Shown: positions 1-64,000 of the stretch, piece after piece
Layout of the letters: each line of letters opens with the position of its first letter
How positions within the stretch are numbered: the stretch's first letter is position 1
NCBI GenBank assembly: GCA_002840305.1
Contig: PHAI01000003.1
Span: forward strand, 70,908-134,907
Origin: Candidatus Falkowbacteria bacterium HGW-Falkowbacteria-1
Lineage (GTDB): Bacteria > Patescibacteriota > Patescibacteriia > Patescibacteriales > UBA12465
DNA length: 64,000 nt
Reading direction: 5' to 3'
The notes under the pieces: generated by a model
What the model was told of the DNA's origin: nothing
Database searches by the model: none
What the model saw: the letters and a program-made list of their open reading frames with translations, nothing else
Translations under genes and position numbers: made by a program

Positions 1-3000
1 CTTAAATTATGATTCTTGTTAAATCTATCGGTATAAGAAGAGCATCCTAGGTTGTAATTTACACCTTTATACTCATTAACTTGATTATAATAACAAATAT
101 TAGGTGTCACCCAAGAGTTTTTAATTAAGTAATATTTATTAGTAATTTCTGAAATAATTAAATCATCAATATTGACAGTATTAGAACCATTGTTTTTAAG
201 GACTATCATCTCATCATCTAATACGTCATGATCTAGATTTTCCAAGTTAGCCCTATAAACCTGCCAGGAAGAACCATTGACTGCTATATTTGAATTAACT
301 GAGCCATCAGAAGTATTGATTACTTCGAATTTCGAAACATCGCCCAAGCTGTTAACGAAGGAAATTTCCAGGTTAGAAGTAACTCCCGACAATGTTTTCG
401 CCAAGAAACTAACAACATAAGACTTGTCTCTTTCTACCACTTTCCCTAAATTCTTTCCTACTGCAGAGTTAGGGTTAACTTTAAGCGATTTTCCGCCGTT
501 TTCCAAGGCTTCAATCGACGAAAGACTAGTCGCCGCCGAAACTGCTTTAATATAATTAATTGGCGCTTTGCTTATTTCATCTAAAAGTTCATCCGAAAAA
601 AGATCGTCTCCAACCCAACCAGAAGAGTCAGTTTCAAAATCATAAGAATCTAAAATTTGGATATTGTTTCCAGAATTTCCGGTATATTCCCTGCAACCAT
701 TTTCAGAAGCAGGACAAGGCTTTCCTTCTCCCGGTATAGCCTTATATAAACAAGCGTTTTGGTTTGTGTCCCAGATTCCACCATTTAAACAATGAAAACA
801 AACCAAGCCATTTTCATCTTCGCCATCATAATTAGCAACAGAAGATTGTCCCCAGTAGGCGACTCTTCTGCCCCCAACATTCAAAGCATTACACTCACTC
901 GGAGTGTTTATTTCCCTGTCTATATTTTTATCTGTCATCCTAAAAAGTTTACAATTGTCCGAACAGGATAAAGTCTTTGTATATAGAGCGTAAATAACAT
1001 CTCCTGATTGAGTATAAAATTCTCGACAATCAGGATTATATCTTGGATCAGAAGTAGAATATTTATAAATTTCTCTGCTACAAACATCAACGCCGTCAAT
1101 CATATGTTTGTAAGATCCGCCCAACGAAGAAAGAATCCCCGAGGTAAGCATCGGAATAGAATCGGCGGAGGCCAAACTAAAGGATCTCAACTGATAGCCG
1201 CTTTCATCGCTACCCTCCCAAGAATAAAAATTGCTACAAGTTCCATCGCCTGGTTTTATACATTGTCTCAAATAACTATAGTATTCAATTTTTTCTCCCC
1301 CACTGGCAACATCTTCCAAATTAGTAAATTGTGTACAAGCAACATTATTAACAGAGCATTTCTGAGCGGAACTAGGAATTAATCTGTATGGATAATCGCT
1401 CTCAAAAGTAGTTAATTTTTGAATATAAACGTCATAACCAACGCAAGAGCTCGGACAATAATCCTTGTCCATGGCTTTGGCCGCTACACTGCGTCCATCT
1501 CTCAATTTAAAAAGATCACAACCAAGTTCGTCGAAATTACATAATCTAGCGTACTTATAACAGGCCGACGGAGCATTAGATTTCAGTCTAAAATCTCCAT
1601 TGTTATAGTTAACATAACAAATACCCTTCAAATATTCCGGAATAGTTTTAAAATAAGTTAAAGCGTTTCCTCTGTAATCAGAATAAAAAGTCCCAACAGT
1701 CCCTTTCTCCAATTTCAATTGGTCGATAACACAAGTTCCGCCCGCCCCAGGATTTATTGAGAAGGGGACAATGTTCCCAACCGCGCTATCAGAATATGTA
1801 TACGAAGCAGATTGATAAGTAAATTCACTAGACGGAGAAATGATAACTGGCGTGGTCATTGCACCCACCGATACCGTTGAGCTTGCATTACAGGTGGAAT
1901 AAAAAGAAAAAGTAAAGGTCTCTCCTCTAGTAAAGTTTCCACTAGGACCAACAATGGACGAGCTAGAAAATCCTGAAGAACTAGGGATGTTAATTGCTTT
2001 AGTGCCCTCATAACCAATTCCATTATATATGCTATGACCGCCCCAAGTATCTCCTTCTTCAAAGCTTCCATTTATTATAAAATTATGCCCAAAACCAGAC
2101 TTAGTTCTGATAAACTCATTGCAACCCTCAGCGGTAGCAGGACAAGATTCTACTTTAGAATTAAAATAAATTAGGTTACTCTGGGCCGAACTCCAGTTAA
2201 CGGCCGAATTATTAATATCGTATCCACCATTTTTTGAATATATGCTACAACCAGAATTATCAGCGGAACAAAAATTATAATCTATAGTATTTTTGAGTAG
2301 TGCTAACTTCTTTCCATCAACGCTAGTAAAAGACTCGCAAGTATTATAAACCGACGGACACGAATCGCTATTGAAATTCCAAGTTCTTTTCTCTTCTGTA
2401 CAATAGCCATAGAATTGACAACTGCCATCATTGGCCTCCTTTATACAGGACCTTTCATCGGCACAATAAGTATCGCTTCTAATAACAAGGATATCGTCCC
2501 TCGCTGGCTCATCTCCGGCTTCTGGAATGGAAATAATTTCAGTAGATAAAACATGCCCACCATAACCTTGTTTAGCACAATAATTTAAAGGTGCCTTTAA
2601 AACCCAATTTGGGTCAACTAAGCCCTGGCACCAACTAAGATTTCCTCCAAATTTATCAATAGGAAAATTTTTACTAAATTGACTATATTCATCGCCTCCA
2701 GTCCCTTGACCGTCAAAACAAGAAACCATATCCATTATAGTATATTGCCCACCATGAGTTTTTTCCTTTTCAGATATTCTAACCAAAGCCTCTTCCCATC
2801 CCACAGGAACTATACGAAATTTTCTAAGGACCATCAAAGATCTCTCATTTAAAGTTGTTTCATAGTTTCCCTTTTCCGCAAAAAGCATTCCATCTGATAT
2901 GTAGCCATTTTTAATAGCCTCTATAAGTGTATTTCGATTTTCAACTGCTCTACCGAAAGATTGTCCAATGATACAATTATTCGGGCCCGAATAAGTATTC

Positions 3001-4076
3001 TCGCCCTGACAAAGCATTAAGTCTGACAAAATACTGTAATCTGTTTTTTCTTTAGTTTTGACTGTTAAAATTTTTCTTAAAGATTCCTTTATAGTACTTT
3101 CGCCAGAATAAGCATCGGGATCAGCCTCGTAATTAGTAATAGGGTTTTCGTAAGGATTCTCAAATTCGGCATTTCGAAGATCACTCGCCATATCACGAAT
3201 ATGAGTAATCAGCCTATTAAAAGCTGCTATTCCTGCTTGATTAATAAAAATATTAGCAGCGTCCACCATTATTTGACCAGTGACCTTACCAAATCCTTGC
3301 TCTTGTAACCTAATTGCTTGTTGTGTTTGCATTGGGCCAGATTCTGGAACGGCAAGTGTTACTCCCGCGATGTTTCTATCACTTATCCAACCTCTTTCAG
3401 TTACTATCTGGGTTTCAATTTTTTTCGCCGCTTTCATTTCCTCTTCACTTGAAACCCCAAAAAGAGTCATAGACATACCAATGTCATTGCCAGTTGGATT
3501 CATAGAATCAGCCACAGAATCTAACCAATCAGCACCCGTCATCGACGTCCATTTATCATATTCATTAGCCCAAGCATTACCCATCTCTTTTAGCGAACAC
3601 TTAGGCTCATATGTTGGTATTTTATGATCAACCAAAAACCCTCCTATTTTTAACTTCACGTCTATGCTAGGGTTACAAATTTGATCACCAAATTTCTCTG
3701 GTAACATGCTTAAAACTTCAGAAAAGGCTGCGTCTCCAGCATTTGAAGCCAAATCAGTAAAATAACCTTGGGCAAACATTGGGTTTTGTCCTTTAGCGCC
3801 ACTGCCAACCCACGTTCCAAGATCGGAGGCAAGTGTGTTCATGGATACCTGCAAGGCTGACTGAAAAATCCTAGACGCCATATCCTTAAGTTTGTCTTTC
3901 CAATTATCTTTAATATAGTCTGTAACCTTTCTAATGACCGCAACTGGACCTCCAATGACGTCAGAAAAAGCTTGGGCTTTTTGAGGAGCAAAAAATAAAC
4001 CAAAAACAAGAAAAAAAACCGAAAAAGAAATAACTACTTTTTTAAAAAATCGATTATGAATGGCCCTTTTTATCAT
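1..4076 (-). CDS. Large secreted cysteine-rich surface protein, truncated by the window edge (more than 1350 aa)
   Basis: Absent from the ORF track because it has no stop inside the window. Manual reverse translation from the ATG at 4076-4074 gives MIKRAIHNRFFKKVVISFSVFFLVFGLFFAPQKAQA..., a signal peptide or anchor. The frame stays open to position 3. Spot checks: 2041-2099 gives SGFGHNFIINGSFEEGDTWG and 3-59 gives NYNLGCSSYTDRFNKNHNL. Many Cys residues and NGSFE..W jelly-roll-like motifs. The only listed minus ORF in the region (1856..2071) is in another frame. Confidence 0.75.
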   Translation of the reverse strand, partial: MIKRAIHNRFFKKVVISFSVFFLVFGLFFAPQKAQAFSDVIGGPVAVIRKVTDYIKDNWKDKLKDMASRIFQSALQVSMNTLASDLGTWVGSGAKGQNPMFAQGYFTDLASNAGDAAFSEVLSMLPEKFGDQICNPSIDVKLKIGGFLVDHKIPTYEPKCSLKEMGNAWANEYDKWTSMTGADWLDSVADSMNPTGNDIGMSMTLFGVSSEEEMKAAKKIETQIVTERGWISDRNIAGVTLAVPESGPMQTQQAIRLQEQGFGKVTGQIMVDAANIFINQAGIAAFNRLITHIRDMASDLRNAEFENPYENPITNYEADPDAYSGESTIKESLRKILTVKTKEKTDYSILSDLMLCQGENTYSGPNNCIIGQSFGRAVENRNTLIEAIKNGYISDGMLFAEKGNYETTLNERSLMVLRKFRIVPVGWEEALVRISEKEKTHGGQYTIMDMVSCFDGQGTGGDEYSQFSKNFPIDKFGGNLSWCQGLVDPNWVLKAPLNYCAKQGYGGHVLSTEIISIPEAGDEPARDDILVIRSDTYCADERSCIKEANDGSCQFYGYCTEEKRTWNFNSDSCPSVYNTCESFTSVDGKKLALLKNTIDYNFCSADNSGCSIYSKNGGYDINNSAVNWSSAQSNLIYFNSKVESCPATAEGCNEFIRTKSGFGHNFIINGSFEEGDTWGGHSIYNGIGYEGTKAINIPSSSGFSSSSIVGPSGNFTRGETFTFSFYSTCNASSTVSVGAMTTPVIISPSSEFTYQSASYTYSDSAVGNIVPFSINPGAGGTCVIDQLKLEKGTVGTFYSDYRGNALTYFKTIPEYLKGICYVNYNNGDFRLKSNAPSACYKYARLCNFDELGCDLFKLRDGRSVAAKAMDKDYCPSSCVGYDVYIQKLTTFESDYPYRLIPSSAQKCSVNNVACTQFTNLEDVASGGEKIEYYSYLRQCIKPGDGTCSNFYSWEGSDESGYQLRSFSLASADSIPMLTSGILSSLGGSYKHMIDGVDVCSREIYKYSTSDPRYNPDCREFYTQSGDVIYALYTKTLSCSDNCKLFRMTDKNIDREINTPSECNALNVGGRRVAYWGQSSVANYDGEDENGLVCFHCLNGGIWDTNQNACLYKAIPGEGKPCPASENGCREYTGNSGNNIQILDSYDFETDSSGWVGDDLFSDELLDEISKAPINYIKAVSAATSLSSIEALENGGKSLKVNPNSAVGKNLGKVVERDKSYVVSFLAKTLSGVTSNLEISFVNSLGDVSKFEVINTSDGSVNSNIAVNGSSWQVYRANLENLDHDVLDDEMIVLKNNGSNTVNIDDLIISEITNKYYLIKNSWVTPNICYYNQVNEYKGVNYNLGCSSYTDRFNKNHNL

Positions 4077-4094
4077 AAAATTTATATAAATTTT

Positions 4095-4931
4095 TTAATT
4101 ATTTTGAGAAATATCAGAATAAGCTTCGTTTAAAAGCTCATAATAAACGCCTAAAAGATCGTCATCACTTAACAGGTTTAAATCATCATCGGAAAAACCA
4201 GCCTTTCTTAATTCTGTTCTTATTTCATCTGGAGATATTTGATAAGATTGAGAAATAGAACTATTGTCCGTAGAGCTTCCACTACCAGAGTTTAAAACAT
4301 TTAATATGTCACTATTGCCGTTAGAATCTAATAAAGGATTTGTAGTATTTTCGCTCTCCTGAGAACTTATCATCCCAGAGGAAGAGCAATTTTGGCCCTC
4401 AGGACAAAGTGGATCGGTTTTATAAACAGACGCTTCTTCATAGTCGGTCAAGTTATCCCCATCAGTATCTTCCAAATAGGGGGAGGTTCCATATATAAAA
4501 AGTTCATCCCAATCAGAAATACTATCACCATCAGTGTCAACAAGCTTCAAATCCATATTTTCAGCAGTCAAGCCAGATTCAGCCGAACAATTTCCGCTGC
4601 TACAAGTGCTATTGTCAGTGTTATTACTGGTGGCAGCAACATTTTTACCAGCATTAGGATCTCTTAATACAAAAGGAGATTGAATAAGACTTTTAATATT
4701 TAAAAAGGCTATGGTTATAATCAATAAGGAAAAAACACCTAAAACACCTAGGGCGATTTTTCTTTCTTTGTCTATTTTCTTAAAAGAAAAAGATCCTCCG
4801 CCCTCGCCTTTGTCGTCTCGACCGAGTGAAGCGAGTGGAGAGATCTGCCCTTGTTGATAATAAAGATTTTCGTCAAATTTTTCATTATCAAAATACTCCC
4901 GATATTTATTTTTATTATTATCGTTGGTCAT
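4095..4931 (-). CDS. Single-pass membrane protein with thrombospondin type 3-like Ca-binding repeats
   Basis: 278 aa. TM segment IALGVLGVFSLLIITIAFL. Repeats DTDGDSISDWDE and DTDGDNLTDYEE (DxDxD type). Its stop lies 18 nt upstream of the giant downstream gene. Confidence 0.6.
   Translation of the reverse strand: MTNDNNKNKYREYFDNEKFDENLYYQQGQISPLASLGRDDKGEGGGSFSFKKIDKERKIALGVLGVFSLLIITIAFLNIKSLIQSPFVLRDPNAGKNVAATSNNTDNSTCSSGNCSAESGLTAENMDLKLVDTDGDSISDWDELFIYGTSPYLEDTDGDNLTDYEEASVYKTDPLCPEGQNCSSSGMISSQESENTTNPLLDSNGNSDILNVLNSGSGSSTDNSSISQSYQISPDEIRTELRKAGFSDDDLNLLSDDDLLGVYYELLNEAYSDISQNN
4806..4846. repeat. Family-A palindromic repeat copy lying in-frame inside the 4095..4931 CDS
   Basis: gcctttgtcgtctcgaccgagtgaagcgagtggagagatct shares both termini (CCTTTGTCRTCTCGAC ... 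GGAGAGATC) with the copies at 4976-5081 and 9863-9913. It encodes QISPLASLGRDDKGEG. Confidence 0.6.
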
Positions 4932-4975
4932 AATAAAATATTATAATATTTTTTACAAAAAAGCAAGTAAATTTT

Positions 4976-5081
4976 CCCCTTTGTCATCTCGACTGGGCCA
5001 TCCTACGGATGGCGAGCAGAGAGGTCTTTCCCCTTTGTCATCTCGACTGAGCCATCCTACGGATGGCGAGCGGAGAGATCT
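4976..5081 (+). repeat. Two tandem family-A GC-rich palindromic repeats (54-nt period)
   Basis: cccctttgtcatctcgactgGgccatcctacggatggcgagcAgagaGGtct is followed by a near-identical second copy. Internal perfect stem GCCATCC-tac-GGATGGC. GC-rich island in AT-rich intergenic DNA. Confidence 0.85.
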
Positions 5082-5133
5082 GTTTACAATAAATTAAAGT
5101 TAAATTTATGATCGGTTTTTTATAATCTTATTT

Positions 5134-5439
5134 ATGAAAAATCGAGATTATAATTTTTATGTTTATATTTTAACTAATTATACTAAAAAAGTTTTTTATA
5201 TTGGAGTAACTAACAGTTTAATAGCTAGAATAAATATTCACAAAGAAAAAATTAACAAAAATTCTTTTACCAGCAAATACAATTGTGTCTATTTGGTTTA
5301 TTATGAACATTTTACTTATTATTACACAGCTTTTTTGAGAGAAAAACAACTAAAAAAATGGCGGAGAGAAAAGAAAGCCAACTTAATAAATAAATTTAAT
5401 CCTGATTGGAAAGATTTATATGGTTTAATTACGGGATAG
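5134..5439 (+). CDS. Small GIY-YIG nuclease-domain protein (COG2827/UPF0213-like)
   Basis: 101 aa. YNFYVYILTN....FYIGVTNSL..R...H and the later ...E..LKKW.R.KK pattern are typical of stand-alone GIY-YIG (YhbQ-like) proteins. Confidence 0.8.
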   Translation: MKNRDYNFYVYILTNYTKKVFYIGVTNSLIARINIHKEKINKNSFTSKYNCVYLVYYEHFTYYYTAFLREKQLKKWRREKKANLINKFNPDWKDLYGLITG

Positions 5440-5535
5440 CCCTCTCCGCTCATTCGTAACTTTGCTTCTCATTCGGTCGAGGTGACAAAGGGAAAACATC
5501 GCCTTACTCCTCGTTCAGTCGAGATGACAAAATGG
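5439..5535 (-). repeat. Two family-A repeat copies, inverted relative to 4976-5081
   Basis: The reverse complement of 5476-5492 is CCCTTTGTCACCTCGAC, matching the left-hand terminus CCCTTTGTCATCTCGAC at 16 of 17 positions. The reverse complement of 5497-5535 contains TTTTGTCATCTCGACTGA. The inner copy starts at the GIY-YIG stop codon. Confidence 0.75.
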
Positions 5536-6391
5536 GGTCTATTTTCTCAAAAATATCCAACCAATTATCAATAGACAATTGTTCGGCCCTGCATTTTAAA
5601 TCCAAGTTAAGGAATCTCAATATTTCTTCAATTTTTGCTTGTTCAATATTTAAAGCTGAAGATAAATTATTTTTCAGCATTTTCCTCTTTGCACTAAATC
5701 CATATTTTAATAAACGAAAAAATCTTTTCTCATCCTCATAATTATTAAAAACCGGCTTATTTTCTTTGCCGGAACGACAAAAGGGCCTCGGCTTTATTCT
5801 TATGATCGCGCTCTCCACCTGTGGAGCCGGATAAAAATTGTTTTTAGAAACTTCAGCTATTATTTCAGCATCGGCATAAAACTGAACTGAAATAGAGAGC
5901 AGACTCATTTTCGGTGGTTTGGAAATTATTCTCTCTACTACTTCTTTTTGCAAAAGCAAAACTATTAATTCTGGTTTATTGGCTATTGTCAAAAATTTTC
6001 TTAAAAAGATTGAAGTAATATTATACGGTAAATTGGCTACTATTTTATACTTTCCCAATTTAGAGACATTATCACCTTTGATTTTTAAAACGTCATTATT
6101 AAAAATCTTTATGTTTTTTATTTCTTTAGAAATAATTAAAGTATTTAATACTTCAGCCAATTTTTCATCAAGCTCTACTGCCAAAACTTTTTTTACTAAT
6201 TTTGACATTTTAAAAGTAAGAATCCCAAGCCCTGGACCGACCTCAAGAACCACATCGTCTTTTTCTAAATTAGCACAAGAAATAACTTGATCGTAAACAT
6301 CTTCATTAACTAAAAAATTTTGCCCTTTTGATTTTTCGGGCTTGATATCATAAATTTTACAGAGTTCTAAAGTTTGTTTAAGTAAGTCCAT
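5504..6391 (-). CDS. rsmA: 16S rRNA (adenine1518/1519-N6)-dimethyltransferase
   Basis: 295 aa. KSKGQNFL, SAM-binding VLEVGPGLGILT and NLPYNI motifs of KsgA/RsmA. The last 9 codons and the stop lie inside a family-A repeat. Confidence 0.93.
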   Translation of the reverse strand: MDLLKQTLELCKIYDIKPEKSKGQNFLVNEDVYDQVISCANLEKDDVVLEVGPGLGILTFKMSKLVKKVLAVELDEKLAEVLNTLIISKEIKNIKIFNNDVLKIKGDNVSKLGKYKIVANLPYNITSIFLRKFLTIANKPELIVLLLQKEVVERIISKPPKMSLLSISVQFYADAEIIAEVSKNNFYPAPQVESAIIRIKPRPFCRSGKENKPVFNNYEDEKRFFRLLKYGFSAKRKMLKNNLSSALNIEQAKIEEILRFLNLDLKCRAEQLSIDNWLDIFEKIDPILSSRLNEE

Positions 6392-6396
6392 TGGCT

Positions 6397-8808
6397 TTAT
6401 CTAACAACAATATTTATAAGTTTATTTTTAATAAAAATAATTTTTACAAGCTCCTTGCCCTCTAGATGTTTTTTGACATTGCTTCTTTCTCTGGCCAATT
6501 CTTCTACAACTTTTTGATCACTGTCAAAATCAACCTCAATTTCATCACGAAGCTTACCATTTACTTGAATGGCTATTTTTGCTTTTTCATCTTTTATTAA
6601 ATTGCTGTCATAAATTGGCCAATCTAAATTACAAACACTTCCAACTCTTTCAGGATTTATTTTCTGATATAGTTCTTCACTTAAATGCGGGGTAAATGGT
6701 ACCAATAATTTAATAAATATACTAAAAACATTTCTATTAATATCTTTTTTAGTTAATAAATGATTTAGAAATATCATCATCTGGGAAATGGCCGTATGAA
6801 ATGAAATGTTTTCTATATCTTCTCCAATTTTTTTAATTGTTTTGTGAAGTAAATTCAAGGTTTCCCTGTCAGCTTCTTCTTCTGTAATTTCTTTTTCGGA
6901 CAAACTCCAAATTTTATTGATAAATCTACCAATACCATTAATAGCCGAAGTTGACCAGGCAGATGTGTCTCCATAGGGACCCATAAACATTATATAGACC
7001 CTCATGACATCGGCTCCGTATTCCGCTATAACATCATCTGGGTTTATAACATTGCCCCATCTTTTGCTCATCTTTTTGCCGTCCTCGGCCAATATTAAAC
7101 CATGTTGAACTCTCCTTTTATATGGCTCAGAAACAGGGACTATTCCTTTTTCATACAGAGCTTTATTCCAAAATCTAGAATAGAGCAAATGAACTGTCGT
7201 GTGTTCTGCCCCACCAAAATAAACATCAACTGGCATAAAATATTTTAAATTGTCTTGCGATGCTAATTCCTTATCATTATGCGGATCAATATATCTTAAA
7301 AAATACCACGAAGATCCAGCCCACTGAGGCATAGTGTTGGTTTCGCGCTTAGCTTCTCCGCCACACTTGGGACATTTCACGTTCACCCAGGAATCTATTT
7401 TGGAAAGTGGTGATTCTCCGGTTCCGCTTGGCTCATAATTCTCTACTTCTGGTAAAAGCAAGGGCAATTCATTTTCAGAAATTGGAACGTTGCCACAAAC
7501 AAGACATTTTATTATTGGAATTGGTTCTCCCCAATATCTCTGTCTGGAAAATAACCAGTCTCTCAGTTTGTAGTTTATTTTTTTCTTTGCGAAACCTCCT
7601 CTTTCTCCTTTTTCTACCATTTTTTCTCTGGCCTCAAGTGATTGTAAGCCAGTAAACTCTCCTGAATCAATTAGAACTCCATCCTCTGTGTAACAGGTTT
7701 CGGATTCTTTTTTATTTTCCGGCAAAATTGCAGTTTTTATTTCTATATTATATTTTTGAGCAAACTCAAAATCTCTTTCATCATGAGCCGGAACGGCCAT
7801 CACTGCTCCAGTTCCATAAGAAGAAAGAACGTAATCAGCAATAAAAATATCAACCTTTTCTTGATTAAAAAGGTTTATAGCCTTGATTCCATCTAATTTA
7901 ATTCCGCTTTTCTCTTTATTTAAATCAGTTCTTTCTAAATCTGACTTATTTTTTATTTTTTTTATATAACCATTAACCTCCTCCCAATTTTTAACTTTAT
8001 TTTTCAGCCCCTCTACTAAAATATTTTCTGGTGCTAACACTACATATGTACATCCAAAAATAGTATCAATTCTGGTTGTAAAAACATTTATTTTTTTATC
8101 GGAATTTTCGATGTCGAATTTTATTTCAGCTCCCTCCGATCTGCCTATCCAATTTTTTTGACTAGTTTTTATATATTCCGGCCAGTTTAAATCCTTTAAA
8201 TCATTTATTAATTTATCAGCATAATTGGTAATTTTTAAGAACCATTGTTTCATGTTTTTTTGCTCAACAACGCTATCACATCTTTCACATTTTCCGTCTA
8301 TCACTTCTTCGTTGGCCAGACCGGTCTTGCAAGACGGACACCAATTGATTGGAGCTTCTTTTTCATAAGCTAAGCCCATTTCAAATAATTTTAAAAATAT
8401 CCACTGTGTCCATTTATAATATTTTGGATCGGTTGTGTCTATTTCTCTGTCCCAATCAAAAGACGGACCAAAACTTTTAATTTGTCTTCTAAAATTTTTA
8501 ATATTTTCTTGGGTAAAATGATTGGGATGTTTTTTATTTTTAATAGCAAAGTTTTCGGCTGGTAGGCCAAAAGCGTCCCAACCCATAGCGTTCAAAACAT
8601 TATAACCGTTCATTCTCTTATATCTAGCAAAAATATCAACGGCCGTTTGACCTTTGACATGTCCAACGTGAACGCCGGCGCCAGACGGATAAGGAAACTC
8701 CACTAAAGTATAAAACTTTTCTTTATTAGAATCTGTTTCGGTCTTATATGTTTTGTTTTCTTCCCAATATTTCTGCCATTTTTTTTCTATTGTTTTATGG
8801 TCATACAT
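6397..8808 (-). CDS. leuS: Leucyl-tRNA synthetase
   Basis: 803 aa. HVGH (HIGH) motif, KMSKRWGN (KMSKS) motif, and CP1 editing region typical of bacterial LeuRS. Confidence 0.97.
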   Translation of the reverse strand: MYDHKTIEKKWQKYWEENKTYKTETDSNKEKFYTLVEFPYPSGAGVHVGHVKGQTAVDIFARYKRMNGYNVLNAMGWDAFGLPAENFAIKNKKHPNHFTQENIKNFRRQIKSFGPSFDWDREIDTTDPKYYKWTQWIFLKLFEMGLAYEKEAPINWCPSCKTGLANEEVIDGKCERCDSVVEQKNMKQWFLKITNYADKLINDLKDLNWPEYIKTSQKNWIGRSEGAEIKFDIENSDKKINVFTTRIDTIFGCTYVVLAPENILVEGLKNKVKNWEEVNGYIKKIKNKSDLERTDLNKEKSGIKLDGIKAINLFNQEKVDIFIADYVLSSYGTGAVMAVPAHDERDFEFAQKYNIEIKTAILPENKKESETCYTEDGVLIDSGEFTGLQSLEAREKMVEKGERGGFAKKKINYKLRDWLFSRQRYWGEPIPIIKCLVCGNVPISENELPLLLPEVENYEPSGTGESPLSKIDSWVNVKCPKCGGEAKRETNTMPQWAGSSWYFLRYIDPHNDKELASQDNLKYFMPVDVYFGGAEHTTVHLLYSRFWNKALYEKGIVPVSEPYKRRVQHGLILAEDGKKMSKRWGNVINPDDVIAEYGADVMRVYIMFMGPYGDTSAWSTSAINGIGRFINKIWSLSEKEITEEEADRETLNLLHKTIKKIGEDIENISFHTAISQMMIFLNHLLTKKDINRNVFSIFIKLLVPFTPHLSEELYQKINPERVGSVCNLDWPIYDSNLIKDEKAKIAIQVNGKLRDEIEVDFDSDQKVVEELARERSNVKKHLEGKELVKIIFIKNKLINIVVR

Positions 8809-8912
8809 AATTTTATTTTATAAGATTTTCGGGATTCTTGAGACTTTAAATCAATATGCTTTTAAATAATCTTAAAAATCTTAAGTATCTCAAGTGCCCT
8901 ATTTTTTTAATT

Positions 8913-9167
8913 TTATTCCTCCGTCATTTTTATTGCTTTAACTGGACATTCTTTGGCACAAAGACCACATCCCTTACAATAATCGTAATTAATAAAAGCT
9001 TTTTTTTGTTCTTTTACTTTCTTCATATAAGCCGCACTGTCTGGACAAATTTTAGAACATAATTCACATCCTATGCATTTATCAATATCTATTTCTGGCC
9101 TATAAGACCTCCAAGAACCAGTTTTGTTTTCTAAAGATGAATTTGGTTTTACTGCCATATTTATCAT
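8913..9167 (-). CDS. porD: Pyruvate:ferredoxin oxidoreductase delta subunit (2x[4Fe-4S] ferredoxin)
   Basis: 84 aa with CIGCELCSKICP and CKGCGLCAKECP cluster motifs. Adjacent to the gamma subunit gene. Confidence 0.85.
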   Translation of the reverse strand: MINMAVKPNSSLENKTGSWRSYRPEIDIDKCIGCELCSKICPDSAAYMKKVKEQKKAFINYDYCKGCGLCAKECPVKAIKMTEE

Positions 9168-9234
9168 AATGAGCTATTACTCCGACGCCTTTAAATAAAA
9201 TAAAGCAACAGGCACGAATAAAAAATCATTAATA

Positions 9235-9807
9235 TTAAGAATTATAAACTTTTTTAATTACTAAAATATTCTTCTCAACAACATCTTTTCCTTTATCAAA
9301 AAATTTTTCTTCAATTGCTGAAATAGCAGAATCGATTTTTAAAAGCCCAGGAAATTTGGCCAAAGCGCCCAGCATTGCAGTATTAACTATATTTTTTCCA
9401 AAAACTTCTAACGCTATTTTTGTAGCGTCAACTGTTAAAATATTTTCTTTTTTAAAATTAACTGGCAATTGTTTTAGTTTTTCTATTTTCAAAAATATGT
9501 TTTCAACTGATTCCTTAGAATTAAAAAAAATCTTACTACTTTCTTTCAAACCAAAAAAAACGTCTGCCTTTCCTATTAGGCTGTCATCTTGAATAATTAA
9601 TATATCAGGACTATAAACATGTTCTCTGGTTAAAATTTTCTCTTCGGAGACCCTTACAAAAGATTGAATAGGGGCCCCGCTTCTTTCTACTCCAAAATGA
9701 GGAAAAGCTTGAGATTCTTTTCCATCTTTAAAAAAGGCTATAGCCAAAATTTCAGAAGCAACCACGACTCCTTGCCCGCCCCTCCCATGAATTCTTATTT
9801 CTATCAT
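9235..9807 (-). CDS. porG: Pyruvate:ferredoxin oxidoreductase gamma subunit
   Basis: 190 aa. N-terminus IRIHGRGGQGVVVASEILA..A....G...QAFP.FG.ERSGAP is typical of POR/KOR gamma subunits. Confidence 0.88.
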   Translation of the reverse strand: MIEIRIHGRGGQGVVVASEILAIAFFKDGKESQAFPHFGVERSGAPIQSFVRVSEEKILTREHVYSPDILIIQDDSLIGKADVFFGLKESSKIFFNSKESVENIFLKIEKLKQLPVNFKKENILTVDATKIALEVFGKNIVNTAMLGALAKFPGLLKIDSAISAIEEKFFDKGKDVVEKNILVIKKVYNS

Positions 9808-9862
9808 ATTTTTTTATATTAATATTTCTATTCTTTGTTGCCTCAACTGACTAAACTTTATT

Positions 9863-9913
9863 CTCCTTTGTCATCTCGACTGAGCCATCCTGCGGATGGC
9901 GAATGGAGAGATC
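9863..9913 (+). repeat. Solo family-A palindromic repeat
   Basis: ctcctttgtcatctcgactgagccatcctgcggatggcgaatggagagatc is near-identical to the copies at 4976-5081. It lies intergenic between porG and the DsbA-like gene. Confidence 0.85.
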
Positions 9914-9921
9914 CACCAATC

Positions 9922-10695
9922 CTACTCAACCAAAAATTTATCTAAAAATTTGGAAAAAAATTCAAAAGAAACAAATCCTTCTTGAACCTTTTCGCCATTG
10001 ATAAACCAGGCGGGCGTTCCTTTTATCTCCAAAAATTGACCATCGGCTATGGATTGAATAACATAATTATAGTATTTATCACTATTTAAACAATCAGAAA
10101 ATGATTTTAAATCTGAAATCCCGGCCAAGCGAGCAACAGACGCTAAGTCATCAAGCGTAAACTGCCCTTGAAGTTCAAATAATTTATAATACATTGGCCA
10201 ATACTTATTTTGATCATTAGCGCACAAAGCTGCCGTGGCCAATGTTACTGATTCGTCACTGACAACCGCAAATTCCCTAGAAACTATCCTTATGTCTTTC
10301 CCGTATTTAACAGACAAAGAGGCAATAACATCAGACGCCTGCTTACAATAACGACAAGCAAAATCAGAAAAAATAACGATAGTAATTTCAGCATCAGGGT
10401 TGCCAATCTGAGGACTATTTTCTCCTTCAACTATTTTTAGCTTCATTGCGACAATTTCAGGGTCCTCTATTTGCTTATTCGTGCTAGAGGGTTGGTTCAA
10501 AAACAAATATTGTTCTCTAAAAGTAGGAGAAAAAATGATTTGAAAAATAAAAAAAACAAAAGCCACAGAAAAAATAGCTAAAAAATAAAGAACGGCAACA
10601 AGCAACATTCCCCACCATTTTTTATACCAATGACTTTCTCTTTTTCTTGTTTGGCCTTTTTCTCTTAAATATTCAATTCTCTCATCAAGATTCAT
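9922..10695 (-). CDS. Membrane-anchored DsbA-like thiol:disulfide oxidoreductase
   Basis: 257 aa. N-terminal TM WWGMLLVAVLYFLAIFSVAFVFFIF. Thioredoxin-fold CxxC site FSDFACRYCKQ. Confidence 0.8.
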   Translation of the reverse strand: MNLDERIEYLREKGQTRKRESHWYKKWWGMLLVAVLYFLAIFSVAFVFFIFQIIFSPTFREQYLFLNQPSSTNKQIEDPEIVAMKLKIVEGENSPQIGNPDAEITIVIFSDFACRYCKQASDVIASLSVKYGKDIRIVSREFAVVSDESVTLATAALCANDQNKYWPMYYKLFELQGQFTLDDLASVARLAGISDLKSFSDCLNSDKYYNYVIQSIADGQFLEIKGTPAWFINGEKVQEGFVSFEFFSKFLDKFLVE

Positions 10696-10787
10696 TGATT
10701 ATTTATTAAATGTATTGTAATATAATAATATAATATCACAAAAAAAATTGGATGTAAATTGAAAACGCCTTTTTTTAAAATACTTTT

Positions 10788-11555
10788 ATGAAAATAATCT
10801 CCTGGAATGTAAACGGGCTAAGAGCAATAGCGAAAAAAGGGTTTGTTGATTTTTTAAATCAAGAAAAACCGGACATCATTGCCTTGCAAGAAATAAAAAT
10901 ATCAGAGAACAAAAGAAATTTGGAAAGGTTTGACTTTGCCGATTATGAAGAATTTTGGAATTCGGCAGAAAGACCAGGCTATAGTGGAACTCTTATTTTA
11001 TATAAAAAAAATCTAAAAATTTTAGACAAAAAAATTGGCTTAAAAATTAAAAAATTTGACATTGAAGGAAGACTGCAAGCAATTGAGCTAGATAAATTTT
11101 ATTTTATAAATACTTATTTTCCAAATTCAAACAATATATTAAGCCGACTACCATACAAGCTAGAATTTAACGAAGAAGTCTTAAAATATTTAAAAAAACT
11201 GGAAAAAAAGAAGCCAATTATTATCACCGGAGACTTTAATGTAGCACATCAAGAAATAGACCTAGCTCGACCAAAGGCTAATGATGGCAGCGCTGGGTTT
11301 ACAAAAGAAGAAAGAGACTGGATGACAAAATTTTTAAACAATAACTACATTGACACCTTTAGATATCTCAATCCTAAAAAAATACAGTATTCTTGGTGGA
11401 GTTTTAGGGCTGGAGCCAGAAACAGAAATGTTGGTTGGAGAATAGATTATTTCTGTACTTCAAAAAAAATTATTAACAATATAAAAAAATCTTACATTTT
11501 AGATAAGGTTCTAGGGTCTGACCACGCACCAATCGGATTGGAAACAAAAATTTAA
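10788..11555 (+). CDS. xth: Exodeoxyribonuclease III (AP endonuclease)
   Basis: 255 aa. MKIISWNVNGLRA, LQEIK, GDFNVAH and SDHAP motifs of the ExoIII/Ape1 family. Confidence 0.93.
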   Translation: MKIISWNVNGLRAIAKKGFVDFLNQEKPDIIALQEIKISENKRNLERFDFADYEEFWNSAERPGYSGTLILYKKNLKILDKKIGLKIKKFDIEGRLQAIELDKFYFINTYFPNSNNILSRLPYKLEFNEEVLKYLKKLEKKKPIIITGDFNVAHQEIDLARPKANDGSAGFTKEERDWMTKFLNNNYIDTFRYLNPKKIQYSWWSFRAGARNRNVGWRIDYFCTSKKIINNIKKSYILDKVLGSDHAPIGLETKI

Positions 11556-11721
11556 TAAACATAATTATTTATTGTAAGCTTTTTCAAAATATTAATTTGC
11601 GACCATTAATTAATTACAAAAAATAAATTACAATTAAATAACTTTTATAATATTTTTCAAAACTTTCAACAAATAATTGCTGATGAAAAAATTAATAAAT
11701 AAAATATTAATATAAATAAAT

Positions 11722-12885
11722 ATGGCCAATAAAAAATCCCAAGAATCCCAAGGATCCCAAATTTTAGAGGGTTCTCATGCTATAGCGTTAACCATCAAAA
11801 ATATAAACCCTGATGTTGTCTCTGCTTATCCAATAACGCCACAGACACACATCGTTGAAGACTTAGCTAAAATAAAAGCCAACGGAGAAGCAGACTATGA
11901 ATATGTCAGAGCCGAAAGTGAATTTGCCGCCGCCTCAATCGTTCTCGGAGCTTCAGCTGCTGGATCTAGGGTTTATAGTGCCACCAGTTCTCAGGGCTTA
12001 TTACTTATGACTGAAGTTATTTATAACATTTCTGGATTACGCCTTCCGATTGTAATGACTTTAGCCAACAGAGCCATATCAGCTCCAATAAATATTTGGA
12101 ACGACCAACAAGACGCGATGGCCATAAAAGATGCTGGTTGGATTATGTTCTTTGCTGAAAATAATCAAGAAGCAATTGAACAACACGTATTAGCCTACAA
12201 AATAGCAGAAAAAATGATGATTCCAGTTTTCGTAAACGTTGATGGTTTTATTTTAACTCATTGTTATGAACCAATAAAAATACCCCAAAAAAAAGAAATA
12301 GATAAGTTTTTGCCAAAATACAAAGCTAAAAAAGGTGAATTTCTAGATCCCACAAACCCGGTTACCATAGGAGCTTTTATGACTCCGGCTCATTATCAAC
12401 AAAGCAGAGAGGACTTACACATTGACTTCACCAAATCAATAAAAGAAATAGACAAAGAATATTTTTTATTACAGAATATTTTAAATAATAAAATAAAGAA
12501 TAAAAAAACAAACAATGGATTGTTTGAATACTCTGGGCCGGTAAAACCAAAGACAATTATAGTAGCTATGGGCTCCGTTATTGGCACGATTAAGTCAGCT
12601 CTAAAAAATAACAAACAAGTTGGAATCTTAAAAATCAAAACCTATCGTCCTTTCCCGCACCAAGAAATATATGATATAATGAAAGAAGCCAAAAATATCA
12701 TTGTTTTAGAAAAAGCCTTGAGTTTCGGAACGCTTGGACCTTTATATTCAGATTTGTCTATTTTCAATAAAAAACAAAAGATTAAAAATTTTATTGCTGG
12801 TTTGGGCGGAAAGGATATAAAAGAAAAAGATATTATAAAGATCACACAAAAATTTGATAATTACGATAAGTTAAGTTTCATATAA
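11722..12885 (+). CDS. porA: Pyruvate:ferredoxin oxidoreductase alpha subunit
   Basis: 387 aa. G..A.A......P.VV.AYPITPQT.IVE pattern and overall POR-alpha layout. The N-terminal KKSQESQGSQ is encoded by a short tandem GGGATNCTTG-type repeat. Confidence 0.9.
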   Translation: MANKKSQESQGSQILEGSHAIALTIKNINPDVVSAYPITPQTHIVEDLAKIKANGEADYEYVRAESEFAAASIVLGASAAGSRVYSATSSQGLLLMTEVIYNISGLRLPIVMTLANRAISAPINIWNDQQDAMAIKDAGWIMFFAENNQEAIEQHVLAYKIAEKMMIPVFVNVDGFILTHCYEPIKIPQKKEIDKFLPKYKAKKGEFLDPTNPVTIGAFMTPAHYQQSREDLHIDFTKSIKEIDKEYFLLQNILNNKIKNKKTNNGLFEYSGPVKPKTIIVAMGSVIGTIKSALKNNKQVGILKIKTYRPFPHQEIYDIMKEAKNIIVLEKALSFGTLGPLYSDLSIFNKKQKIKNFIAGLGGKDIKEKDIIKITQKFDNYDKLSFI

Positions 12886-12914
12886 ATAAAGATAATAAAA
12901 ATTAAAACAAAAAT

Positions 12915-13052
12915 ATGTTAAAAGCTATAAAAAGGGCAGCAAAAAGATTACACGAACATAAGGTTACTGGTTGGCCATATTTTTTTATAATGACATTTTT
13001 AATAATTTTTATGATGCAACTAATTATGTTAATTATTTTACTTAAACAATAA
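12915..13052 (+). CDS. Small hydrophobic protein (45 aa), hypothetical
   Basis: Manual ORF below the track cutoff: MLKAIKRAAKRLHEHKVTGWPYFFIMTFLIIFMMQLIMLIILLKQ. One TM segment. Ends 4 nt before the next gene. Confidence 0.35.
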   Translation: MLKAIKRAAKRLHEHKVTGWPYFFIMTFLIIFMMQLIMLIILLKQ

Positions 13053-13056
13053 ACTT

Positions 13057-14250
13057 ATGCAAAACAAAAAGTCTATTTTAAAAATATTTTTAACTCTTTT
13101 TATTTTTAGTTTTTTAGTTATTCCTTTCTTGGTATTTGCTCAATCCTCTTCTAACCCAGTAGAGTTTACACCTCAGGTTACAATCCCTGGTTCCTCTTTT
13201 ATAAAAGGAACTACTTACACGATAAAAGAGAGCACGAGCAGCATAGCCGAATATGTTAAAGCTATTTATAACTACCTTTTATCCATAGTTGGAATAACCG
13301 CAGCTATAGTCTTGATGGTTGGCGGTGTAATTTGGCTCACCTCTGGCGGTAGCAGCGAAAAAGTAACTCAAGCCAAAAGCTGGATAGGAGGAAGTCTAAC
13401 CGGTTTAACACTAGCCCTTCTTTCTTATATAATTTTGCAAACTATTAATCCTCAATTAGTTAGCTTTACGCCGACAGATATTCCAAAAATAAGACCAATC
13501 AAAACTGGCTGTTGCCAATATCAAACGTTGGGTGCAACGAGATCGACAGCAGAGCAGACTACTGACGTTGAATGCTACAGAATACATCTAGAAAAAGCTG
13601 ACCCAAAAATAGCAAGTATAACCAATGAGGAATTAAACAAATCACCATATAATGGAGAACTTTCTATCTACTTAGGCGACGATCGTTTTAACGCCAAAAA
13701 AAGAGCTAATTATGCTGACGGGATATGCGAAGAAACTGGATACTGCGAAATCTATGATGATGACTTTGCAAATCTAAATATTAGTGAAAGACGAGATAGC
13801 ACGGTAGTAACTCAAATGTCGCTAAGACAATGCGGGGCATTAAATAACAAGCCAAACGAAGCTTCTTGGGCAACAGGAAAAATTATAGCCAGATTCTATA
13901 GCGAAGAACAGTTCAAGCAGGAAAATATGGCAATATATAGGACTGCCTTCCAAAAAACATGCGAGAACAGAGAGGGTGGTTCTTGTAATAATTCCGGATC
14001 ATTATATTGTTATTGTTACGGAGGAGTAGCTTATGTTAACGAGGGATTAAAGAACGAACCTTGCGGAAATGATGGCGGTAAATGCATACCAGACCTAGAT
14101 ATTCCGGGAACAAACCTACCTAGTGACGAAGATGAATTTTGCGAAAACCAAGACATGGGATCGAGGGGTTGTTCTGATAGCCCAAAAAGTTTAATTTGTT
14201 GTGAACCAGGCGGAGTATGGGGTGGTTACAACCCAGGATTAACTTACTAG
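13057..14250 (+). CDS. T4SS-pilin-like (TrbC/VirB2-type) membrane protein with a Cys-rich C-terminal extension
   Basis: 397 aa. Signal peptide, then IAEYVKAIYNYLLSIVGITAAIVLMVGGVIWLTSGGSSEKVTQAKSWIGGSLTGLTLALLSYIIL. This two-TM pilin pattern is common in CPR genomes. The C-terminal half has many Cys (GCCQYQ, CYCYGG, CCEPGG). Confidence 0.5.
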   Translation: MQNKKSILKIFLTLFIFSFLVIPFLVFAQSSSNPVEFTPQVTIPGSSFIKGTTYTIKESTSSIAEYVKAIYNYLLSIVGITAAIVLMVGGVIWLTSGGSSEKVTQAKSWIGGSLTGLTLALLSYIILQTINPQLVSFTPTDIPKIRPIKTGCCQYQTLGATRSTAEQTTDVECYRIHLEKADPKIASITNEELNKSPYNGELSIYLGDDRFNAKKRANYADGICEETGYCEIYDDDFANLNISERRDSTVVTQMSLRQCGALNNKPNEASWATGKIIARFYSEEQFKQENMAIYRTAFQKTCENREGGSCNNSGSLYCYCYGGVAYVNEGLKNEPCGNDGGKCIPDLDIPGTNLPSDEDEFCENQDMGSRGCSDSPKSLICCEPGGVWGGYNPGLTY

Positions 14251-14258
14251 AAAAATAT

Positions 14259-15104
14259 ATGACTAAAGAAATAAAAAAAATATCATCCGGCCATAATGCT
14301 TGTGCAGGTTGCGGACAACTATCAGCAGTACAATCAGTTATGAGAGCGCTGGACAAAAATACTATTATCGCTAATGCTACTGGTTGTTTAGAAGTGACAA
14401 CTACCGCCTATCCCCAAAGCGCCTGGGGTCTTCCTTGGATTCATTCTCTTTTTGAAAATCCAGCCGCAGTAGCGACTGGAATATCGGCCGCTCTCAAAAA
14501 AAGGGGCGAAAAAAAAACCAAGGTTGTTGTAATGGCAGGAGACGGAGGAACCTTTGATATTGGTATGGGAATAATTAGTGGTATGTGGGAAAGAAAAGAA
14601 GATATTTTATACATTTGCTACGACACTGAATCATATTCAAATACCGGTTTTCAAGCTTCCGGAGCAACGCCTTATGGAGCCTCAACTAGTACATCACCGA
14701 AAGGAGACAAAAATAAATGTCAAAAAATAAAAACCTGCGACTCGGTAAATGAAATTGGAAACGAATATCAAAAAAAGGACATGATAAAAATAGCCTTAGC
14801 TCACGATGTTCCTTATGTAGCACAAAGCACCGCCGGCTATCCCAACGACATATTCAATAAAGTAAAAAAGGCCCTTACAATGAAAGGCCCTGGATATATA
14901 CAAATACTTTCTCCTTGCATCCCGGGGTGGAAAATAAAAACCAATGAAACAGTAGAACTAGGAAAACTAGCTAATTTAAGTAATTTTTATCCCTTGCTTG
15001 AATACGTAAACGGACAACTAATTTCCGGAGGATTAAATTCTGAAAAAGATGCTAAAAAATTCAAACAAGAATATTTAGGTAAACAAGGAAGATTCAAAGA
15101 TTAA
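14259..15104 (+). CDS. porB: Pyruvate:ferredoxin oxidoreductase beta subunit (TPP-binding)
   Basis: The track ORF starts at 14217 and overlaps the upstream gene. MTKEIKKISSGHNACAGCG begins at 14259, 8 nt after the upstream stop. GDGGTFDIG TPP motif. Confidence 0.9.
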   Translation: MTKEIKKISSGHNACAGCGQLSAVQSVMRALDKNTIIANATGCLEVTTTAYPQSAWGLPWIHSLFENPAAVATGISAALKKRGEKKTKVVVMAGDGGTFDIGMGIISGMWERKEDILYICYDTESYSNTGFQASGATPYGASTSTSPKGDKNKCQKIKTCDSVNEIGNEYQKKDMIKIALAHDVPYVAQSTAGYPNDIFNKVKKALTMKGPGYIQILSPCIPGWKIKTNETVELGKLANLSNFYPLLEYVNGQLISGGLNSEKDAKKFKQEYLGKQGRFKD

Positions 15105-15143
15105 GATTCTTGTGATTATTGGAATACTTAAGACATTTGGGAT

Positions 15144-15178
15144 AAAAAAAGAAACGCATAATTTGTGTTTCTTTTTTT
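15144..15178. terminator. Bidirectional intrinsic terminator between convergent porB and rnhA
   Basis: 8-bp stem AGAAACGC / GTGTTTCT with an A-run upstream and a T-run downstream. Confidence 0.6.
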
Positions 15179-15250
15179 GAAAATTTTAAAACCCCAAAGA
15201 TTCCAAAAATCTTAAGCATAAGATTGCCCAGGTTTCAACCAAAACATCAA

Positions 15251-15667
15251 TTACGCCCTTCTGTCCATCGCCAAATTGGCCAGACGATCAGCCTCTACAT
15301 TTTTCTCTCTTGGAATATGGACAAATTTTATCTCTTTAAATTTTTGGGACAAATTGTAAACCTCTAAAAAAAGAGGTGCTAAATCTTTGTTTTTTACTTT
15401 GTACTCTCTGTTTAATTGTTTGACAACCAATTCACTATCCAAAAAAGCCTCTATCCTTTCAGCCCCTAGTGCGTTTGCTTTTTCCAAGGCAAAAATTAAG
15501 GCTTTATATTCAGCCTGATTATTGGTAGCAACTCCCAAATATTTTGAAACTTCGGCAACTTTTTCTTTTTTTTCATTATATAAAACCGCACCAACTCCGG
15601 CTGGACCAGGATTCCCTCGAGCACCGCCATCAGAAAAAATTGTTATATTTTTGTTTGTCGAAGACAT
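15251..15667 (-). CDS. rnhA: Ribonuclease HI
   Basis: DGG.RGNPGPAG.G, NN.AEY.AL and EN..AD.LA motifs. The start is moved to MSSTNK (15667), which leaves a 4-nt gap after the recJ stop. Confidence 0.88.
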   Translation of the reverse strand: MSSTNKNITIFSDGGARGNPGPAGVGAVLYNEKKEKVAEVSKYLGVATNNQAEYKALIFALEKANALGAERIEAFLDSELVVKQLNREYKVKNKDLAPLFLEVYNLSQKFKEIKFVHIPREKNVEADRLANLAMDRRA

Positions 15668-15671
15668 ATTC

Positions 15672-17426
15672 TTATTTCTTGATATCAATAATCTTAAATT
15701 GTATATCATGATTACCATTAAAATTATTAAACTCAAGAGTATAAACCACGCTTACTCTGTCACCAACATTTAATTCGGAATATTTATTAGCTCCACCAAA
15801 AGAAATTCCCCAAAAATTTTTCATACTGCTTTTTGTATCATCTAAAAATCTAAACTTTATATGCTGATTTTCGCTACCCATATTAACAATATCAATTATT
15901 TTTACATCAAAAGAGGCCATTTTTGGAGCCGGGTTCGCTTGCCCAAAAGGTGCCATTTGTTCCAAACCTTCAACCAATAAATCGTTTATATCTTCAAAAT
16001 CAAGCTCTAAATCTATTTTTATTTTAGGAGTAAGGGTCTTCTCGTCTAAAATCTTCTCAGCTCTTTCTTTTATTTTATCCATAAATAAAAAAGCGTTACG
16101 ATCTCCAATAATAGAAAAACCACCAGCCATAGGATGTCCCCCATATTTATACAAAATATCTTTATTTTCTTCCAAGCCCTCAACCAAGTTAAATCCTTCT
16201 ATGCTACGGCCGCTACCTTTATACATATCCTTTTCAGATCCATTGTCGTCAATAAATTTTTCACTTGTTTTCATAATAACCAAAACTGGTCGGTAATACT
16301 TTTCTGAAAGCTTGCCGGCCACTAGACCGATAACTCCTTCATTCCAGGCATCTTCTTTGGAATTTTTAACAATAATAATTTTTGACAAATTTTCTGGATC
16401 TATTTGACTCTCAGCCGATGACATAAGCTCTTCGGTTATTTTCTGCCTTTCCATGTTCTTATTATTTAAATCTTCAGCCAACATTTTTGCCTCATCTATA
16501 TCTTTACTAATTAAAAGATTTAAAGCCGAATTGGCATGTTTTATTCTGCTAGCCGCATTTAATCTCGGACCAAGTTGAAAGCCAATATTAAAAGAAGTTA
16601 ATTCCCCGCTTAGACCAGCAACCTTTATGAGTTCGCGTAATCCCAGTCTCTCCGTTTCGCTCAAAACCTCTAATCCTTTTTTTACAATCAACCTGTTTTC
16701 GCCCAGAAGAGAAACCATATCGGCTACTGTTCCCAGGGCGACTAAATCAAGATTTCTTAAAATTAATCTTTTCTTATCTTCCTCTTCCAATTTTGATTTT
16801 TTAATCAAAGCTTCTGCCAATTTAAAAGCAACGCCAACTCCAGCTAAATATTTAAATGGGTAAGATGATTCGGTATCGGCTGGATTTATAATTAAACAAT
16901 CGGGTAATTCTTCTCTCGTTTCTGGCAAAGCATGGTGATCAGTGATTATGACATCCAAGCCCAAACTTTTAGCATAGGCAACTTCTTCTTTGTTTCTAAT
17001 ACCATTATCAACTGTGATTATAAGTTCAAAACCATTTTTCTTTATTTCATCAATGGCCGGTTTATTCAAGCCATATCCTTCGCTGACTCTATCGGGCAAA
17101 TAAAAATCTACCTTTGATCTAAAAATAGAGAAAACATCATAAAGCAAAGCAGAAGAAGTAACCCCGTCAGCATCATAATCACCATAAATCATTATTTTGC
17201 TACCTTTTTTAATATGCAAAATAACCAAGTCTACGGCTTTTTCCATGTCGTTAAACAAAAAAGGATCGAAGAAATCAAGTTTGTCTAAATCAAAAAACCA
17301 ACGAAAATCATCGTTGTTTTTTAAGCCACGATTATAAAGAAGCTGTAAAATAAATTGATTTTTATCTAAGTTCTCACTCAAAATCTTATCCGTAATTTTC
17401 GGATAAAATTGCCAAATTTTTTCCAT
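15672..17426 (-). CDS. recJ: Single-stranded-DNA-specific exonuclease RecJ
   Basis: 584 aa. DHH motifs (IYGDYDADGVTS, ITVDNG, VIITDHH) and DHHA1 GGH..AGG. Confidence 0.93.
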   Translation of the reverse strand: MEKIWQFYPKITDKILSENLDKNQFILQLLYNRGLKNNDDFRWFFDLDKLDFFDPFLFNDMEKAVDLVILHIKKGSKIMIYGDYDADGVTSSALLYDVFSIFRSKVDFYLPDRVSEGYGLNKPAIDEIKKNGFELIITVDNGIRNKEEVAYAKSLGLDVIITDHHALPETREELPDCLIINPADTESSYPFKYLAGVGVAFKLAEALIKKSKLEEEDKKRLILRNLDLVALGTVADMVSLLGENRLIVKKGLEVLSETERLGLRELIKVAGLSGELTSFNIGFQLGPRLNAASRIKHANSALNLLISKDIDEAKMLAEDLNNKNMERQKITEELMSSAESQIDPENLSKIIIVKNSKEDAWNEGVIGLVAGKLSEKYYRPVLVIMKTSEKFIDDNGSEKDMYKGSGRSIEGFNLVEGLEENKDILYKYGGHPMAGGFSIIGDRNAFLFMDKIKERAEKILDEKTLTPKIKIDLELDFEDINDLLVEGLEQMAPFGQANPAPKMASFDVKIIDIVNMGSENQHIKFRFLDDTKSSMKNFWGISFGGANKYSELNVGDRVSVVYTLEFNNFNGNHDIQFKIIDIKK

Positions 17427-17568
17427 GATTATTTAATTTATTATTAAAATATTACTATTAAAAAATATTCTTTCAACCATAAACAACAATTTAGCCTAAC
17501 AAAAAATGCTAAAAGTAATAAGCACGACAAGAAATTTAATAATAAAATTTAACAACAAAATATGCAAA

Positions 17569-17676
17569 CTAGAACAAAGAAAAAGCCAATGTCCAGGCAA
17601 CCATAGAAAATATAATCATTATGCAAAAAATTGACCAAATTATTTTTACAATTTTCTTTTTTGTTTTTTTTCTCAT
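17569..17676 (-). CDS. Possible 35-aa membrane peptide
   Basis: Manual ORF MRKKTKKKIVKIIWSIFCIMIIFSMVAWTLAFSLF in the 313-nt lepA-recJ spacer, with AGGGA 11 nt upstream. Weak evidence only. Confidence 0.2.
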   Translation of the reverse strand: MRKKTKKKIVKIIWSIFCIMIIFSMVAWTLAFSLF

Positions 17677-17739
17677 ATTGTCTCTATCCCTGCTACTCCT
17701 CAAAAAAATTAGGGGTTGTATTCCAGAGATTTATAAACT

Positions 17740-19539
17740 TTACTTTTTTAATATTTTAACAAAAGTATCAGGAGGAATATCGACACTGCCTTTGCCGGCA
17801 GCCATCATCTTCTTTTTACCTTTTTTTTGTTTATCTAATAACTTTCTTTTTCTAGAAACATCACCACCATAAAGCTTAGCTGTTACATCCTTTCTCATGG
17901 CCGACAATCTCTCGGCAGCAATAACTTTTCCTCCGACAGCAGCCTGTATTTTTAAAACAAACATTTGTTTTGACAGAGAATCTCTTAAAATATTCACAAT
18001 CTCCTTTCCTCTTCTATGAGCATCATCTCTATAAACTATAAGAGACAAGGCTTCAATCGGTTCTTCGGCTACTAAAATATCCATTTTAACAACATCTGCT
18101 TCTCGATAATCTAAATATTCATAATTTATTGAGGCGTACCCAGCGCTAGAACTTTTTATTTTATCATAAAAATCGGTTAATATAGCCGACATGGGAATGT
18201 CATAATGTAGAATAACTCTTTGTTCGTCAGTACCAGAAGAAATATACTCAGTATTTTTATAAATACCTCTTTTTTCTTGCGTTAATTGCATAATGTTCCC
18301 CATATACTCTTTAGGACTAACTATATCCAAAGAAACCCAAGGCTCTTCTATCTTTGAAATTTCTGTTGGATCTGGCAACCTTTGTGGCGTTCTTATAATA
18401 GTTTCTTCGCCGTTTTTTCTGTAAACTTTGTAAGCAACGCTGGGGATGGTTACTATCAAATCTAGGTTATACTCTCGTCTTAATCTCTCTTGAAAAATCT
18501 CTAAGTGAAGCAAGCCCAAAAATCCACAACGAAAACCAAAGCCCAATGCGTCTGATCTTTCTGGCTCATAAACTAACGCGCTATCATTCAACTTTAACTT
18601 TTCCATGGCTTCTCTTAAATCTTCTAGGTCACTACCTTCTCTAGGAAAAATACCAGCAAAAACCATAGGTTTGACCTCTTTATAACCAGCCAAAGGCTTG
18701 ACCTCTTTATCTTTAAGGCATGGAAACGTAAGAGTGTCTCCAACTCGGCATTCTCCAACCTCTTTAAACCCGGTAACTATATAACCAATAGATCCTGTAT
18801 CCAAAGAACCAGTCGGGAAATAATCTGGTTTAAAAACTCCAATATCCAAAACATCGCTTTCGGCTTTAGTGGCTACTAATTTTATTTTATCTCCTTTTTT
18901 TATTTTGCCATCAAAAACTCTAACATAAGCCACCACTCCTTTAAATTCATCATATTTTGAATCAAAAATTAAAGCTCTCGGGGTATCTTGTTCGGAGTTT
19001 TTAGGATGCCTTCCAACTTCAACTACTTTTTTTAAAATCTCCAAAACACCTTCGCCGGTTTTGCCAGACGCAGCCAAAATGTCTCCTTCATCGCAACCCA
19101 ATAATTTAACGATTTCTCTTTTTGTTTTTTCTGGATTAGCTGCCGGCAAATCAATTTTATTAATAACTGGAATAATTGTTAAATCTTGTTCTAGGGCTAA
19201 ATAAAGGTTGGCCAAGGTTTGTGCTTGAATACCTTGAGTACAATCAACTAAAAGCACGGCCGTCTCAACGGCCGCCAAAGAACGAGAAACCTCATAAGAA
19301 AAATCAACATGACCAGGAGTATCAATCAAATTTAGTTGATAACCATCATAGTTCATCGTTACTGGTTGAAGTTTTATAGTTATTCCTCTTTCACGCTCAA
19401 TGTCCATGCCGTCCAAAATTTGATCTTTCATCTTTCGTTTATCAACCGTATTGGTCAACTCCAACATTCTATCAGCTAAAGTTGATTTTCCATGATCTAT
19501 ATGAGCAATTATACAAAAATTTCTTATTTTATCAGTCAT
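17740..19539 (-). CDS. lepA: Elongation factor 4 (translational GTPase LepA)
   Basis: The conserved N-terminus starts at MTDKIRNFCIIAHIDHGKSTLADR (M17 of the track ORF). DTPGH and NKID motifs, plus the LepA C-terminal domain. Confidence 0.95.
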   Translation of the reverse strand: MTDKIRNFCIIAHIDHGKSTLADRMLELTNTVDKRKMKDQILDGMDIERERGITIKLQPVTMNYDGYQLNLIDTPGHVDFSYEVSRSLAAVETAVLLVDCTQGIQAQTLANLYLALEQDLTIIPVINKIDLPAANPEKTKREIVKLLGCDEGDILAASGKTGEGVLEILKKVVEVGRHPKNSEQDTPRALIFDSKYDEFKGVVAYVRVFDGKIKKGDKIKLVATKAESDVLDIGVFKPDYFPTGSLDTGSIGYIVTGFKEVGECRVGDTLTFPCLKDKEVKPLAGYKEVKPMVFAGIFPREGSDLEDLREAMEKLKLNDSALVYEPERSDALGFGFRCGFLGLLHLEIFQERLRREYNLDLIVTIPSVAYKVYRKNGEETIIRTPQRLPDPTEISKIEEPWVSLDIVSPKEYMGNIMQLTQEKRGIYKNTEYISSGTDEQRVILHYDIPMSAILTDFYDKIKSSSAGYASINYEYLDYREADVVKMDILVAEEPIEALSLIVYRDDAHRRGKEIVNILRDSLSKQMFVLKIQAAVGGKVIAAERLSAMRKDVTAKLYGGDVSRKRKLLDKQKKGKKKMMAAGKGSVDIPPDTFVKILKK

Positions 19540-19629
19540 AACAATTTTAAAAATTAAACTGGAATCGCGAATTTCATTGTAATACATTAAAACAAGGAAA
19601 TCAAGTTAAATATTTTTTTCTGTATATTA

Positions 19630-21303
19630 TTATAAGCCCCTGGCCTCACTTTGATCGCCAATTTCTTCAATTTTTTTCACTTTTTTACCAAAAGGCAGCT
19701 TGTTTTTTATAAGTTCTAAAAGATCCAACATTTCCTCGCTCTTCATAAAGTAACATAATAAAAAATAAACCAACAGACCAAGAATGCCAGCCACCAAGCC
19801 CTGAGTTAACACACCCAAAAACTTGGTCATATCAACAAAGGGCCAAATAAACACTTTTCCGGCCTGAATAAATAAACCAGCGGCTAAAGCTGACACGGAA
19901 AATTTTATAACTGAAAACATTATTTTTCTTTGATCAAGGTTTCCAATCTCGAAATAAAGCCACATCCATAGAGTCATGAAATTAAAAACACTAGACAAGG
20001 AAAAAGCTAAGGCTAGCCCAGCCACGCCCATTCTCTTGCCGAAAAACAAAGATAAAAAAACGTTCATAATTACAACCACTAAACCAATATAAAATGGGGT
20101 TTTTGAATTTTGTCGAGCATAAAAAACTCTTACAAGCAGTGGAATGGTAGCCTGGGCAAACAAACTTAAAGCAAAAAAACCAAGAGAATCAATTGTAAGC
20201 AAGGTATCCCTCCAAGAAAACGCACCCGTTCCTAAAACCACACGAATAATTTGTGCTCGAAGTGTTATGAGTAAAACGGTCGAAGGAATTATAAAAAACA
20301 AAATCTGTCTAAAAGCATAAGAAAAATGGCTAACAAGTTTTTTCTGATCAAAGGCCGAAGCCGACAAGGCAGGAAAAGCAGCAACCGCAAAAGAAATACC
20401 AAAAATACCAATAGGAAAACTTTGCAAATTATTGGCAAAATTAAAAACAGTTAAAGACCCACTGGTCATAGTTGAGGCAATAACGGTTATAACAACTAAA
20501 TTAATTTGAGCAATTGCCAAACTCAGAGTTCTAGGGACCATCATTTTTAATATTTTTCTCAAGTTCTTGTCGTAGACATCTATAAACAAACGCCAAGAAA
20601 ATCCCATAAATTTAACGGGCGGGACTTGGATGATCATGTGCAAAAAGGCGCCAAAAACAACCCCCCAGGCTAAACCGGAAACACCAACAACTGGCACAAA
20701 AAACAAGGCCCCACAAATAATACCAACATTATAAAAAACTGGGGCCAAAGAAAAAATTAAAAAACTTTTGAAAGATTGCAAAACTCCACCAAAAATACTT
20801 GAGATACCCAATAAAACTGGGGACAAGAACATTATTCTGGTTAATAAAACGGCCGTTGACTTAAGCTCTTCGGAGAAACCAGGAGTAATAAGTGATATAA
20901 AAAATGGAGCAAAAATAATCCCAATAAGTGACAAGACGGCCAATGCTAATACTAATATATTTAAGATATTGCTTACTAAGTTCCAAGCGATTTTATTATC
21001 ATGATCGGAAGAACAAAAATATTGTTTGTCATCGCACTTCATGTTTTTTATCAAAGCAGAAAAAACAGGAATAAACCCAGCTGATAAGGCCCCTAAAACT
21101 ATTAGATTATATATTAAATCAGGGATACGGAAAGCTGAATAATAAGTATCTAGAATTTGACCGGCACCAAACTCTCCAGCTAAAATACGATCTCTAAAAA
21201 TTCCTAAGAATCTAGAAATCAGAGAAAAAAGACCGACCAACACAGCCGCAGCGGCTATTCCCTTGGTTTTCTTTTTGAAGATATTTTTTAACCTTGAAAG
21301 CAT
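19630..21303 (-). CDS. murJ: Lipid II flippase MurJ (MviN family)
   Basis: 557 aa with about 14 TM segments. N-terminal SR.LG..RD...A..FG and overall MOP-superfamily pattern. Confidence 0.88.
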   Translation of the reverse strand: MLSRLKNIFKKKTKGIAAAAVLVGLFSLISRFLGIFRDRILAGEFGAGQILDTYYSAFRIPDLIYNLIVLGALSAGFIPVFSALIKNMKCDDKQYFCSSDHDNKIAWNLVSNILNILVLALAVLSLIGIIFAPFFISLITPGFSEELKSTAVLLTRIMFLSPVLLGISSIFGGVLQSFKSFLIFSLAPVFYNVGIICGALFFVPVVGVSGLAWGVVFGAFLHMIIQVPPVKFMGFSWRLFIDVYDKNLRKILKMMVPRTLSLAIAQINLVVITVIASTMTSGSLTVFNFANNLQSFPIGIFGISFAVAAFPALSASAFDQKKLVSHFSYAFRQILFFIIPSTVLLITLRAQIIRVVLGTGAFSWRDTLLTIDSLGFFALSLFAQATIPLLVRVFYARQNSKTPFYIGLVVVIMNVFLSLFFGKRMGVAGLALAFSLSSVFNFMTLWMWLYFEIGNLDQRKIMFSVIKFSVSALAAGLFIQAGKVFIWPFVDMTKFLGVLTQGLVAGILGLLVYFLLCYFMKSEEMLDLLELIKNKLPFGKKVKKIEEIGDQSEARGL

Positions 21304-21331
21304 TATCTAAAAAATTAATATAATAAAAAAT

Positions 21332-23398
21332 CTATAAAACAATTCTGACGTCTGTAATTTTGGCTTTACCTTCAGAAATTAAAATTGGGTTCAAATCAAT
21401 CTCCGAAATTTGTGGATTTTCTCTAACCATTTTAACAAATTTCAGAATCAACGAAATTAAAGAGTTAAAATCAACGCCCTTTTTACCTCTAGCACCTTTA
21501 AGAATAGGGTAAGATTTTATCTTCTTTATCATTTCTGTAATTCTCTTCTTATCAACATCAATAAGCTCAAAGTTAATATCTTTAAAAATTTCTGTGTAAA
21601 TGCCACCCAAACCAAACATTATTATATGCCCAAAGACATTGTCGTTCTTCAAACCTAAAATCAATTCCAAATCTCCCTTAATCATTTTCTGAAAAACGGC
21701 ATAATTATCGGAAGATATTTTCTCGCTCTTTATATCCTGGTTGAATCTATCTATTATCTTTTTAACTTCAGACGAATTTTTAATATTTAAAAATACGGCG
21801 CCCTTATCGCTTTTATGAATAAAGTCAGGCCCAACAAATTTAATAACAATTGGATATTTAATTTTATCCACATTCTCACGACCGATCTTCTTGGTTTCAA
21901 CAATATCAATTTTGTATTTCTTAAAAAATTTAAAAGAATCTAAATAATCAACAACAATTTTTTCTTTTTTGTAATCTAGCGGAAACTTATTAGGTTTATT
22001 TTCATAAGACACTAGCGACTTTCTATTTTTATAATAATTCAAAACTTTAGCCAAAACAGAAATAGCATCTTCGACTGAATCAAAATTAGAAACCAAATTA
22101 TCGGCTAAAACTTTCTTGGCCTCAGACACACCAACGCCGCCCAGAAAACAAGTAGTTATTAATTTGTTTTTATATTTATTTTTTAAATCAACAATAACTT
22201 CAGCGATGTTTTTGGCATCAGTCATGCTTTGAAGTGTTAGTAATACTAAAATGCTTTCCACTTTTTTATCACTCAAGACAAGATCCAAGGTTTTCCTGTA
22301 TCTATTCGAATCGGCATCACCCAAGATATCCAATGGATTTTTTATATGAGCAAACCCCGGCAATTCCTTCTTCAACTTTAGACCTATATCTTTTGAAAAA
22401 TTATCTAACACTAAATTATTTTCGAAGGCTTCATCGGCCGATAAAACAGCCGGCCCACCAGCATTAGAGACAATAGCCAGGTTGTTCGAACTTATCTCTA
22501 AAGGGCCCTTCATAATTCTCATTAAATTATATATCTGGCTAATATTCTCTAGTACGATAGCGCCCGATCTTTTTAGGGCTGTCAGGGTAGCCTCATTTGA
22601 ACCAGCCAAACTCCCTGTATGTGACATAGCCATTTGGCTACCAACAGAAGTTCTGCCCGCTTTTAATATAGCTATTGGTTTTATTTTGGCTATCTTAGAA
22701 ACAATTTCTAAAAATCTTCCCCCATCTGATATCTCTTCTAAATATGCGACAACTAAATCAGTCTGCTTGTCCAAATAAAAAAAATCAAAAAAGTCATTTT
22801 CATTCAATATGGCCTTATTGCCCAAACTAACAAAATAAGACAAGCCAATGTTTTTATTTTTTAACCAGTCTAAGACCGCGCTACCAATAGCCCCTGACTG
22901 AGAAATAAAAGCTATGTTATCTTTCCTCTTTATTTTTTTATCTACCAAAAAATCACTGAAACTTAAATTTAAATTATTTTTATTATTTATAAAACCCAAA
23001 CAATTTGGACCCAAAATATTCATTTTATTTTTTTGGGCAATTTCAATGATGCGATCTTCCATTCTTTTACCGCTTAAATCAGCCTCTTTGAATCCAGCAC
23101 TTATAATAACCACATTTTTAACTCCAATTTTGGCTGCCTTCTCCAATTCATCGGCAACAAATCTGGCAGGAATAGCAACAACTAACAAAAGACTAGCAAA
23201 ATTTTTTAAAGGCAACTTTTTTATATCATCGTAAGCTTTAACTCCGGCAATATTTTTTTCTTTTAAATTTATAGGAAAAACTTTAAAATTTTTATTTTTC
23301 AAAACATTATCCAAGATTTTTCGCCCAACTTTACTCTTGTCATTTGAAGCCCCCAAAATTGCAATAGATTCTGGGCTTAAAAAATTATTTAATCTCAT
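21332..23398 (-). CDS. Acetyl-CoA synthetase (ADP-forming), fused alpha/beta
   Basis: 688 aa. N-terminal CoA-binding P.SIAILGAS...KVG, succinyl-CoA-ligase-like flavodoxin domain (MSHTGSLAG) and C-terminal ATP-grasp domain. Confidence 0.85.
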   Translation of the reverse strand: MRLNNFLSPESIAILGASNDKSKVGRKILDNVLKNKNFKVFPINLKEKNIAGVKAYDDIKKLPLKNFASLLLVVAIPARFVADELEKAAKIGVKNVVIISAGFKEADLSGKRMEDRIIEIAQKNKMNILGPNCLGFINNKNNLNLSFSDFLVDKKIKRKDNIAFISQSGAIGSAVLDWLKNKNIGLSYFVSLGNKAILNENDFFDFFYLDKQTDLVVAYLEEISDGGRFLEIVSKIAKIKPIAILKAGRTSVGSQMAMSHTGSLAGSNEATLTALKRSGAIVLENISQIYNLMRIMKGPLEISSNNLAIVSNAGGPAVLSADEAFENNLVLDNFSKDIGLKLKKELPGFAHIKNPLDILGDADSNRYRKTLDLVLSDKKVESILVLLTLQSMTDAKNIAEVIVDLKNKYKNKLITTCFLGGVGVSEAKKVLADNLVSNFDSVEDAISVLAKVLNYYKNRKSLVSYENKPNKFPLDYKKEKIVVDYLDSFKFFKKYKIDIVETKKIGRENVDKIKYPIVIKFVGPDFIHKSDKGAVFLNIKNSSEVKKIIDRFNQDIKSEKISSDNYAVFQKMIKGDLELILGLKNDNVFGHIIMFGLGGIYTEIFKDINFELIDVDKKRITEMIKKIKSYPILKGARGKKGVDFNSLISLILKFVKMVRENPQISEIDLNPILISEGKAKITDVRIVL

Positions 23399-23457
23399 AC
23401 AAGTCTTAAAAATTATAAAATTAGCATGAAGTAATTATAGCACAAAAAACAGAAAAA

Positions 23458-23664
23458 TTAATTCTCCTTATTACTACCAGAGAAAATAATAAAAATAGTC
23501 AAAAAAAGCCAAATAATTAACAAAATATTTAAATTAAAATAAGTTATAATAATTCCAGGAAAAAGCACTTCTAACAAAAAAGATACTAACAATATTTTAC
23601 TTAAAAAATAGAAAAACTGATAAAGATAGTCTATTTTTATTTTTCCGAAAATATTAAAAATCAT
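23458..23664 (-). CDS. Small two-TM membrane protein, hypothetical
   Basis: 68 aa, hydrophobic. Starts 4 nt after the upstream gene's stop. Confidence 0.4.
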   Translation of the reverse strand: MIFNIFGKIKIDYLYQFFYFLSKILLVSFLLEVLFPGIIITYFNLNILLIIWLFLTIFIIFSGSNKEN

Positions 23665-23667
23665 ATT

Positions 23668-25104
23668 TTATTTTTTATTAACAAAATAATCTAAAAGTTT
23701 GGTCTTTAAACTTTTCCCAAAAAGTTCTATTTCTATTTTTTCTATTTCCAAATATTCGCTATTATTTAGATTATTTAAGAAAGGTGCTGAAATTATAAAG
23801 CGATATTCACCGTCTTCTCTCCAAGCATTTTTTAAATCAACATCAATTTCTGAGCTATAATAATCACCTTCTTTTTGAGGGGCTTTATAGTCGGCAATAA
23901 TAAAATTTAATTCCTCTAAATCACCCGCAGACTCAATGCTCGAAATCGAAGGATTAAACAAAGAATTTCTATCAAAAGAAAAAAGACCATTATTCTCAAT
24001 GAGTAAGCCACAGGAATTTGATTGGACAAAATTAACTTCTTGACGAGGAACATCAAGGGAAAATTGCTTATATATTTTATCAAGTAAAAAAATTTGATTA
24101 TTTATATTTACCTGGTTCAAACATTGAGCGTCGAGAGCCTTTATTTTAAAATTGCTCTTGTTGGAAAAAACATAAAAACCATCGGAAGTATTGAATAAAT
24201 TTATTTTATTTAAAAAAGAAATTTTTTCTAAATAAGACTTCATGCTCTTGATTACAAAGGAATCATTGGCCCTAATCTCTACTTTATAAACTCCTTCTGG
24301 TAAATATGGCAAATCTAAAGAAAAATTTACGCCTTGCTTATTTTCAAATTCACTGGAATCAAATGATTTACTAAAAATAACATTATTTTCCGAATAAACA
24401 AAAATGTCCAGATTATTTTTATTATTTTGATCAATATTCTCAAATAAAAAGTCAATTTTTAAACTTTCATCTTTTAAATAGGCATAAAAAATGTGAGATC
24501 CAAGCAAGGATGGAAAAGAAAAGCTATAACCTTCTTTCTTGTTATAATTATCAATGAGATAATTATTAGATAAATAATAATTATAAGTAGCTAGAGAAGA
24601 AAAATCTTTACTATTTAAAAAATCGCTCAAATTTTCAAATTTTTCTTCTTTTTGCAAAAAAGTGACATTATTATATTCCTTACAACTCCAATTTTCTAAA
24701 GCAAAATTTAAGGCACTATTATATACTGGATATAGCCTATAATTCCAAGACTCCTTATCCAACAAAACGCCAGCCTGGATGTTTATAAGGCTATTAATAG
24801 CCAAAGATGCTTCGCTAATTTTATATTTAATTTTCAGTTTTGCAAGATCAAAATTTCTAGAAGTTCTTAAATAAAAATAAGATGGCTCGGCAATTATTTT
24901 ATTCTTATCATAAATTCTGTCAGCCGGACCCAGCTTATAAATAGCCCCCTTGGCTAGAAAAACATTGGAAAACCTGCTTTTAAAATCTTTCTTGTAAGTA
25001 ATCTTGCCAAAAGGGACTATATACAAAAACAAAAAAATAAAAACAAAGATCAATAAAACAATGTTTAAAAAAAGTTTAAGTTTTTTTACCTTTATATCTT
25101 TCAT
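23668..25104 (-). CDS. Membrane-anchored hypothetical protein
   Basis: 478 aa. N-terminal TM LFLNIVLLIFVFIFLFLYIV. No motif I recognise. Confidence 0.6.
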   Translation of the reverse strand: MKDIKVKKLKLFLNIVLLIFVFIFLFLYIVPFGKITYKKDFKSRFSNVFLAKGAIYKLGPADRIYDKNKIIAEPSYFYLRTSRNFDLAKLKIKYKISEASLAINSLINIQAGVLLDKESWNYRLYPVYNSALNFALENWSCKEYNNVTFLQKEEKFENLSDFLNSKDFSSLATYNYYLSNNYLIDNYNKKEGYSFSFPSLLGSHIFYAYLKDESLKIDFLFENIDQNNKNNLDIFVYSENNVIFSKSFDSSEFENKQGVNFSLDLPYLPEGVYKVEIRANDSFVIKSMKSYLEKISFLNKINLFNTSDGFYVFSNKSNFKIKALDAQCLNQVNINNQIFLLDKIYKQFSLDVPRQEVNFVQSNSCGLLIENNGLFSFDRNSLFNPSISSIESAGDLEELNFIIADYKAPQKEGDYYSSEIDVDLKNAWREDGEYRFIISAPFLNNLNNSEYLEIEKIEIELFGKSLKTKLLDYFVNKK

Positions 25105-25255
25105 AGTTTGTTGTTTTCTCTTATATTATGGCACGTTTAGAAACAATTTTCAACGTTACATTATTTTAACAACATTGCTTTTTCCAAAAAAATATGCCAT
25201 AATTTAAAGTTAACAAAGTTCTTTAAAAAATAACCCAAACAAAAAACGAGAAACC

Positions 25256-26014
25256 ATGACAAGGATTACTATGATTATTGTATTTATTTCACTATTTTGT
25301 GGAATAAGCAAGGCAAATGCCCAGAAAGATTCTATAATTATTGAATCTGGGATAGTTGACGAAAAAGATGTCGTTCTTATGTATGAGGCAATGGACGACC
25401 ACATTAAGAATGGAAATCTTAAAGGGGCCACGAACGCTGCTGAAAAATTAGGAGAAATGTTGAGCTCGAGAAGCTTGGAAAAAATTATAAAAACAAACAT
25501 CAACAAAGGACAAGCAGAGGTAGCTTTTCAAGCTGCTAGAATGAACAAAAGAAATTTAAGCTTTAAAGAAATTTTAACCGCTCTCAAAAAAAAGAACGCT
25601 CCCATTGATTCAATATCTAAATATATAAATCGAAATATTACTCCGAAGGAAGCTGGCAAACTTCAAAAAATATACATAAAAAACGGCGACCTAAAGAACA
25701 GTGAAAATGCTTCTTTCATCTCCGAGGTATTTCTCAAAGAAAAAGAATATTTAAATATTTACCTAATTTGCATACAAGAAGAAAGAATCGATGATGGAAT
25801 ATTAGCGGCAAAAAAAGCAGGACAAAAAGGCAAGGAAGCGCTTAGCACTTTATTAAAAAGATTCACAAATCTAAGGGACATGACAACTTCTATCAAGATT
25901 GCAACTGCAATTGGCGGAAAAAATCTTACAAAAAGAGAATGGACCACAATAAAAAAGCTTATTCCTCCGGCTAATGAAGAGGAAATAATAAAATTCATAA
26001 TGGCGGGGAAATAA
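25256..26014 (+). CDS. Secreted alpha-helical hypothetical protein
   Basis: 252 aa. Signal peptide MTRITMIIVFISLFCGISKANA. Followed by a strong terminator hairpin. Confidence 0.55.
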   Translation: MTRITMIIVFISLFCGISKANAQKDSIIIESGIVDEKDVVLMYEAMDDHIKNGNLKGATNAAEKLGEMLSSRSLEKIIKTNINKGQAEVAFQAARMNKRNLSFKEILTALKKKNAPIDSISKYINRNITPKEAGKLQKIYIKNGDLKNSENASFISEVFLKEKEYLNIYLICIQEERIDDGILAAKKAGQKGKEALSTLLKRFTNLRDMTTSIKIATAIGGKNLTKREWTTIKKLIPPANEEEIIKFIMAGK

Positions 26015-26034
26015 GCAAAACAAGAAATAAAGTA

Positions 26035-26062
26035 AAAACCATCTTTTTCAGATGGTTTTTTT
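26035..26062. terminator. Bidirectional intrinsic terminator
   Basis: AAAACCATCT-ttttc-AGATGGTTTT followed by a T-run, between convergent genes. Confidence 0.7.
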
Positions 26063-26093
26063 ATTTTTCCTTGAATAATTAGATCAAAAATGA

Positions 26094-26468
26094 TTATTTC
26101 AAATCTCCTAAATAATAATCTACGAGCAACGCCTTAGTCTTCGGATTGTGTTGCAAATTAAAAATTTCACTAGCATCTTTACCACACCATTTTAAAATTT
26201 GGCCCTTCCCTCCTGGGTGATTTGGAATATAAGAAACTAAATTATATACCTTGCCATCAACTATTTGCCAACAATCACTTTCGTTATTGTGCACCATTAC
26301 CTCCTCAAGAGAATAGACAGCACTCGCATCTCCCGGCGATAAAGATTGCGCTTGATTATTTGGATCAGTTTTTGGAGTTGTTTGTGATGTTTGAACATTT
26401 TTACCACAAGCTACTAAGAAAAAACTTAAAAACAATACTGCAATAATTCTAAATTGAAAATTTTTCAT
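26094..26468 (-). CDS. Exported cytochrome b5-like heme-binding lipoprotein
   Basis: 124 aa. Lipobox FFLVAC. Cytochrome b5 domain pattern Y...EV..HN....CW....G.VY.....I..HPGG. Confidence 0.7.
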   Translation of the reverse strand: MKNFQFRIIAVLFLSFFLVACGKNVQTSQTTPKTDPNNQAQSLSPGDASAVYSLEEVMVHNNESDCWQIVDGKVYNLVSYIPNHPGGKGQILKWCGKDASEIFNLQHNPKTKALLVDYYLGDLK

Positions 26469-27774
26469 AATATATTCTTTTTTTATTAACTTTTAAACTA
26501 ACTAAATATTTTTTTATTATAACCGACTTTTTATATGAACCGCAGATATACACATCCCTTTGAGCAATGTCTGGAACCAAAGACTCCATGGACTCCTTGG
26601 TTATTTCACCGAATTTACAATCATTATCCCCCCTGATTATATAATACATTTTAAATCTTTCAGCATTCTTATTCATTAATCCCTCCAGCTCTTCTTTAAA
26701 AATAATCTGTTCTCTATTTTTGGCACTATACAAAAGAACAACGTCCTTGTCATCTTTCAAAAAATCACCGATTAAGGGCCTGACGGGGGTAATGCCCACG
26801 CCTCCAGCTATAAACAAAATTTTCTCACTTTGTTTTTCCTTCTTAGTAAACACACCAATCGGTCCATCTATTAAAACTTTTGTACCGATAACAAGATTTT
26901 TCATTTTAGAACTAAAATCACCCAGGTTTTTAATAGTAATTCTAATATAATCTTGGTTAGGCTCTGATGAAATAGAGAATGGATGGGCCTGCCAAGCCAT
27001 ACTTTTATTTAAAAATCTCAACATAATAAATTGTCCGGCCATGTACTTAAATCCCTCTATGCTTGTTCCTTTAATGTAAAGAGATATTGTATCCTCGGTT
27101 TCGCTCTTTATTTCACTTATATAGAATCTAAACTTATAAAAAGAATAGAGTTGCCAAACAAATCTATAAAAAATAAAGTTTGCTCCAACAAATAGATAAA
27201 GCAAAACCCAAAAAAAAGCAAAAAGATTGCTCGCCCTTAAATCGTGGCCCAGCTCTAACTGATGTCCATAAGCAAGTATAATGGCAAGATATGACATTAG
27301 ATGAACATAGTACCAAATTTCATATTTTAGTTTTTTCTTGGCAATTGAAATAGAACTTATAACTACCAAAATAAACAAAACCACGGATACCGTAGCAGGA
27401 AATAAACCTTCCCAGTTTAGATTAAAATCTCTAAATTGTTGCCATAAACTTAATTCATTTAAAATTCCATATCCTAAAAACAAAAAAACAAGATGAGCAA
27501 CAATAAAAACAAACGCGATAATACCAGACCAATGATGAGCTACGGACAATTTATCAAAACCGAAAACGCGTTCTAACCACTTTACACGGCCAATAAATAA
27601 AAACTGTAATAAAATAAAATAAACCGCCAAAAGGCCGGTTATTCTTCCAAGGACAACATAAATAATACCTATGGACGGGTTATTTAAAAATACGTTTCCA
27701 GACCCCAACCACCAAAAAACAAAAATAAGAAAAAAACTAACAAAGAACGATAAATATAATAAAGGCTTTTTCAT
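26449..27774 (-). CDS. NOX/ferric-reductase-like membrane flavocytochrome (FRD + FAD + NAD(P)H domains)
   Basis: 441 aa. Two His pairs spaced 13 residues apart in TM helices (HWSGIIAFVFIVAH and HLMSYLAIILAYGH). FAD motif HPFSIS and NAD(P) motif GGVGITP. Confidence 0.75.
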   Translation of the reverse strand: MKKPLLYLSFFVSFFLIFVFWWLGSGNVFLNNPSIGIIYVVLGRITGLLAVYFILLQFLFIGRVKWLERVFGFDKLSVAHHWSGIIAFVFIVAHLVFLFLGYGILNELSLWQQFRDFNLNWEGLFPATVSVVLFILVVISSISIAKKKLKYEIWYYVHLMSYLAIILAYGHQLELGHDLRASNLFAFFWVLLYLFVGANFIFYRFVWQLYSFYKFRFYISEIKSETEDTISLYIKGTSIEGFKYMAGQFIMLRFLNKSMAWQAHPFSISSEPNQDYIRITIKNLGDFSSKMKNLVIGTKVLIDGPIGVFTKKEKQSEKILFIAGGVGITPVRPLIGDFLKDDKDVVLLYSAKNREQIIFKEELEGLMNKNAERFKMYYIIRGDNDCKFGEITKESMESLVPDIAQRDVYICGSYKKSVIIKKYLVSLKVNKKRIYYEKFSI

Positions 27775-27981
27775 AAAAATATGATTTAGAAATTAGTAAT
27801 TTTGCTGCTACTTGCACTAAATAAGCAAAAACACAAAATTATTGCAATCTGTACTATTATACACCAAAATCATAACTATAAAAATAGCTCAAAATACAGA
27901 GAAAAAACCATTGTCCTTTTGTATAAATTGGAAAACAAAAAACAGAGCCAAAAAAGACTCTGTTTTTATAGAAGAAAAATG

Positions 27982-28956
27982 CTATTTTTTAAATATCATA
28001 TCTCTTACGCGCTTAAACATGTCATTGATATTAATATCTTTTATCTTAAAATCTTTATTGTCTTGCTGCTCTTTTCTAGTTTCCCTTATTGTTCCCTTGA
28101 TTTCTTGTCTTCTTTCCTTGCTAATTGTTGGCATATCAGTATTTTCAGCACATGTGTCAACCTGCGCAACTTTCTCTTTTATACTATTATTGTTTCCCGG
28201 TCCAAAACCAGCTTCGTTCATACAAGTCTTCATCCCATCAATTTCGTTTTCTAGTGCCACACGAGCCTCATCAAGAGACAAGCTATTGTCTTCAGCATAA
28301 GCATAAACAGCATATCTAAAAGCCTGTTTGATCCTTTGTCGAGCATTGTTTCTAATTTTTGCTAAATTAGCCTTATTAATACCCAGGCTAAAATCACGCA
28401 TAAGCTTATAAGCAGCATCAAAAGTTCCAGTATAATAAGCTCTACAATTTTCTGGATAAATCCAATAAGCCTCTCCGTTAGCTTCTGCTCTAATTACTAT
28501 TCTACCCTTTAAACGATTGTTTAAAACGGAGTCTTTGCAAATATTTGTATCATCTTTGTTTTCGCCTAACGATAATTTTGCAAAATTTTCCTCTGAAATG
28601 CCAAGTGCTCGACGTTGAAGCAAATTGTACGCAGCTGCACCATCGGCTAAATACTCTTTTCCCCCGGTTACTGGATCAACGTAGTAAACCTCACCATTCC
28701 CTTCAACGTCCAACAACATGCGGCCAAACATACGTTCAGTTAAAACAGAGTCAGGATTTTCTGCTGGCAATTCACTAGGCTCAGCCTCAAGCAATTCGTT
28801 ATCGCTAATCTCGCTTATGTTCTCTTCGCTCGTTGCTAATTCTATAAGCTCTTCGTTGTCAACCAAATCTTCGGCCAAAACCGCTAGACTCATCGAACCA
28901 ATTATCAAAAATGAGGCAAAAATAATTATTGATATTTTTTTTATATTTTTTAACAT
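27982..28956 (-). CDS. Secreted protein with two internal repeats of about 50 aa
   Basis: 324 aa with a signal peptide. Repeats GRMLLDVEGNGEVYYVDPVTG..Y......AYNLL....LGIS..NFAKL and GRIVIRAEANGEAYWIYPEN..AYY.....AYKLM....LGINKANLAKI. Confidence 0.6.
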   Translation of the reverse strand: MLKNIKKISIIIFASFLIIGSMSLAVLAEDLVDNEELIELATSEENISEISDNELLEAEPSELPAENPDSVLTERMFGRMLLDVEGNGEVYYVDPVTGGKEYLADGAAAYNLLQRRALGISEENFAKLSLGENKDDTNICKDSVLNNRLKGRIVIRAEANGEAYWIYPENCRAYYTGTFDAAYKLMRDFSLGINKANLAKIRNNARQRIKQAFRYAVYAYAEDNSLSLDEARVALENEIDGMKTCMNEAGFGPGNNNSIKEKVAQVDTCAENTDMPTISKERRQEIKGTIRETRKEQQDNKDFKIKDININDMFKRVRDMIFKK

Positions 28957-29181
28957 AAATTTAAATTTAAAAATTATTAATAAATTATAATGACCACATC
29001 TTTTAAATCGACCTTTATAAATATTTAATATTTACAAAAAAAGAGCCGCCATCAAGCGAAAAACGTAAATCATCTTCGCCTTTTGTTATATAGAAAGATT
29101 ATATCATTTTTAGGCTTATTTTACAAACAAATTGTTATCATAAAAATAAAAAAAGCGCTTTAAATAGACGCTTAAAATAAA

Positions 29182-30078
29182 TTAAAATGACATTATTCCT
29201 CCTTGTAAGTAGGAGGAATCAAATCCAACTAAAGCGAGAAAAATATTTTGTCTCTCCCTTTTGGTTCCAATCTTTGATAAATGCCTAAGGTAGAGTTCTG
29301 GCTCCTTTGTTTTATCCGGTATTTTATATGAGCCACCTTCTATTGGCAAAACCGGAAAAATACAAGGACCAAAATTTTCAACCATTCTCACCAACGGAAT
29401 GACTTCTTCAACGCCAGCTAATTGATAAAAAAGGTTTTTGTTTTCTTCTTCATTCCACCCCTTCAAATAAAGAGCCGATTTTTCATCTTTAGCCTTGGCT
29501 GCTCGTAAATCAAAACTGCCAACCGACAATAAAGAAATATTATGCCAAATAGCTAAAGTATTGGCCAAACGCCCAGCCATTACCGACTCTTGAATTTCGT
29601 TAATAGCCAATCCAGTAGCTAGAGCCCCTTTATCCAGGGCCTCAATCATTGGGCTAAGATTGGTTGAAGAGAAATAAGAAAAAATTTCAGTTGAAGCGAT
29701 GGCGCTATAATCAATACCGTTTCTTAATTGAATTCCTATGCCAAAATTCAAAATAGAACAAAAGATATCTCCGTTATGGAAATCGTGAACAAAAACATTT
29801 TGATTATTTTTAAATGCCTCTCTCACGAGCCCAAACGTTTCTCCGCAATCTTTTTCTGCAAAACCCTGATCATTCCAAACTAAAATATCTATTCTAGAAA
29901 AAATATTTTCTCCATCAATCTTCATAACTTCGGCCAATTCAACTATTTTTCTTAGTTGAATTATTCGAGAATCTACACTTTGAATCTTCGTAGAAAATGT
30001 TCTCAAAATTAAACCAATTTTCTGATTTTTTAAAAAATTTTTTACCATTATTTCCCCCTTTTTTAAATTATTAAACAA
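29182..30078 (-). CDS. Hypothetical cytoplasmic protein
   Basis: 298-aa ORF with no motif I recognise. An alternative start MVKNF lies at 30048. Confidence 0.55.
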   Translation of the reverse strand: MFNNLKKGEIMVKNFLKNQKIGLILRTFSTKIQSVDSRIIQLRKIVELAEVMKIDGENIFSRIDILVWNDQGFAEKDCGETFGLVREAFKNNQNVFVHDFHNGDIFCSILNFGIGIQLRNGIDYSAIASTEIFSYFSSTNLSPMIEALDKGALATGLAINEIQESVMAGRLANTLAIWHNISLLSVGSFDLRAAKAKDEKSALYLKGWNEEENKNLFYQLAGVEEVIPLVRMVENFGPCIFPVLPIEGGSYKIPDKTKEPELYLRHLSKIGTKRERQNIFLALVGFDSSYLQGGIMSF

Positions 30079-30239
30079 CTAAAACTAAAAAATCAAAACG
30101 ATTCTGACGGAATTATAACATAAAAATATTATATTGTCAATATGTTATACACCAAATTCAAAAAATGACACAAATACTAAAAATAGATATTTTTCAATAA
30201 AAAACCCCATTTTTTAAAAACGGGGTCAAAAACTTTAAT

Positions 30240-30677
30240 CTAAGACGAAGTCTTCTGTCTCATAAAAAAACTTATTGCCATGCCCAAAACAGAAATTAAT
30301 AAAGCAAACAATAAAAAAAGATAATTATTGTTTACAAATATTTCTCCTAAACTCCAGCTAACGAGCGCTACCAAAAGTGCGATGGGATAAAGCCTAAAAC
30401 AACCAAAAAATCCAGAAACGCCAGCGCCAAAAAAAACAACAACTACAAAAGGGAAAAAATTAACCAAAGGATCGCTGCTTGTGGCATGCATTAGAAACAT
30501 TCCAAAAGAGACTATTAGAAGAATAATGACTTCGAAAAAAAGGGTTACAAAAAAATTTCTGCTAAAGCCAATTTTTTTGAAATCAATTCTAGGAATTAAA
30601 ACCCCGGAAATTAAAGACAACAACAAAATTAATACAAAAATACTTGTTTCCATGATACAAATTTTAAAGTTAAACAA
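30240..30677 (-). CDS. Four-TM membrane protein, hypothetical
   Basis: 145 aa and strongly hydrophobic. Confidence 0.5.
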   Translation of the reverse strand: MFNFKICIMETSIFVLILLLSLISGVLIPRIDFKKIGFSRNFFVTLFFEVIILLIVSFGMFLMHATSSDPLVNFFPFVVVVFFGAGVSGFFGCFRLYPIALLVALVSWSLGEIFVNNNYLFLLFALLISVLGMAISFFMRQKTSS

Positions 30678-30986
30678 ATTAGACTAATTATCAAGGACAT
30701 AAAGAATGTTCTTAATAATTAGCCCAATCTAAACTTGCTTTTTAAATGAACTAATAAAAATTCCATTTTAGAGAAGTATAGCTTAGCGAAACGCTAATTG
30801 TCAAATCAGCTCTCCATATATCAAGCTGATCGAAAATCAACAAAAACATGCTTAAAACGCACCATTACTACTTCAGCTTATAAAAATAATTTAAATTTTC
30901 CATTACAAACTGTTGACAAAAGTCCAATAGATATGCTATATTTCTTTGTTAATAAGCACATTAAAACAACCAAAAAGGAAAAAGCG

Positions 30987-31412
30987 ATGCAATTAAAAAG
31001 CAACAGAACTTTCACCATGATCAAACCTAAAAGTGTTGAGCATGGTCACATGGGAGAGATAATTGACATAATTATCAAGGACGGTTTCAAGATTGTAGCC
31101 ATGAAAATGCTACGGTTAAGCACGGCCGATGCCCAAAAATTTTATAATATTCATTCGGCTAAGCCATTCTTTGATGATTTAGTTCAATCAATGACAAATG
31201 GCCCGATTATCGTCGCCGTCTTAGAGAAAGATGATGCCGTAAATAATTACCGGCGCCTGATTGGCTGCACCAATCCAAAAGAAGCAGTCGAGGGAACTAT
31301 TCGGAAAAAATACGGGATATCTATTTCCGACAATTCAGTCCACGGCTCCGACAGCGACGAAAATGCTGAAGTAGAAACATACTTCTACTTCTCTGAAAGA
31401 GAAATTTGCTAA
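30987..31412 (+). CDS. ndk: Nucleoside diphosphate kinase
   Basis: The conserved protein starts at MQLKSNRTFTMIKP (ATG 30987, AGGA upstream). The active-site motif NSVHGSDS is present. The upstream part of the track ORF is non-homologous. Confidence 0.92.
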   Translation: MQLKSNRTFTMIKPKSVEHGHMGEIIDIIIKDGFKIVAMKMLRLSTADAQKFYNIHSAKPFFDDLVQSMTNGPIIVAVLEKDDAVNNYRRLIGCTNPKEAVEGTIRKKYGISISDNSVHGSDSDENAEVETYFYFSEREIC

Positions 31413-31420
31413 AATTTATA

Positions 31421-31452
31421 AAAGGGATAAACAAATATCCCTTTTTTTATTT
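31421..31452. terminator. Intrinsic terminator between convergent ndk and the MarR-family gene
   Basis: AAGGGATA-aacaaa-TATCCCTT followed by a T-run. Confidence 0.65.
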
Positions 31453-31492
31453 ACTTATTTTAAACTACAAACAATATTCAAGGCATACAATA

Positions 31493-31948
31493 TTAACTCA
31501 TTAAAATTTTACCACCAATTTCAACCAGCAAATTGGAAGCAGCTTCTATTTCTTTTATTTTTACGCTAGAAAATATATCTTCACCTAAAATCTCAAATCT
31601 TTCCAATGCTTCATCAAGCTTTTGTTTACCACCTTCAGACAACAAAACAGATCTAACCCGAGCATCTTCGTCTATGGACCCACTCTTTATTAAACCTATT
31701 TTTTCCATGGGCAAAAGCATGCGCGTTACACCCGAAGCCGTCATGCCTATTTTCTCGGCCAAATCAATTCTGCGCATTTTTTGACTATCAGATTGATTTA
31801 AATAAAACAATATTAAAAATTCGCTAAAACCAACACCGTTCCCCATGCCCCTATCAAAACGCTTGGACATAATAGACTGCACCCTTGCTAGGTTTAATAA
31901 AAATTTAACATTTAAGTTAATAGTATTCATAAATTTTTTACTTAACAT
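31493..31948 (-). CDS. MarR-family transcriptional regulator
   Basis: 151 aa. Winged-helix pattern F..L..L......M....LA..IG.T.SGVTR.L..MEK.GLI. Confidence 0.8.
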   Translation of the reverse strand: MLSKKFMNTINLNVKFLLNLARVQSIMSKRFDRGMGNGVGFSEFLILFYLNQSDSQKMRRIDLAEKIGMTASGVTRMLLPMEKIGLIKSGSIDEDARVRSVLLSEGGKQKLDEALERFEILGEDIFSSVKIKEIEAASNLLVEIGGKILMS

Positions 31949-32053
31949 ATACTTGATAGCTCAAGCATACATCAATAAAAACATCTTGTCAAGTTAAAAA
32001 ATGTTTTTATATTTCCGCCCATGGATAGTTATGAAATAAAAATATTTATATTC

Positions 32054-32815
32054 TTATAAATTTTTAATCCAACTGTCCAAAATACCGTAGACCTCCTTCA
32101 GATGTTCTGATTCTCTAAAAGTATGAGGAGCGTTTTTAATAATGTGAATTTCTTTTTTACCAGGCAAAACATCAAATAAAATTCGTTGGTGCTCTGGCAA
32201 AGTACAATTATCAAGCTCTCCAACGATCATTAAGACTGGCATAATCAATTTATCGGCCTTTTTTATTAAATCATATTTTTCTTTTTCTTCCATATATGAC
32301 CATTTCAATCTAATTTTACCTTGAGCCCCCCAATCTTCAACTAGCCAGCCAGTTTTTTCCCAATTTGCTAAATCTTCTTTGGTATATGTTTGCTTGCTGA
32401 GCTCTACATTGACAACAGTAGAAAACGGAGCCAAGGCCTTAACTTTTTCCGGATAATTTTCAGCATAAAAAGCAGAAGAAATTGCGCCTAAGCTATGGCC
32501 ACATAAAATAAATGGCTCTTGATAAAAATTTTTGGTTTTTGACCAAGAAATAACATCCTCAAGATCTTCATAATAATTAGTAATGTTAGCATCCTCAAAA
32601 ACACCATCACTCTCACCAAAAGTATTAGTAGTATCAAATCTGACTACTGTATAGTTATTATCTAAAAAACACTTAGAAAACTTTTTGATATGTCTTGAAT
32701 CCTTAGAGTCCCCTAGGCCATGCATGACAAAAGCCAAACCTTTTTGGTCTTCTGATTCTTCCACGACAACTGAAATGTTTTGATTTTTGCGGTTTTTAAT
32801 AAATAATTTTTGCAT
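32054..32815 (-). CDS. Alpha/beta hydrolase
   Basis: 253 aa. Nucleophile elbow GHSLG, with late D and H positions (GELD, PHTF). Confidence 0.75.
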   Translation of the reverse strand: MQKLFIKNRKNQNISVVVEESEDQKGLAFVMHGLGDSKDSRHIKKFSKCFLDNNYTVVRFDTTNTFGESDGVFEDANITNYYEDLEDVISWSKTKNFYQEPFILCGHSLGAISSAFYAENYPEKVKALAPFSTVVNVELSKQTYTKEDLANWEKTGWLVEDWGAQGKIRLKWSYMEEKEKYDLIKKADKLIMPVLMIVGELDNCTLPEHQRILFDVLPGKKEIHIIKNAPHTFRESEHLKEVYGILDSWIKNL

Positions 32816-32824
32816 AAATATGAA

Positions 32825-33280
32825 TTATTTTATTTTATTTAAAAATTCATCAATTTTTTTTAAATAATCTTTATCTTTTTTTCTATCATAATTCTTTACC
32901 ATTTCTTCTTTCCATTCCTTGACTATATCCAAATTAGCAAATTTAAAATTATCCGCAACAACAGGATCAGAATGAATTTTATTAAAAAAATATTCACATC
33001 CAGGCCACAAAGAAGTCATGTCGACTTCAAGATCGTCTATAACAATCTTATAAAATAACTGCTCTTTGTTTTTATGAAAAGTTACTACCTTGGCCTTGTT
33101 TGGTATATCTTTTTTATTTTTTAAGCTTATGTCTAAATCATTAATTTTCCCGTTGAATTCAACAACACCCAATAAATATAAAGGGGCTGAACCAAAAACT
33201 ACAAAATCGTCACCAATTTGTTCTTTAAGTTTTATTAAATATGGCCTTATATAAGTTAAAAATTTTTTGTTAATATCCAT
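32825..33280 (-). CDS. Putative nucleotidyltransferase-fold protein
   Basis: 151 aa. FGSAPLYLLG...x...NDLDI resembles the GS...DxD signature of pol-beta-type nucleotidyltransferases. Weak evidence. Confidence 0.35.
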   Translation of the reverse strand: MDINKKFLTYIRPYLIKLKEQIGDDFVVFGSAPLYLLGVVEFNGKINDLDISLKNKKDIPNKAKVVTFHKNKEQLFYKIVIDDLEVDMTSLWPGCEYFFNKIHSDPVVADNFKFANLDIVKEWKEEMVKNYDRKKDKDYLKKIDEFLNKIK

Positions 33281-33315
33281 AAAAAAATCAGCTAATAACT
33301 TTGTGTTTTTCTATA

Positions 33316-33840
33316 CTAATCAGCCTGGTTTGTTTCAATAAATTTTCTTTTTTCCATTTTTAAAACTTCCTCTAAGGAATACTCATGGAACTTTACCTTT
33401 CTATTTTTACTAAGATTTACATAAACTGGCTGGTTGTGCAAACCACTATCATCAAAACCATTCCAAGCATTATTATACCGTTCCTTAAAATTTTTAAAAT
33501 TGTTACCCACAACCATCTCAAGGTGTTCTAATCCAGAATTAAAAAATACATGCTCTTGAGGGCCTGGTAATTCAATCATGGATATAAGATACCCGTCGCA
33601 AGAAAGAGGCTCCTTGAGAATAAATTTTGCAATAGGTCTGTCATGATGAATATTTTCTATATATCTCTGACTTATTACCATTAATTTATCTTTCATCTCC
33701 GCGTATTCTTCAATGGAGGAAACGCGATAACAAAGATGATCAATGCAATAATCTTCGATATCTATACCTATTGACTTGACTTGTTCAAGCAAGTCCTTAA
33801 TAAAAAATTGATAATCACCAATTATGTCTTTTGCTTTCAT
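33316..33840 (-). CDS. YecM-like VOC-superfamily protein
   Basis: 174 aa. IDHLCYRV....EY and IELPGP......GLEHLE.VV resemble the YecM family. Recognised from memory only. Confidence 0.4.
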   Translation of the reverse strand: MKAKDIIGDYQFFIKDLLEQVKSIGIDIEDYCIDHLCYRVSSIEEYAEMKDKLMVISQRYIENIHHDRPIAKFILKEPLSCDGYLISMIELPGPQEHVFFNSGLEHLEMVVGNNFKNFKERYNNAWNGFDDSGLHNQPVYVNLSKNRKVKFHEYSLEEVLKMEKRKFIETNQAD

Positions 33841-33989
33841 AGTCTATGCTATTTTTATTTTATTACATCATCAAATTCAAAATCTTTTTGACAAATTTCC
33901 ATTGCTAGATTAAGCCTCTTTAAGTCAATGCAATCTATTCCTAATAACGTTACTCCCTCTAATTTTTTCTTATTCATAAAAGCTTATTA

Positions 33990-34574
33990 CTATCTATTAA
34001 ACACCACAAAATCTCCTTCGGCCAAAGTATAAACTGGCAAATCTTCCTGATAATCTTTTAGCTCTTGCAATCCCTTATCCCAGTCAAAATTTAAATATTC
34101 ATCCAAGTCAGAGTGCCAATGCGGAATAAATTTTATTGGCAAGAGTCCGAAGCCCACACCAGTTCTCGAAGTTGAACAAATGTAATAATATTTAGAAATA
34201 ACCTCGGCTCCGGCCGATGTGCCAGCAATTGTTTTCCCCTCTAACCCTTTAATCCAATCACCAGATTCAGATAAAGTTTTCATTAACGGCTCGGTGTAAC
34301 CTCCTTGTAAAAATACAACATCTGACGCTTTTACTTGCTCAACAAATTTTTTAGGGTCAGCTAAAATAAGTTCAAAATTGTTTATATATTTAGAAAAAAG
34401 ATCCCTATTTTCCTGTAGTTTGTTCTCCCAGCCATCTCTATTCCTGGCAAACATACAGTTTAGAATTTTAATTGGTCTATTTTGGTCAAAACCTTTTATT
34501 AGTTCTTCGAAAAAAGCTTTACCACCATCTTTTGCCTTGTGCAAATATCCACCAACTAATATATATTTTTTCAT
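33990..34574 (-). CDS. Peptidase S51 (dipeptidase E-like)
   Basis: LQGGYTEPL......W.......K.IAGTSAGAEV matches the S51 GGNT...SAG pattern. The start MKKYILVGG (34574) avoids a 26-nt overlap with the upstream gene. Confidence 0.65.
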   Translation of the reverse strand: MKKYILVGGYLHKAKDGGKAFFEELIKGFDQNRPIKILNCMFARNRDGWENKLQENRDLFSKYINNFELILADPKKFVEQVKASDVVFLQGGYTEPLMKTLSESGDWIKGLEGKTIAGTSAGAEVISKYYYICSTSRTGVGFGLLPIKFIPHWHSDLDEYLNFDWDKGLQELKDYQEDLPVYTLAEGDFVVFNR

Positions 34575-34578
34575 ATTT

Positions 34579-35253
34579 TTATAATTTAATTTCTTCTTTG
34601 ACAACTTCTATCAGACGCCTTCTATCTTCTCCGTCAAAATTATGGTTACCATCAAGTTGAAGAACTTTTATCTTAGGGCTGAGTTCTTTTAAGTCAACTT
34701 TAGGCAGTAGTTGGTCTTGATTAGCGTTAATTATGGCTGTATCAACTTTTTTTGCAAAAGCATTGTATTCTGCAAATGGTTTGACGGCAATACGTTCCTG
34801 CCAATACTGAGCAGGGATAATTTTAGTTAAGCCTGTAGATGAAGGAATTTTGGAAATACCGTCTAAATTAATCTCAACATCTAATTTTAATTTGTATCGC
34901 TCTAATGTACGCTCGAGCCCCATATCAAAAATCGTAGAAATAAAAATTGCCTTTCTAATTCCCTCTGGTTTAGCCAAGGCCACAATAATAGTTCCTTGAG
35001 AATGCCCAATTAAATCGATTATAGCTTCTGGGTTAGATTGCCTTACCTCGCTCACGATTTCATTAAGCCTTTCTATCTGAGCGCTAATTGGACAAATAGT
35101 AATAGTATTCTCAATCTCATTTACTTCATAATAATCAAATAATACGGACTCAACTCCAGAAAGGGCTTCGGCAATATCCGTCAGAAGGCCAAGATCGTCC
35201 TTTCGCACCCCAAACCCATGAGAATAAATAATAATATGTTTTTTGTCTGGCAT
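34579..35253 (-). CDS. Alpha/beta hydrolase
   Basis: 224 aa. N-terminal IIYSHGFG and nucleophile elbow GHSQG. Confidence 0.7.
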   Translation of the reverse strand: MPDKKHIIIYSHGFGVRKDDLGLLTDIAEALSGVESVLFDYYEVNEIENTITICPISAQIERLNEIVSEVRQSNPEAIIDLIGHSQGTIIVALAKPEGIRKAIFISTIFDMGLERTLERYKLKLDVEINLDGISKIPSSTGLTKIIPAQYWQERIAVKPFAEYNAFAKKVDTAIINANQDQLLPKVDLKELSPKIKVLQLDGNHNFDGEDRRRLIEVVKEEIKL

Positions 35254-35355
35254 ATTTTAATACAAATTTAATTACAAGCTTATTATACCTCAAAAACTTT
35301 AGATTTAAAACTAGCACTCAGGTTCGAACACGACTCACGTAAAATCATCACACCC

Positions 35356-35406
35356 CTGCCGCAAGCCACACAGGCGGCTTGCTTCCCCTCGCTCATTCAA
35401 AAAAAA
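35356..35406. repeat. 51-nt direct repeat, copy 1 (hairpin GCAAGCC...GGCTTGC plus CCCCTCGCTCATTC plus A-run)
   Basis: ctgccgcaagccacAcaggCggcttgcttcccctcgctcattcaaaaaaa differs at 2 positions from the copy at 36106-36156. It overlaps the 3' end of the GIY-YIG gene. Confidence 0.85.
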
Positions 35407-35681
35407 TAAAAACCAGAAAAATAATTAGTTAACTGTTTTTTGATATATTTTCTCCCGGCCCCACTTTTTAAAAACGCCTCTCTCTTCATGGCGTCTTTTT
35501 TAATTAGATAAGCTTCATAATAAATAAGGTACCAAGCATTTTTTTTAGATGTCGTCTGACAACCCTTGCCAATTAAATGATCTCTAATTCTACGACGCAA
35601 ATTAGATGAATATCCCGTATACCAACTCTTATCATTTTTATTCTCTAAAATATAAATATAATACATCAAAATATTATACAA
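35397..35681 (-). CDS. Small GIY-YIG nuclease-domain protein (COG2827-like), second copy
   Basis: 94 aa. YYIYILEN.....YTGYSSNL..R...H and E.....K.A..RE..LK pattern. Confidence 0.8.
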   Translation of the reverse strand: MYNILMYYIYILENKNDKSWYTGYSSNLRRRIRDHLIGKGCQTTSKKNAWYLIYYEAYLIKKDAMKREAFLKSGAGRKYIKKQLTNYFSGFYFF

Positions 35682-35765
35682 AATAATAAATGAAAATAAG
35701 ATAAATAATATGTTTTTATTATCTAAATTAACTATTTATAAATAATATATCATTAACTAAACATG

Positions 35766-35935
35766 AAGCCACGTATAGATCGTTCGTCGCAAGCGACCTC
35801 ACTCGCACGTGGCTCGCGTAAAGTATCACGCGGCTGTGCCACGTGATAAAAATGGCCACGTGAAGTGCCCTTCGGGCACAACGTGGCTCGCGTAAAGCCT
35901 ACGGCCACGTGGCTTGCCTTCGGCTGCGCCGCGTG
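35766..35935. repeat. Cluster of GC-rich palindromic units built on GCCACGTG / CACGTGGC stems (family B)
   Basis: ACGTGGCTCGCGTAAAG occurs twice (about 35808 and 35881). There are several GCCACGT...ACGTGGC stems and a GTGCCC-TTCG-GGCAC hairpin. GC content is far above the flanks. Confidence 0.8.
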
Positions 35936-35940
35936 CAAAT

Positions 35941-36000
35941 CAAAAAACACCCATTGGGTGTTTTTTGATTTGTTTTACGCGGCTCGGGGACAGAGATTCG
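35941..36000. repeat. Duplicate of the tRNA-Gln terminator hairpin plus the tRNA 3' end
   Basis: Hairpin AACACCCA-tt-GGGTGTT, then gctcggggacagAgaTtcg, which matches 36185-36203 at 17 of 19 positions. The layout parallels 36148-36203. Confidence 0.75.
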
Positions 36001-36105
36001 GTCACGGTCACTAAGCCTCGCTTTCTCGCCTTGCTCGTCGCTCGCTAAGTGCCCCGACCCGGCCTCGCCCGTGCACTTCGTGCACATGGCTCCGGCTTTC
36101 GAGTC

Positions 36106-36156
36106 CTGCCGCAAGCCACGCAGGTGGCTTGCTTCCCCTCGCTCATTCAAAAAAAC
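36106..36156. repeat. 51-nt direct repeat, copy 2
   Basis: ctgccgcaagccacGcaggTggcttgcttcccctcgctcattcaaaaaaa with a perfect 9-bp stem GCAAGCCAC / GTGGCTTGC. Confidence 0.85.
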
Positions 36157-36177
36157 ACACCACAAGGTGTGTTTTTC
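36148..36177 (-). terminator. Intrinsic terminator downstream of tRNA-Gln
   Basis: On the minus strand, AAACACACC-ttgt-GGTGTGTTT is followed by TTTTT. Confidence 0.65.
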
Positions 36178-36185
36178 TTCATTCG

Positions 36186-36256
36186 CTCGGGGACAGGGAC
36201 TCGAACCCCGATCGACGCCTTCAAAGGGCGCTGTCCTACCATTAGACGATCCCCGA
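36186..36256 (-). tRNA. tRNA-Gln (anticodon UUG)
   Basis: Manual cloverleaf on the minus strand. Acceptor TCGGGGA/TCCCCGA (U1-A72). D arm GTCT-AATGGTA-GGAC. Anticodon arm GCGCC-CTTTGAA-GGCGT. T arm CGGGG-TTCGAGT-CCCTG. No encoded CCA. Confidence 0.88.
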
Positions 36257-36358
36257 ATTTTAATTAACAAAAATATAATAATAAATAACAACTTATAAGT
36301 CAAGAAATTTACTAAATTCCTACTTTTTTATATTTATTAAAAAATATAAAAAACCATT

Positions 36359-37270
36359 TTATACTTTAGCATATTTACTAACTGCTATATAACTAGCCAA
36401 AACATTTACAAATGCGATTCCCACAAATTGCCAACCGAAAATTGTCCAAACATTATCCACAAAATAACTCACTATATTTATGCCATAATCAACAAAGAAC
36501 ATTTCTAAATAAGGCTGAATAATTTCTAGAAGAGGGAACGAAACGGAAATCATTATTAAAACAGCAACAAAGGTATAAATAACAGCCGAAAATAAAAATG
36601 GTAAATAAATAAAAGCGTTTGAAGCACCAACCAATCTCATAATTTCTATCTCTCTTTTGTGTGTATAAATAGCAACTTTAATTGAATTGTAAACAACCAA
36701 TAAACTAGTAACAATAAAAATTATAATTATAAAAAAACCAACATCGTTTATCCTCTTGGTTATATTATTTATTTTTTCCAGCAAAGTTCTATTATCAGAA
36801 AAATCTCTAGACTCAATAATATCGTTGTCAATCGCACGTAACTCCTCAATTAAATCTGGAATCATATCAACGTTCTTTGGGACTATAACTAGGCTAGGAG
36901 AAAGAGGGTTTTTTCCTAATTCCAAAATCGCCTGCAAAATTTCTGGGTTATTTTTATTTTTATCTCTGAAAAAATCTAAGGCATTCTGCTTAGATATATA
37001 TTTTACTGCCCTAACCTTATCCATGGAATTTATCTTGCTTTTCAATTCTAATATAGTTGTCTCCGGAGCATCTGTTTTTAAATATAAACTTAAATCAATT
37101 TTTTCTTTAATTGCAAGCACGGCGTCATCACTTATTGCTCGAAGAAGTATCAGAGTGTTTATAGATAACATGGCTAATATCAAAATAGTAACAGTGACTA
37201 TCGAAAGCCAAATATTTCGACTGATATCTTGTAAACTAAACTTTAATATTCTTAAAAATGATAAAAGCAT
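36359..37270 (-). CDS. ftsX: Cell division ABC-type permease-like protein FtsX
   Basis: 303 aa. One TM, an extracellular domain and three C-terminal TMs. MRLVGASN motif. Immediately downstream of ftsE. Confidence 0.88.
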   Translation of the reverse strand: MLLSFLRILKFSLQDISRNIWLSIVTVTILILAMLSINTLILLRAISDDAVLAIKEKIDLSLYLKTDAPETTILELKSKINSMDKVRAVKYISKQNALDFFRDKNKNNPEILQAILELGKNPLSPSLVIVPKNVDMIPDLIEELRAIDNDIIESRDFSDNRTLLEKINNITKRINDVGFFIIIIFIVTSLLVVYNSIKVAIYTHKREIEIMRLVGASNAFIYLPFLFSAVIYTFVAVLIMISVSFPLLEIIQPYLEMFFVDYGINIVSYFVDNVWTIFGWQFVGIAFVNVLASYIAVSKYAKV

Positions 37271-37274
37271 AAAA

Positions 37275-37955
37275 TTATATTATATATTTTCCATGAGCTC
37301 TGTCACTCACAATTTTTCCGGCATCAACTGTTACAACCCTACGATTTAAACCATTAACAACGTCACGATTGTGAGTAACTAAAATAATGGTGGTGCCAAA
37401 ATTATTTATTTTTAAAAGTAAATCAATAATTTCATTCGCGTTTATAGCATCCAAGTTCCCTGTTGGCTCATCAGCTAATAAAATTTTTGGCTGATGAACT
37501 AGAGCCCTGGCTATGGCAGCTCTCTGTTGTTCACCACCAGAAACCTCGTGCGGATAACGATTTTCTTTACCCGCCAGGCCAACTATCTTCATAACACTAG
37601 GAACTATGCGCTTTATTTTGCTAGGGCTTTTGCCGCAAACCTCCAAAGCGAAGGATATATTTTCACCTAATGTTTTTTTATCTAAAAGTTTAAAATCTTG
37701 AAAAATAACACCAATTTGGCGCCTTAAATAAGGAACCTCTGCTTTACCGATATTAGTAATATCCCAATCGCCAACCCAAACCTTTCCGGAACTAACCTTT
37801 TCTTCTCCCGTTAAAATTTTAACCAAAGTAGTTTTACCGGTACCCGACTGGCCAACAACAGAAACAAATTCTCCGGCCTTAACAGAAAGATTAACATCAT
37901 CCAAAACCTTTACTTTGTTCTTATAAATTTTATTTACACCTATCAATTTAATCAT
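37275..37955 (-). CDS. ftsE: Cell division ATP-binding protein FtsE
   Basis: 226 aa. Walker A GQSGTGKTT, signature VSGGEQQR, Walker B ILLADEPTGNLD. Confidence 0.92.
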   Translation of the reverse strand: MIKLIGVNKIYKNKVKVLDDVNLSVKAGEFVSVVGQSGTGKTTLVKILTGEEKVSSGKVWVGDWDITNIGKAEVPYLRRQIGVIFQDFKLLDKKTLGENISFALEVCGKSPSKIKRIVPSVMKIVGLAGKENRYPHEVSGGEQQRAAIARALVHQPKILLADEPTGNLDAINANEIIDLLLKINNFGTTIILVTHNRDVVNGLNRRVVTVDAGKIVSDRAHGKYII

Positions 37956-37958
37956 AAA

Positions 37959-39620
37959 CTATTTTTTATTCAAAGAAGCGGCAAAATCAAAAAGTTCTGT
38001 CATTTCCTTAAAACTTTGTTCACGAGTAGAAGCATTTAAAATAACAGCAATAAAATTTTCTCCATTTATTTCCGCCCTACTTACCAAACAATATCCAGAA
38101 GAATCATCTATATAACCAGTTTTTGAGCCGATGATTTTAAAATTTTTATAATTATTATTCAAAACTAAATCACTACTATTATAGCGTAATTTTAAACTAT
38201 TGTCATTCCTAGTAAAAAATTTATAGCTTTTTGTTACGCTCGCATTACTAATAATACTGTTTTCGAAAGCTTTTTTAGAAATAAGAGCAAACTCTCTAGC
38301 GGTGCTGACATTTTTTGCATTTAAACCAGTTGGTTCATAAAAATGAGATGATAACAATCCAAGATCAGAAGCCGTATCGTTCATCTTTTTTATAAAATTT
38401 TCACGACTTAGGCCACTCACTCTAACCATTGTTTCTACTACATTATTAGCCGATCTAACCAAGGCGGAATAAACAACATCCTTAACAGACAATTCGTCTC
38501 CATGGTTTAAATTAATTCTGGCTACTTGCCACTTATCAAAATACTCTTGGTTATAATTTTCATCTTGTACACTATATCTTACTATTTCTTCCATCCTGTC
38601 TTTATTTTTATCATCAAGAAAAAAGGTTAAAGTTGACAATAATTTAGTCAAACTGGCCACTGGATTTTCTTGATCGGCATTCTTCTCATAAACAGTTTTC
38701 CAGTCTTTTTCACTAATTAAAATAGCTGAGACAGAATTTATTTCCGGCTGATTATTAACTCCTTTTCCGATTCCCAAAACTCTACCAAAATTATCGCCGG
38801 GAACAAACAAGGGTTCCACAAAAACATCAATAACTCCCTCACCTTTTCCAGCTATTTTTTTAAAAGCTTCATAATCCAAATCTAATATTCTATCAGGAAA
38901 GACGGCTCTTTCTGGGCCAAAGTCGTTAACCACCACATCAACAAACTTGTTATTTACTTTGTTATAAACTCTCAATACTGAGCCTTTCGGATAAATAGTA
39001 GAAGCAGTGAAATCACCCCCCTTATATTTATACCAACTAGCCTTGCCAGAAATTTCAATGTCAGGATAAGAAAAAACCGCTAGGCGCGCAAAAGGTAAAT
39101 GAATCAAAGACCTAACAAATTTTTCCTCCGGATAATCTTTGGTCGGAAGCGGCCTCCAAAGATTATAATTTTTATCATAAAAAAATACTTGTTTATAATC
39201 AAAATCTTCTTGATCGTAAGAGAATTGAATATAGAATGGCTCTTGATTATTGTAAGAGTTTTTATTCACAAACTCAAACTGAACAGTGGAACTGATTTTT
39301 TTTAAATTCCAAGGAAGAGCCATTTCATCTTCTCCTATTTCTTCTATCGAAACATCAGTATTATCAGACAATATGCCCGGCACCAAGGATAATTTAAAAT
39401 AATTATCAAAGGCAGAGACAGTATATCCTTTCATTATTGTTCCTTTATCTAAATATATCCCAAACTTTTTATTAACAACATTGTCCCTTTTTTCCGGAAG
39501 CACTTCACCTTGATTAACATAAACCGTTAAGTCCTCGTTGAGCTCAAAAGCCAAAACATTGTTGATAAAAACAAAAAAAAGACTTAAGGTCAAAATAAAT
39601 AATATCTTTTTATTAAACAT
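37959..39620 (-). CDS. Fusion of an RlpA-like DPBB domain with a D-alanyl-D-alanine carboxypeptidase (peptidase S11)
   Basis: 553 aa with a signal peptide. DPBB segment ASWYKYKGGDFTAS.......LRV.N..NNKFVDVVVNDFGP. PBP motifs ASLTK (SxxK), SANN (SxN) and KTGY (KTG). Confidence 0.75.
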   Translation of the reverse strand: MFNKKILFILTLSLFFVFINNVLAFELNEDLTVYVNQGEVLPEKRDNVVNKKFGIYLDKGTIMKGYTVSAFDNYFKLSLVPGILSDNTDVSIEEIGEDEMALPWNLKKISSTVQFEFVNKNSYNNQEPFYIQFSYDQEDFDYKQVFFYDKNYNLWRPLPTKDYPEEKFVRSLIHLPFARLAVFSYPDIEISGKASWYKYKGGDFTASTIYPKGSVLRVYNKVNNKFVDVVVNDFGPERAVFPDRILDLDYEAFKKIAGKGEGVIDVFVEPLFVPGDNFGRVLGIGKGVNNQPEINSVSAILISEKDWKTVYEKNADQENPVASLTKLLSTLTFFLDDKNKDRMEEIVRYSVQDENYNQEYFDKWQVARINLNHGDELSVKDVVYSALVRSANNVVETMVRVSGLSRENFIKKMNDTASDLGLLSSHFYEPTGLNAKNVSTAREFALISKKAFENSIISNASVTKSYKFFTRNDNSLKLRYNSSDLVLNNNYKNFKIIGSKTGYIDDSSGYCLVSRAEINGENFIAVILNASTREQSFKEMTELFDFAASLNKK

Positions 39621-39641
39621 AATTTAAAAAATTAATTAATG

Positions 39642-39714
39642 AGCCCCTTGCCAGATTCGAACTGGCGTCTACGGTTTACGATACCATTGCTTTAACCAAC
39701 TAAGCTAAAGAGGC
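39642..39714 (-). tRNA. tRNA-Thr (anticodon CGU)
   Basis: Manual cloverleaf. Acceptor GCCTCTT/AAGGGGC. D arm GCTT-AGTTGGTTA-AAGC. Anticodon loop ATCGTAA. T arm GCCAG-TTCGAAT-CTGGC. No encoded CCA. Confidence 0.85.
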
Positions 39715-39719
39715 TAAAA

Positions 39720-40166
39720 TTATTTAAAAAAATACTTAAACCATTTAACAAAACACGACACCTCTTCTTGCTCTAAAACTTCTCTTTGTGTTGACGCTTC
39801 TTCTTCGCCATCAACCGATCTCTTTATAACTACAACAGTTTCCCCCTCTTTTTGCAAGCCAAAATTAACTCTGGCCCTTTCTTCCGCCGCTTGTTCTGAA
39901 TCCAAATAAGAAACAAGTGTTTTTAATTCTTCGCCTCTTTGTTCATATTTTAAAATGTCGGCCTGGGCATTTAATATCTCTTCTTCTAATGCTTTTTGTT
40001 TTTTATACTTACCAAAATAAGGAATTAAAACTAAAACCAAAATTAACAAAAGGAAAAAGCTTAAAAAAAATTTTTTGACAATCTTAACTTTGGCGTCTGG
40101 ACTAACCTTGCCTTTTTGAACATAATTTAATCTTTCGGTTGGACTGAGATTATATTTTTTTGACAT
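39720..40166 (-). CDS. Septum formation initiator-like protein (FtsB/DivIC family)
   Basis: 148 aa. Single TM, a coiled coil, then ERARVNFGLQKEGETVVVI, which is typical of DivIC/FtsB. Confidence 0.65.
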   Translation of the reverse strand: MSKKYNLSPTERLNYVQKGKVSPDAKVKIVKKFFLSFFLLLILVLVLIPYFGKYKKQKALEEEILNAQADILKYEQRGEELKTLVSYLDSEQAAEERARVNFGLQKEGETVVVIKRSVDGEEEASTQREVLEQEEVSCFVKWFKYFFK

Positions 40167-40178
40167 ATATTATTTATA

Positions 40179-41747
40179 CTACCTATTTTTTGGAGTAACC
40201 CAAAAACCCATGTAACGCCCAAACATTAATCTAACTTGGGCATCAAGGCATGGTATTGCCCCAAATATGATAACAGAAATTGGAACAAAAATCCATTCTA
40301 CTATCAATTTAATATTATTAAAAAATCCATAATTCTTTGGCCTTTTTGGTAATAGAATAGATGAAAGAACAGAGGTCAAAATTAGGCCAATCATGGCTAT
40401 CGTCATTAATTGCTGAGTTATAATTGGTAAGTTTAAAAAAACAACACTCTTATTAAATTCGCTTCCACCAAAAAGGATGGGAAGCCAACCGATTCCTCCT
40501 ATAATCAATGCACTGGTTGCCCAAGAATGAAAACCATAAATTTGTATCCAGACATGTCTCAAGGTGCTTGATTTTTTAAGATCCGGCCACTTTTTAAAAA
40601 CATTAAAGATTAGATAAGGAACATTTTCGCTACCCCAGGCCCATCTTCTTTGTTGTTTATATAAACTTTTCGCTGTCTGCCAAAAATTTTTATCGCAAGT
40701 AGCATCCATTGAAACGGGGAAGTAAAGAGGCTCAACTCTATAATCTCCGTTGTAATATAAAAAACAATGCCAAAAAACTCTTGAGTCTTCGCTGACCATA
40801 TTAGTGGCCCAAAAACCAATATCAACCAAGGCTCTAAATGTCATGGAATGAGAAGAATAAGTTGCTAATTTTTCTGGCCTAATTTGTTGCATCATTTGCC
40901 AAAAGGTATTAGAAGCTGAGGCAACTCTAGCAAAAAACGGCGTTTGCCAAACATTGTTATGATAAACTGGTACTGGTTGATAACTAGCTTGATAAGGATT
41001 TTCTACTGTTAAAAATTTATAAGACAAACAATGAAAATATCCAGGCAAGGCGACCGTATCAATATCAAAGACACTAACTAATATTTTATCGTAATCCAAT
41101 CCTTCTTTATCAATAATTTCTTTCTTTACTAATTTGCCAGCAAAAGCCTGATTTGCCCCCTTTCCTTTAAGCTCCCCCTCTATCCCGTCGGGATGAATTG
41201 TTACTAAAAGGTTTTTGAAATAAGCAGAAAACTCTTTTTCAATAATCGCAGCTCTTTCTCTCGCTTCCTGCCCAGCCCTTTCTTCTATTGCTAATACAAC
41301 TATCATCTTTTGGGTCGGATAATTATTTTTTACTAAACCTAAAAAACAAGTTCTAATAATTTCTAGATTTTCATTGAAAGTTGGCAAAATAATTAAGTGA
41401 ATTATTTCTCTCCAGACCAATCCTTTTTTAGCCAAACATTTTTCAGACAAGCATTCTGGTTTATTTTCCAGGCTATGACATTTTTCCGCCCAATCAATAC
41501 TCCTATTTATTTTTAACTTTTGGTAAGAAGTAATCAAATATATCCCCAAAAAAACAACCAGCAACAACCAATAAACATTAAAGGCAATCAAAAAATAAGC
41601 CACCCAAACTGGCTTAATAAAAGACAAAATTATTAAAACAAGTAGGCTTCCTATAGACAAGATGCCTGGCAGCATTTCCAAAAATCTATAAATTCTTCTA
41701 TCACGACCAAAAAGTTCTGTGGCCTTAGCTACTTTTAAATAGTCCAT
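40179..41747 (-). CDS. Multi-pass membrane family-2 glycosyltransferase (processive synthase-like)
   Basis: 522 aa. N-terminal TMs, a cytoplasmic GT-A region (ILPTFNE, VFDID, QQRRWAWG, the last resembling the QxxRW motif) and C-terminal TMs. Confidence 0.7.
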   Translation of the reverse strand: MDYLKVAKATELFGRDRRIYRFLEMLPGILSIGSLLVLIILSFIKPVWVAYFLIAFNVYWLLLVVFLGIYLITSYQKLKINRSIDWAEKCHSLENKPECLSEKCLAKKGLVWREIIHLIILPTFNENLEIIRTCFLGLVKNNYPTQKMIVVLAIEERAGQEARERAAIIEKEFSAYFKNLLVTIHPDGIEGELKGKGANQAFAGKLVKKEIIDKEGLDYDKILVSVFDIDTVALPGYFHCLSYKFLTVENPYQASYQPVPVYHNNVWQTPFFARVASASNTFWQMMQQIRPEKLATYSSHSMTFRALVDIGFWATNMVSEDSRVFWHCFLYYNGDYRVEPLYFPVSMDATCDKNFWQTAKSLYKQQRRWAWGSENVPYLIFNVFKKWPDLKKSSTLRHVWIQIYGFHSWATSALIIGGIGWLPILFGGSEFNKSVVFLNLPIITQQLMTIAMIGLILTSVLSSILLPKRPKNYGFFNNIKLIVEWIFVPISVIIFGAIPCLDAQVRLMFGRYMGFWVTPKNR

Positions 41748-41755
41748 AAATTAAA

Positions 41756-43636
41756 TTATTTATCAAAAACTACATTTTCACCTTCTTCTATCGCTATTTC
41801 CTCCTTATTCTTGTTGTCAGAAACATTCTGAAAACTAGCAGAATCTTCTTTTTGTTTTATTTCCTTGCCCTTAAAATTTACCGGATTTAGAGACTTTAAA
41901 GCACCAAGACCAATTTCTTCAACTTCCGTTTTTTTTATTATTGGTTCTGATTTTCGTATTATTTCTTTGAGACTCTCCGTTTTATTCTCGGTTTTGCTAT
42001 TATCTTCAAACGCCGGTTTTTTTGTATTTTGTATTTCTTTTTGATTGTTCACAATGCTCTTACCCTCCTTCTTTTTTTTAAAACATTCATTACAATAAAC
42101 CGGCCTGATACCATCTGGCTTAAATTTCGTCTGTACATCACTAGCACAGGCCCAACAATAAGTAGAGTAAAGCTCTTCGTCATTACCTTTTTTACTAATA
42201 AAATTTTCTCTCTGCTGAGGCTTAAAGTTTGTATTTTTAAATTCCGAATTATTTGGTTTATTTTGACTAAAATTTTGAACATTTAATTTTGTTTCTTGAT
42301 TCTTATAAAGACCAGTACTATTTACCGTTGGTTTTTCTATCTTTTTTTCTCCATCATCATCCAAATGCCATCTCATGATTTTTTCCTCTACTATCTCTCT
42401 CTTTGTCGCATATTTTTGACGAGAGTACTCTATGACCTTCTCAACATTATCTGTCTTTTCCTCCTCTAAAAGTGGGGGGAGCCCTTTGGCAGAAAAAGGA
42501 TCAGAGGAAACACCGTCGATCATTAACTTCAAATACATTTCATACTTTGGTAAATTAACAATATCTTCTTCGGTGAAAACTGGTGTGAATTCTTTAACTA
42601 ATTCTTCGGCGTCAGCCGCTCCAACCCTAAAGACTACAATCGTTCCAACATTACCAAAAACAGCTGGCTTAACTTTTTCATCCAACTGCTCTATATATTG
42701 ATGGGCCATTATTAAATTAAGTCTATACTTTCTGGCTTCTGACAAAATATTAGCAAAACTTTCAGTAGAAAAATTTTGGAACTCATCAATATATAAATAA
42801 AAGTCGTTTCTATCTTTTTCATCAATATCTACCCTGCTCATAGCTGCTAATTGAATTTTAGTGATCATCATAGCTCCCAACAATGCTGAATTATCTTCTC
42901 CGATCCTTCCTTTGCTCATATTCATAATCAAAATCTTGCCTTCATCCATAATTTTTCTCATATCTACAGATGATTTAACCTGACCAACGATATTTCTCAT
43001 AAAGGAACTAGATAAAAACTGCCCAACTTTATTTTGAATAGGAGACACCGCCTCGGAAGCAAACTTATCAGCATAACCAGCAAATTCTTTTTCCCAAAAA
43101 GATTTTACTACCGGATCCTTAATGTTGGTAACAACTCTTTTTCTATAGTCTTTATCGGAAAGCATTCTAACTACGCCCAAAAGAGTTGAGCCTGGAAAAT
43201 CTAAAATAGCTAAAATAGCATTGCGCAAAATATACTCCAATCGAGGCCCCCAAGAATCAGCCCATAGTTTTTTAAACACTCCAATCAAGCCAGATGCTAC
43301 TAGGTGTCTTAAGTGTGGCTCAACTTGTTCAACCAAATTGAAAGCAATAGGATAATTCATGTCAGCTGGATTAAAATAGACAACATCGTTAACTCTTTCC
43401 TTTGGAATGTATTTAATAATTTTTTCCGCCAAATCACCATGAGGGTCTATAACTGCCACGCCCTTGCCAGCCCTAATATCGTCAACTATCATATTTTCTA
43501 AAACCGTTGACTTCCCCATACCGGTTTTTCCAATCAAATACATATGTCGACGACGATCGTCAACCTTAATACCAAATTTTTTCATTTGATTTCTGAAATT
43601 CGTCTGAGCAAAATAAACAACCTCATTGTTTGTCAT
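41756..43636 (-). CDS. Soluble TraD/VirD4/HerA-like P-loop ATPase with a C-terminal zinc ribbon
   Basis: 626 aa. Walker A GKTGMGKST and Walker B FYLYIDEFQ. Low-complexity K/N/E linker. C-terminal CWAC...(17)...CNEC. Confidence 0.65.
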   Translation of the reverse strand: MTNNEVVYFAQTNFRNQMKKFGIKVDDRRRHMYLIGKTGMGKSTVLENMIVDDIRAGKGVAVIDPHGDLAEKIIKYIPKERVNDVVYFNPADMNYPIAFNLVEQVEPHLRHLVASGLIGVFKKLWADSWGPRLEYILRNAILAILDFPGSTLLGVVRMLSDKDYRKRVVTNIKDPVVKSFWEKEFAGYADKFASEAVSPIQNKVGQFLSSSFMRNIVGQVKSSVDMRKIMDEGKILIMNMSKGRIGEDNSALLGAMMITKIQLAAMSRVDIDEKDRNDFYLYIDEFQNFSTESFANILSEARKYRLNLIMAHQYIEQLDEKVKPAVFGNVGTIVVFRVGAADAEELVKEFTPVFTEEDIVNLPKYEMYLKLMIDGVSSDPFSAKGLPPLLEEEKTDNVEKVIEYSRQKYATKREIVEEKIMRWHLDDDGEKKIEKPTVNSTGLYKNQETKLNVQNFSQNKPNNSEFKNTNFKPQQRENFISKKGNDEELYSTYCWACASDVQTKFKPDGIRPVYCNECFKKKKEGKSIVNNQKEIQNTKKPAFEDNSKTENKTESLKEIIRKSEPIIKKTEVEEIGLGALKSLNPVNFKGKEIKQKEDSASFQNVSDNKNKEEIAIEEGENVVFDK

Positions 43637-43652
43637 ATCTAAAAGTTTAAAA

Positions 43653-43994
43653 CTATCTTAAAAATTCCTGCAAGGCTTCTCCAGTATTTTCTATTCCGCT
43701 AGGAACACCGAACAGGTTCATAATAAATCCAAAAACATTCTTTAAAAACGGAGGAAAATATATAAAGGCTAGAAAAATCGGAACTAAAAATAAAAACAAT
43801 TTTACCCAAATCATTATTTTTTTCCAATAAATATATTTTTTTATATATTTACTTAAAATCAAAATTTCCTCACTCACCTCTAAATTTTTCTTAACTAAGG
43901 CCTCAAGAGTATCTTTTTCTGCCGAAGTTTCAACGTCACCATTTGGAGTGTTGTTCTTTAAATTATCCATATTTTTACAAACAAAAACAATCAA
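43653..43994 (-). CDS. Small membrane protein, hypothetical
   Basis: 113 aa. TM IMIWVKLFLFLVPIFLAFIYF. An alternative start MDNLKN lies at 43970. Confidence 0.45.
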   Translation of the reverse strand: MIVFVCKNMDNLKNNTPNGDVETSAEKDTLEALVKKNLEVSEEILILSKYIKKYIYWKKIMIWVKLFLFLVPIFLAFIYFPPFLKNVFGFIMNLFGVPSGIENTGEALQEFLR

Positions 43995-44050
43995 TAAATA
44001 GCGAAGTGCTACAAAAAAATTATACCAAATTAAAGCCTATAAATCAATAA

Positions 44051-45250
44051 TCACTTATTTTTTTCGTAATTAAACTGCCAAACATCAACAAACGGTGAAA
44101 CCAAAGAATTAATGTTAGATATAATAACTGATTCATCATTACCATAAAAACCATTGCCACTCCAATTGTTAGTGCCAAAAACAACAACTTGATCATCAAT
44201 TATTAATAAATGATGATGCAAAAAAGAGTTTAAATTGTTTACATTAAAATTATTTTTAATCTCTTCATTGCGATTGGTATCCGTAACGATCTCCAAATCA
44301 TTTAAATTATGTTTAATTTTCTCAGATAAAAGAAAATTAAAAGCAGATTCTGGCGAGTTATAATTAAAATCATCAGCAATAATTCTGACTTGTTTTTTTT
44401 GAGCAGCGGCCGCGATTTCAATTGCTAAGTCATTACTCGTGAAATTCCACATCATTAGCTTAATGTTGCTGTTCGACTCTCTAATTAGGTCAATCATACG
44501 CTCCTTGAGCCCTCTTTTTACCGGCTGGGGCCCAAACCAAATTTCCAAAAAACCTTCTGGATATTCAATTAGAGCCGCAAATGGATTAGAATTTAAGACT
44601 AATTTTTTTAAACTATGGTGACCATTCGCTATCTTTTTAAACTCCTCCCCAAAAATCATTATAATTTCTGGCCGAGTGGTCTCCAATAAAAAACATGGGT
44701 CATATTTTTCTTGAATGTAAGTAAAATTATATGACCCAAAAAATAATTTAGCCCCAGAATATCCTTGATCAATAAGTAGGAACTTATGATGCATCGAACC
44801 ATCATCCGATGGAATGTCTAAGCGTTTGATATTGGTGGGCAAGTCTTTAAAAATTTGATCATGTTCGATTTGTCTTTTGTCACTAAAAACCAGATTAACG
44901 ACCACACCTCTTTCTGTAGCCCTGTAAAGAGCGTCTCTAATATTGGTATTATTCATAGAATATACGGCCAATTCAATAGTATTTTGAGCCTCATCTATAG
45001 CTGAAATAATAATATCAGAAAAAATAGTTGTTCCCATTTCATTATTAAAATAAAGTTGACCGGAAAAATTGTCTTCAATTTTTATGTACCTGTTTGGCTC
45101 CGGACTATAAGCGCTATCACTATAAAACATAAAACTAAAAACATTTACAGACAATGAGACGACTAAAGCTAACAATATTACCAATGTCAAAAAAACCAAT
45201 ATATATATTTTATTATTAGACTTCGCTTGAAAAATTCTCATCCATTTCAT
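44051..45250 (-). CDS. Membrane-anchored phospholipase D-family protein with two HKD-type domains
   Basis: 399 aa. N-terminal anchor IYILVFLTLVILLALVVSLSV. First motif HHKFLLID....GSYNFT (HxKx4D...GSxN). Second motif is degenerate, HHHLLIID....GTNNWS (K replaced by H). Its start overlaps the upstream gene by 35 nt. Confidence 0.75.
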   Translation of the reverse strand: MKWMRIFQAKSNNKIYILVFLTLVILLALVVSLSVNVFSFMFYSDSAYSPEPNRYIKIEDNFSGQLYFNNEMGTTIFSDIIISAIDEAQNTIELAVYSMNNTNIRDALYRATERGVVVNLVFSDKRQIEHDQIFKDLPTNIKRLDIPSDDGSMHHKFLLIDQGYSGAKLFFGSYNFTYIQEKYDPCFLLETTRPEIIMIFGEEFKKIANGHHSLKKLVLNSNPFAALIEYPEGFLEIWFGPQPVKRGLKERMIDLIRESNSNIKLMMWNFTSNDLAIEIAAAAQKKQVRIIADDFNYNSPESAFNFLLSEKIKHNLNDLEIVTDTNRNEEIKNNFNVNNLNSFLHHHLLIIDDQVVVFGTNNWSGNGFYGNDESVIISNINSLVSPFVDVWQFNYEKNK

Positions 45251-46934
45251 ATTTTTTTTGATAATTTAAATAATCATTATTATCTCTAGAGAAAATTATA
45301 ATCGTGGACCGAGGTAATTTATCATCTAAAATCTTCAAAATTTCTATAATTTCCTCGTATTTTAAATCTATCCAAGCGTTATCAATTATAATAAAACATG
45401 GTTCATTGACTAAACAATGCAAAGCGTAAAGAGAAAAGGCTGACAATTTACTAGACAGGGCCATTTTGGCGCTAGAGTTAAAATTATTATTATGACTAAC
45501 CAAGTTGGCAATTTTTTTGTTAATTTCCAGAATTTTCAAGGCTCTCTCGATTTGAGAAAAGTCAGTTGTTTCCTTGTCTTTACCCAATATAAATTCCATT
45601 AAGCTTTTTTCTGAAAAAAAATTAAAATCAAAATAACAAATTCCTTGTCCAAATTTTTGCCAAAAAGAATAATCTATACGATGATTATCTATTTTAACTT
45701 TTACAGCCTTGGGCGTGTAAGCTCCCAATCCAGCCAACAATTCAGCCAAAGCTGTTTTCCCGATCGCCCGACTACTGTAGAATAAATAACGACCACCTCT
45801 GGCAAGAGATATTTTAAAATGACTATAATAAACCCCTTCTTTAAAAAGTTTAAATTTACGACTAGTAAAGTTAACAGTTTGACCAAAAACCAAAGTTTTA
45901 TCTCGTCGCACAACTGAGCCATTTTTCAAAATTGTTAAAAACATCCCGAGGCGAGCGGGATATAAATAAAGTCCAACCCGCAAGCTTTCGTTTATGGCCC
46001 GCGAAAAATAAATTAACAAGAATATAAGCAAAAATCTTGTTTCTGGCGTAATTAATTTCAACCAAGAAAAGAAGCCTGTCGAAAAAAAATTTATAAAAAC
46101 TGACAATAAAAGTAAAACAGCAAATATCACTTTAGCGCCCATTTTCATCCATAAATCACGTCTTACTCGAAAAAATGAATCAAAATCTACAAGACGATCG
46201 AACTGATTTAAAACAGATTTTTCCTGATTAAAGCTTTTTAAAAAATGTTTTTCAGTTGTGTTAATGTCTATTTGTTTAATTATCTGAGAATAAAAAGTTA
46301 CCTCCTGAGAGATATACCTCCTGGACACGAAATAGGCCGATAACATTATAATAGCCGATAATATTAAATTAGCCGATAAAACCAGCGCCCAATTTAAGCC
46401 ACTCCAATAAGAAATAAAAACTGCTATCGTTACATAGATTATCCATCTCAAAGAGCCAAAAAAAGAGTTAGACACGCCCATGGAAGTCAGCGGCAATTGA
46501 TAGGATATTTTCGCAATTAAATCAGTCTTTTTTTTCAAATTCATTTTTACTAAAGCTTGGTCAAGATAAGCTTTAAACAATCTACGACGAATACCATTAC
46601 TTAGCCAAACGCCTAAAGTTTTTTCTTGACGAATAGAAAAATAAGAATTGATAAAAAACAAAATCAAAAAAATTATTAAAAACTGCCAAAAAAATGGAGC
46701 TAACCACAATTTTTGTTGATTTGATATTTGATAACGACTGAAGACTATTAACAATGTTTCAATAACACCTTGGACAAATAATAGCACTATCAAAATTAGA
46801 ATAAACCAAAGATGTTGTTTAAAAAAATTTAAAAGATATTTGTAGTGCCAATCACTCAATTTTAATTGTTGATATTTACTACGAATAAATTTTACTTTTC
46901 TAATTAATCCGAATTGTCTCTTAATCTCGTTCAT
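45216..46934 (-). CDS. ABC-exporter-like protein (6-TM domain plus a degenerate nucleotide-binding domain)
   Basis: 572 aa. TM domain spans roughly residues 40-310. NBD has Walker A SSRAIGKT (Lys kept), signature LSSKL instead of LSGGQ, Walker B CFIIID followed by N instead of the catalytic E, SRD in place of the H-loop, and no Q-loop Gln. Its start overlaps the RT stop by 14 nt. Confidence 0.7.
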   Translation of the reverse strand: MNEIKRQFGLIRKVKFIRSKYQQLKLSDWHYKYLLNFFKQHLWFILILIVLLFVQGVIETLLIVFSRYQISNQQKLWLAPFFWQFLIIFLILFFINSYFSIRQEKTLGVWLSNGIRRRLFKAYLDQALVKMNLKKKTDLIAKISYQLPLTSMGVSNSFFGSLRWIIYVTIAVFISYWSGLNWALVLSANLILSAIIMLSAYFVSRRYISQEVTFYSQIIKQIDINTTEKHFLKSFNQEKSVLNQFDRLVDFDSFFRVRRDLWMKMGAKVIFAVLLLLSVFINFFSTGFFSWLKLITPETRFLLIFLLIYFSRAINESLRVGLYLYPARLGMFLTILKNGSVVRRDKTLVFGQTVNFTSRKFKLFKEGVYYSHFKISLARGGRYLFYSSRAIGKTALAELLAGLGAYTPKAVKVKIDNHRIDYSFWQKFGQGICYFDFNFFSEKSLMEFILGKDKETTDFSQIERALKILEINKKIANLVSHNNNFNSSAKMALSSKLSAFSLYALHCLVNEPCFIIIDNAWIDLKYEEIIEILKILDDKLPRSTIIIFSRDNNDYLNYQKKYEMDENFSSEV

Positions 46935-48126
46935 AATGAAATTTCTTGTAATAATTATAAAGCGATTTTATCCCCAATTCCCTAGTTCTTTCTTCGAGAA
47001 GCCGGCGATTACGAGGAGAATAACGTTGATAAAAAAATTTAGTTAAAATTCGCCAAAAACTTTCTGACAATTTTTTAATTTGTTCTGAATTGTTAACCAA
47101 TGGCTTGTCCTTTATAATTCTTTGAAATTTAAAATTATAATTATTTTTTGGCTCTAACATTATTTTTTTTAATAATTGATCTTTTTTGTTATTTGATGAA
47201 TTTTTATATGTTAAAATTTCTTTCCAGCCTAACTCTGTTTTCTTAACAAATGACTCCTCTAAACTAATCAGTCCATTATTAAAATTATACCCCAAAAAGG
47301 AAAAACTAGCGCGAGCTGGACCAATATACAACTTTTGCTCATTAATTGCTAGTTTTTTTACTAATAACTCAATTTTTAAATTACCCATAATTTCGCCTAA
47401 CTTCTCTTTTTTCTTATCAAAAAAAGCAATGTCATCACCAACGCGAATATAAAAAGGTACTATATTTTGATATTTAAAATCTAAATCACTTAAATATAGA
47501 TTGGCGAACATAGCAATAAGCGGGACTCCCTGAACCAAGCCCTTGCTCGGTGTCTCTATAGCTCCTTGACGATAAACTTTATTAAAAATAAATAAGTTTA
47601 AAACATCCAAAACGTCTTGATCAAAAAAAATACCCTTAAGTTGAGTAAACAATATTGATTTATCAATTAAATCAGAGTAATTCTCTAAATCTAAAATCAG
47701 GGCATAATCACTTAAAAAAGAGCGACGATACCGTCGACCAAAATTTTTAGCAGCTAAATAGGGCGATTTACCTGGACGATAAGAAAAAAGTCGGTCAGAA
47801 AGCCGCTTTTCAATTTCAGGTGAGAGGATTTGAAAAATGGCCTGAGCCTTAATTCTCTCTTTAAGATTATATATAAAAATTTCACGAAATTTTTTTGGAT
47901 TACTTTTTTTAGGTATTTTAATCGACAGAGCAGGACTAATTTCTATTTTCTGGACCAGCTCCTTTTGGGCTATGTTAATCAATTTCTGTGGATCTAAGTC
48001 ATAATCTTTTAACAAAAGATTATCTAGCCCATGGTATTTAAAATTTTTTCGATCGGCTGCAAATTGATCAATGATTTTTAGATAGGCTAATTTAAAATTA
48101 GCGTCACTGATTATTTTCTCAAACAT
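46921..48126 (-). CDS. Stand-alone reverse transcriptase (group-II-intron-like/retron-like RT domain, no maturase or endonuclease domain)
   Basis: 401 aa. RT motifs: (1) IPKKSNPKKFREI; (2a) FSYRPGKS; (3) ILDLENYSDLI; (4) LVQGVPLIAMFANLYL; (5) YIRVGDDIAFF, with the catalytic DD encoded at 47431-47436; (7) FSFLGYNF. Helical C-terminal tail of about 120 aa. Confidence 0.85.
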   Translation of the reverse strand: MFEKIISDANFKLAYLKIIDQFAADRKNFKYHGLDNLLLKDYDLDPQKLINIAQKELVQKIEISPALSIKIPKKSNPKKFREIFIYNLKERIKAQAIFQILSPEIEKRLSDRLFSYRPGKSPYLAAKNFGRRYRRSFLSDYALILDLENYSDLIDKSILFTQLKGIFFDQDVLDVLNLFIFNKVYRQGAIETPSKGLVQGVPLIAMFANLYLSDLDFKYQNIVPFYIRVGDDIAFFDKKKEKLGEIMGNLKIELLVKKLAINEQKLYIGPARASFSFLGYNFNNGLISLEESFVKKTELGWKEILTYKNSSNNKKDQLLKKIMLEPKNNYNFKFQRIIKDKPLVNNSEQIKKLSESFWRILTKFFYQRYSPRNRRLLEERTRELGIKSLYNYYKKFHYERD

Positions 48127-48269
48127 ATTTAAAAAATTATCCCCAAGATATTTAGTAGAGCTCCACTAAATATTGATTAAATCCAACGAGGCACCTGAGT
48201 GCTCTATATTATTTAACTTTGATCACCCGATATTAACGGGAAAAAAGAAAAAAGACAAATAATTGTTAA
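48127..48269 (-). promoter_or_regulatory. Hairpin-rich leader upstream of the RT gene; candidate promoter and/or RT-associated ncRNA
   Basis: Three local hairpins: 48148-48173 (9-bp stem ATATTTAGT/ACTAAATAT), 48188-48204 and 48226-48240. A GGGGA Shine-Dalgarno-like element precedes the ATG. Function not established. Confidence 0.3.
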
Positions 48270-48293
48270 TATCCCAAAAGGGTTTTGAGGATA
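48270..48293 (-). terminator. Possible terminator hairpin after the pilin-like gene
   Basis: Minus strand TATCC-T-CAAAA-CCC-TTTTG-GGATA, a 10-bp stem with one bulge, followed by a T-rich tract. Confidence 0.4.
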
Positions 48294-48309
48294 ATTCATT
48301 TAAAATAAC

Positions 48310-49341
48310 TTAAAAACAAGAAATCATATTAGCGTTGGAAGCTTCAGTGTCATAACGACAATTAGCACTAACGCTATTTAAAAAATGGTCGCTCTGGAGT
48401 TCATTGGTAGCTGATCCTTCTAGACGGTATTTTATGCGAAAATAATCATTGCCGTCATCATCAAAATTATTTACTATAAACATTTTATAAGGATACCAGC
48501 CCGTAGTCCACGTACCAATTGGCAAATAATTATTTAATGGCATATTTCTTAAATAAACCGTACCACTGTCACAAGCGGTCCCGGCCGACACGCTAGAGTC
48601 ATTAATATCTGCCGATAACTTAATGCACCAATTGCTTTGAGTCGGACATGGCGTGCTCGATCCATAAGTGCCTTGAATATATGCATGTTCTCCTTGTCTG
48701 ACTGGTTCGCTGGTTACCGTTGAACAATTGGTAGACCGTGTGTCACTACCAACCAAAGAATTTCCATTATAATAAAAAATATTATACGAAACTCCTGGGT
48801 CAACAAGATAATAACCGTTAGCGTCGTACATTGTTTTCATAGCGGCCTCAATAGCCGAAATATCCGCCAATCTTTGGCTGTTACGTAATTGAAGTGGACT
48901 AGCACATAAATCCTTACTGTTTATTTCTTGACTCAACTCTGCCAAAGGAGAATAAACTGCCGGTCGATTATAGATGGTTTTACAAATCATATAACCAGTA
49001 CCATTCTCTGAATTAACCTTAGGATCTGTTGGTATAGATGACAGATAAATAGTTTCATCGGTTAAGACTGATAAGTCGGCCAGACCGGTACAATCAATAG
49101 CGTCGGTACGACAAATTTCCAGCGGCATTGTATCTATTGCGGCTGGTAACTCTCCATTGTCTATAAGATATTGATAGGCGGCTTTTTGAAGAGTATTAAC
49201 ATCTGCATAACGTCGGGAATTTCTAGTTTGAGCTAGTTGACGAGCAGGATTAATAGCTAAAATTACAATACTGGCCAAAATAACAAGCAGCGCAACGGCC
49301 AACAAGATCTCTATTAACGTGAAAGCCTTTTTATTAAACAT
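48310..49341 (-). CDS. Type IV pilin-like protein with a large Cys-containing C-terminal domain
   Basis: Class III signal and N-terminal helix MFNKKA/FTLIEILLAVALLVILASIVILAI. The start is moved to M15 of the track ORF. Confidence 0.75.
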   Translation of the reverse strand: MFNKKAFTLIEILLAVALLVILASIVILAINPARQLAQTRNSRRYADVNTLQKAAYQYLIDNGELPAAIDTMPLEICRTDAIDCTGLADLSVLTDETIYLSSIPTDPKVNSENGTGYMICKTIYNRPAVYSPLAELSQEINSKDLCASPLQLRNSQRLADISAIEAAMKTMYDANGYYLVDPGVSYNIFYYNGNSLVGSDTRSTNCSTVTSEPVRQGEHAYIQGTYGSSTPCPTQSNWCIKLSADINDSSVSAGTACDSGTVYLRNMPLNNYLPIGTWTTGWYPYKMFIVNNFDDDGNDYFRIKYRLEGSATNELQSDHFLNSVSANCRYDTEASNANMISCF

Positions 49342-49433
49342 ATTTTGGATTTGAAAATTCAAAAAATAAGAATTAAACTCCAATGGCGAAATTTTGTATC
49401 TTTACTGTATCACTTTATCACCCTTTATTCAAA

Positions 49434-50159
49434 TCAAACTCTGAGCAAGCACTCCTTGACGGCCCTAGAACCAATTTTAACCATTTCTTTCATCTCGCTA
49501 TCAGTAAGCGGATCTAAGTTCTTGAAATTATTATTGACCAAGTCAATGTCCGACTTAAATTTTTGCAAATACCAAAGATTGGCCCCCATAATATCTTTTG
49601 ACATTTTCAAAATGTCTTCTTTGTCCAAAAGACCAGGAACAACAGTAGTTCTAAATTCATAGGGCAAGCTTCCTTCTATTAATATTTTAACACTCTTTTT
49701 TATTTTTTCTATGTTAGTCTTAACATTGACCACCTTCTCATAACTATCAAATGGGGCCTTTAAGTCCATAGCTATATAATCCAACAAACCGCTCGTAATC
49801 AAGTCCAAAACTTTATCTGGGTTTGTTCCGTTTGTATCTAATTTTATCTTATATCCAAGATTCTTAACTTTAATAATAAAATCCTTGAGATCACCCTGCA
49901 AAGTCGGTTCTCCCCCAGAAATAACTATACCGTCAAGCTTTCCAATTCTATCCTTTAAAAAAAGAAAAAAGTCCTCCTCCGGGATCAGAGAAGAACTTTC
50001 ATCTTTTATATTCATCAATTCGCTTTCGCCAGAGGCGAAAACTAGCATGGGATTATAACAAAAATGACAACGGAAATTACAAGATTTAGTAAAAATAACA
50101 GCCGATAAATACCCAGGAAAATCAATCAAGCTAAGTTTTTCTATTCCACCAATAGTCAT
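49434..50159 (-). CDS. nrdG: Anaerobic ribonucleoside-triphosphate reductase activating protein (radical SAM)
   Basis: 241 aa. CNFRCHFCYN (CxxxCxxC) and GGEPTLQ motifs. Located downstream of nrdD. Confidence 0.9.
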   Translation of the reverse strand: MTIGGIEKLSLIDFPGYLSAVIFTKSCNFRCHFCYNPMLVFASGESELMNIKDESSSLIPEEDFFLFLKDRIGKLDGIVISGGEPTLQGDLKDFIIKVKNLGYKIKLDTNGTNPDKVLDLITSGLLDYIAMDLKAPFDSYEKVVNVKTNIEKIKKSVKILIEGSLPYEFRTTVVPGLLDKEDILKMSKDIMGANLWYLQKFKSDIDLVNNNFKNLDPLTDSEMKEMVKIGSRAVKECLLRV

Positions 50160-50259
50160 TTTTAAAATACATAATTACTTTGAGTTTTTTTATGGTTATT
50201 CTCAAAAAACAAATGACCAAAAAAATAAAAAACAATAATTATCTCAAATTAATAATAAA

Positions 50260-50445
50260 CTAACGACTACAAGAATCAATTTTTTCCGAACTAAGCTTAT
50301 AAGTTTTTCGATCGCGATATTCAGCAATCTTCCCGTTGTTATAATTTACGGTAGGCGTTAACCAACCAACAACTCGGCTATAGACGATGCATTCCGTTCT
50401 CTTGTTTGTTTCTATTGGACTCATATTCTTTACAATTGGAAACAT
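50260..50445 (-). CDS. nrdD: Detached C-terminal glycyl-radical segment of NrdD (separate 61-aa ORF)
   Basis: ECIVYSRVVGWLTPTVNYNNGKIAEYRDRKTY matches the conserved NrdD C-terminus: the R-V-x-G-[YW] glycyl-radical loop, then N.GK..E...R. The first 17 codons are insert-derived. Confidence 0.7.
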   Translation of the reverse strand: MFPIVKNMSPIETNKRTECIVYSRVVGWLTPTVNYNNGKIAEYRDRKTYKLSSEKIDSCSR

Positions 50446-50524
50446 TTAATGTTAAAAACATTTAAATATAACCTATATAAAATTAATAAATAAACAAATT
50501 TTAATCTAATTTTAATCTAACAAT
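50395..50524 (-). other. 130-nt AT-rich intervening sequence splitting nrdD, flanked by a 7-nt direct repeat GAATGCA
   Basis: GAATGCA (minus sense) occurs at 50531-50525 and at 50394-50388. Both copies read GAA TGC A in the local reading frame. Deleting one copy plus the insert (137 nt) fuses ...QHSEEC to IVYSRVVGW... in frame. Confidence 0.65.
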
Positions 50525-52592
50525 TGCATTCTTCGGAGTGCTGAACGTTTTGTTGATCCTGATTGTAAATAAAAACTCCCTGATTTTTCTCTTCGTCACA
50601 TTTTGGGCAATATTTATGCTCGCCAGATAGATAACCATGAATAGGGCAAACTGAAAATGTTGGAGTAATGGTAAAATATGGTAATTTGTAATTTTCAACT
50701 ATTTTTTTGACCAATCTTTTTGTAAGATTTATATCATTAATTCTTTCTCCTAAAAATCCATGCAAAACTGTTCCACCGGTGTATTTAGTTTGAAGCTCGT
50801 CTTGCAAATCTAAAGCAGTAAAGATGTCGTCAGTAAAACCAACTGGCAAATGGGTAGAGTTTGTATAATATGGATCAGCGCCTTTCTCTACTACGGATTG
50901 ATTATTGGCACATAAAATATCAGGGTACGTTTCTTTGTCCTTTTTGGCGAAACGATAAGTACATCCTTCTGCTGGAGTAGCCTCCAAATTATATAAATTC
51001 CCTGACTCTTCTTGATAGTCAGCTATTGTCTCTCTCATAAAATTCATGATTTCTATAGCGAATTTATGACCCTGTACGCTAGTTATGTCGGATCCGAAAA
51101 GATTCAAAACAGCTTCATTCATGCCATTGATACCAATCGTATTAAAATGGTTTTGCCAATAAGAGCCAAATCTATTATTTATTTCTTCTAAATAATATTT
51201 AGAGTAGGGGTATAGCCCATCATCAGTAAACTTTTCAATAACTTTTCTCTTTATTTCCAAGCTATCTTTGGCCAAGTTCATTAGTTTTAGGAGTCTACCT
51301 TTAAAATCTTTTTCGTCTTTGGCAAGATAGCCTAATCTGGCCAAATTGATAGTTACTACTCCCAAACTACCCGTTAAAGGATTGGCCCCGAACAAACCTC
51401 CGCCCCTCTTTCTGAGCTCGCGATTGTCTAGCCTCAAACGGCAACACATACTTCTGGCATCATCCCTATCCATGTCAGAGTTAACAAAATTAGAAAAATA
51501 AGGTATACCATACTTTGAGGTCATTTCCCACATTGGTTTTAAACATTCTCGATCCCAATCAAAATTTTTATCTATATTATAAGTAGGAATAGGAAAGGCA
51601 AAAACTCTGCCGGAGGCATCTCCTTTGATCATTACTTCGGCAAAAGCCTTGTTGAACAAATCCATCTCTGTTTGAAAATCAGCATATTTTTCTTCCATTA
51701 ATTTTCCACCAATTATAACATTTTCTTCTCCAGCCAATTTAGAAGGAGTCACGTCCATAGTAACGTTTGTAAAAGGTGTTTGAAAGCCAACACGAGTTGG
51801 AACATTAACGTTAAAAACAAATTCTTGTAACGCTTGTTTTATTTCCTTGTAAGACAGGTCGTCATATCTAATAAATGGTGCTAAGTAAGTATCAAAATTA
51901 GCAAAAGCTTGAGCTCCAGCTGCTTCACCTTGCATGGTGTAAAAGAAATTAACAATTTGACCCAAGGCGCTTCTAAAATGTTTTGGGGCTTTACTCTGTA
52001 TTTTAGTGCTAACGCCGCCAAAACCTTTCAACAATAGGTCCTTGAGGTCCCAACCACAACAATAGGGAGCCAATAAGCCAAGATCGTGAATATGAAAATC
52101 AGCATCAACGTGAGCCTTTCTGATTGCCTCTGGATAAAGCTTGTTTAACCAATATTTTGCAGATATAGAAGAGGCTATGTAGTTATTCAAACCCTGCACC
52201 GAAAAACTCATGTTACTATTTTCTTTTAATCTCCAATCAGCTCGTCCTAAATAGTCCTCCATCAATTTTTCTTCGTTGCTATTATTTATTTCTCTAACTT
52301 GTCTCCTCTGATCACGATATAAAATGTAAGCCTTAGCAGTTTTAATTAATTTTTCTTCTATCAAAGTTTCCTCAACCAAATCTTGAACTTCTTCCACTGC
52401 CGGAATCGTATTGTGATGAAATTTTTTGGCTATTTTCTCTATTGCTTTGTCACCAACTTTTCCAGCTAGTTCTAAATTCTCTTCTCCGGCAGCCTCCATG
52501 GCTTTAGAAATAGCTAAAACCACTTTATCTTTTTTAAAATCCACAATCTCACCAGAACGTTTACGAATTTGGCTTATACTTTGATTAGACAT
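50517..52592 (-). CDS. nrdD: Anaerobic ribonucleoside-triphosphate reductase (class III), large fragment lacking the glycyl-radical tail
   Basis: 691 aa. N-terminal ATP-cone (IRKRSGEIVDFKKDKV), the catalytic barrel and a C-terminal zinc site CPIHG....CPKC. It ends 2 codons after the repeat. Confidence 0.9.
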   Translation of the reverse strand: MSNQSISQIRKRSGEIVDFKKDKVVLAISKAMEAAGEENLELAGKVGDKAIEKIAKKFHHNTIPAVEEVQDLVEETLIEEKLIKTAKAYILYRDQRRQVREINNSNEEKLMEDYLGRADWRLKENSNMSFSVQGLNNYIASSISAKYWLNKLYPEAIRKAHVDADFHIHDLGLLAPYCCGWDLKDLLLKGFGGVSTKIQSKAPKHFRSALGQIVNFFYTMQGEAAGAQAFANFDTYLAPFIRYDDLSYKEIKQALQEFVFNVNVPTRVGFQTPFTNVTMDVTPSKLAGEENVIIGGKLMEEKYADFQTEMDLFNKAFAEVMIKGDASGRVFAFPIPTYNIDKNFDWDRECLKPMWEMTSKYGIPYFSNFVNSDMDRDDARSMCCRLRLDNRELRKRGGGLFGANPLTGSLGVVTINLARLGYLAKDEKDFKGRLLKLMNLAKDSLEIKRKVIEKFTDDGLYPYSKYYLEEINNRFGSYWQNHFNTIGINGMNEAVLNLFGSDITSVQGHKFAIEIMNFMRETIADYQEESGNLYNLEATPAEGCTYRFAKKDKETYPDILCANNQSVVEKGADPYYTNSTHLPVGFTDDIFTALDLQDELQTKYTGGTVLHGFLGERINDINLTKRLVKKIVENYKLPYFTITPTFSVCPIHGYLSGEHKYCPKCDEEKNQGVFIYNQDQQNVQHSEECNC

Positions 52593-52726
52593 AAATTTAA
52601 TTTTTTATTAAAACTTTAGATTTTGAGCGAAATCTGAGGAAAAGACGAGAAGCGACATGAAGTGTATTTTAATACACTGAATAAGCCTAGCAGTCTTTGA
52701 CAAAAAAGTTTGCCAAAATATAAAGT

Positions 52727-53191
52727 TTATTTACTTTTTTTATTTTTTAACAACTTATCCAATTCTTCGCTGAATTCCTCTAATCCTTCAAATGATTGAT
52801 AAACCGAGGCATATCTAATATAAGCAACTTTGTCTGTTTTTTTTAAATTTTTCATTACAATTTCTCCGACCTCTATAGAACTTACTTCGTTTCTATTTAA
52901 AATTTGTAAGTCTCTTTCTATACAATAAATTAGTTTCTTAAACTTTTCTTCATCAAACCCTCTTTTTTCGAGAGCTTTTCTGAGGCCAGAAACGATCTTT
53001 TCTCTGTCATAATTCTCTCTACGATCATCTCTTTTTACAATAACAAGATCCAGAATCTCCATTTCCTCATGAGTGGAAAACCTGAACTCACACTTAAGAC
53101 ATTCCCGCCTTCTTCTAATCAAAAAACCGTCTCCCGAGACCCTAGAATCAATAACTTTTGTATCCTCAAAATGGCAAACTGGACATTTCAT
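52727..53191 (-). CDS. nrdR: Transcriptional repressor NrdR
   Basis: 154 aa. Zinc ribbon MKCPVC....V.DSR......RRRR.C..C..RF.T.E followed by an ATP-cone. Confidence 0.95.
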   Translation of the reverse strand: MKCPVCHFEDTKVIDSRVSGDGFLIRRRRECLKCEFRFSTHEEMEILDLVIVKRDDRRENYDREKIVSGLRKALEKRGFDEEKFKKLIYCIERDLQILNRNEVSSIEVGEIVMKNLKKTDKVAYIRYASVYQSFEGLEEFSEELDKLLKNKKSK

Positions 53192-53204
53192 GATTTTCTT
53201 ATAA

Positions 53205-53220
53205 ACACTAGATATAGTAT
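53205..53220. promoter_or_regulatory. Candidate NrdR box 1
   Basis: ACACTAGATATAGTAT matches the consensus acaCwAtATaTwGtgt at 14 of 16 positions. It lies 14 nt upstream of the nrdR ATG. Confidence 0.55.
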
Positions 53221-53237
53221 ATTAAAATATATTATCA

Positions 53238-53253
53238 CCACTATATCTTGTTG
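53238..53253. promoter_or_regulatory. Candidate NrdR box 2
   Basis: CCACTATATCTTGTTG matches at about 12 of 16 positions. It starts 33 bp from box 1, near the usual tandem spacing of about three helical turns. Confidence 0.4.
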
Positions 53254-53455
53254 ATTTTGATTATAGCAAAAAAAGAATGATACGGCAAACAAAGCAAAAA
53301 TTAGCTAAAATTAAACAAATTGTTGTTAGCAAAACAGAAGTTTTTAAAGAATCTATGGATAAGCTGTGGATAACTCAAAAGCAAAGCCAAAAAAACACTG
53401 CTATGTAAATTCTTAATAAAAAAACAAACGCCTTAAACCAGTTAGACGAGGAACA

Positions 53456-54949
53456 TTAGTCTTTTATGCAGCGAACCGAGCGACCGCCAGCACGATAAGC
53501 ATAATTGATATAAGCATTCGAAGGACAATATAAAAGATAGGCGTATTTATTATACACAGTGGAACTCCAAACATAACCCGCAACACCAACCTCATAAAAG
53601 CTGCCATTACTGAAAGTACGGCTGCCGGCTGCCGGCCATTTAAGAACAGAAGCCATGGCCCCTGACGGATTGTTGGAAGCCCAGCTCAACCTTTCAATAT
53701 CGAGTTCGTTTGATGTTGGAACTCGCCAGCCATCCGGACAGGGATTGTTTATCCCACTTACCCCTTGCCACAAACTATTTTTTTGAGGAACCCGCCAATC
53801 CTCGTTGTTTACATTAATGACTGCCTTTATAAAATTATTATGCCCTGGAGAATCAACAGAAGACGGGGTTGTCGTGGTCACACTAGTTCTTAACTGATGG
53901 CCATCAGCTCCTCTCCCCCATTGAAACAAATCACCATAACAGACAGGATCATTATAAGCCGCACAAACCTGAGATGCTCCTAAATTTCGATCAAGCCAGC
54001 ACTTAATATTTCCTCCCCCATAATCTTTTTCAACCGTTCCATAAGTTACTACGCCGCCATTGTAATCAAAAGTAACATTGTTTCCACAAACAAAAACTTC
54101 TTCTTCCCAAAGAGCATAAACAGTTAAGTCCCCGGCTATACTATAAATAGTATTCGACACATAATTATCGCCACTACCGTCAGATTCAGTGTCCCAACCT
54201 TGAAACACATAGCCATTCCTTGTTGGGATAGGTAATTCTTCAACCTCCTGATTATACACAACTAATTTAGAACTCGGGCTAACTCCTCCTCCCTGGGCAT
54301 TAAAGCTTAATGTATATGTATTAGCAATAAACTGAGCCGTAACATTTGTGTTTTCTTGAACATTGCTATCCATTCTAAATGCCGCAACCATTCCATCAGA
54401 CCACTGAAAAAATGAATAGCCTAAATTGGCCTGTGCCTCCACAGGGCTTCCATCTTCTCCTCTATTAACTGTTTGATTTATATTGCCCATGATGATACCG
54501 CCGACATCAGCTGTGTAATTCAAAAAAAATACGTCCACCACTCCACCATCTGTTTCCCCAGAAACAGCCACGACTCCTCCTGGGGTTACTCTTTTCGCCC
54601 CCTCTGGCATATCTGATATTTGTTTGCCGGTACAGAAATCTATAGTATAACTAGCTCCACTATTTTGAGGTATATAAGAATAAGTATTAGAAGCCTCTAG
54701 ACAATCGCCATCGGCAGGAGATGGAGCGGTAGGAATGTTGTACATAAATATTTCTCCGGTAGTAGAAGAGGTGATAGAGCCGCTGTTCCATTCATCTGTG
54801 GTAGGGTATCTACCGTTTTCATTAAAGAATAGTTCTAGAGTAGCCAGTATGCCTATGATAGCTATTACTACTAGAAGCTCTATTAGAGTGAAGCCACGTA
54901 AAAACGCTTCGCGTTCACGTGGCAAGGCTTTTTGTTTTGTTTTGAACAT
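53456..54949 (-). CDS. Type IV pilin-like protein fused to a Listeria-Bacteroides repeat and a FISUMP (Fibrobacter paralogous) domain
   Basis: 497 aa. GFTLIELLVVIAIIGILA pilin N-terminus. YTLSFNAQGG......NGYVFQGWDT....G repeat. C-terminal W..RNLG.....G.LFQWGR ... GYVWSST ... GRSVRCIKD. Confidence 0.75.
   Translation of the reverse strand: MFKTKQKALPREREAFLRGFTLIELLVVIAIIGILATLELFFNENGRYPTTDEWNSGSITSSTTGEIFMYNIPTAPSPADGDCLEASNTYSYIPQNSGASYTIDFCTGKQISDMPEGAKRVTPGGVVAVSGETDGGVVDVFFLNYTADVGGIIMGNINQTVNRGEDGSPVEAQANLGYSFFQWSDGMVAAFRMDSNVQENTNVTAQFIANTYTLSFNAQGGGVSPSSKLVVYNQEVEELPIPTRNGYVFQGWDTESDGSGDNYVSNTIYSIAGDLTVYALWEEEVFVCGNNVTFDYNGGVVTYGTVEKDYGGGNIKCWLDRNLGASQVCAAYNDPVCYGDLFQWGRGADGHQLRTSVTTTTPSSVDSPGHNNFIKAVINVNNEDWRVPQKNSLWQGVSGINNPCPDGWRVPTSNELDIERLSWASNNPSGAMASVLKWPAAGSRTFSNGSFYEVGVAGYVWSSTVYNKYAYLLYCPSNAYINYAYRAGGRSVRCIKD
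54893..54923. repeat. Family-B GC-rich palindrome embedded in-frame in the prepilin leader
   Basis: The minus-sense sequence is GCCACGT-GAACGC-GAA-GCGTT-TTT-ACGTGGC. It encodes ALPREREAFLRG immediately before the FTLIELL cleavage region. Confidence 0.7.
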
Positions 54950-55203
54950 AAAATTATTTTTTTACTTTTTATCACCCCCGCAAAAACGAATGTGCACACA
55001 AGAAGAAGAATATATTAATCGTTTTTTGGTTATTATTAGTAGAATTCTAACCATTAACTATCTTGCATTAATGCTTATAAACAAATTTGCACTAGAGTTT
55101 ATATTCATAAAACAAGATTAAGAAAAGAAAAACAGGAAAAACAAAAAAGAGATGATTTTCTTGAATGAATTTTTTTTATGAAAATGGCAAGAAAAAATAT
55201 TTA

Positions 55204-55929
55204 TCAAACCTCAACATTCAAATAATAATCATTCACATCTTCAAGGTCATCCAATTCCTCTAAAAAGGTATACACTTTATTCAAGTCTTCTTCCGATAAA
55301 GTATTTTTTTCTTTGGCCACATATTCAATCTCGGCTGAATCAATTTCTATCCCTTTAGCATCAATAATACTTTTTATTTTTTGCAAATCTTCAAATTTGG
55401 TAAAAACAAACAGACCGCCATCCTCTAATTTGAAATCATCAATATTAGCCTCTATCAATTCCAATTCCAGACCTTCTAAATTAACTTTTTTATTTTCTAA
55501 CTCTTCCTTTAAAATCGAAATAACTCCTTTCTGTTCAAAATTCCACATGACAGAGCCCAGGCTTCCTCCGGCTTTAGATACGGCATGTCTAACGCTGGCG
55601 GCGCTACGATTCTTATTATCAGTTAAACACTTAATGATAATTTGACCATTGTTTGGCAAGACAGCTTCATAATACAACTCCTCAACCACATCTCCCGCTA
55701 ATTCTCCGGTTCCTTTTTTAATCGCCCTTTCAATGTTGTCCTTAGGCATATTAAAGCCCTTGGCTTTTTCAACTATCGCCCTAAGAGAGGGATTTGTTTC
55801 CATGTCACCACCCTTTTCACGAGCAGCTATTGTAATAGTATTGGCTAATTTAGTAAAAACAGCTCCCCTTTTGGCGTCAACGACGGCCTTGGCTCTTTTT
55901 GTTGTTGCCCACTTTGAATGTCCAGACAT
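55204..55929 (-). CDS. yebC: YebC/PmpR-family transcriptional regulator
   Basis: MSGHSKWATTKR...KRG..F.KL N-terminus. The start is taken at M10 of the track ORF. Confidence 0.92.
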   Translation of the reverse strand: MSGHSKWATTKRAKAVVDAKRGAVFTKLANTITIAAREKGGDMETNPSLRAIVEKAKGFNMPKDNIERAIKKGTGELAGDVVEELYYEAVLPNNGQIIIKCLTDNKNRSAASVRHAVSKAGGSLGSVMWNFEQKGVISILKEELENKKVNLEGLELELIEANIDDFKLEDGGLFVFTKFEDLQKIKSIIDAKGIEIDSAEIEYVAKEKNTLSEEDLNKVYTFLEELDDLEDVNDYYLNVEV

Positions 55930-56059
55930 ATTTTTTCTACCCCTTGTTGATTCCAATGAAACGTCACATAACGATGACCAGGAAAAAAATTCCAGGGTTA
56001 CTACTTATAAAATACAGTTATTAAAAATATATAGCTACCTTATTTTTTTGATAAAAGAA

Positions 56060-56974
56060 TTATTTCACTATCAGCTCAAACTCACCTTTTTTTCCATAGG
56101 CTTTTGGTCCGTAATCTCTACAATAATTTTTTATATGTTTCTTGAAATAGGCCGGCTTTGACTCTTGAATTTTACCAATCAAATAATAAGTCAAACATAA
56201 TATTAAAGCAAAGCCGGAGTCTTTTGGCAAATCTATTTGCCATCTACTCTTTTCTTCGCCAAAATATTTATTTTTTTCTTTTCCCAATGTTATCACTAAT
56301 TCATTTTTATCACGAATCACAAACTTGGCATGACGAGCATGTCCAAAACCAAAGGCTCTGAGAGACAAAAGTGGTCCAAACAGCTCGCTTTTTTTTATAT
56401 CAAGCATTGGAGTAATAAAGATAAATTCATCTGGAACAACAAAAGAATAAGATTTAAAATTTTTAAAACCTTTAAACAACTTAACTTTATTTATAAAACC
56501 AATAATTTTTTCTGGCTTTTCTTCGCTAACAGATAGTATCATTCCTAAGTAAGTTGAAACATTATAAGTGTAAGGTTCGGCAATTTTAGGATAAACAAAA
56601 ACTTGATCAGCTAATTTAGCGGCTGTTGAATTAGGGGAGCAGGTCAATAAAACAGTCTTTAATTTATTTTTTTTAGCTAGTTCGATTTCCCAAACGGAAT
56701 CCTTTTCTCCGGAAGCCGAGATTATAATCGCTTCTTTTATTATTTTTTTATTTATTAAACTTTTATATTTCTCAATGGTTTCTTTGAAGGTGCTTTCGTC
56801 GGCAATAACTGCTTTTTGTTTAGAAAATAAAATCTGGGCAGTATTATAAGCGTTCCCACTCCCCACAACCAAAGGAAAATCAAACTTATTTAAGTTTAAT
56901 TTTGGCAAGTTGGACTTTACCAAAAAGCTTAAAGCAGTTAAAACACCCTGATCCAAATTAATTAATTCTGACAT
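56060..56974 (-). CDS. SIS-domain protein (possible phosphosugar isomerase)
   Basis: 304 aa. VVGSGNAY......L and IIISASGEKDS segments resemble SIS-domain signatures. Adjacent to gpmA. The specific activity is not determinable from the sequence. Confidence 0.4.
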   Translation of the reverse strand: MSELINLDQGVLTALSFLVKSNLPKLNLNKFDFPLVVGSGNAYNTAQILFSKQKAVIADESTFKETIEKYKSLINKKIIKEAIIISASGEKDSVWEIELAKKNKLKTVLLTCSPNSTAAKLADQVFVYPKIAEPYTYNVSTYLGMILSVSEEKPEKIIGFINKVKLFKGFKNFKSYSFVVPDEFIFITPMLDIKKSELFGPLLSLRAFGFGHARHAKFVIRDKNELVITLGKEKNKYFGEEKSRWQIDLPKDSGFALILCLTYYLIGKIQESKPAYFKKHIKNYCRDYGPKAYGKKGEFELIVK

Positions 56975-56990
56975 AATGTTTAATTTAAAA

Positions 56991-57734
56991 TTATTTTTTT
57001 ATTTTTCCTTGATTTTTAATATTATTCACCAAAGCTTCAATTTTTTTAGGGTCTCCCAAATAATAAGACTTTATTTTTTTGAAATTTTTGTCTAATTCAT
57101 AAACAATAGGAACAGCATAAGGAAGGTTTAGTTTAACCACCTCCTCGTTTGTCAAATTATCTAAATATTTTACAATAGACCTAAGACTATTTCCGCTAGC
57201 CGAAATTAATATCTTTTTACCAGATTTTAATGCCGGAACAATATTTTGTTTCCAAAAAGGGATAGTTCTTTCCACTACATCTTTCAAGGACTCCGCCAAA
57301 ACTGGGCTGTTAAAATCTCTATATCTAATATCATTAATCTGATTATAAGGATTGCCCTTCTTGATGTCCGGAGGGCGCACATCATACGATCTCCTCCAAA
57401 TCAAAACCTGCTCCTCTCCAAATTTTTTTGCCATTTTTTTCTTATTTAAACCTTGTAGGTTGCCATAGTGTCTCTCGTTCAATCTCCAATTCTTAAAGAC
57501 TGGAATCCACATAAAATCCATTTCTTCCAAAATGATATTTAAAGTCTTTATGGCCCTTTTATGGAAAGATGTAAAACACAAATCAAAAACAAATTTTTTA
57601 TTTTTTAAAAGCTCACCCGCCTCCTTAGCCTGTTTAACTCCAAGAGCAGTTAAATCAACATCGGTCCAACCAGTAAACAGGCCCTTCTTGTTCCACTCGC
57701 TTTCTCCGTGTCTAATTAAAACTATTTTATACAT
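56991..57734 (-). CDS. gpmA: 2,3-bisphosphoglycerate-dependent phosphoglycerate mutase
   Basis: 247 aa. LIRHGESEWN catalytic motif, ERHYG, and overall dPGM pattern. Confidence 0.93.
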   Translation of the reverse strand: MYKIVLIRHGESEWNKKGLFTGWTDVDLTALGVKQAKEAGELLKNKKFVFDLCFTSFHKRAIKTLNIILEEMDFMWIPVFKNWRLNERHYGNLQGLNKKKMAKKFGEEQVLIWRRSYDVRPPDIKKGNPYNQINDIRYRDFNSPVLAESLKDVVERTIPFWKQNIVPALKSGKKILISASGNSLRSIVKYLDNLTNEEVVKLNLPYAVPIVYELDKNFKKIKSYYLGDPKKIEALVNNIKNQGKIKK

Positions 57735-57798
57735 AATTTTATATTTAAAGCTTAAATTGACTAAAAATATCTAAAATGCTACCATTTTATGGTAATTT

Positions 57799-59145
57799 AT
57801 GATTAAAGTAAGAATCAAAAAAACATTAGCCGAAATACTGATATTTTTGATAAAAATATTGTTTTTACTCAAAAAAATAATCGCTTTTATTTTGTTTTAT
57901 ATCATCTATAAACCAATAAAGGCTATTCTTGGGTTTCTTTTTTTTAAACTAATCATCAATACTTACTATAAGTATATATTAATTTATAAAAAAATAAAAG
58001 AAATAAACAAAAAAAATAATTCACACCTATATATAATAAAAAAAAACTACCCAATTCTTATCTTGATTTTGATATCTCTTACTATAATATTCAATAATAC
58101 TTTTAGAAAATCTGAACCCTTTTCAAACATAGCCTATAAAACAGTTCTGGCTCAGACTATAATGAGCGATTTTGGAAGCACTGAGCCAGAAGAACTAATA
58201 GTAGAAACCAGCTACGAAGAAAGACCTTCTGTTATAGGTCAACTTAAATACATAGAGCAAAATGATTCTATAAAAAACGTACCACGAGCTATGGTCGCTC
58301 AAAATGAAAATGAAAATGATTTAATCGTATCTAATTCATTGAGTAGGCCGGCAATAGCTTCAACCCCAAAGGCCCGGGATGCTCGCAAAGAAATAATTGA
58401 ATATATAGTTCAAGCGGGAGATACCATAAGTAGTATCGCCGTTGATTTTGCTTTAAATGTTAATACTCTGCTATGGGAAAACAACCTAACCTCTAGATCA
58501 TTAATTAAACCAGGAAACAGTATAAGAATATTGCCAGAAAATGGTCTCATGCATACTGTCGCAAAAAACGAAAACATAAGTAGTATAGCTAAAAAGTATA
58601 ACGTCTCTAGCGATTCAATTATAAGTGCTAACAATTTAGATGTTGATGATGTGTTACAATTGAGCCAAAAAATATTCATACCTGGGGGTGCAAAAATAAT
58701 TGTCTCAACCCCAACAAGTAGACCGAGTTATACTGGTACGGCAATAGCCCAGAGCATTAATACCAACCCATCAACTAATTACAACGGGGGCAAGTTGCTA
58801 TGGCCAACGGTCGGCCACAGAATAACACAATACTACTCATGGAAGCATCAAGGTCTAGATATAGCCAATAAAACTGGTACACCATTATACGCCGCCGAAA
58901 GTGGAACCGTAGAAAGATCTGGCTGGAATACTGGTTATGGTTATAATGTAGTTATAAATCACGGGGGCGGCTTAAAAACGCTATATGGCCACTCTTCAAA
59001 GTTATTAGTAAAAGCCGGGGATACGGTGAACAAAGGAGATATAATAGCAGATATGGGGTCAACTGGTTGGTCAACAGGACCACACATTCACTTTGAAGTT
59101 ATATTAAACGGAGTTAAACAAAATCCTTTAAATTATATACAATAA
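57799..59145 (+). CDS. Membrane-anchored LysM (x2) plus M23 peptidoglycan endopeptidase
   Basis: 448 aa. LysM repeats YIVQAGDTISSIA and HTVAKNENISSIAKKY. M23 motifs HQGLDIA and GSTGWSTGPHIHFEV. Confidence 0.88.
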   Translation: MIKVRIKKTLAEILIFLIKILFLLKKIIAFILFYIIYKPIKAILGFLFFKLIINTYYKYILIYKKIKEINKKNNSHLYIIKKNYPILILILISLTIIFNNTFRKSEPFSNIAYKTVLAQTIMSDFGSTEPEELIVETSYEERPSVIGQLKYIEQNDSIKNVPRAMVAQNENENDLIVSNSLSRPAIASTPKARDARKEIIEYIVQAGDTISSIAVDFALNVNTLLWENNLTSRSLIKPGNSIRILPENGLMHTVAKNENISSIAKKYNVSSDSIISANNLDVDDVLQLSQKIFIPGGAKIIVSTPTSRPSYTGTAIAQSINTNPSTNYNGGKLLWPTVGHRITQYYSWKHQGLDIANKTGTPLYAAESGTVERSGWNTGYGYNVVINHGGGLKTLYGHSSKLLVKAGDTVNKGDIIADMGSTGWSTGPHIHFEVILNGVKQNPLNYIQ

Positions 59146-59241
59146 AAATACACATAAATAATTAAAACCAGTTATTGTTATTTACTACGCAACCCGCGAG
59201 GTTATAATCGCAGAAATAACAAAAACTGCACAACAAAAAAT

Positions 59242-59490
59242 ATGAAAATTTTGGGAGGACTTATTATGATCGCTATTGGCACGGCAATAATAATGTACAC
59301 TGAATGGCTTTTAAAAAATTTTGGCAAAGTTGCTTGGTTCGAAAAAAATTTAGGTTCGGAAGGCGGATCAAGACTTGGGTACAAACTCATAGGATTAATA
59401 ATTGTATTTTTAGGATTACTTATGACAACAGGAATGATGGACGGATTTTTAAGTTTTGTATTATCACCATTGACTAGAGGACAATTGTAA
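59242..59490 (+). CDS. Small two-TM membrane protein, hypothetical
   Basis: 82-aa hydrophobic ORF. Confidence 0.45.
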   Translation: MKILGGLIMIAIGTAIIMYTEWLLKNFGKVAWFEKNLGSEGGSRLGYKLIGLIIVFLGLLMTTGMMDGFLSFVLSPLTRGQL

Positions 59491-59658
59491 GAGGATACTT
59501 AAGACGCTCAGGATACTCGGGATGCTTGAGGCGCCTGGGATTATTGAAAAATATACTAATTTAAAATCACAAAAATCCTAAAGGTCATAATAACCTTAAA
59601 AATATTATAGAGCACTCTTGACTTATAATTTCTAATAAATTATTATACCTTTATGTTT

Positions 59659-59732
59659 GGGCCCTTAGCTCAGCTGGTTAGAGCACCTGCTTTGCAAGCA
59701 GGGGGTCAAGGGTTCGAATCCCTTAGGGTCCA
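59659..59732 (+). tRNA. tRNA-Ala (anticodon UGC)
   Basis: GGGCCCT acceptor with the G3:U70 identity pair. Anticodon arm CCTGC-TTTGCAA-GCAGG. T arm AAGGG-TTCGAAT-CCCTT. No encoded CCA. Confidence 0.93.
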
Positions 59733-59787
59733 CTGAAAAAATAAAAATAGACCGAATGATCTATTTTTGCAAACTATTCTATATAAT

Positions 59788-59815
59788 AAAAACGGACTTT
59801 TACAAGCCCGTTTTT
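59788..59815. terminator. Bidirectional hairpin terminator
   Basis: AAAAACGGACTT-ttac-AAGCCCGTTTTT with flanking A- and T-runs. Lies between tRNA-Ala and the convergent 59835..60686 gene. Confidence 0.55.
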
Positions 59816-59834
59816 ATTATATACTCAGATATTA

Positions 59835-60686
59835 CTATTGAATTCTTTTTCCAGGATTTTCGCATGTTTTTGTTAAACACTCATCAATCTTGCTAATCAT
59901 TTCAGTTTCTAGAGTGTCAGCATAACCCACCCAATACTTATCACCAATGAATGTCATTGGCACGCCTTGGATAGTTGTATCGTAAGCCGCAGCCAAAGAT
60001 TCTAGCATACCTCTATTATCAGTGTTATTCCAAGTCTCATAAGTTTTTATTTCTATGTTTGGATATTTCTCCAACCATTTTACCATAGCCTCTTTTTGCT
60101 TTGCGCAATAAGGGCAACCGTCACCCCAGAAAAAATAAATAGCTACTTTCTTTTCAGATTCGAAGTTTGCTCCCTCGTTAAATCCTTCTTCAGAAACAAC
60201 ATTACTGTCCGAAACAACCTCCGGACTTGTAGAGGCAACCTCACCACCCAAGTCCTTTTTCAATTCAGCCATGTCAAAAGCTTGAGGAAAAAATTTCTTG
60301 CCGTCGTTGCTTATGTAGGAATCAATGATTTCTCCACCCCCAACATCGATTTTTAATTTATACAAACCATCTTCCTCCGCCTCCTCAATGCTTACAACTT
60401 TTATTGGATAAGCAGGGTCAGAAAAATTGTCATTAATAAACTTTTCGGCTTTAACTTTAGCATCTTCTAATGACAATTCGTTTTTATTATTAAATGTTGG
60501 TTTAAAAATTAGAAAACCAGCGATAAGCAAAACAACTACTGCGGCCAAAACCAACAAAGGTTTATTTTTTTTAGCCATGCCACAACAACAACCACCATCT
60601 TTGCATTTATCCTTTGATTCGTGGTGTTTTTGATCATGAGAGTCATTATGTTCTTTTTTCTCTTCATGTTTTTGATCTTTTTCCAT
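59835..60686 (-). CDS. Membrane-anchored thioredoxin/glutaredoxin-fold protein with a His/Cys-rich N-terminus
   Basis: 283 aa. N-terminus HEEKKEHNDSHDQKHHESKDKCKDGGCCCG, then a TM segment. Thioredoxin-like WGDGCPYCAKQ site. Confidence 0.7.
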   Translation of the reverse strand: MEKDQKHEEKKEHNDSHDQKHHESKDKCKDGGCCCGMAKKNKPLLVLAAVVVLLIAGFLIFKPTFNNKNELSLEDAKVKAEKFINDNFSDPAYPIKVVSIEEAEEDGLYKLKIDVGGGEIIDSYISNDGKKFFPQAFDMAELKKDLGGEVASTSPEVVSDSNVVSEEGFNEGANFESEKKVAIYFFWGDGCPYCAKQKEAMVKWLEKYPNIEIKTYETWNNTDNRGMLESLAAAYDTTIQGVPMTFIGDKYWVGYADTLETEMISKIDECLTKTCENPGKRIQ

Positions 60687-60760
60687 AATTTAAAAATTAA
60701 TTATAAATTTTTACGATAAAAAAATAATAGCAAAAAAATAATAAAATAGCAAATAGTCTT

Positions 60761-62185
60761 TTAACCAGCTACCCCGTGAATTTTTTTATTTTTCTTAACA
60801 GAAACTCTAACTGGAGAACCAAAAAAATCAAAATCCTCTCTCAATCTATTCTCCAAAAACCTTAAATAGGAATCATGCAAATCTTCCTGGGACCCAATTC
60901 TTACTTCAAATTTTGGAGGGTTAGTCCAAGTTTGTCTCAAGCTATAAATCCTTGGATGTTTAACGCCCCTACCTTTTGTTGGTTTATGCTTTTTAATCAT
61001 CTTAGCTAAAAATCTAGACAAACCAGTATCGCTTATTTTAATTTTTCTAGCTGCATCAATTCTCAAAACTAAATCAAAAATTTTATCAACTTTTTCTCCC
61101 TTAAGTGCGGAAACAAAAACAATCGGCGCCCAAACAATAAAAGGAAAATTTATGTTTATTTCTCTGGTCCAATACTTTGTGCTTCTATCTTCTATCAAAT
61201 CCCATTTGTTGGCAACAATAATAAAACTTTTACCTTGATTCATAATCTCCTCTATTAGTTTAGAGTCTTGTCTGGTAATCTCGTCATTTATGTCTATAAC
61301 CAATAAAATAATATCAGCTTCTCTCAGTGATTTTAGAGATTTAATAATCCCATACTTTTCTAGACCTTCCGACTTTTTCCCCATTTTATTTATTCCGGCC
61401 GTGTCGATTAAATTAATTAATCTATTTTTATACATAAGCTCAGTATTCTGTGGTTCCCTGGTCGTGTGCGGTATTTCACTAACAATAACTCGCTCATAAC
61501 CCAGAAGAGAGTTTAGCAAGGATGACTTACCAACATTTGGCTTACCAATTATACACAAATTTATTTTGTCTTTATCTGCTGCAAGCTTGGCTTCGATAGA
61601 TTTTTCGTCCTCTTTTTGTCCGTCTCCTTTTTTATTTTTTTCAAAATATTCAATTATTAGATCCAACAGATCTCCAGTCCCTGAACCCGTTAAAGCAGAG
61701 ATCGGCACCGGTTCATTCAACGACAATTTATTAAACTCAAAACTTTCTGCTACCTGTCTAAAATTATCCACTTTATTAGCGACTAAAATTGTTCTTTTTT
61801 GATAATTTCTCTTTTTTAAAAAGCTCACAATATTTTTGTCTTCTTTTAAAAGACCAGCTTTGTTATCAACAACAAAAAGAAGCAAATCGGCTTTTTTAAT
61901 TAATTCATAAACCTGTTTCTGAACTTTTTGTTCTATTCTTTTCACTCCGCCTTCCTCCACGTTCATTTTTTTCTTAAGAGCATAGGAATCAGAAACTCCA
62001 GCCGTATCAAGTACCTGGAAATCAAAACCCCTCCAATTCATTTTGTTTATATTAAAATCCCTGGTTGTGTTTTCTATAGGAGAAACTAAGGCCTGGTTTT
62101 TCTCAATTAAACGATTAAACAACGTCGATTTTCCAACGTTTGTTCGCCCAATTATAATAACTAATGGCAATTTTTCATCAATCAT
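60761..62185 (-). CDS. der: Ribosome-associated GTPase Der (EngA)
   Basis: 474 aa. Two G domains (GRTNVGKST and GKPNVGKSS; DTAG twice; NKVD and NKWD) plus a KH-like C-terminus. Confidence 0.93.
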   Translation of the reverse strand: MIDEKLPLVIIIGRTNVGKSTLFNRLIEKNQALVSPIENTTRDFNINKMNWRGFDFQVLDTAGVSDSYALKKKMNVEEGGVKRIEQKVQKQVYELIKKADLLLFVVDNKAGLLKEDKNIVSFLKKRNYQKRTILVANKVDNFRQVAESFEFNKLSLNEPVPISALTGSGTGDLLDLIIEYFEKNKKGDGQKEDEKSIEAKLAADKDKINLCIIGKPNVGKSSLLNSLLGYERVIVSEIPHTTREPQNTELMYKNRLINLIDTAGINKMGKKSEGLEKYGIIKSLKSLREADIILLVIDINDEITRQDSKLIEEIMNQGKSFIIVANKWDLIEDRSTKYWTREININFPFIVWAPIVFVSALKGEKVDKIFDLVLRIDAARKIKISDTGLSRFLAKMIKKHKPTKGRGVKHPRIYSLRQTWTNPPKFEVRIGSQEDLHDSYLRFLENRLREDFDFFGSPVRVSVKKNKKIHGVAG

Positions 62186-62194
62186 AAAAGCAAA

Positions 62195-63658
62195 TTAAAA
62201 GCCAACCTTGCTGGCCCTCTCACCCAAAATAACTAAAAAATCTGGGCGTTCTTCTCCTTCGTTAACCTCGTTTTTTATATCTTCAATTAACCATAAAGGT
62301 AAATCAAAATAAACCTCAGCCTGTAAAAAATCTCTAATATATTTTAATGCTTCATTTTTTCCACCATAAGTAAGGTCATAAATAACAGTATCTTTAAAAT
62401 CTCTTCGACTACAATTACTTACTTTTAAAACATCAAAATTTTTGTTCTCTAGGTCAATAGCGGTTTGACTGGCCAATCCGTTTATCCATGTTCCGTTTTT
62501 TATCTCTACTTTGGCGCTCTCTTGACTTTCAGACTCCATGGCCTTTAACTGTTCCTCTTTAGGGAAAAAATTATTTATTAAATATTTTATTTCTGTAAAA
62601 TCGCCACTTCTCGGGGTTAGTATGTAGGCCCCAGCTTCACTCCTGCTAGCCACCAACAAACCATTAGGGCGGTCATCTAACACGTAGTTGCTAATATCAC
62701 TATCCCCAACATCCTTGAACATTTGCCACAATTTTATAGCTTCCCAGATTTTCAAATTGAAACTTAGACTTTCATTTAATTCAGATATTAACCCAGAAAT
62801 AACCGTAGGTTTAAAAAAGTTTTCCGTTTTTAAAAGTTTTTCTTTGACTGCTTGAATTATTTTTTGTTGTCTTCTGGCTCTAGCAAAGTCAGATCCTTCT
62901 ATCCCGGACGCATATCTAGATCTGGCATATTTCAAGGCCAGTGTTCCGTCCATTTTTTGCCAACCCTTCTCTATATAAAGATGTTCAAAACGAGAATAAT
63001 AATCTTCGTTATCTTCTTGCCCGGATATAGGATAATGATAATCCTCTAAAGTATTCTCCACTTCAAGTTCTACTCCGCCCAAAATGTCTACTATATTAAC
63101 AAAACCATTAAAATCAACTCTAATATAATAATGAATAGGGATATCTAAAACATCGCTAAGCGCTTGAGACAAGGCCTCTCCGCCACTACCATCCTTTTTA
63201 CTTTCAGCAAAAGCGTTAATAGCATTTATTTTTTGCCAACCCATACCTTCCACGGCAACGCTTAAGTCTCTTGGGATAGAAAGCATCGAAATTTTTTTGG
63301 TAGATGGTTTTAGACTAACCAAAATTATAGTATCCGTTAAATACCCCCCATCATGTTTTTGTCCCCCCATCCCTAAAAGCAAAATATTTATTCTATCCTG
63401 GTCTTCGCCTCTCACTTGTTTATCAGAGCTTTCCACTAGACCAACTATTCTTCCAATAAAGGGGATTTTACCAACCCAAGACTCCGAGCTGTCTCCAGAA
63501 ATCAAAACAGTAACAGAAAATAAAAGAAGAAAAGCAAAAACAAAGGCCGCTATTTTCAGGCCTACTCTTTTCTTTGGCTTTTTTGGGAGCTCATCAATAA
63601 AGCTAAATCCATTCTCGGCTCTCATTTCTTTTTCTGTTTCTTCTCCAAAACCTATCAT
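62195..63658 (-). CDS. LytR-CpsA-Psr (LCP) family protein
   Basis: 487 aa. N-terminal TM. LCP core INILLLGMGG....LTDTIILVS......SIPRD, and a C-terminal LytR_C-like domain. Confidence 0.85.
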   Translation of the reverse strand: MIGFGEETEKEMRAENGFSFIDELPKKPKKRVGLKIAAFVFAFLLLFSVTVLISGDSSESWVGKIPFIGRIVGLVESSDKQVRGEDQDRINILLLGMGGQKHDGGYLTDTIILVSLKPSTKKISMLSIPRDLSVAVEGMGWQKINAINAFAESKKDGSGGEALSQALSDVLDIPIHYYIRVDFNGFVNIVDILGGVELEVENTLEDYHYPISGQEDNEDYYSRFEHLYIEKGWQKMDGTLALKYARSRYASGIEGSDFARARRQQKIIQAVKEKLLKTENFFKPTVISGLISELNESLSFNLKIWEAIKLWQMFKDVGDSDISNYVLDDRPNGLLVASRSEAGAYILTPRSGDFTEIKYLINNFFPKEEQLKAMESESQESAKVEIKNGTWINGLASQTAIDLENKNFDVLKVSNCSRRDFKDTVIYDLTYGGKNEALKYIRDFLQAEVYFDLPLWLIEDIKNEVNEGEERPDFLVILGERASKVGF

Positions 63659-64000
63659 ATGTAAAAATTTAAAACAAAATTAAAAAATACCAATAAAAAA
63701 CGAAAATTGGCTTATTTCTATTATAATTTAATAATACCTTTTTGACAAGGGCTGGTTTTTGAGTAAAACACGCCCTTCCATTAAGCAAAAAAATGTGCTA
63801 TAGTAAAAACAAGGAAGCCTTGCTTTTTATCAAGTTTTGGAACACCTATTTTCGGCTTTTTCTTGTTTACGGTCGTGACCGCGAACACAAAAGCTGAGGC
63901 AAATTCGTTTAAAAATTTATGAAAACGGAAGTAAAATTCTATTTTAATAGTTTTTAGGCGACTCCGCGTGAGTGGAGACTCGTATCGAGTTTGCCAAAAT

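Follow-up and report, generated by a model that had tools for sequence, protein, structure and literature searches.

A class III ribonucleotide reductase that is probably split into two subunits, with its glycyl-radical loop encoded by a separate small gene

The closest described relatives of the locus reported here are the canonical single-chain class III ribonucleotide reductases (RNRs) of the NrdDh, or T. maritima, type, whose MCCR variant is termed NrdDh4. In these enzymes the last barrel strand is followed by a zinc ribbon and then by the glycyl-radical (Gly) loop, whose buried glycine must exit the barrel in order to be activated; a His zinc ligand is typical of the NrdDh subclass (CxxxHx6CxxC in T. 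maritima), and NrdDh4 is defined by an SCCR/MCCR motif together with a finger-loop motif that contains a hydrophobic residue, which is Phe in h4 (PMC4493059). The glycyl-radical domain is a mobile body, able to disengage from the core (PMC11226230). The locus, located in the window (the whole 64-kb stretch of DNA that was analysed), shares with these enzymes the ATP-cone, the barrel, the MCCR finger-loop region, the Phe-containing GGGLFG loop, the His-containing zinc ribbon and the RVVG[WY] motif followed by an NxGKxxExxDR tail, as well as an adjacent nrdG and an upstream nrdR. It differs from them in that the chain breaks directly behind the zinc ribbon and a separate protein of ~45–60 aa contains the Gly loop and tail, and in that the large chain ends in an extension of the D-E-E-x-G-Y type, which is missing in nearly all contiguous relatives.

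Small, separately encoded glycyl-radical-loop proteins are known as "spare parts" of pyruvate formate-lyase (PFL), examples being E. coli GrcA/YfiD and phage T4 Y06I, and PFL accepts YfiD as a separate glycyl-radical protein (PMC8683613, PMC13450708). Once activated by the cognate radical-SAM enzyme, GrcA/YfiD functions in trans within the large barrel subunit, and we predict the same for the small protein encoded here. However, GrcA (~14 kDa) is homologous to the C-terminus of PFL (PF01228) and backs up a full-length PFL that has a loop of its own, whereas the proteins described here (~6 kDa) match the NrdD C-terminus only (PF13597) and accompany a loop-less large subunit, so that the small protein would be obligate. 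The small protein of the window and eight homologues gave no PF01228 match at E ≤ 0.01 and aligned only to positions ~510–562 of PF13597.

Among other RNRs, the split class II enzyme NrdJa/NrdJb (Pseudomonas aeruginosa type) is also encoded by two adjacent genes, with a C-terminal module on the second chain. It belongs to another RNR class and uses a B12 cofactor, and what NrdJb contributes is a zinc finger and redox cysteines rather than the radical site; here, by contrast, the large chain keeps the zinc ribbon, while the radical residue belongs to the small one. In class I RNR (alpha/beta) the stable radical likewise resides on a subunit apart from the catalytic barrel, but this is an analogy only, since beta is a ferritin-like metalloprotein acting by long-range radical transfer, whereas here a 6-kDa loop peptide would enter the barrel directly.

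The cluster comprises nrdR, nrdD-large, the small gene and nrdG in that order, all on the minus strand (Table 1); nrdR occupies the same position in the related loci L001–L003, L086 and L087. The large subunit is made up of an ATP-cone, an alpha/beta barrel, a finger-loop region and a zinc ribbon. Its MCCR motif at aa 381 (SMCCRLRLD) and the downstream GGGLFGA fit the definition of NrdDh4 (PMC4493059), an assignment made by motif only, without a subclass HMM. Family scores were above curated cut-offs for TIGR02487 (516.7 bits, cut-off 326) and NCBIfam NF006126 (1041 bits, cut-off 548), as well as for PF13597. At the same time, the Gly loop is absent from this ORF, which covers positions 1–531 of 562 of the Pfam NRDD profile and 3–663 of 684 of NF006126. 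The predicted zinc ribbon (CPIHG-x11-CPKC, aa 649–665), an element found between barrel and Gly loop in NrdD, is followed by a further 26 residues, and there the ORF ends. The first-pass annotation had described a 691-aa NrdD ORF that stops shortly past its zinc site and lacks the radical loop, and the coordinates, the TAG codon and the profile coverage all agree with this. Full-length and profile searches against solved structures returned distant NrdDs only (P. copri, T. maritima and T4), and the junction region alone gave no meaningful match.

The loop is found on the small gene, and the two ORFs are complementary: the small one takes up the NRDD profile at positions 530–562 and NF006126 at 649–683, its NCBIfam matches being confined to the C-terminal positions of NrdD. 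An NrdD is expected to carry the RxxG[YFW] loop on the same polypeptide as the barrel, whereas here SRVVGW sits on a separate 54-aa ORF; the cognate activase, a further mark of family membership, is encoded directly downstream of the two nrdD pieces. The longest ORF of the small gene (50445..50260, 61 aa, with an upstream ATG at 50445) lies 71 nt downstream of the large ORF in a different frame, as had been annotated, but its start needed revision. We placed the start at the second ATG (50424), because conservation across 80 relatives begins exactly there, which yields a protein of 54 aa starting with MSPIETNKRTEC. The predicted radical glycine matches that of the RxxG[YFW] motif with which the NRDD profile closes, and it is invariant in both alignments made (A1 and A2). 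While the small ORF itself scores 25.3 bits against Pfam NRDD, just below the gathering score of 26.2, homologous small proteins reach 38–48 bits.

Table 1 Features of the split nrdD cluster (positions in the window)
Feature	Position	Strand	Evidence or remark
nrdR (154 aa), transcriptional repressor of RNR genes, first in cluster	52727..53191	-	Pfam Zn_ribbon_NrdR 68.4 bits, ATP-cone 68 bits
nrdD-large, catalytic subunit of class III RNR (691 aa + TAG)	50517..52592	-	Pfam NRDD (PF13597) 615.9 bits (cut-off 26.2); ATP-cone 66.3 bits
Predicted zinc-ribbon motif CPIHGYLSGEHKYCPKC (Cys-His-Cys-Cys)	50598..50648	-	Checked translation; kept in all 80 relatives
C-terminal extension of large subunit, DEEKNQGVFIYNQDQQNVQHSEECNC, after ...CPIHG..CPKC	50520..50597	-	Specific to split forms, variable sequence
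Heptamer GAATGCA copy 1, codons E-C-N of large-subunit extension	50525..50531	-	Judged a chance repeat
nrdD-large stop codon TAG	50517..50519	-	TAA, TAG or TGA in relatives, at non-homologous positions
AT-rich intergenic spacer, 92 nt	50425..50516	-	No Rfam match; fold z-score 0.15
Small glycyl-radical subunit gene (54 aa + stop), MSPIETNKRTECIVYSRVVGWLTPTVNYNNGKIAEYRDRKTYKLSSEKIDSCSR	50260..50424	-	Pfam NRDD positions 530–562 of 562
Heptamer GAATGCA copy 2, codons E-C-I of small subunit	50388..50394	-	Judged a chance repeat
Predicted radical glycine codon, Gly20 of 54-aa protein, in SRVVGW	50365..50367	-	Translation
nrdG, radical-SAM activase (241 aa)	49434..50159	-	TIGR02495 NrdG2 198.5 bits (cut-off 131); Pfam Radical_SAM 82 bits

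The small gene is under strong purifying selection. Its core showed a pN of 0.049 against a pS of 0.57–0.71 in comparison with loci L004/L005, and the mean pN/pS was 0.25 over 3003 pairs. No Shine-Dalgarno (SD) site precedes the gene, as the first-pass annotation had correctly noted; this is uninformative, however, because nrdR, nrdD and nrdG in the same genome also lack one. We considered and dropped the idea that a conserved Cys of the small subunit (R-x-E-C) completes the zinc site across the two chains, the same Cys being shared by contiguous relatives (…QPCEVYSR). The His-containing zinc site, which bears on that idea, is a feature of the subclass.

The same split was present in 80 of 80 related loci (63–88% identity), each representing a distinct species, from Patescibacteria and two Halanaerobiales, and no insert-free (empty-site) gene was found among them. 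All three relative frames (0, 1 and 2) are represented, and across the 80 genome loci the distance from stop to ATG is anywhere between 18 and 249 nt. An ATG is conserved 13–14 codons ahead of YSRVVG in nearly all of these loci, a few distant ones differing, and clear GGAGG-type SD sites are seen in L027, L078, L079, L080 and L082. In L087 and L086, whose two genes are either immediately adjacent or separated by 4 nt, the SD falls inside the 3' end of the large ORF, with the ATG adjoining the stop (AAAGGAGGGAATTAAATG), a classic translational-coupling layout. Gene order in the Halanaerobiales (L078, L080) is nrdD-large, nrdG (231 aa), small gene. Wherever the large ORF occurs, the small gene and nrdG are found with it, and in many cases nrdR is too. 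Taken across the sequences compared, this pattern indicates that the split is ancient and conserved. The first-pass annotation had held that relatives sharing the split without any repeat, and with an independently conserved small ORF, would favour a two-gene system over an insertion, and this is what the relatives display.

Contiguous relatives differ from the split forms at the junction. Their linker between CPxC and YSR is 6–15 residues long, and the extension typical of split forms (D-E-E-x-G-Y start) was absent from all but three of the 108 that were parsed. In the split relatives the extension measures 10–42 aa after CPxC throughout, begins with D-x-E-x-G-[YFLWI] in 61 of 78 and has two Cys within its last eight residues in 28 of 78, the Cys pair often being terminal. 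One sequence, P0316, is a contiguous intermediate with DEESGY; its zinc motif was missed by the parsing pattern.

Beyond these loci, small NrdD-type glycyl-radical proteins of ~50 residues form thousands of clusters in metagenomes. A profile search of 1.84 billion representatives returned 4573 matches at E ≤ 1e-3, the best 150 of which were all 44–115 aa long and nearly all began with an initial Met. In a second search, 7982 of the 8000 candidates scored (90% clustering) were matches, and the best 120 were all 44–72 aa long. Some of these proteins are orphans on phage contigs, with no large subunit nearby.

The gene architecture and its conservation, together with independent translation signals, purifying selection on the small gene and differing gene orders, indicate that the locus probably encodes a naturally split, two-subunit class III (anaerobic) RNR, in which a glycyl-radical subunit of ~54 aa would act in trans. 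A truly two-part enzyme, its glycyl-radical peptide acting in trans, was among the explanations first offered, and it is the one that the comparative data support. The large subunit would consist of ATP-cone, catalytic barrel with finger loop, zinc ribbon and a short lineage-specific extension, while the Gly loop and C-terminal tail, which in an ordinary NrdD form the segment after the zinc ribbon, would be a separate protein with its own start codon. NrdG would abstract a hydrogen from Gly20 while the small subunit is either unbound or docked; the Gly loop would then enter the barrel of the large subunit non-covalently, beside the finger loop, and store the radical there as the covalently attached glycyl-radical domain does in canonical NrdD. 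Such an enzyme is plausible because solved structures show a mobile Gly domain and because PFL accepts YfiD.

It is also conceivable, though unlikely, that the small protein is a GrcA-like spare part or regulator and not an obligate subunit, the large protein being inactive or serving another role and dNTPs coming from another RNR or from salvage. The orphan proteins on phage contigs show that the peptide can have a life of its own, and Patescibacteria are often host-dependent. Against this, the large ORF is highly conserved over its full length, as its identity to relatives and its NF006126 score attest, with catalytic motifs and ATP-cone kept, and it invariably stands beside the small gene and nrdG. 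Moreover, every glycyl-radical enzyme needs the Gly loop that this ORF lacks, and the adjacent small gene is the obvious supplier.

A second alternative is that the two ORFs are joined into one polypeptide by recoding, be it bypassing as in T4 gene 60, frameshifting or removal of a small intervening RNA. The resemblance to gene 60 is superficial: GAA-TGC codons are matched at possible take-off and landing sites around a non-coding gap, with a stop two codons past the take-off site. Yet these codons are not kept in relatives as a conserved take-off/landing pair, no stem-loop or fixed gap is seen, and the spacers vary from directly abutting genes to 249 nt in all three frame offsets. The spacer is unstructured, with no significant RNA structure detected (z = 0.15 on folding the insert together with its repeats) and no match to any Rfam family, including group I and II introns; an Rfam scan of 49300–53400 at E ≤ 10 returned three sub-threshold chance matches only, none within the spacer. 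There is instead a conserved, independent ATG exactly at the start of the conserved peptide, with an SD where the lineage uses SD. Neither an intron nor a hop nor an insertion can be reconciled with the complete nrdG that separates the pieces in Halanaerobiales, and we consider bypassing or RNA-level removal, as first suggested, to be highly improbable. A self-splicing intron (group I or II, as in phage T4) was rejected separately, the 92-nt spacer being too short, AT-rich and unstructured as well as lacking an Rfam match.

Still less credit can be given to a mobile insertion (MITE-like or other) with a 7-nt target-site duplication that inactivated nrdD and left a recent pseudogene, a reading we regard as already refuted. 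It had been prompted by the heptamer GAATGCA, which does occur in phase at both junctions (copies 137 nt apart, repeat family D4), and by the fact that removal of one copy plus 130 nt, 137 nt in all, yields a single frame. The frame is restored as claimed, but the C-terminus so obtained is not canonical: the linker of the fused product would be 26 aa, outside the range of real contiguous enzymes. As a mark of insertion the heptamer does not hold up either. At least one in-phase 7-mer between the junction regions arose in 31% of composition-matched shuffles; GAATGCA is confined to this species and absent from the closest other species (L004–L010, 82–88% identity), and about 13 other loci have an unrelated in-phase match of a 7-mer or longer. 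We therefore judge the heptamer a chance repeat. No terminal inverted repeats were found at the ends of the insert, and a search of the 64-kb window for further copies (three mismatches, blastn-short) recovered only the spacer itself and short AT-rich matches. The universal split among the relatives and the strong purifying selection on the small ORF likewise speak against a pseudogene.

The spacer has other features of its own. An 11-nt tandem duplication (TAGATTAAAAT x2, repeat D3) starts at the stop codon, and nucleotide identity to relatives is 55–67% in the spacer versus 70–80% in the small gene. A promoter and terminator scan of the spacer found no such site, with counts equal to those in shuffles, and a look for a diversity-generating retroelement near the cluster found no direct repeats of at least 40 nt in 45500–49500.

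A chimeric or erroneous contig, or a population variant, is an a priori possibility in metagenome assemblies and nothing more; six contigs (ENA, Logan), which come from independent samples and different assemblers, encode the identical 691-aa large ORF, with the 61-aa ORF in the same arrangement at the three places shown, and 80 other species are alike, so the split is not an assembly artefact and we assign this explanation practically no probability.

Returning to the two-subunit enzyme, we tentatively raise the possibility, itself rather doubtful, that the small protein serves class III RNR as a "radical cartridge", which is consumed and can be exchanged, and that phages exploit this modularity. 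NrdG would charge the peptide away from the enzyme, and the charged peptide would then plug into the large subunit. Once O2 had cleaved it at the radical glycine, the spent copy would be thrown away and a new one would take its place, at the cost of a 6-kDa peptide and not of an 80-kDa enzyme. Orphan copies carried by phages might plug into the host enzyme and sustain dNTP supply during infection. If so, the cartridge would be to class III RNR what the separate radical subunit is to class I RNR and, PFL aside, the first autonomous or spare-part protein of its kind among glycyl-radical enzymes.

No description of a split class III RNR, a split NrdD or an NrdD small subunit was found in the open-access literature searched, an absence that is not proof. 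If the two-subunit reading is true, PFL would no longer be the only glycyl-radical enzyme known to have a small, separate protein that carries the radical, with some of the small proteins being obligate partners of a loop-less NrdD and others orphans on phage contigs. A natural two-piece enzyme, in which the substrate of the activase is apart from the 80-kDa barrel, would also offer a minimal native system for the study of NrdG access to the buried glycine, loop docking and repair of oxygen damage. For genome annotation, it would mean that large subunits are easily miscalled as truncated or as pseudogenes, and that metabolic reconstructions of Patescibacteria could wrongly score the sole RNR as broken.

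Existing annotations of the small gene are inconsistent, ranging from "hypothetical protein" to "RNR large subunit", the latter for a protein of 46 aa.

[quoted passage not shown] The 691-aa ORF scored 1041 bits against NCBIfam NF006126 (cut-off 548) but spans only positions 1–531 of the 562-position NRDD profile, ending 26 residues past the zinc-ribbon motif CPIHGYLSGEHKYCPKC; positions 530–562, with the glycyl-radical motif SRVVGW, are found in the 61-aa ORF. Judged by its motifs (MCCR, the GGGLFG finger loop and a His-containing zinc site), the enzyme falls into group h4 of the NrdDh subclass (T. maritima-like) in the scheme of PMC4493059.

Features of the nrd cluster, all of whose genes discussed here lie on the minus strand, and of its surroundings in the window
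Feature	Position	Strand	Description
Three genes downstream of the nrd cluster	44051-48126	minus	reverse transcriptase, overlapping protein, DrmC/PLD-like protein
Large proteins with type IV pilin-like N-termini (FTLIE…)	48310-49383 and 53456-54949	minus	flank the nrd cluster
nrdG	49434..50159	minus	activase, after small ORF; TIGR02495 198.5 bits
Small ORF	50445..50260	minus	61 aa; 71 nt downstream of nrdD-large, different frame
GAATGCA copies	50531-50525 and 50394-50388	minus	
Perfect 11-nt tandem duplication	50497-50518	minus	TAGATTAAAAT x2; starts at the nrdD-large TAG stop
DEEKNQ	50580-50597	minus	directly after the zinc ribbon
nrdD-large	52592..50517	minus	691 aa, TAG stop; Pfam NRDD 615.9 bits, ATP-cone 66.3 bits
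nrdR	52727..53191	minus	precedes nrdD-large

We compared 80 loci from different species representatives encoding relatives of the 691-aa ORF (63–88% identity), mostly Patescibacteria (Falkowbacteria, Parcubacteria) together with two Halanaerobiales. The split occurs at the same place in 80/80, and none holds an uninterrupted nrdD. The nrdD-large stop lies 10–42 residues past CPxC and the Gly-loop segment forms a separate short ORF, with a frame offset of 0, 1 or 2 depending on species and a stop-to-start gap of 18–249 nt across loci. Relatives split without any repeat and with a conserved small ORF had been named beforehand as support for a true two-gene system over an insertion, and this is what the 80 loci contain; our confidence in the two-gene architecture of the locus is very high.

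In nearly all loci an ATG stands 13–14 codons ahead of YSR (8–23 codons upstream in a few distant ones), and protein conservation starts exactly there (M-[SA]-P-x-x-T-x-R-Q-E-C); the conserved ATG of the window is the second one (50424), giving a 54-aa product. Clear Shine-Dalgarno (SD) sites precede the small gene in relatives from lineages that use them (L027, L078, L079, L080 and L082), while in the more distant genomes L087 and L086 the SD lies within the final codons of the large ORF, whose stop abuts the ATG (…AAAGGAGGGAATTAAATG…), a classic layout for translational coupling. No SD precedes the small ORF of the window, as previously remarked, but this is uninformative because nrdR, nrdD and nrdG of the same genome lack SD sites too. 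The two Halanaerobiales loci have the order nrdD-large, nrdG (231 aa), small gene, the last ~800 nt downstream with its own SD. Strong purifying selection acts on the small gene: pN is 0.049 and pS 0.57–0.71 against two relatives (L004 and L005), mean pN/pS is 0.25 (3003 pairs), and nucleotide identity is 70–80%, versus 55–67% in the spacer. Taken together, the fixed ATG, the lineage-specific SD sites, the interposed nrdG and the purifying selection speak for the small ORF being translated on its own and disfavour frameshifting, as well as the ribosomal bypassing and RNA-level removal (splicing) that had been raised as more speculative explanations.

The main reading of the first-pass annotation, that a 130-nt insert with GAATGCA as its target-site duplication had split nrdD, is rejected, given the split in all 80 loci compared, the limited distribution of the heptamer and a spacer without the marks of a mobile element. 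Among the loci compared, in-phase GAATGCA is limited to the window's own species (L001–L003), being absent from the next closest ones (L004–L010, 82–88% identity). Unrelated in-phase matches of a 7-mer or longer occur at varying positions in about 13 of the other loci, and shuffling the window's two junction regions at matched composition gave at least one in-phase 7-mer in 31% of cases. The spacer has no second copy within the 64-kb window, no terminal inverted repeats and no Rfam match, and as RNA it is no more structured than its shuffled counterparts (z = 0.15). Nor would deleting 137 nt (one repeat copy plus the insert) restore a canonical C-terminus, because the linker would be 26 residues long, versus 6–15 from CPxC to YSR in contiguous relatives (other Patescibacteria, Riflebacteria, Planctomycetes, Endomicrobia and Bacillota; e.g. 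CPKC-TIKQPCEV-YSRVVGY). The heptamer and the "insert" are red herrings. The 11-nt tandem duplication at the nrdD-large stop was not seen as a conserved feature and suggests minor slippage at this site. An assembly artefact can be dismissed because the identical 691-aa ORF occurs on six contigs from independent samples, with the 61-aa ORF likewise arranged in all three places shown.

The remaining option, a two-piece enzyme with a trans-acting glycyl-radical peptide, has the conserved split, the small gene's own ATG and selection in its favour; that the pieces assemble, are activated and are active in trans is what we infer. In solved NrdD structures the zinc ribbon follows the last barrel strand and precedes the radical-glycine loop, which dips into the barrel and meets the finger loop, and the buried radical glycine must emerge for activation by NrdG (PMC4493059); the glycyl-radical domain of P. 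copri NrdD is a mobile body able to disengage from the core (PMC11226230). The cut in split NrdD falls exactly between zinc ribbon and loop, and the ~54-aa protein is therefore proposed as the radical-bearing subunit. NrdG would put the radical on its Gly20, the loop would enter the large subunit's barrel non-covalently, and catalysis would then run as in single-chain NrdD, a mechanism that we consider quite likely.

After CPxC, split large subunits carry a conserved D-E-E-x-G-[YF] followed by a variable tail (61/78 loci, strict pattern); speculatively, this extension may hold or guide the small subunit. The start of the motif appears in only 3/108 parsed contiguous forms (P0301, P0350 and P0382), and a contiguous fragment, P0316 (…CPKCDEESGY-15 aa-RTHCEIYSR…), may be either an intermediate in which the split has not occurred or the product of a re-fusion. 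A Cys pair terminates many extensions (window 50520-50597; L004–L083), as in …SEECNC*, …ERCSTC*, …NPTCC* and …GCVEC*; two Cys fall in the final 8 residues in 28/78, against a Cys frequency of 4.8% over the extensions as a whole, and 44/78 small subunits have at least one Cys in theirs (…VEDSCC, …KVACSE). The terminal pairs are reminiscent of class I and II RNRs, whose C-termini carry redox cysteine pairs.

The nearest functional analogues of the small subunit are Y06I of phage T4 and GrcA/YfiD of E. coli, which as a separate protein with a glycyl radical restores pyruvate formate-lyase (PFL) cleaved by O2 (PMC8683613). Unlike the PFL-related GrcA/YfiD, a spare part, the small NrdD proteins are homologous to NrdD and would be obligate, because their partner has no loop of its own. 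Split class II RNRs are known (NrdJa/NrdJb, cited in PMC9669993); in these a zinc finger and redox cysteines, but not the radical, are on the second chain, whereas here the small chain would bear it. A June 2026 review (PMC13450708) knows spare-part proteins for formate lyases only and leaves other glycyl-radical enzymes open. No open-access paper retrieved by full-text searching describes a split class III RNR; RNR database curators may well have already seen such truncated sequences.

Searching 1.84 billion cluster representatives with a profile built from the small proteins gave 4573 proteins at E ≤ 1e−3 (1031 at E ≤ 1e−10); the best 150 were all 44–115 residues long, nearly all with a Met start and without the upstream zinc motif. 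A second search (90% clustering) gave 7982 matches among 8000 candidates scored, the best 120 all being of 44–72 residues. The names that databases give these proteins were assigned automatically and vary ("hypothetical protein", "ribonucleoside-triphosphate reductase" and, for a 46-aa protein, "RNR class III large subunit"). In every small protein tested the match is confined to the last ~30–50 positions of PF13597, and none matches the PFL-type Gly_radical domain; the cluster (nrdR)–large–small–nrdG was seen in three contexts looked up.

Several variants were also observed. The 1147-aa large subunit of L086 (1553-4996) has a faint LAGLIDADG_3 Pfam match in the middle of its NRDD domain, which may mark an intein in an RNR gene that is already split. 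Some stand-alone small proteins of about 100–115 aa (P0056, P0159 and, on viral contigs, L131 and L164) have a zinc-ribbon-like CxxC…CxxC N-terminal of the Gly loop. NrdD is in effect cut a second way here, with the entire glycyl-radical domain on its own chain. Two small proteins, P0026 and P0085, carry the Gly-loop segment twice in tandem (e.g. …EVYSRVVGYLSPVSHWNEGKKEEW repeated); internal duplication or faulty assembly could account for this. Many MAG records with the Patescibacteria-type cluster (L005, L007, L009 and others) are titled "uncultured Gammaproteobacteria bacterium", and these organism labels look unreliable.

The small-protein profile had >522 matches among IMG/VR viral contigs (L090–L189); the counts that follow are for the best 80 loci. 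The peptide is a short ORF, not the end of a long NrdD ORF, in 72 of these, among which L127 is really the end of a contiguous NrdD and L101 shows the window-like split with nrdG; 3 of the 80 have contiguous NrdD. By tblastn, about 70 of the best 80 have neither NrdD-large nor NrdG within ±3.5 kb; L147 and L170–L188 are examples of viral contigs with such orphan ORFs. The same holds within up to ±10 kb for 19/20 loci of a conserved phage family of small ORFs with the leader …NGDLxLDNGTxIPAEKR…. The viral peptide matched no PHROG family; one contig (L147, peptide 3303-3644) is clearly phage, with anti-repressor, replication initiator, NinG, HNH endonuclease and endolysin neighbours. Such orphans fit in-trans action of the module, suggest, though they do not establish, a GrcA-like exchangeable role, and may be spare radical subunits for host NrdD.

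As for the surroundings of the nrd cluster, the 357-aa pilin-like flanking protein matches Pfam N_methyl (23.3 bits), and such large proteins are typical of Patescibacteria. Downstream lie a 401-aa reverse transcriptase (RT; PADLOC RT 117 bits, RT_UG26 103 bits), a 572-aa protein from an overlapping gene with no family match and a 399-aa protein with a DrmC/PLD-like match (60.7 bits). The three are probably not a diversity-generating retroelement, because no template/variable repeat of at least 40 nt was found in 45500-49500, and form a candidate defence-associated RT system.
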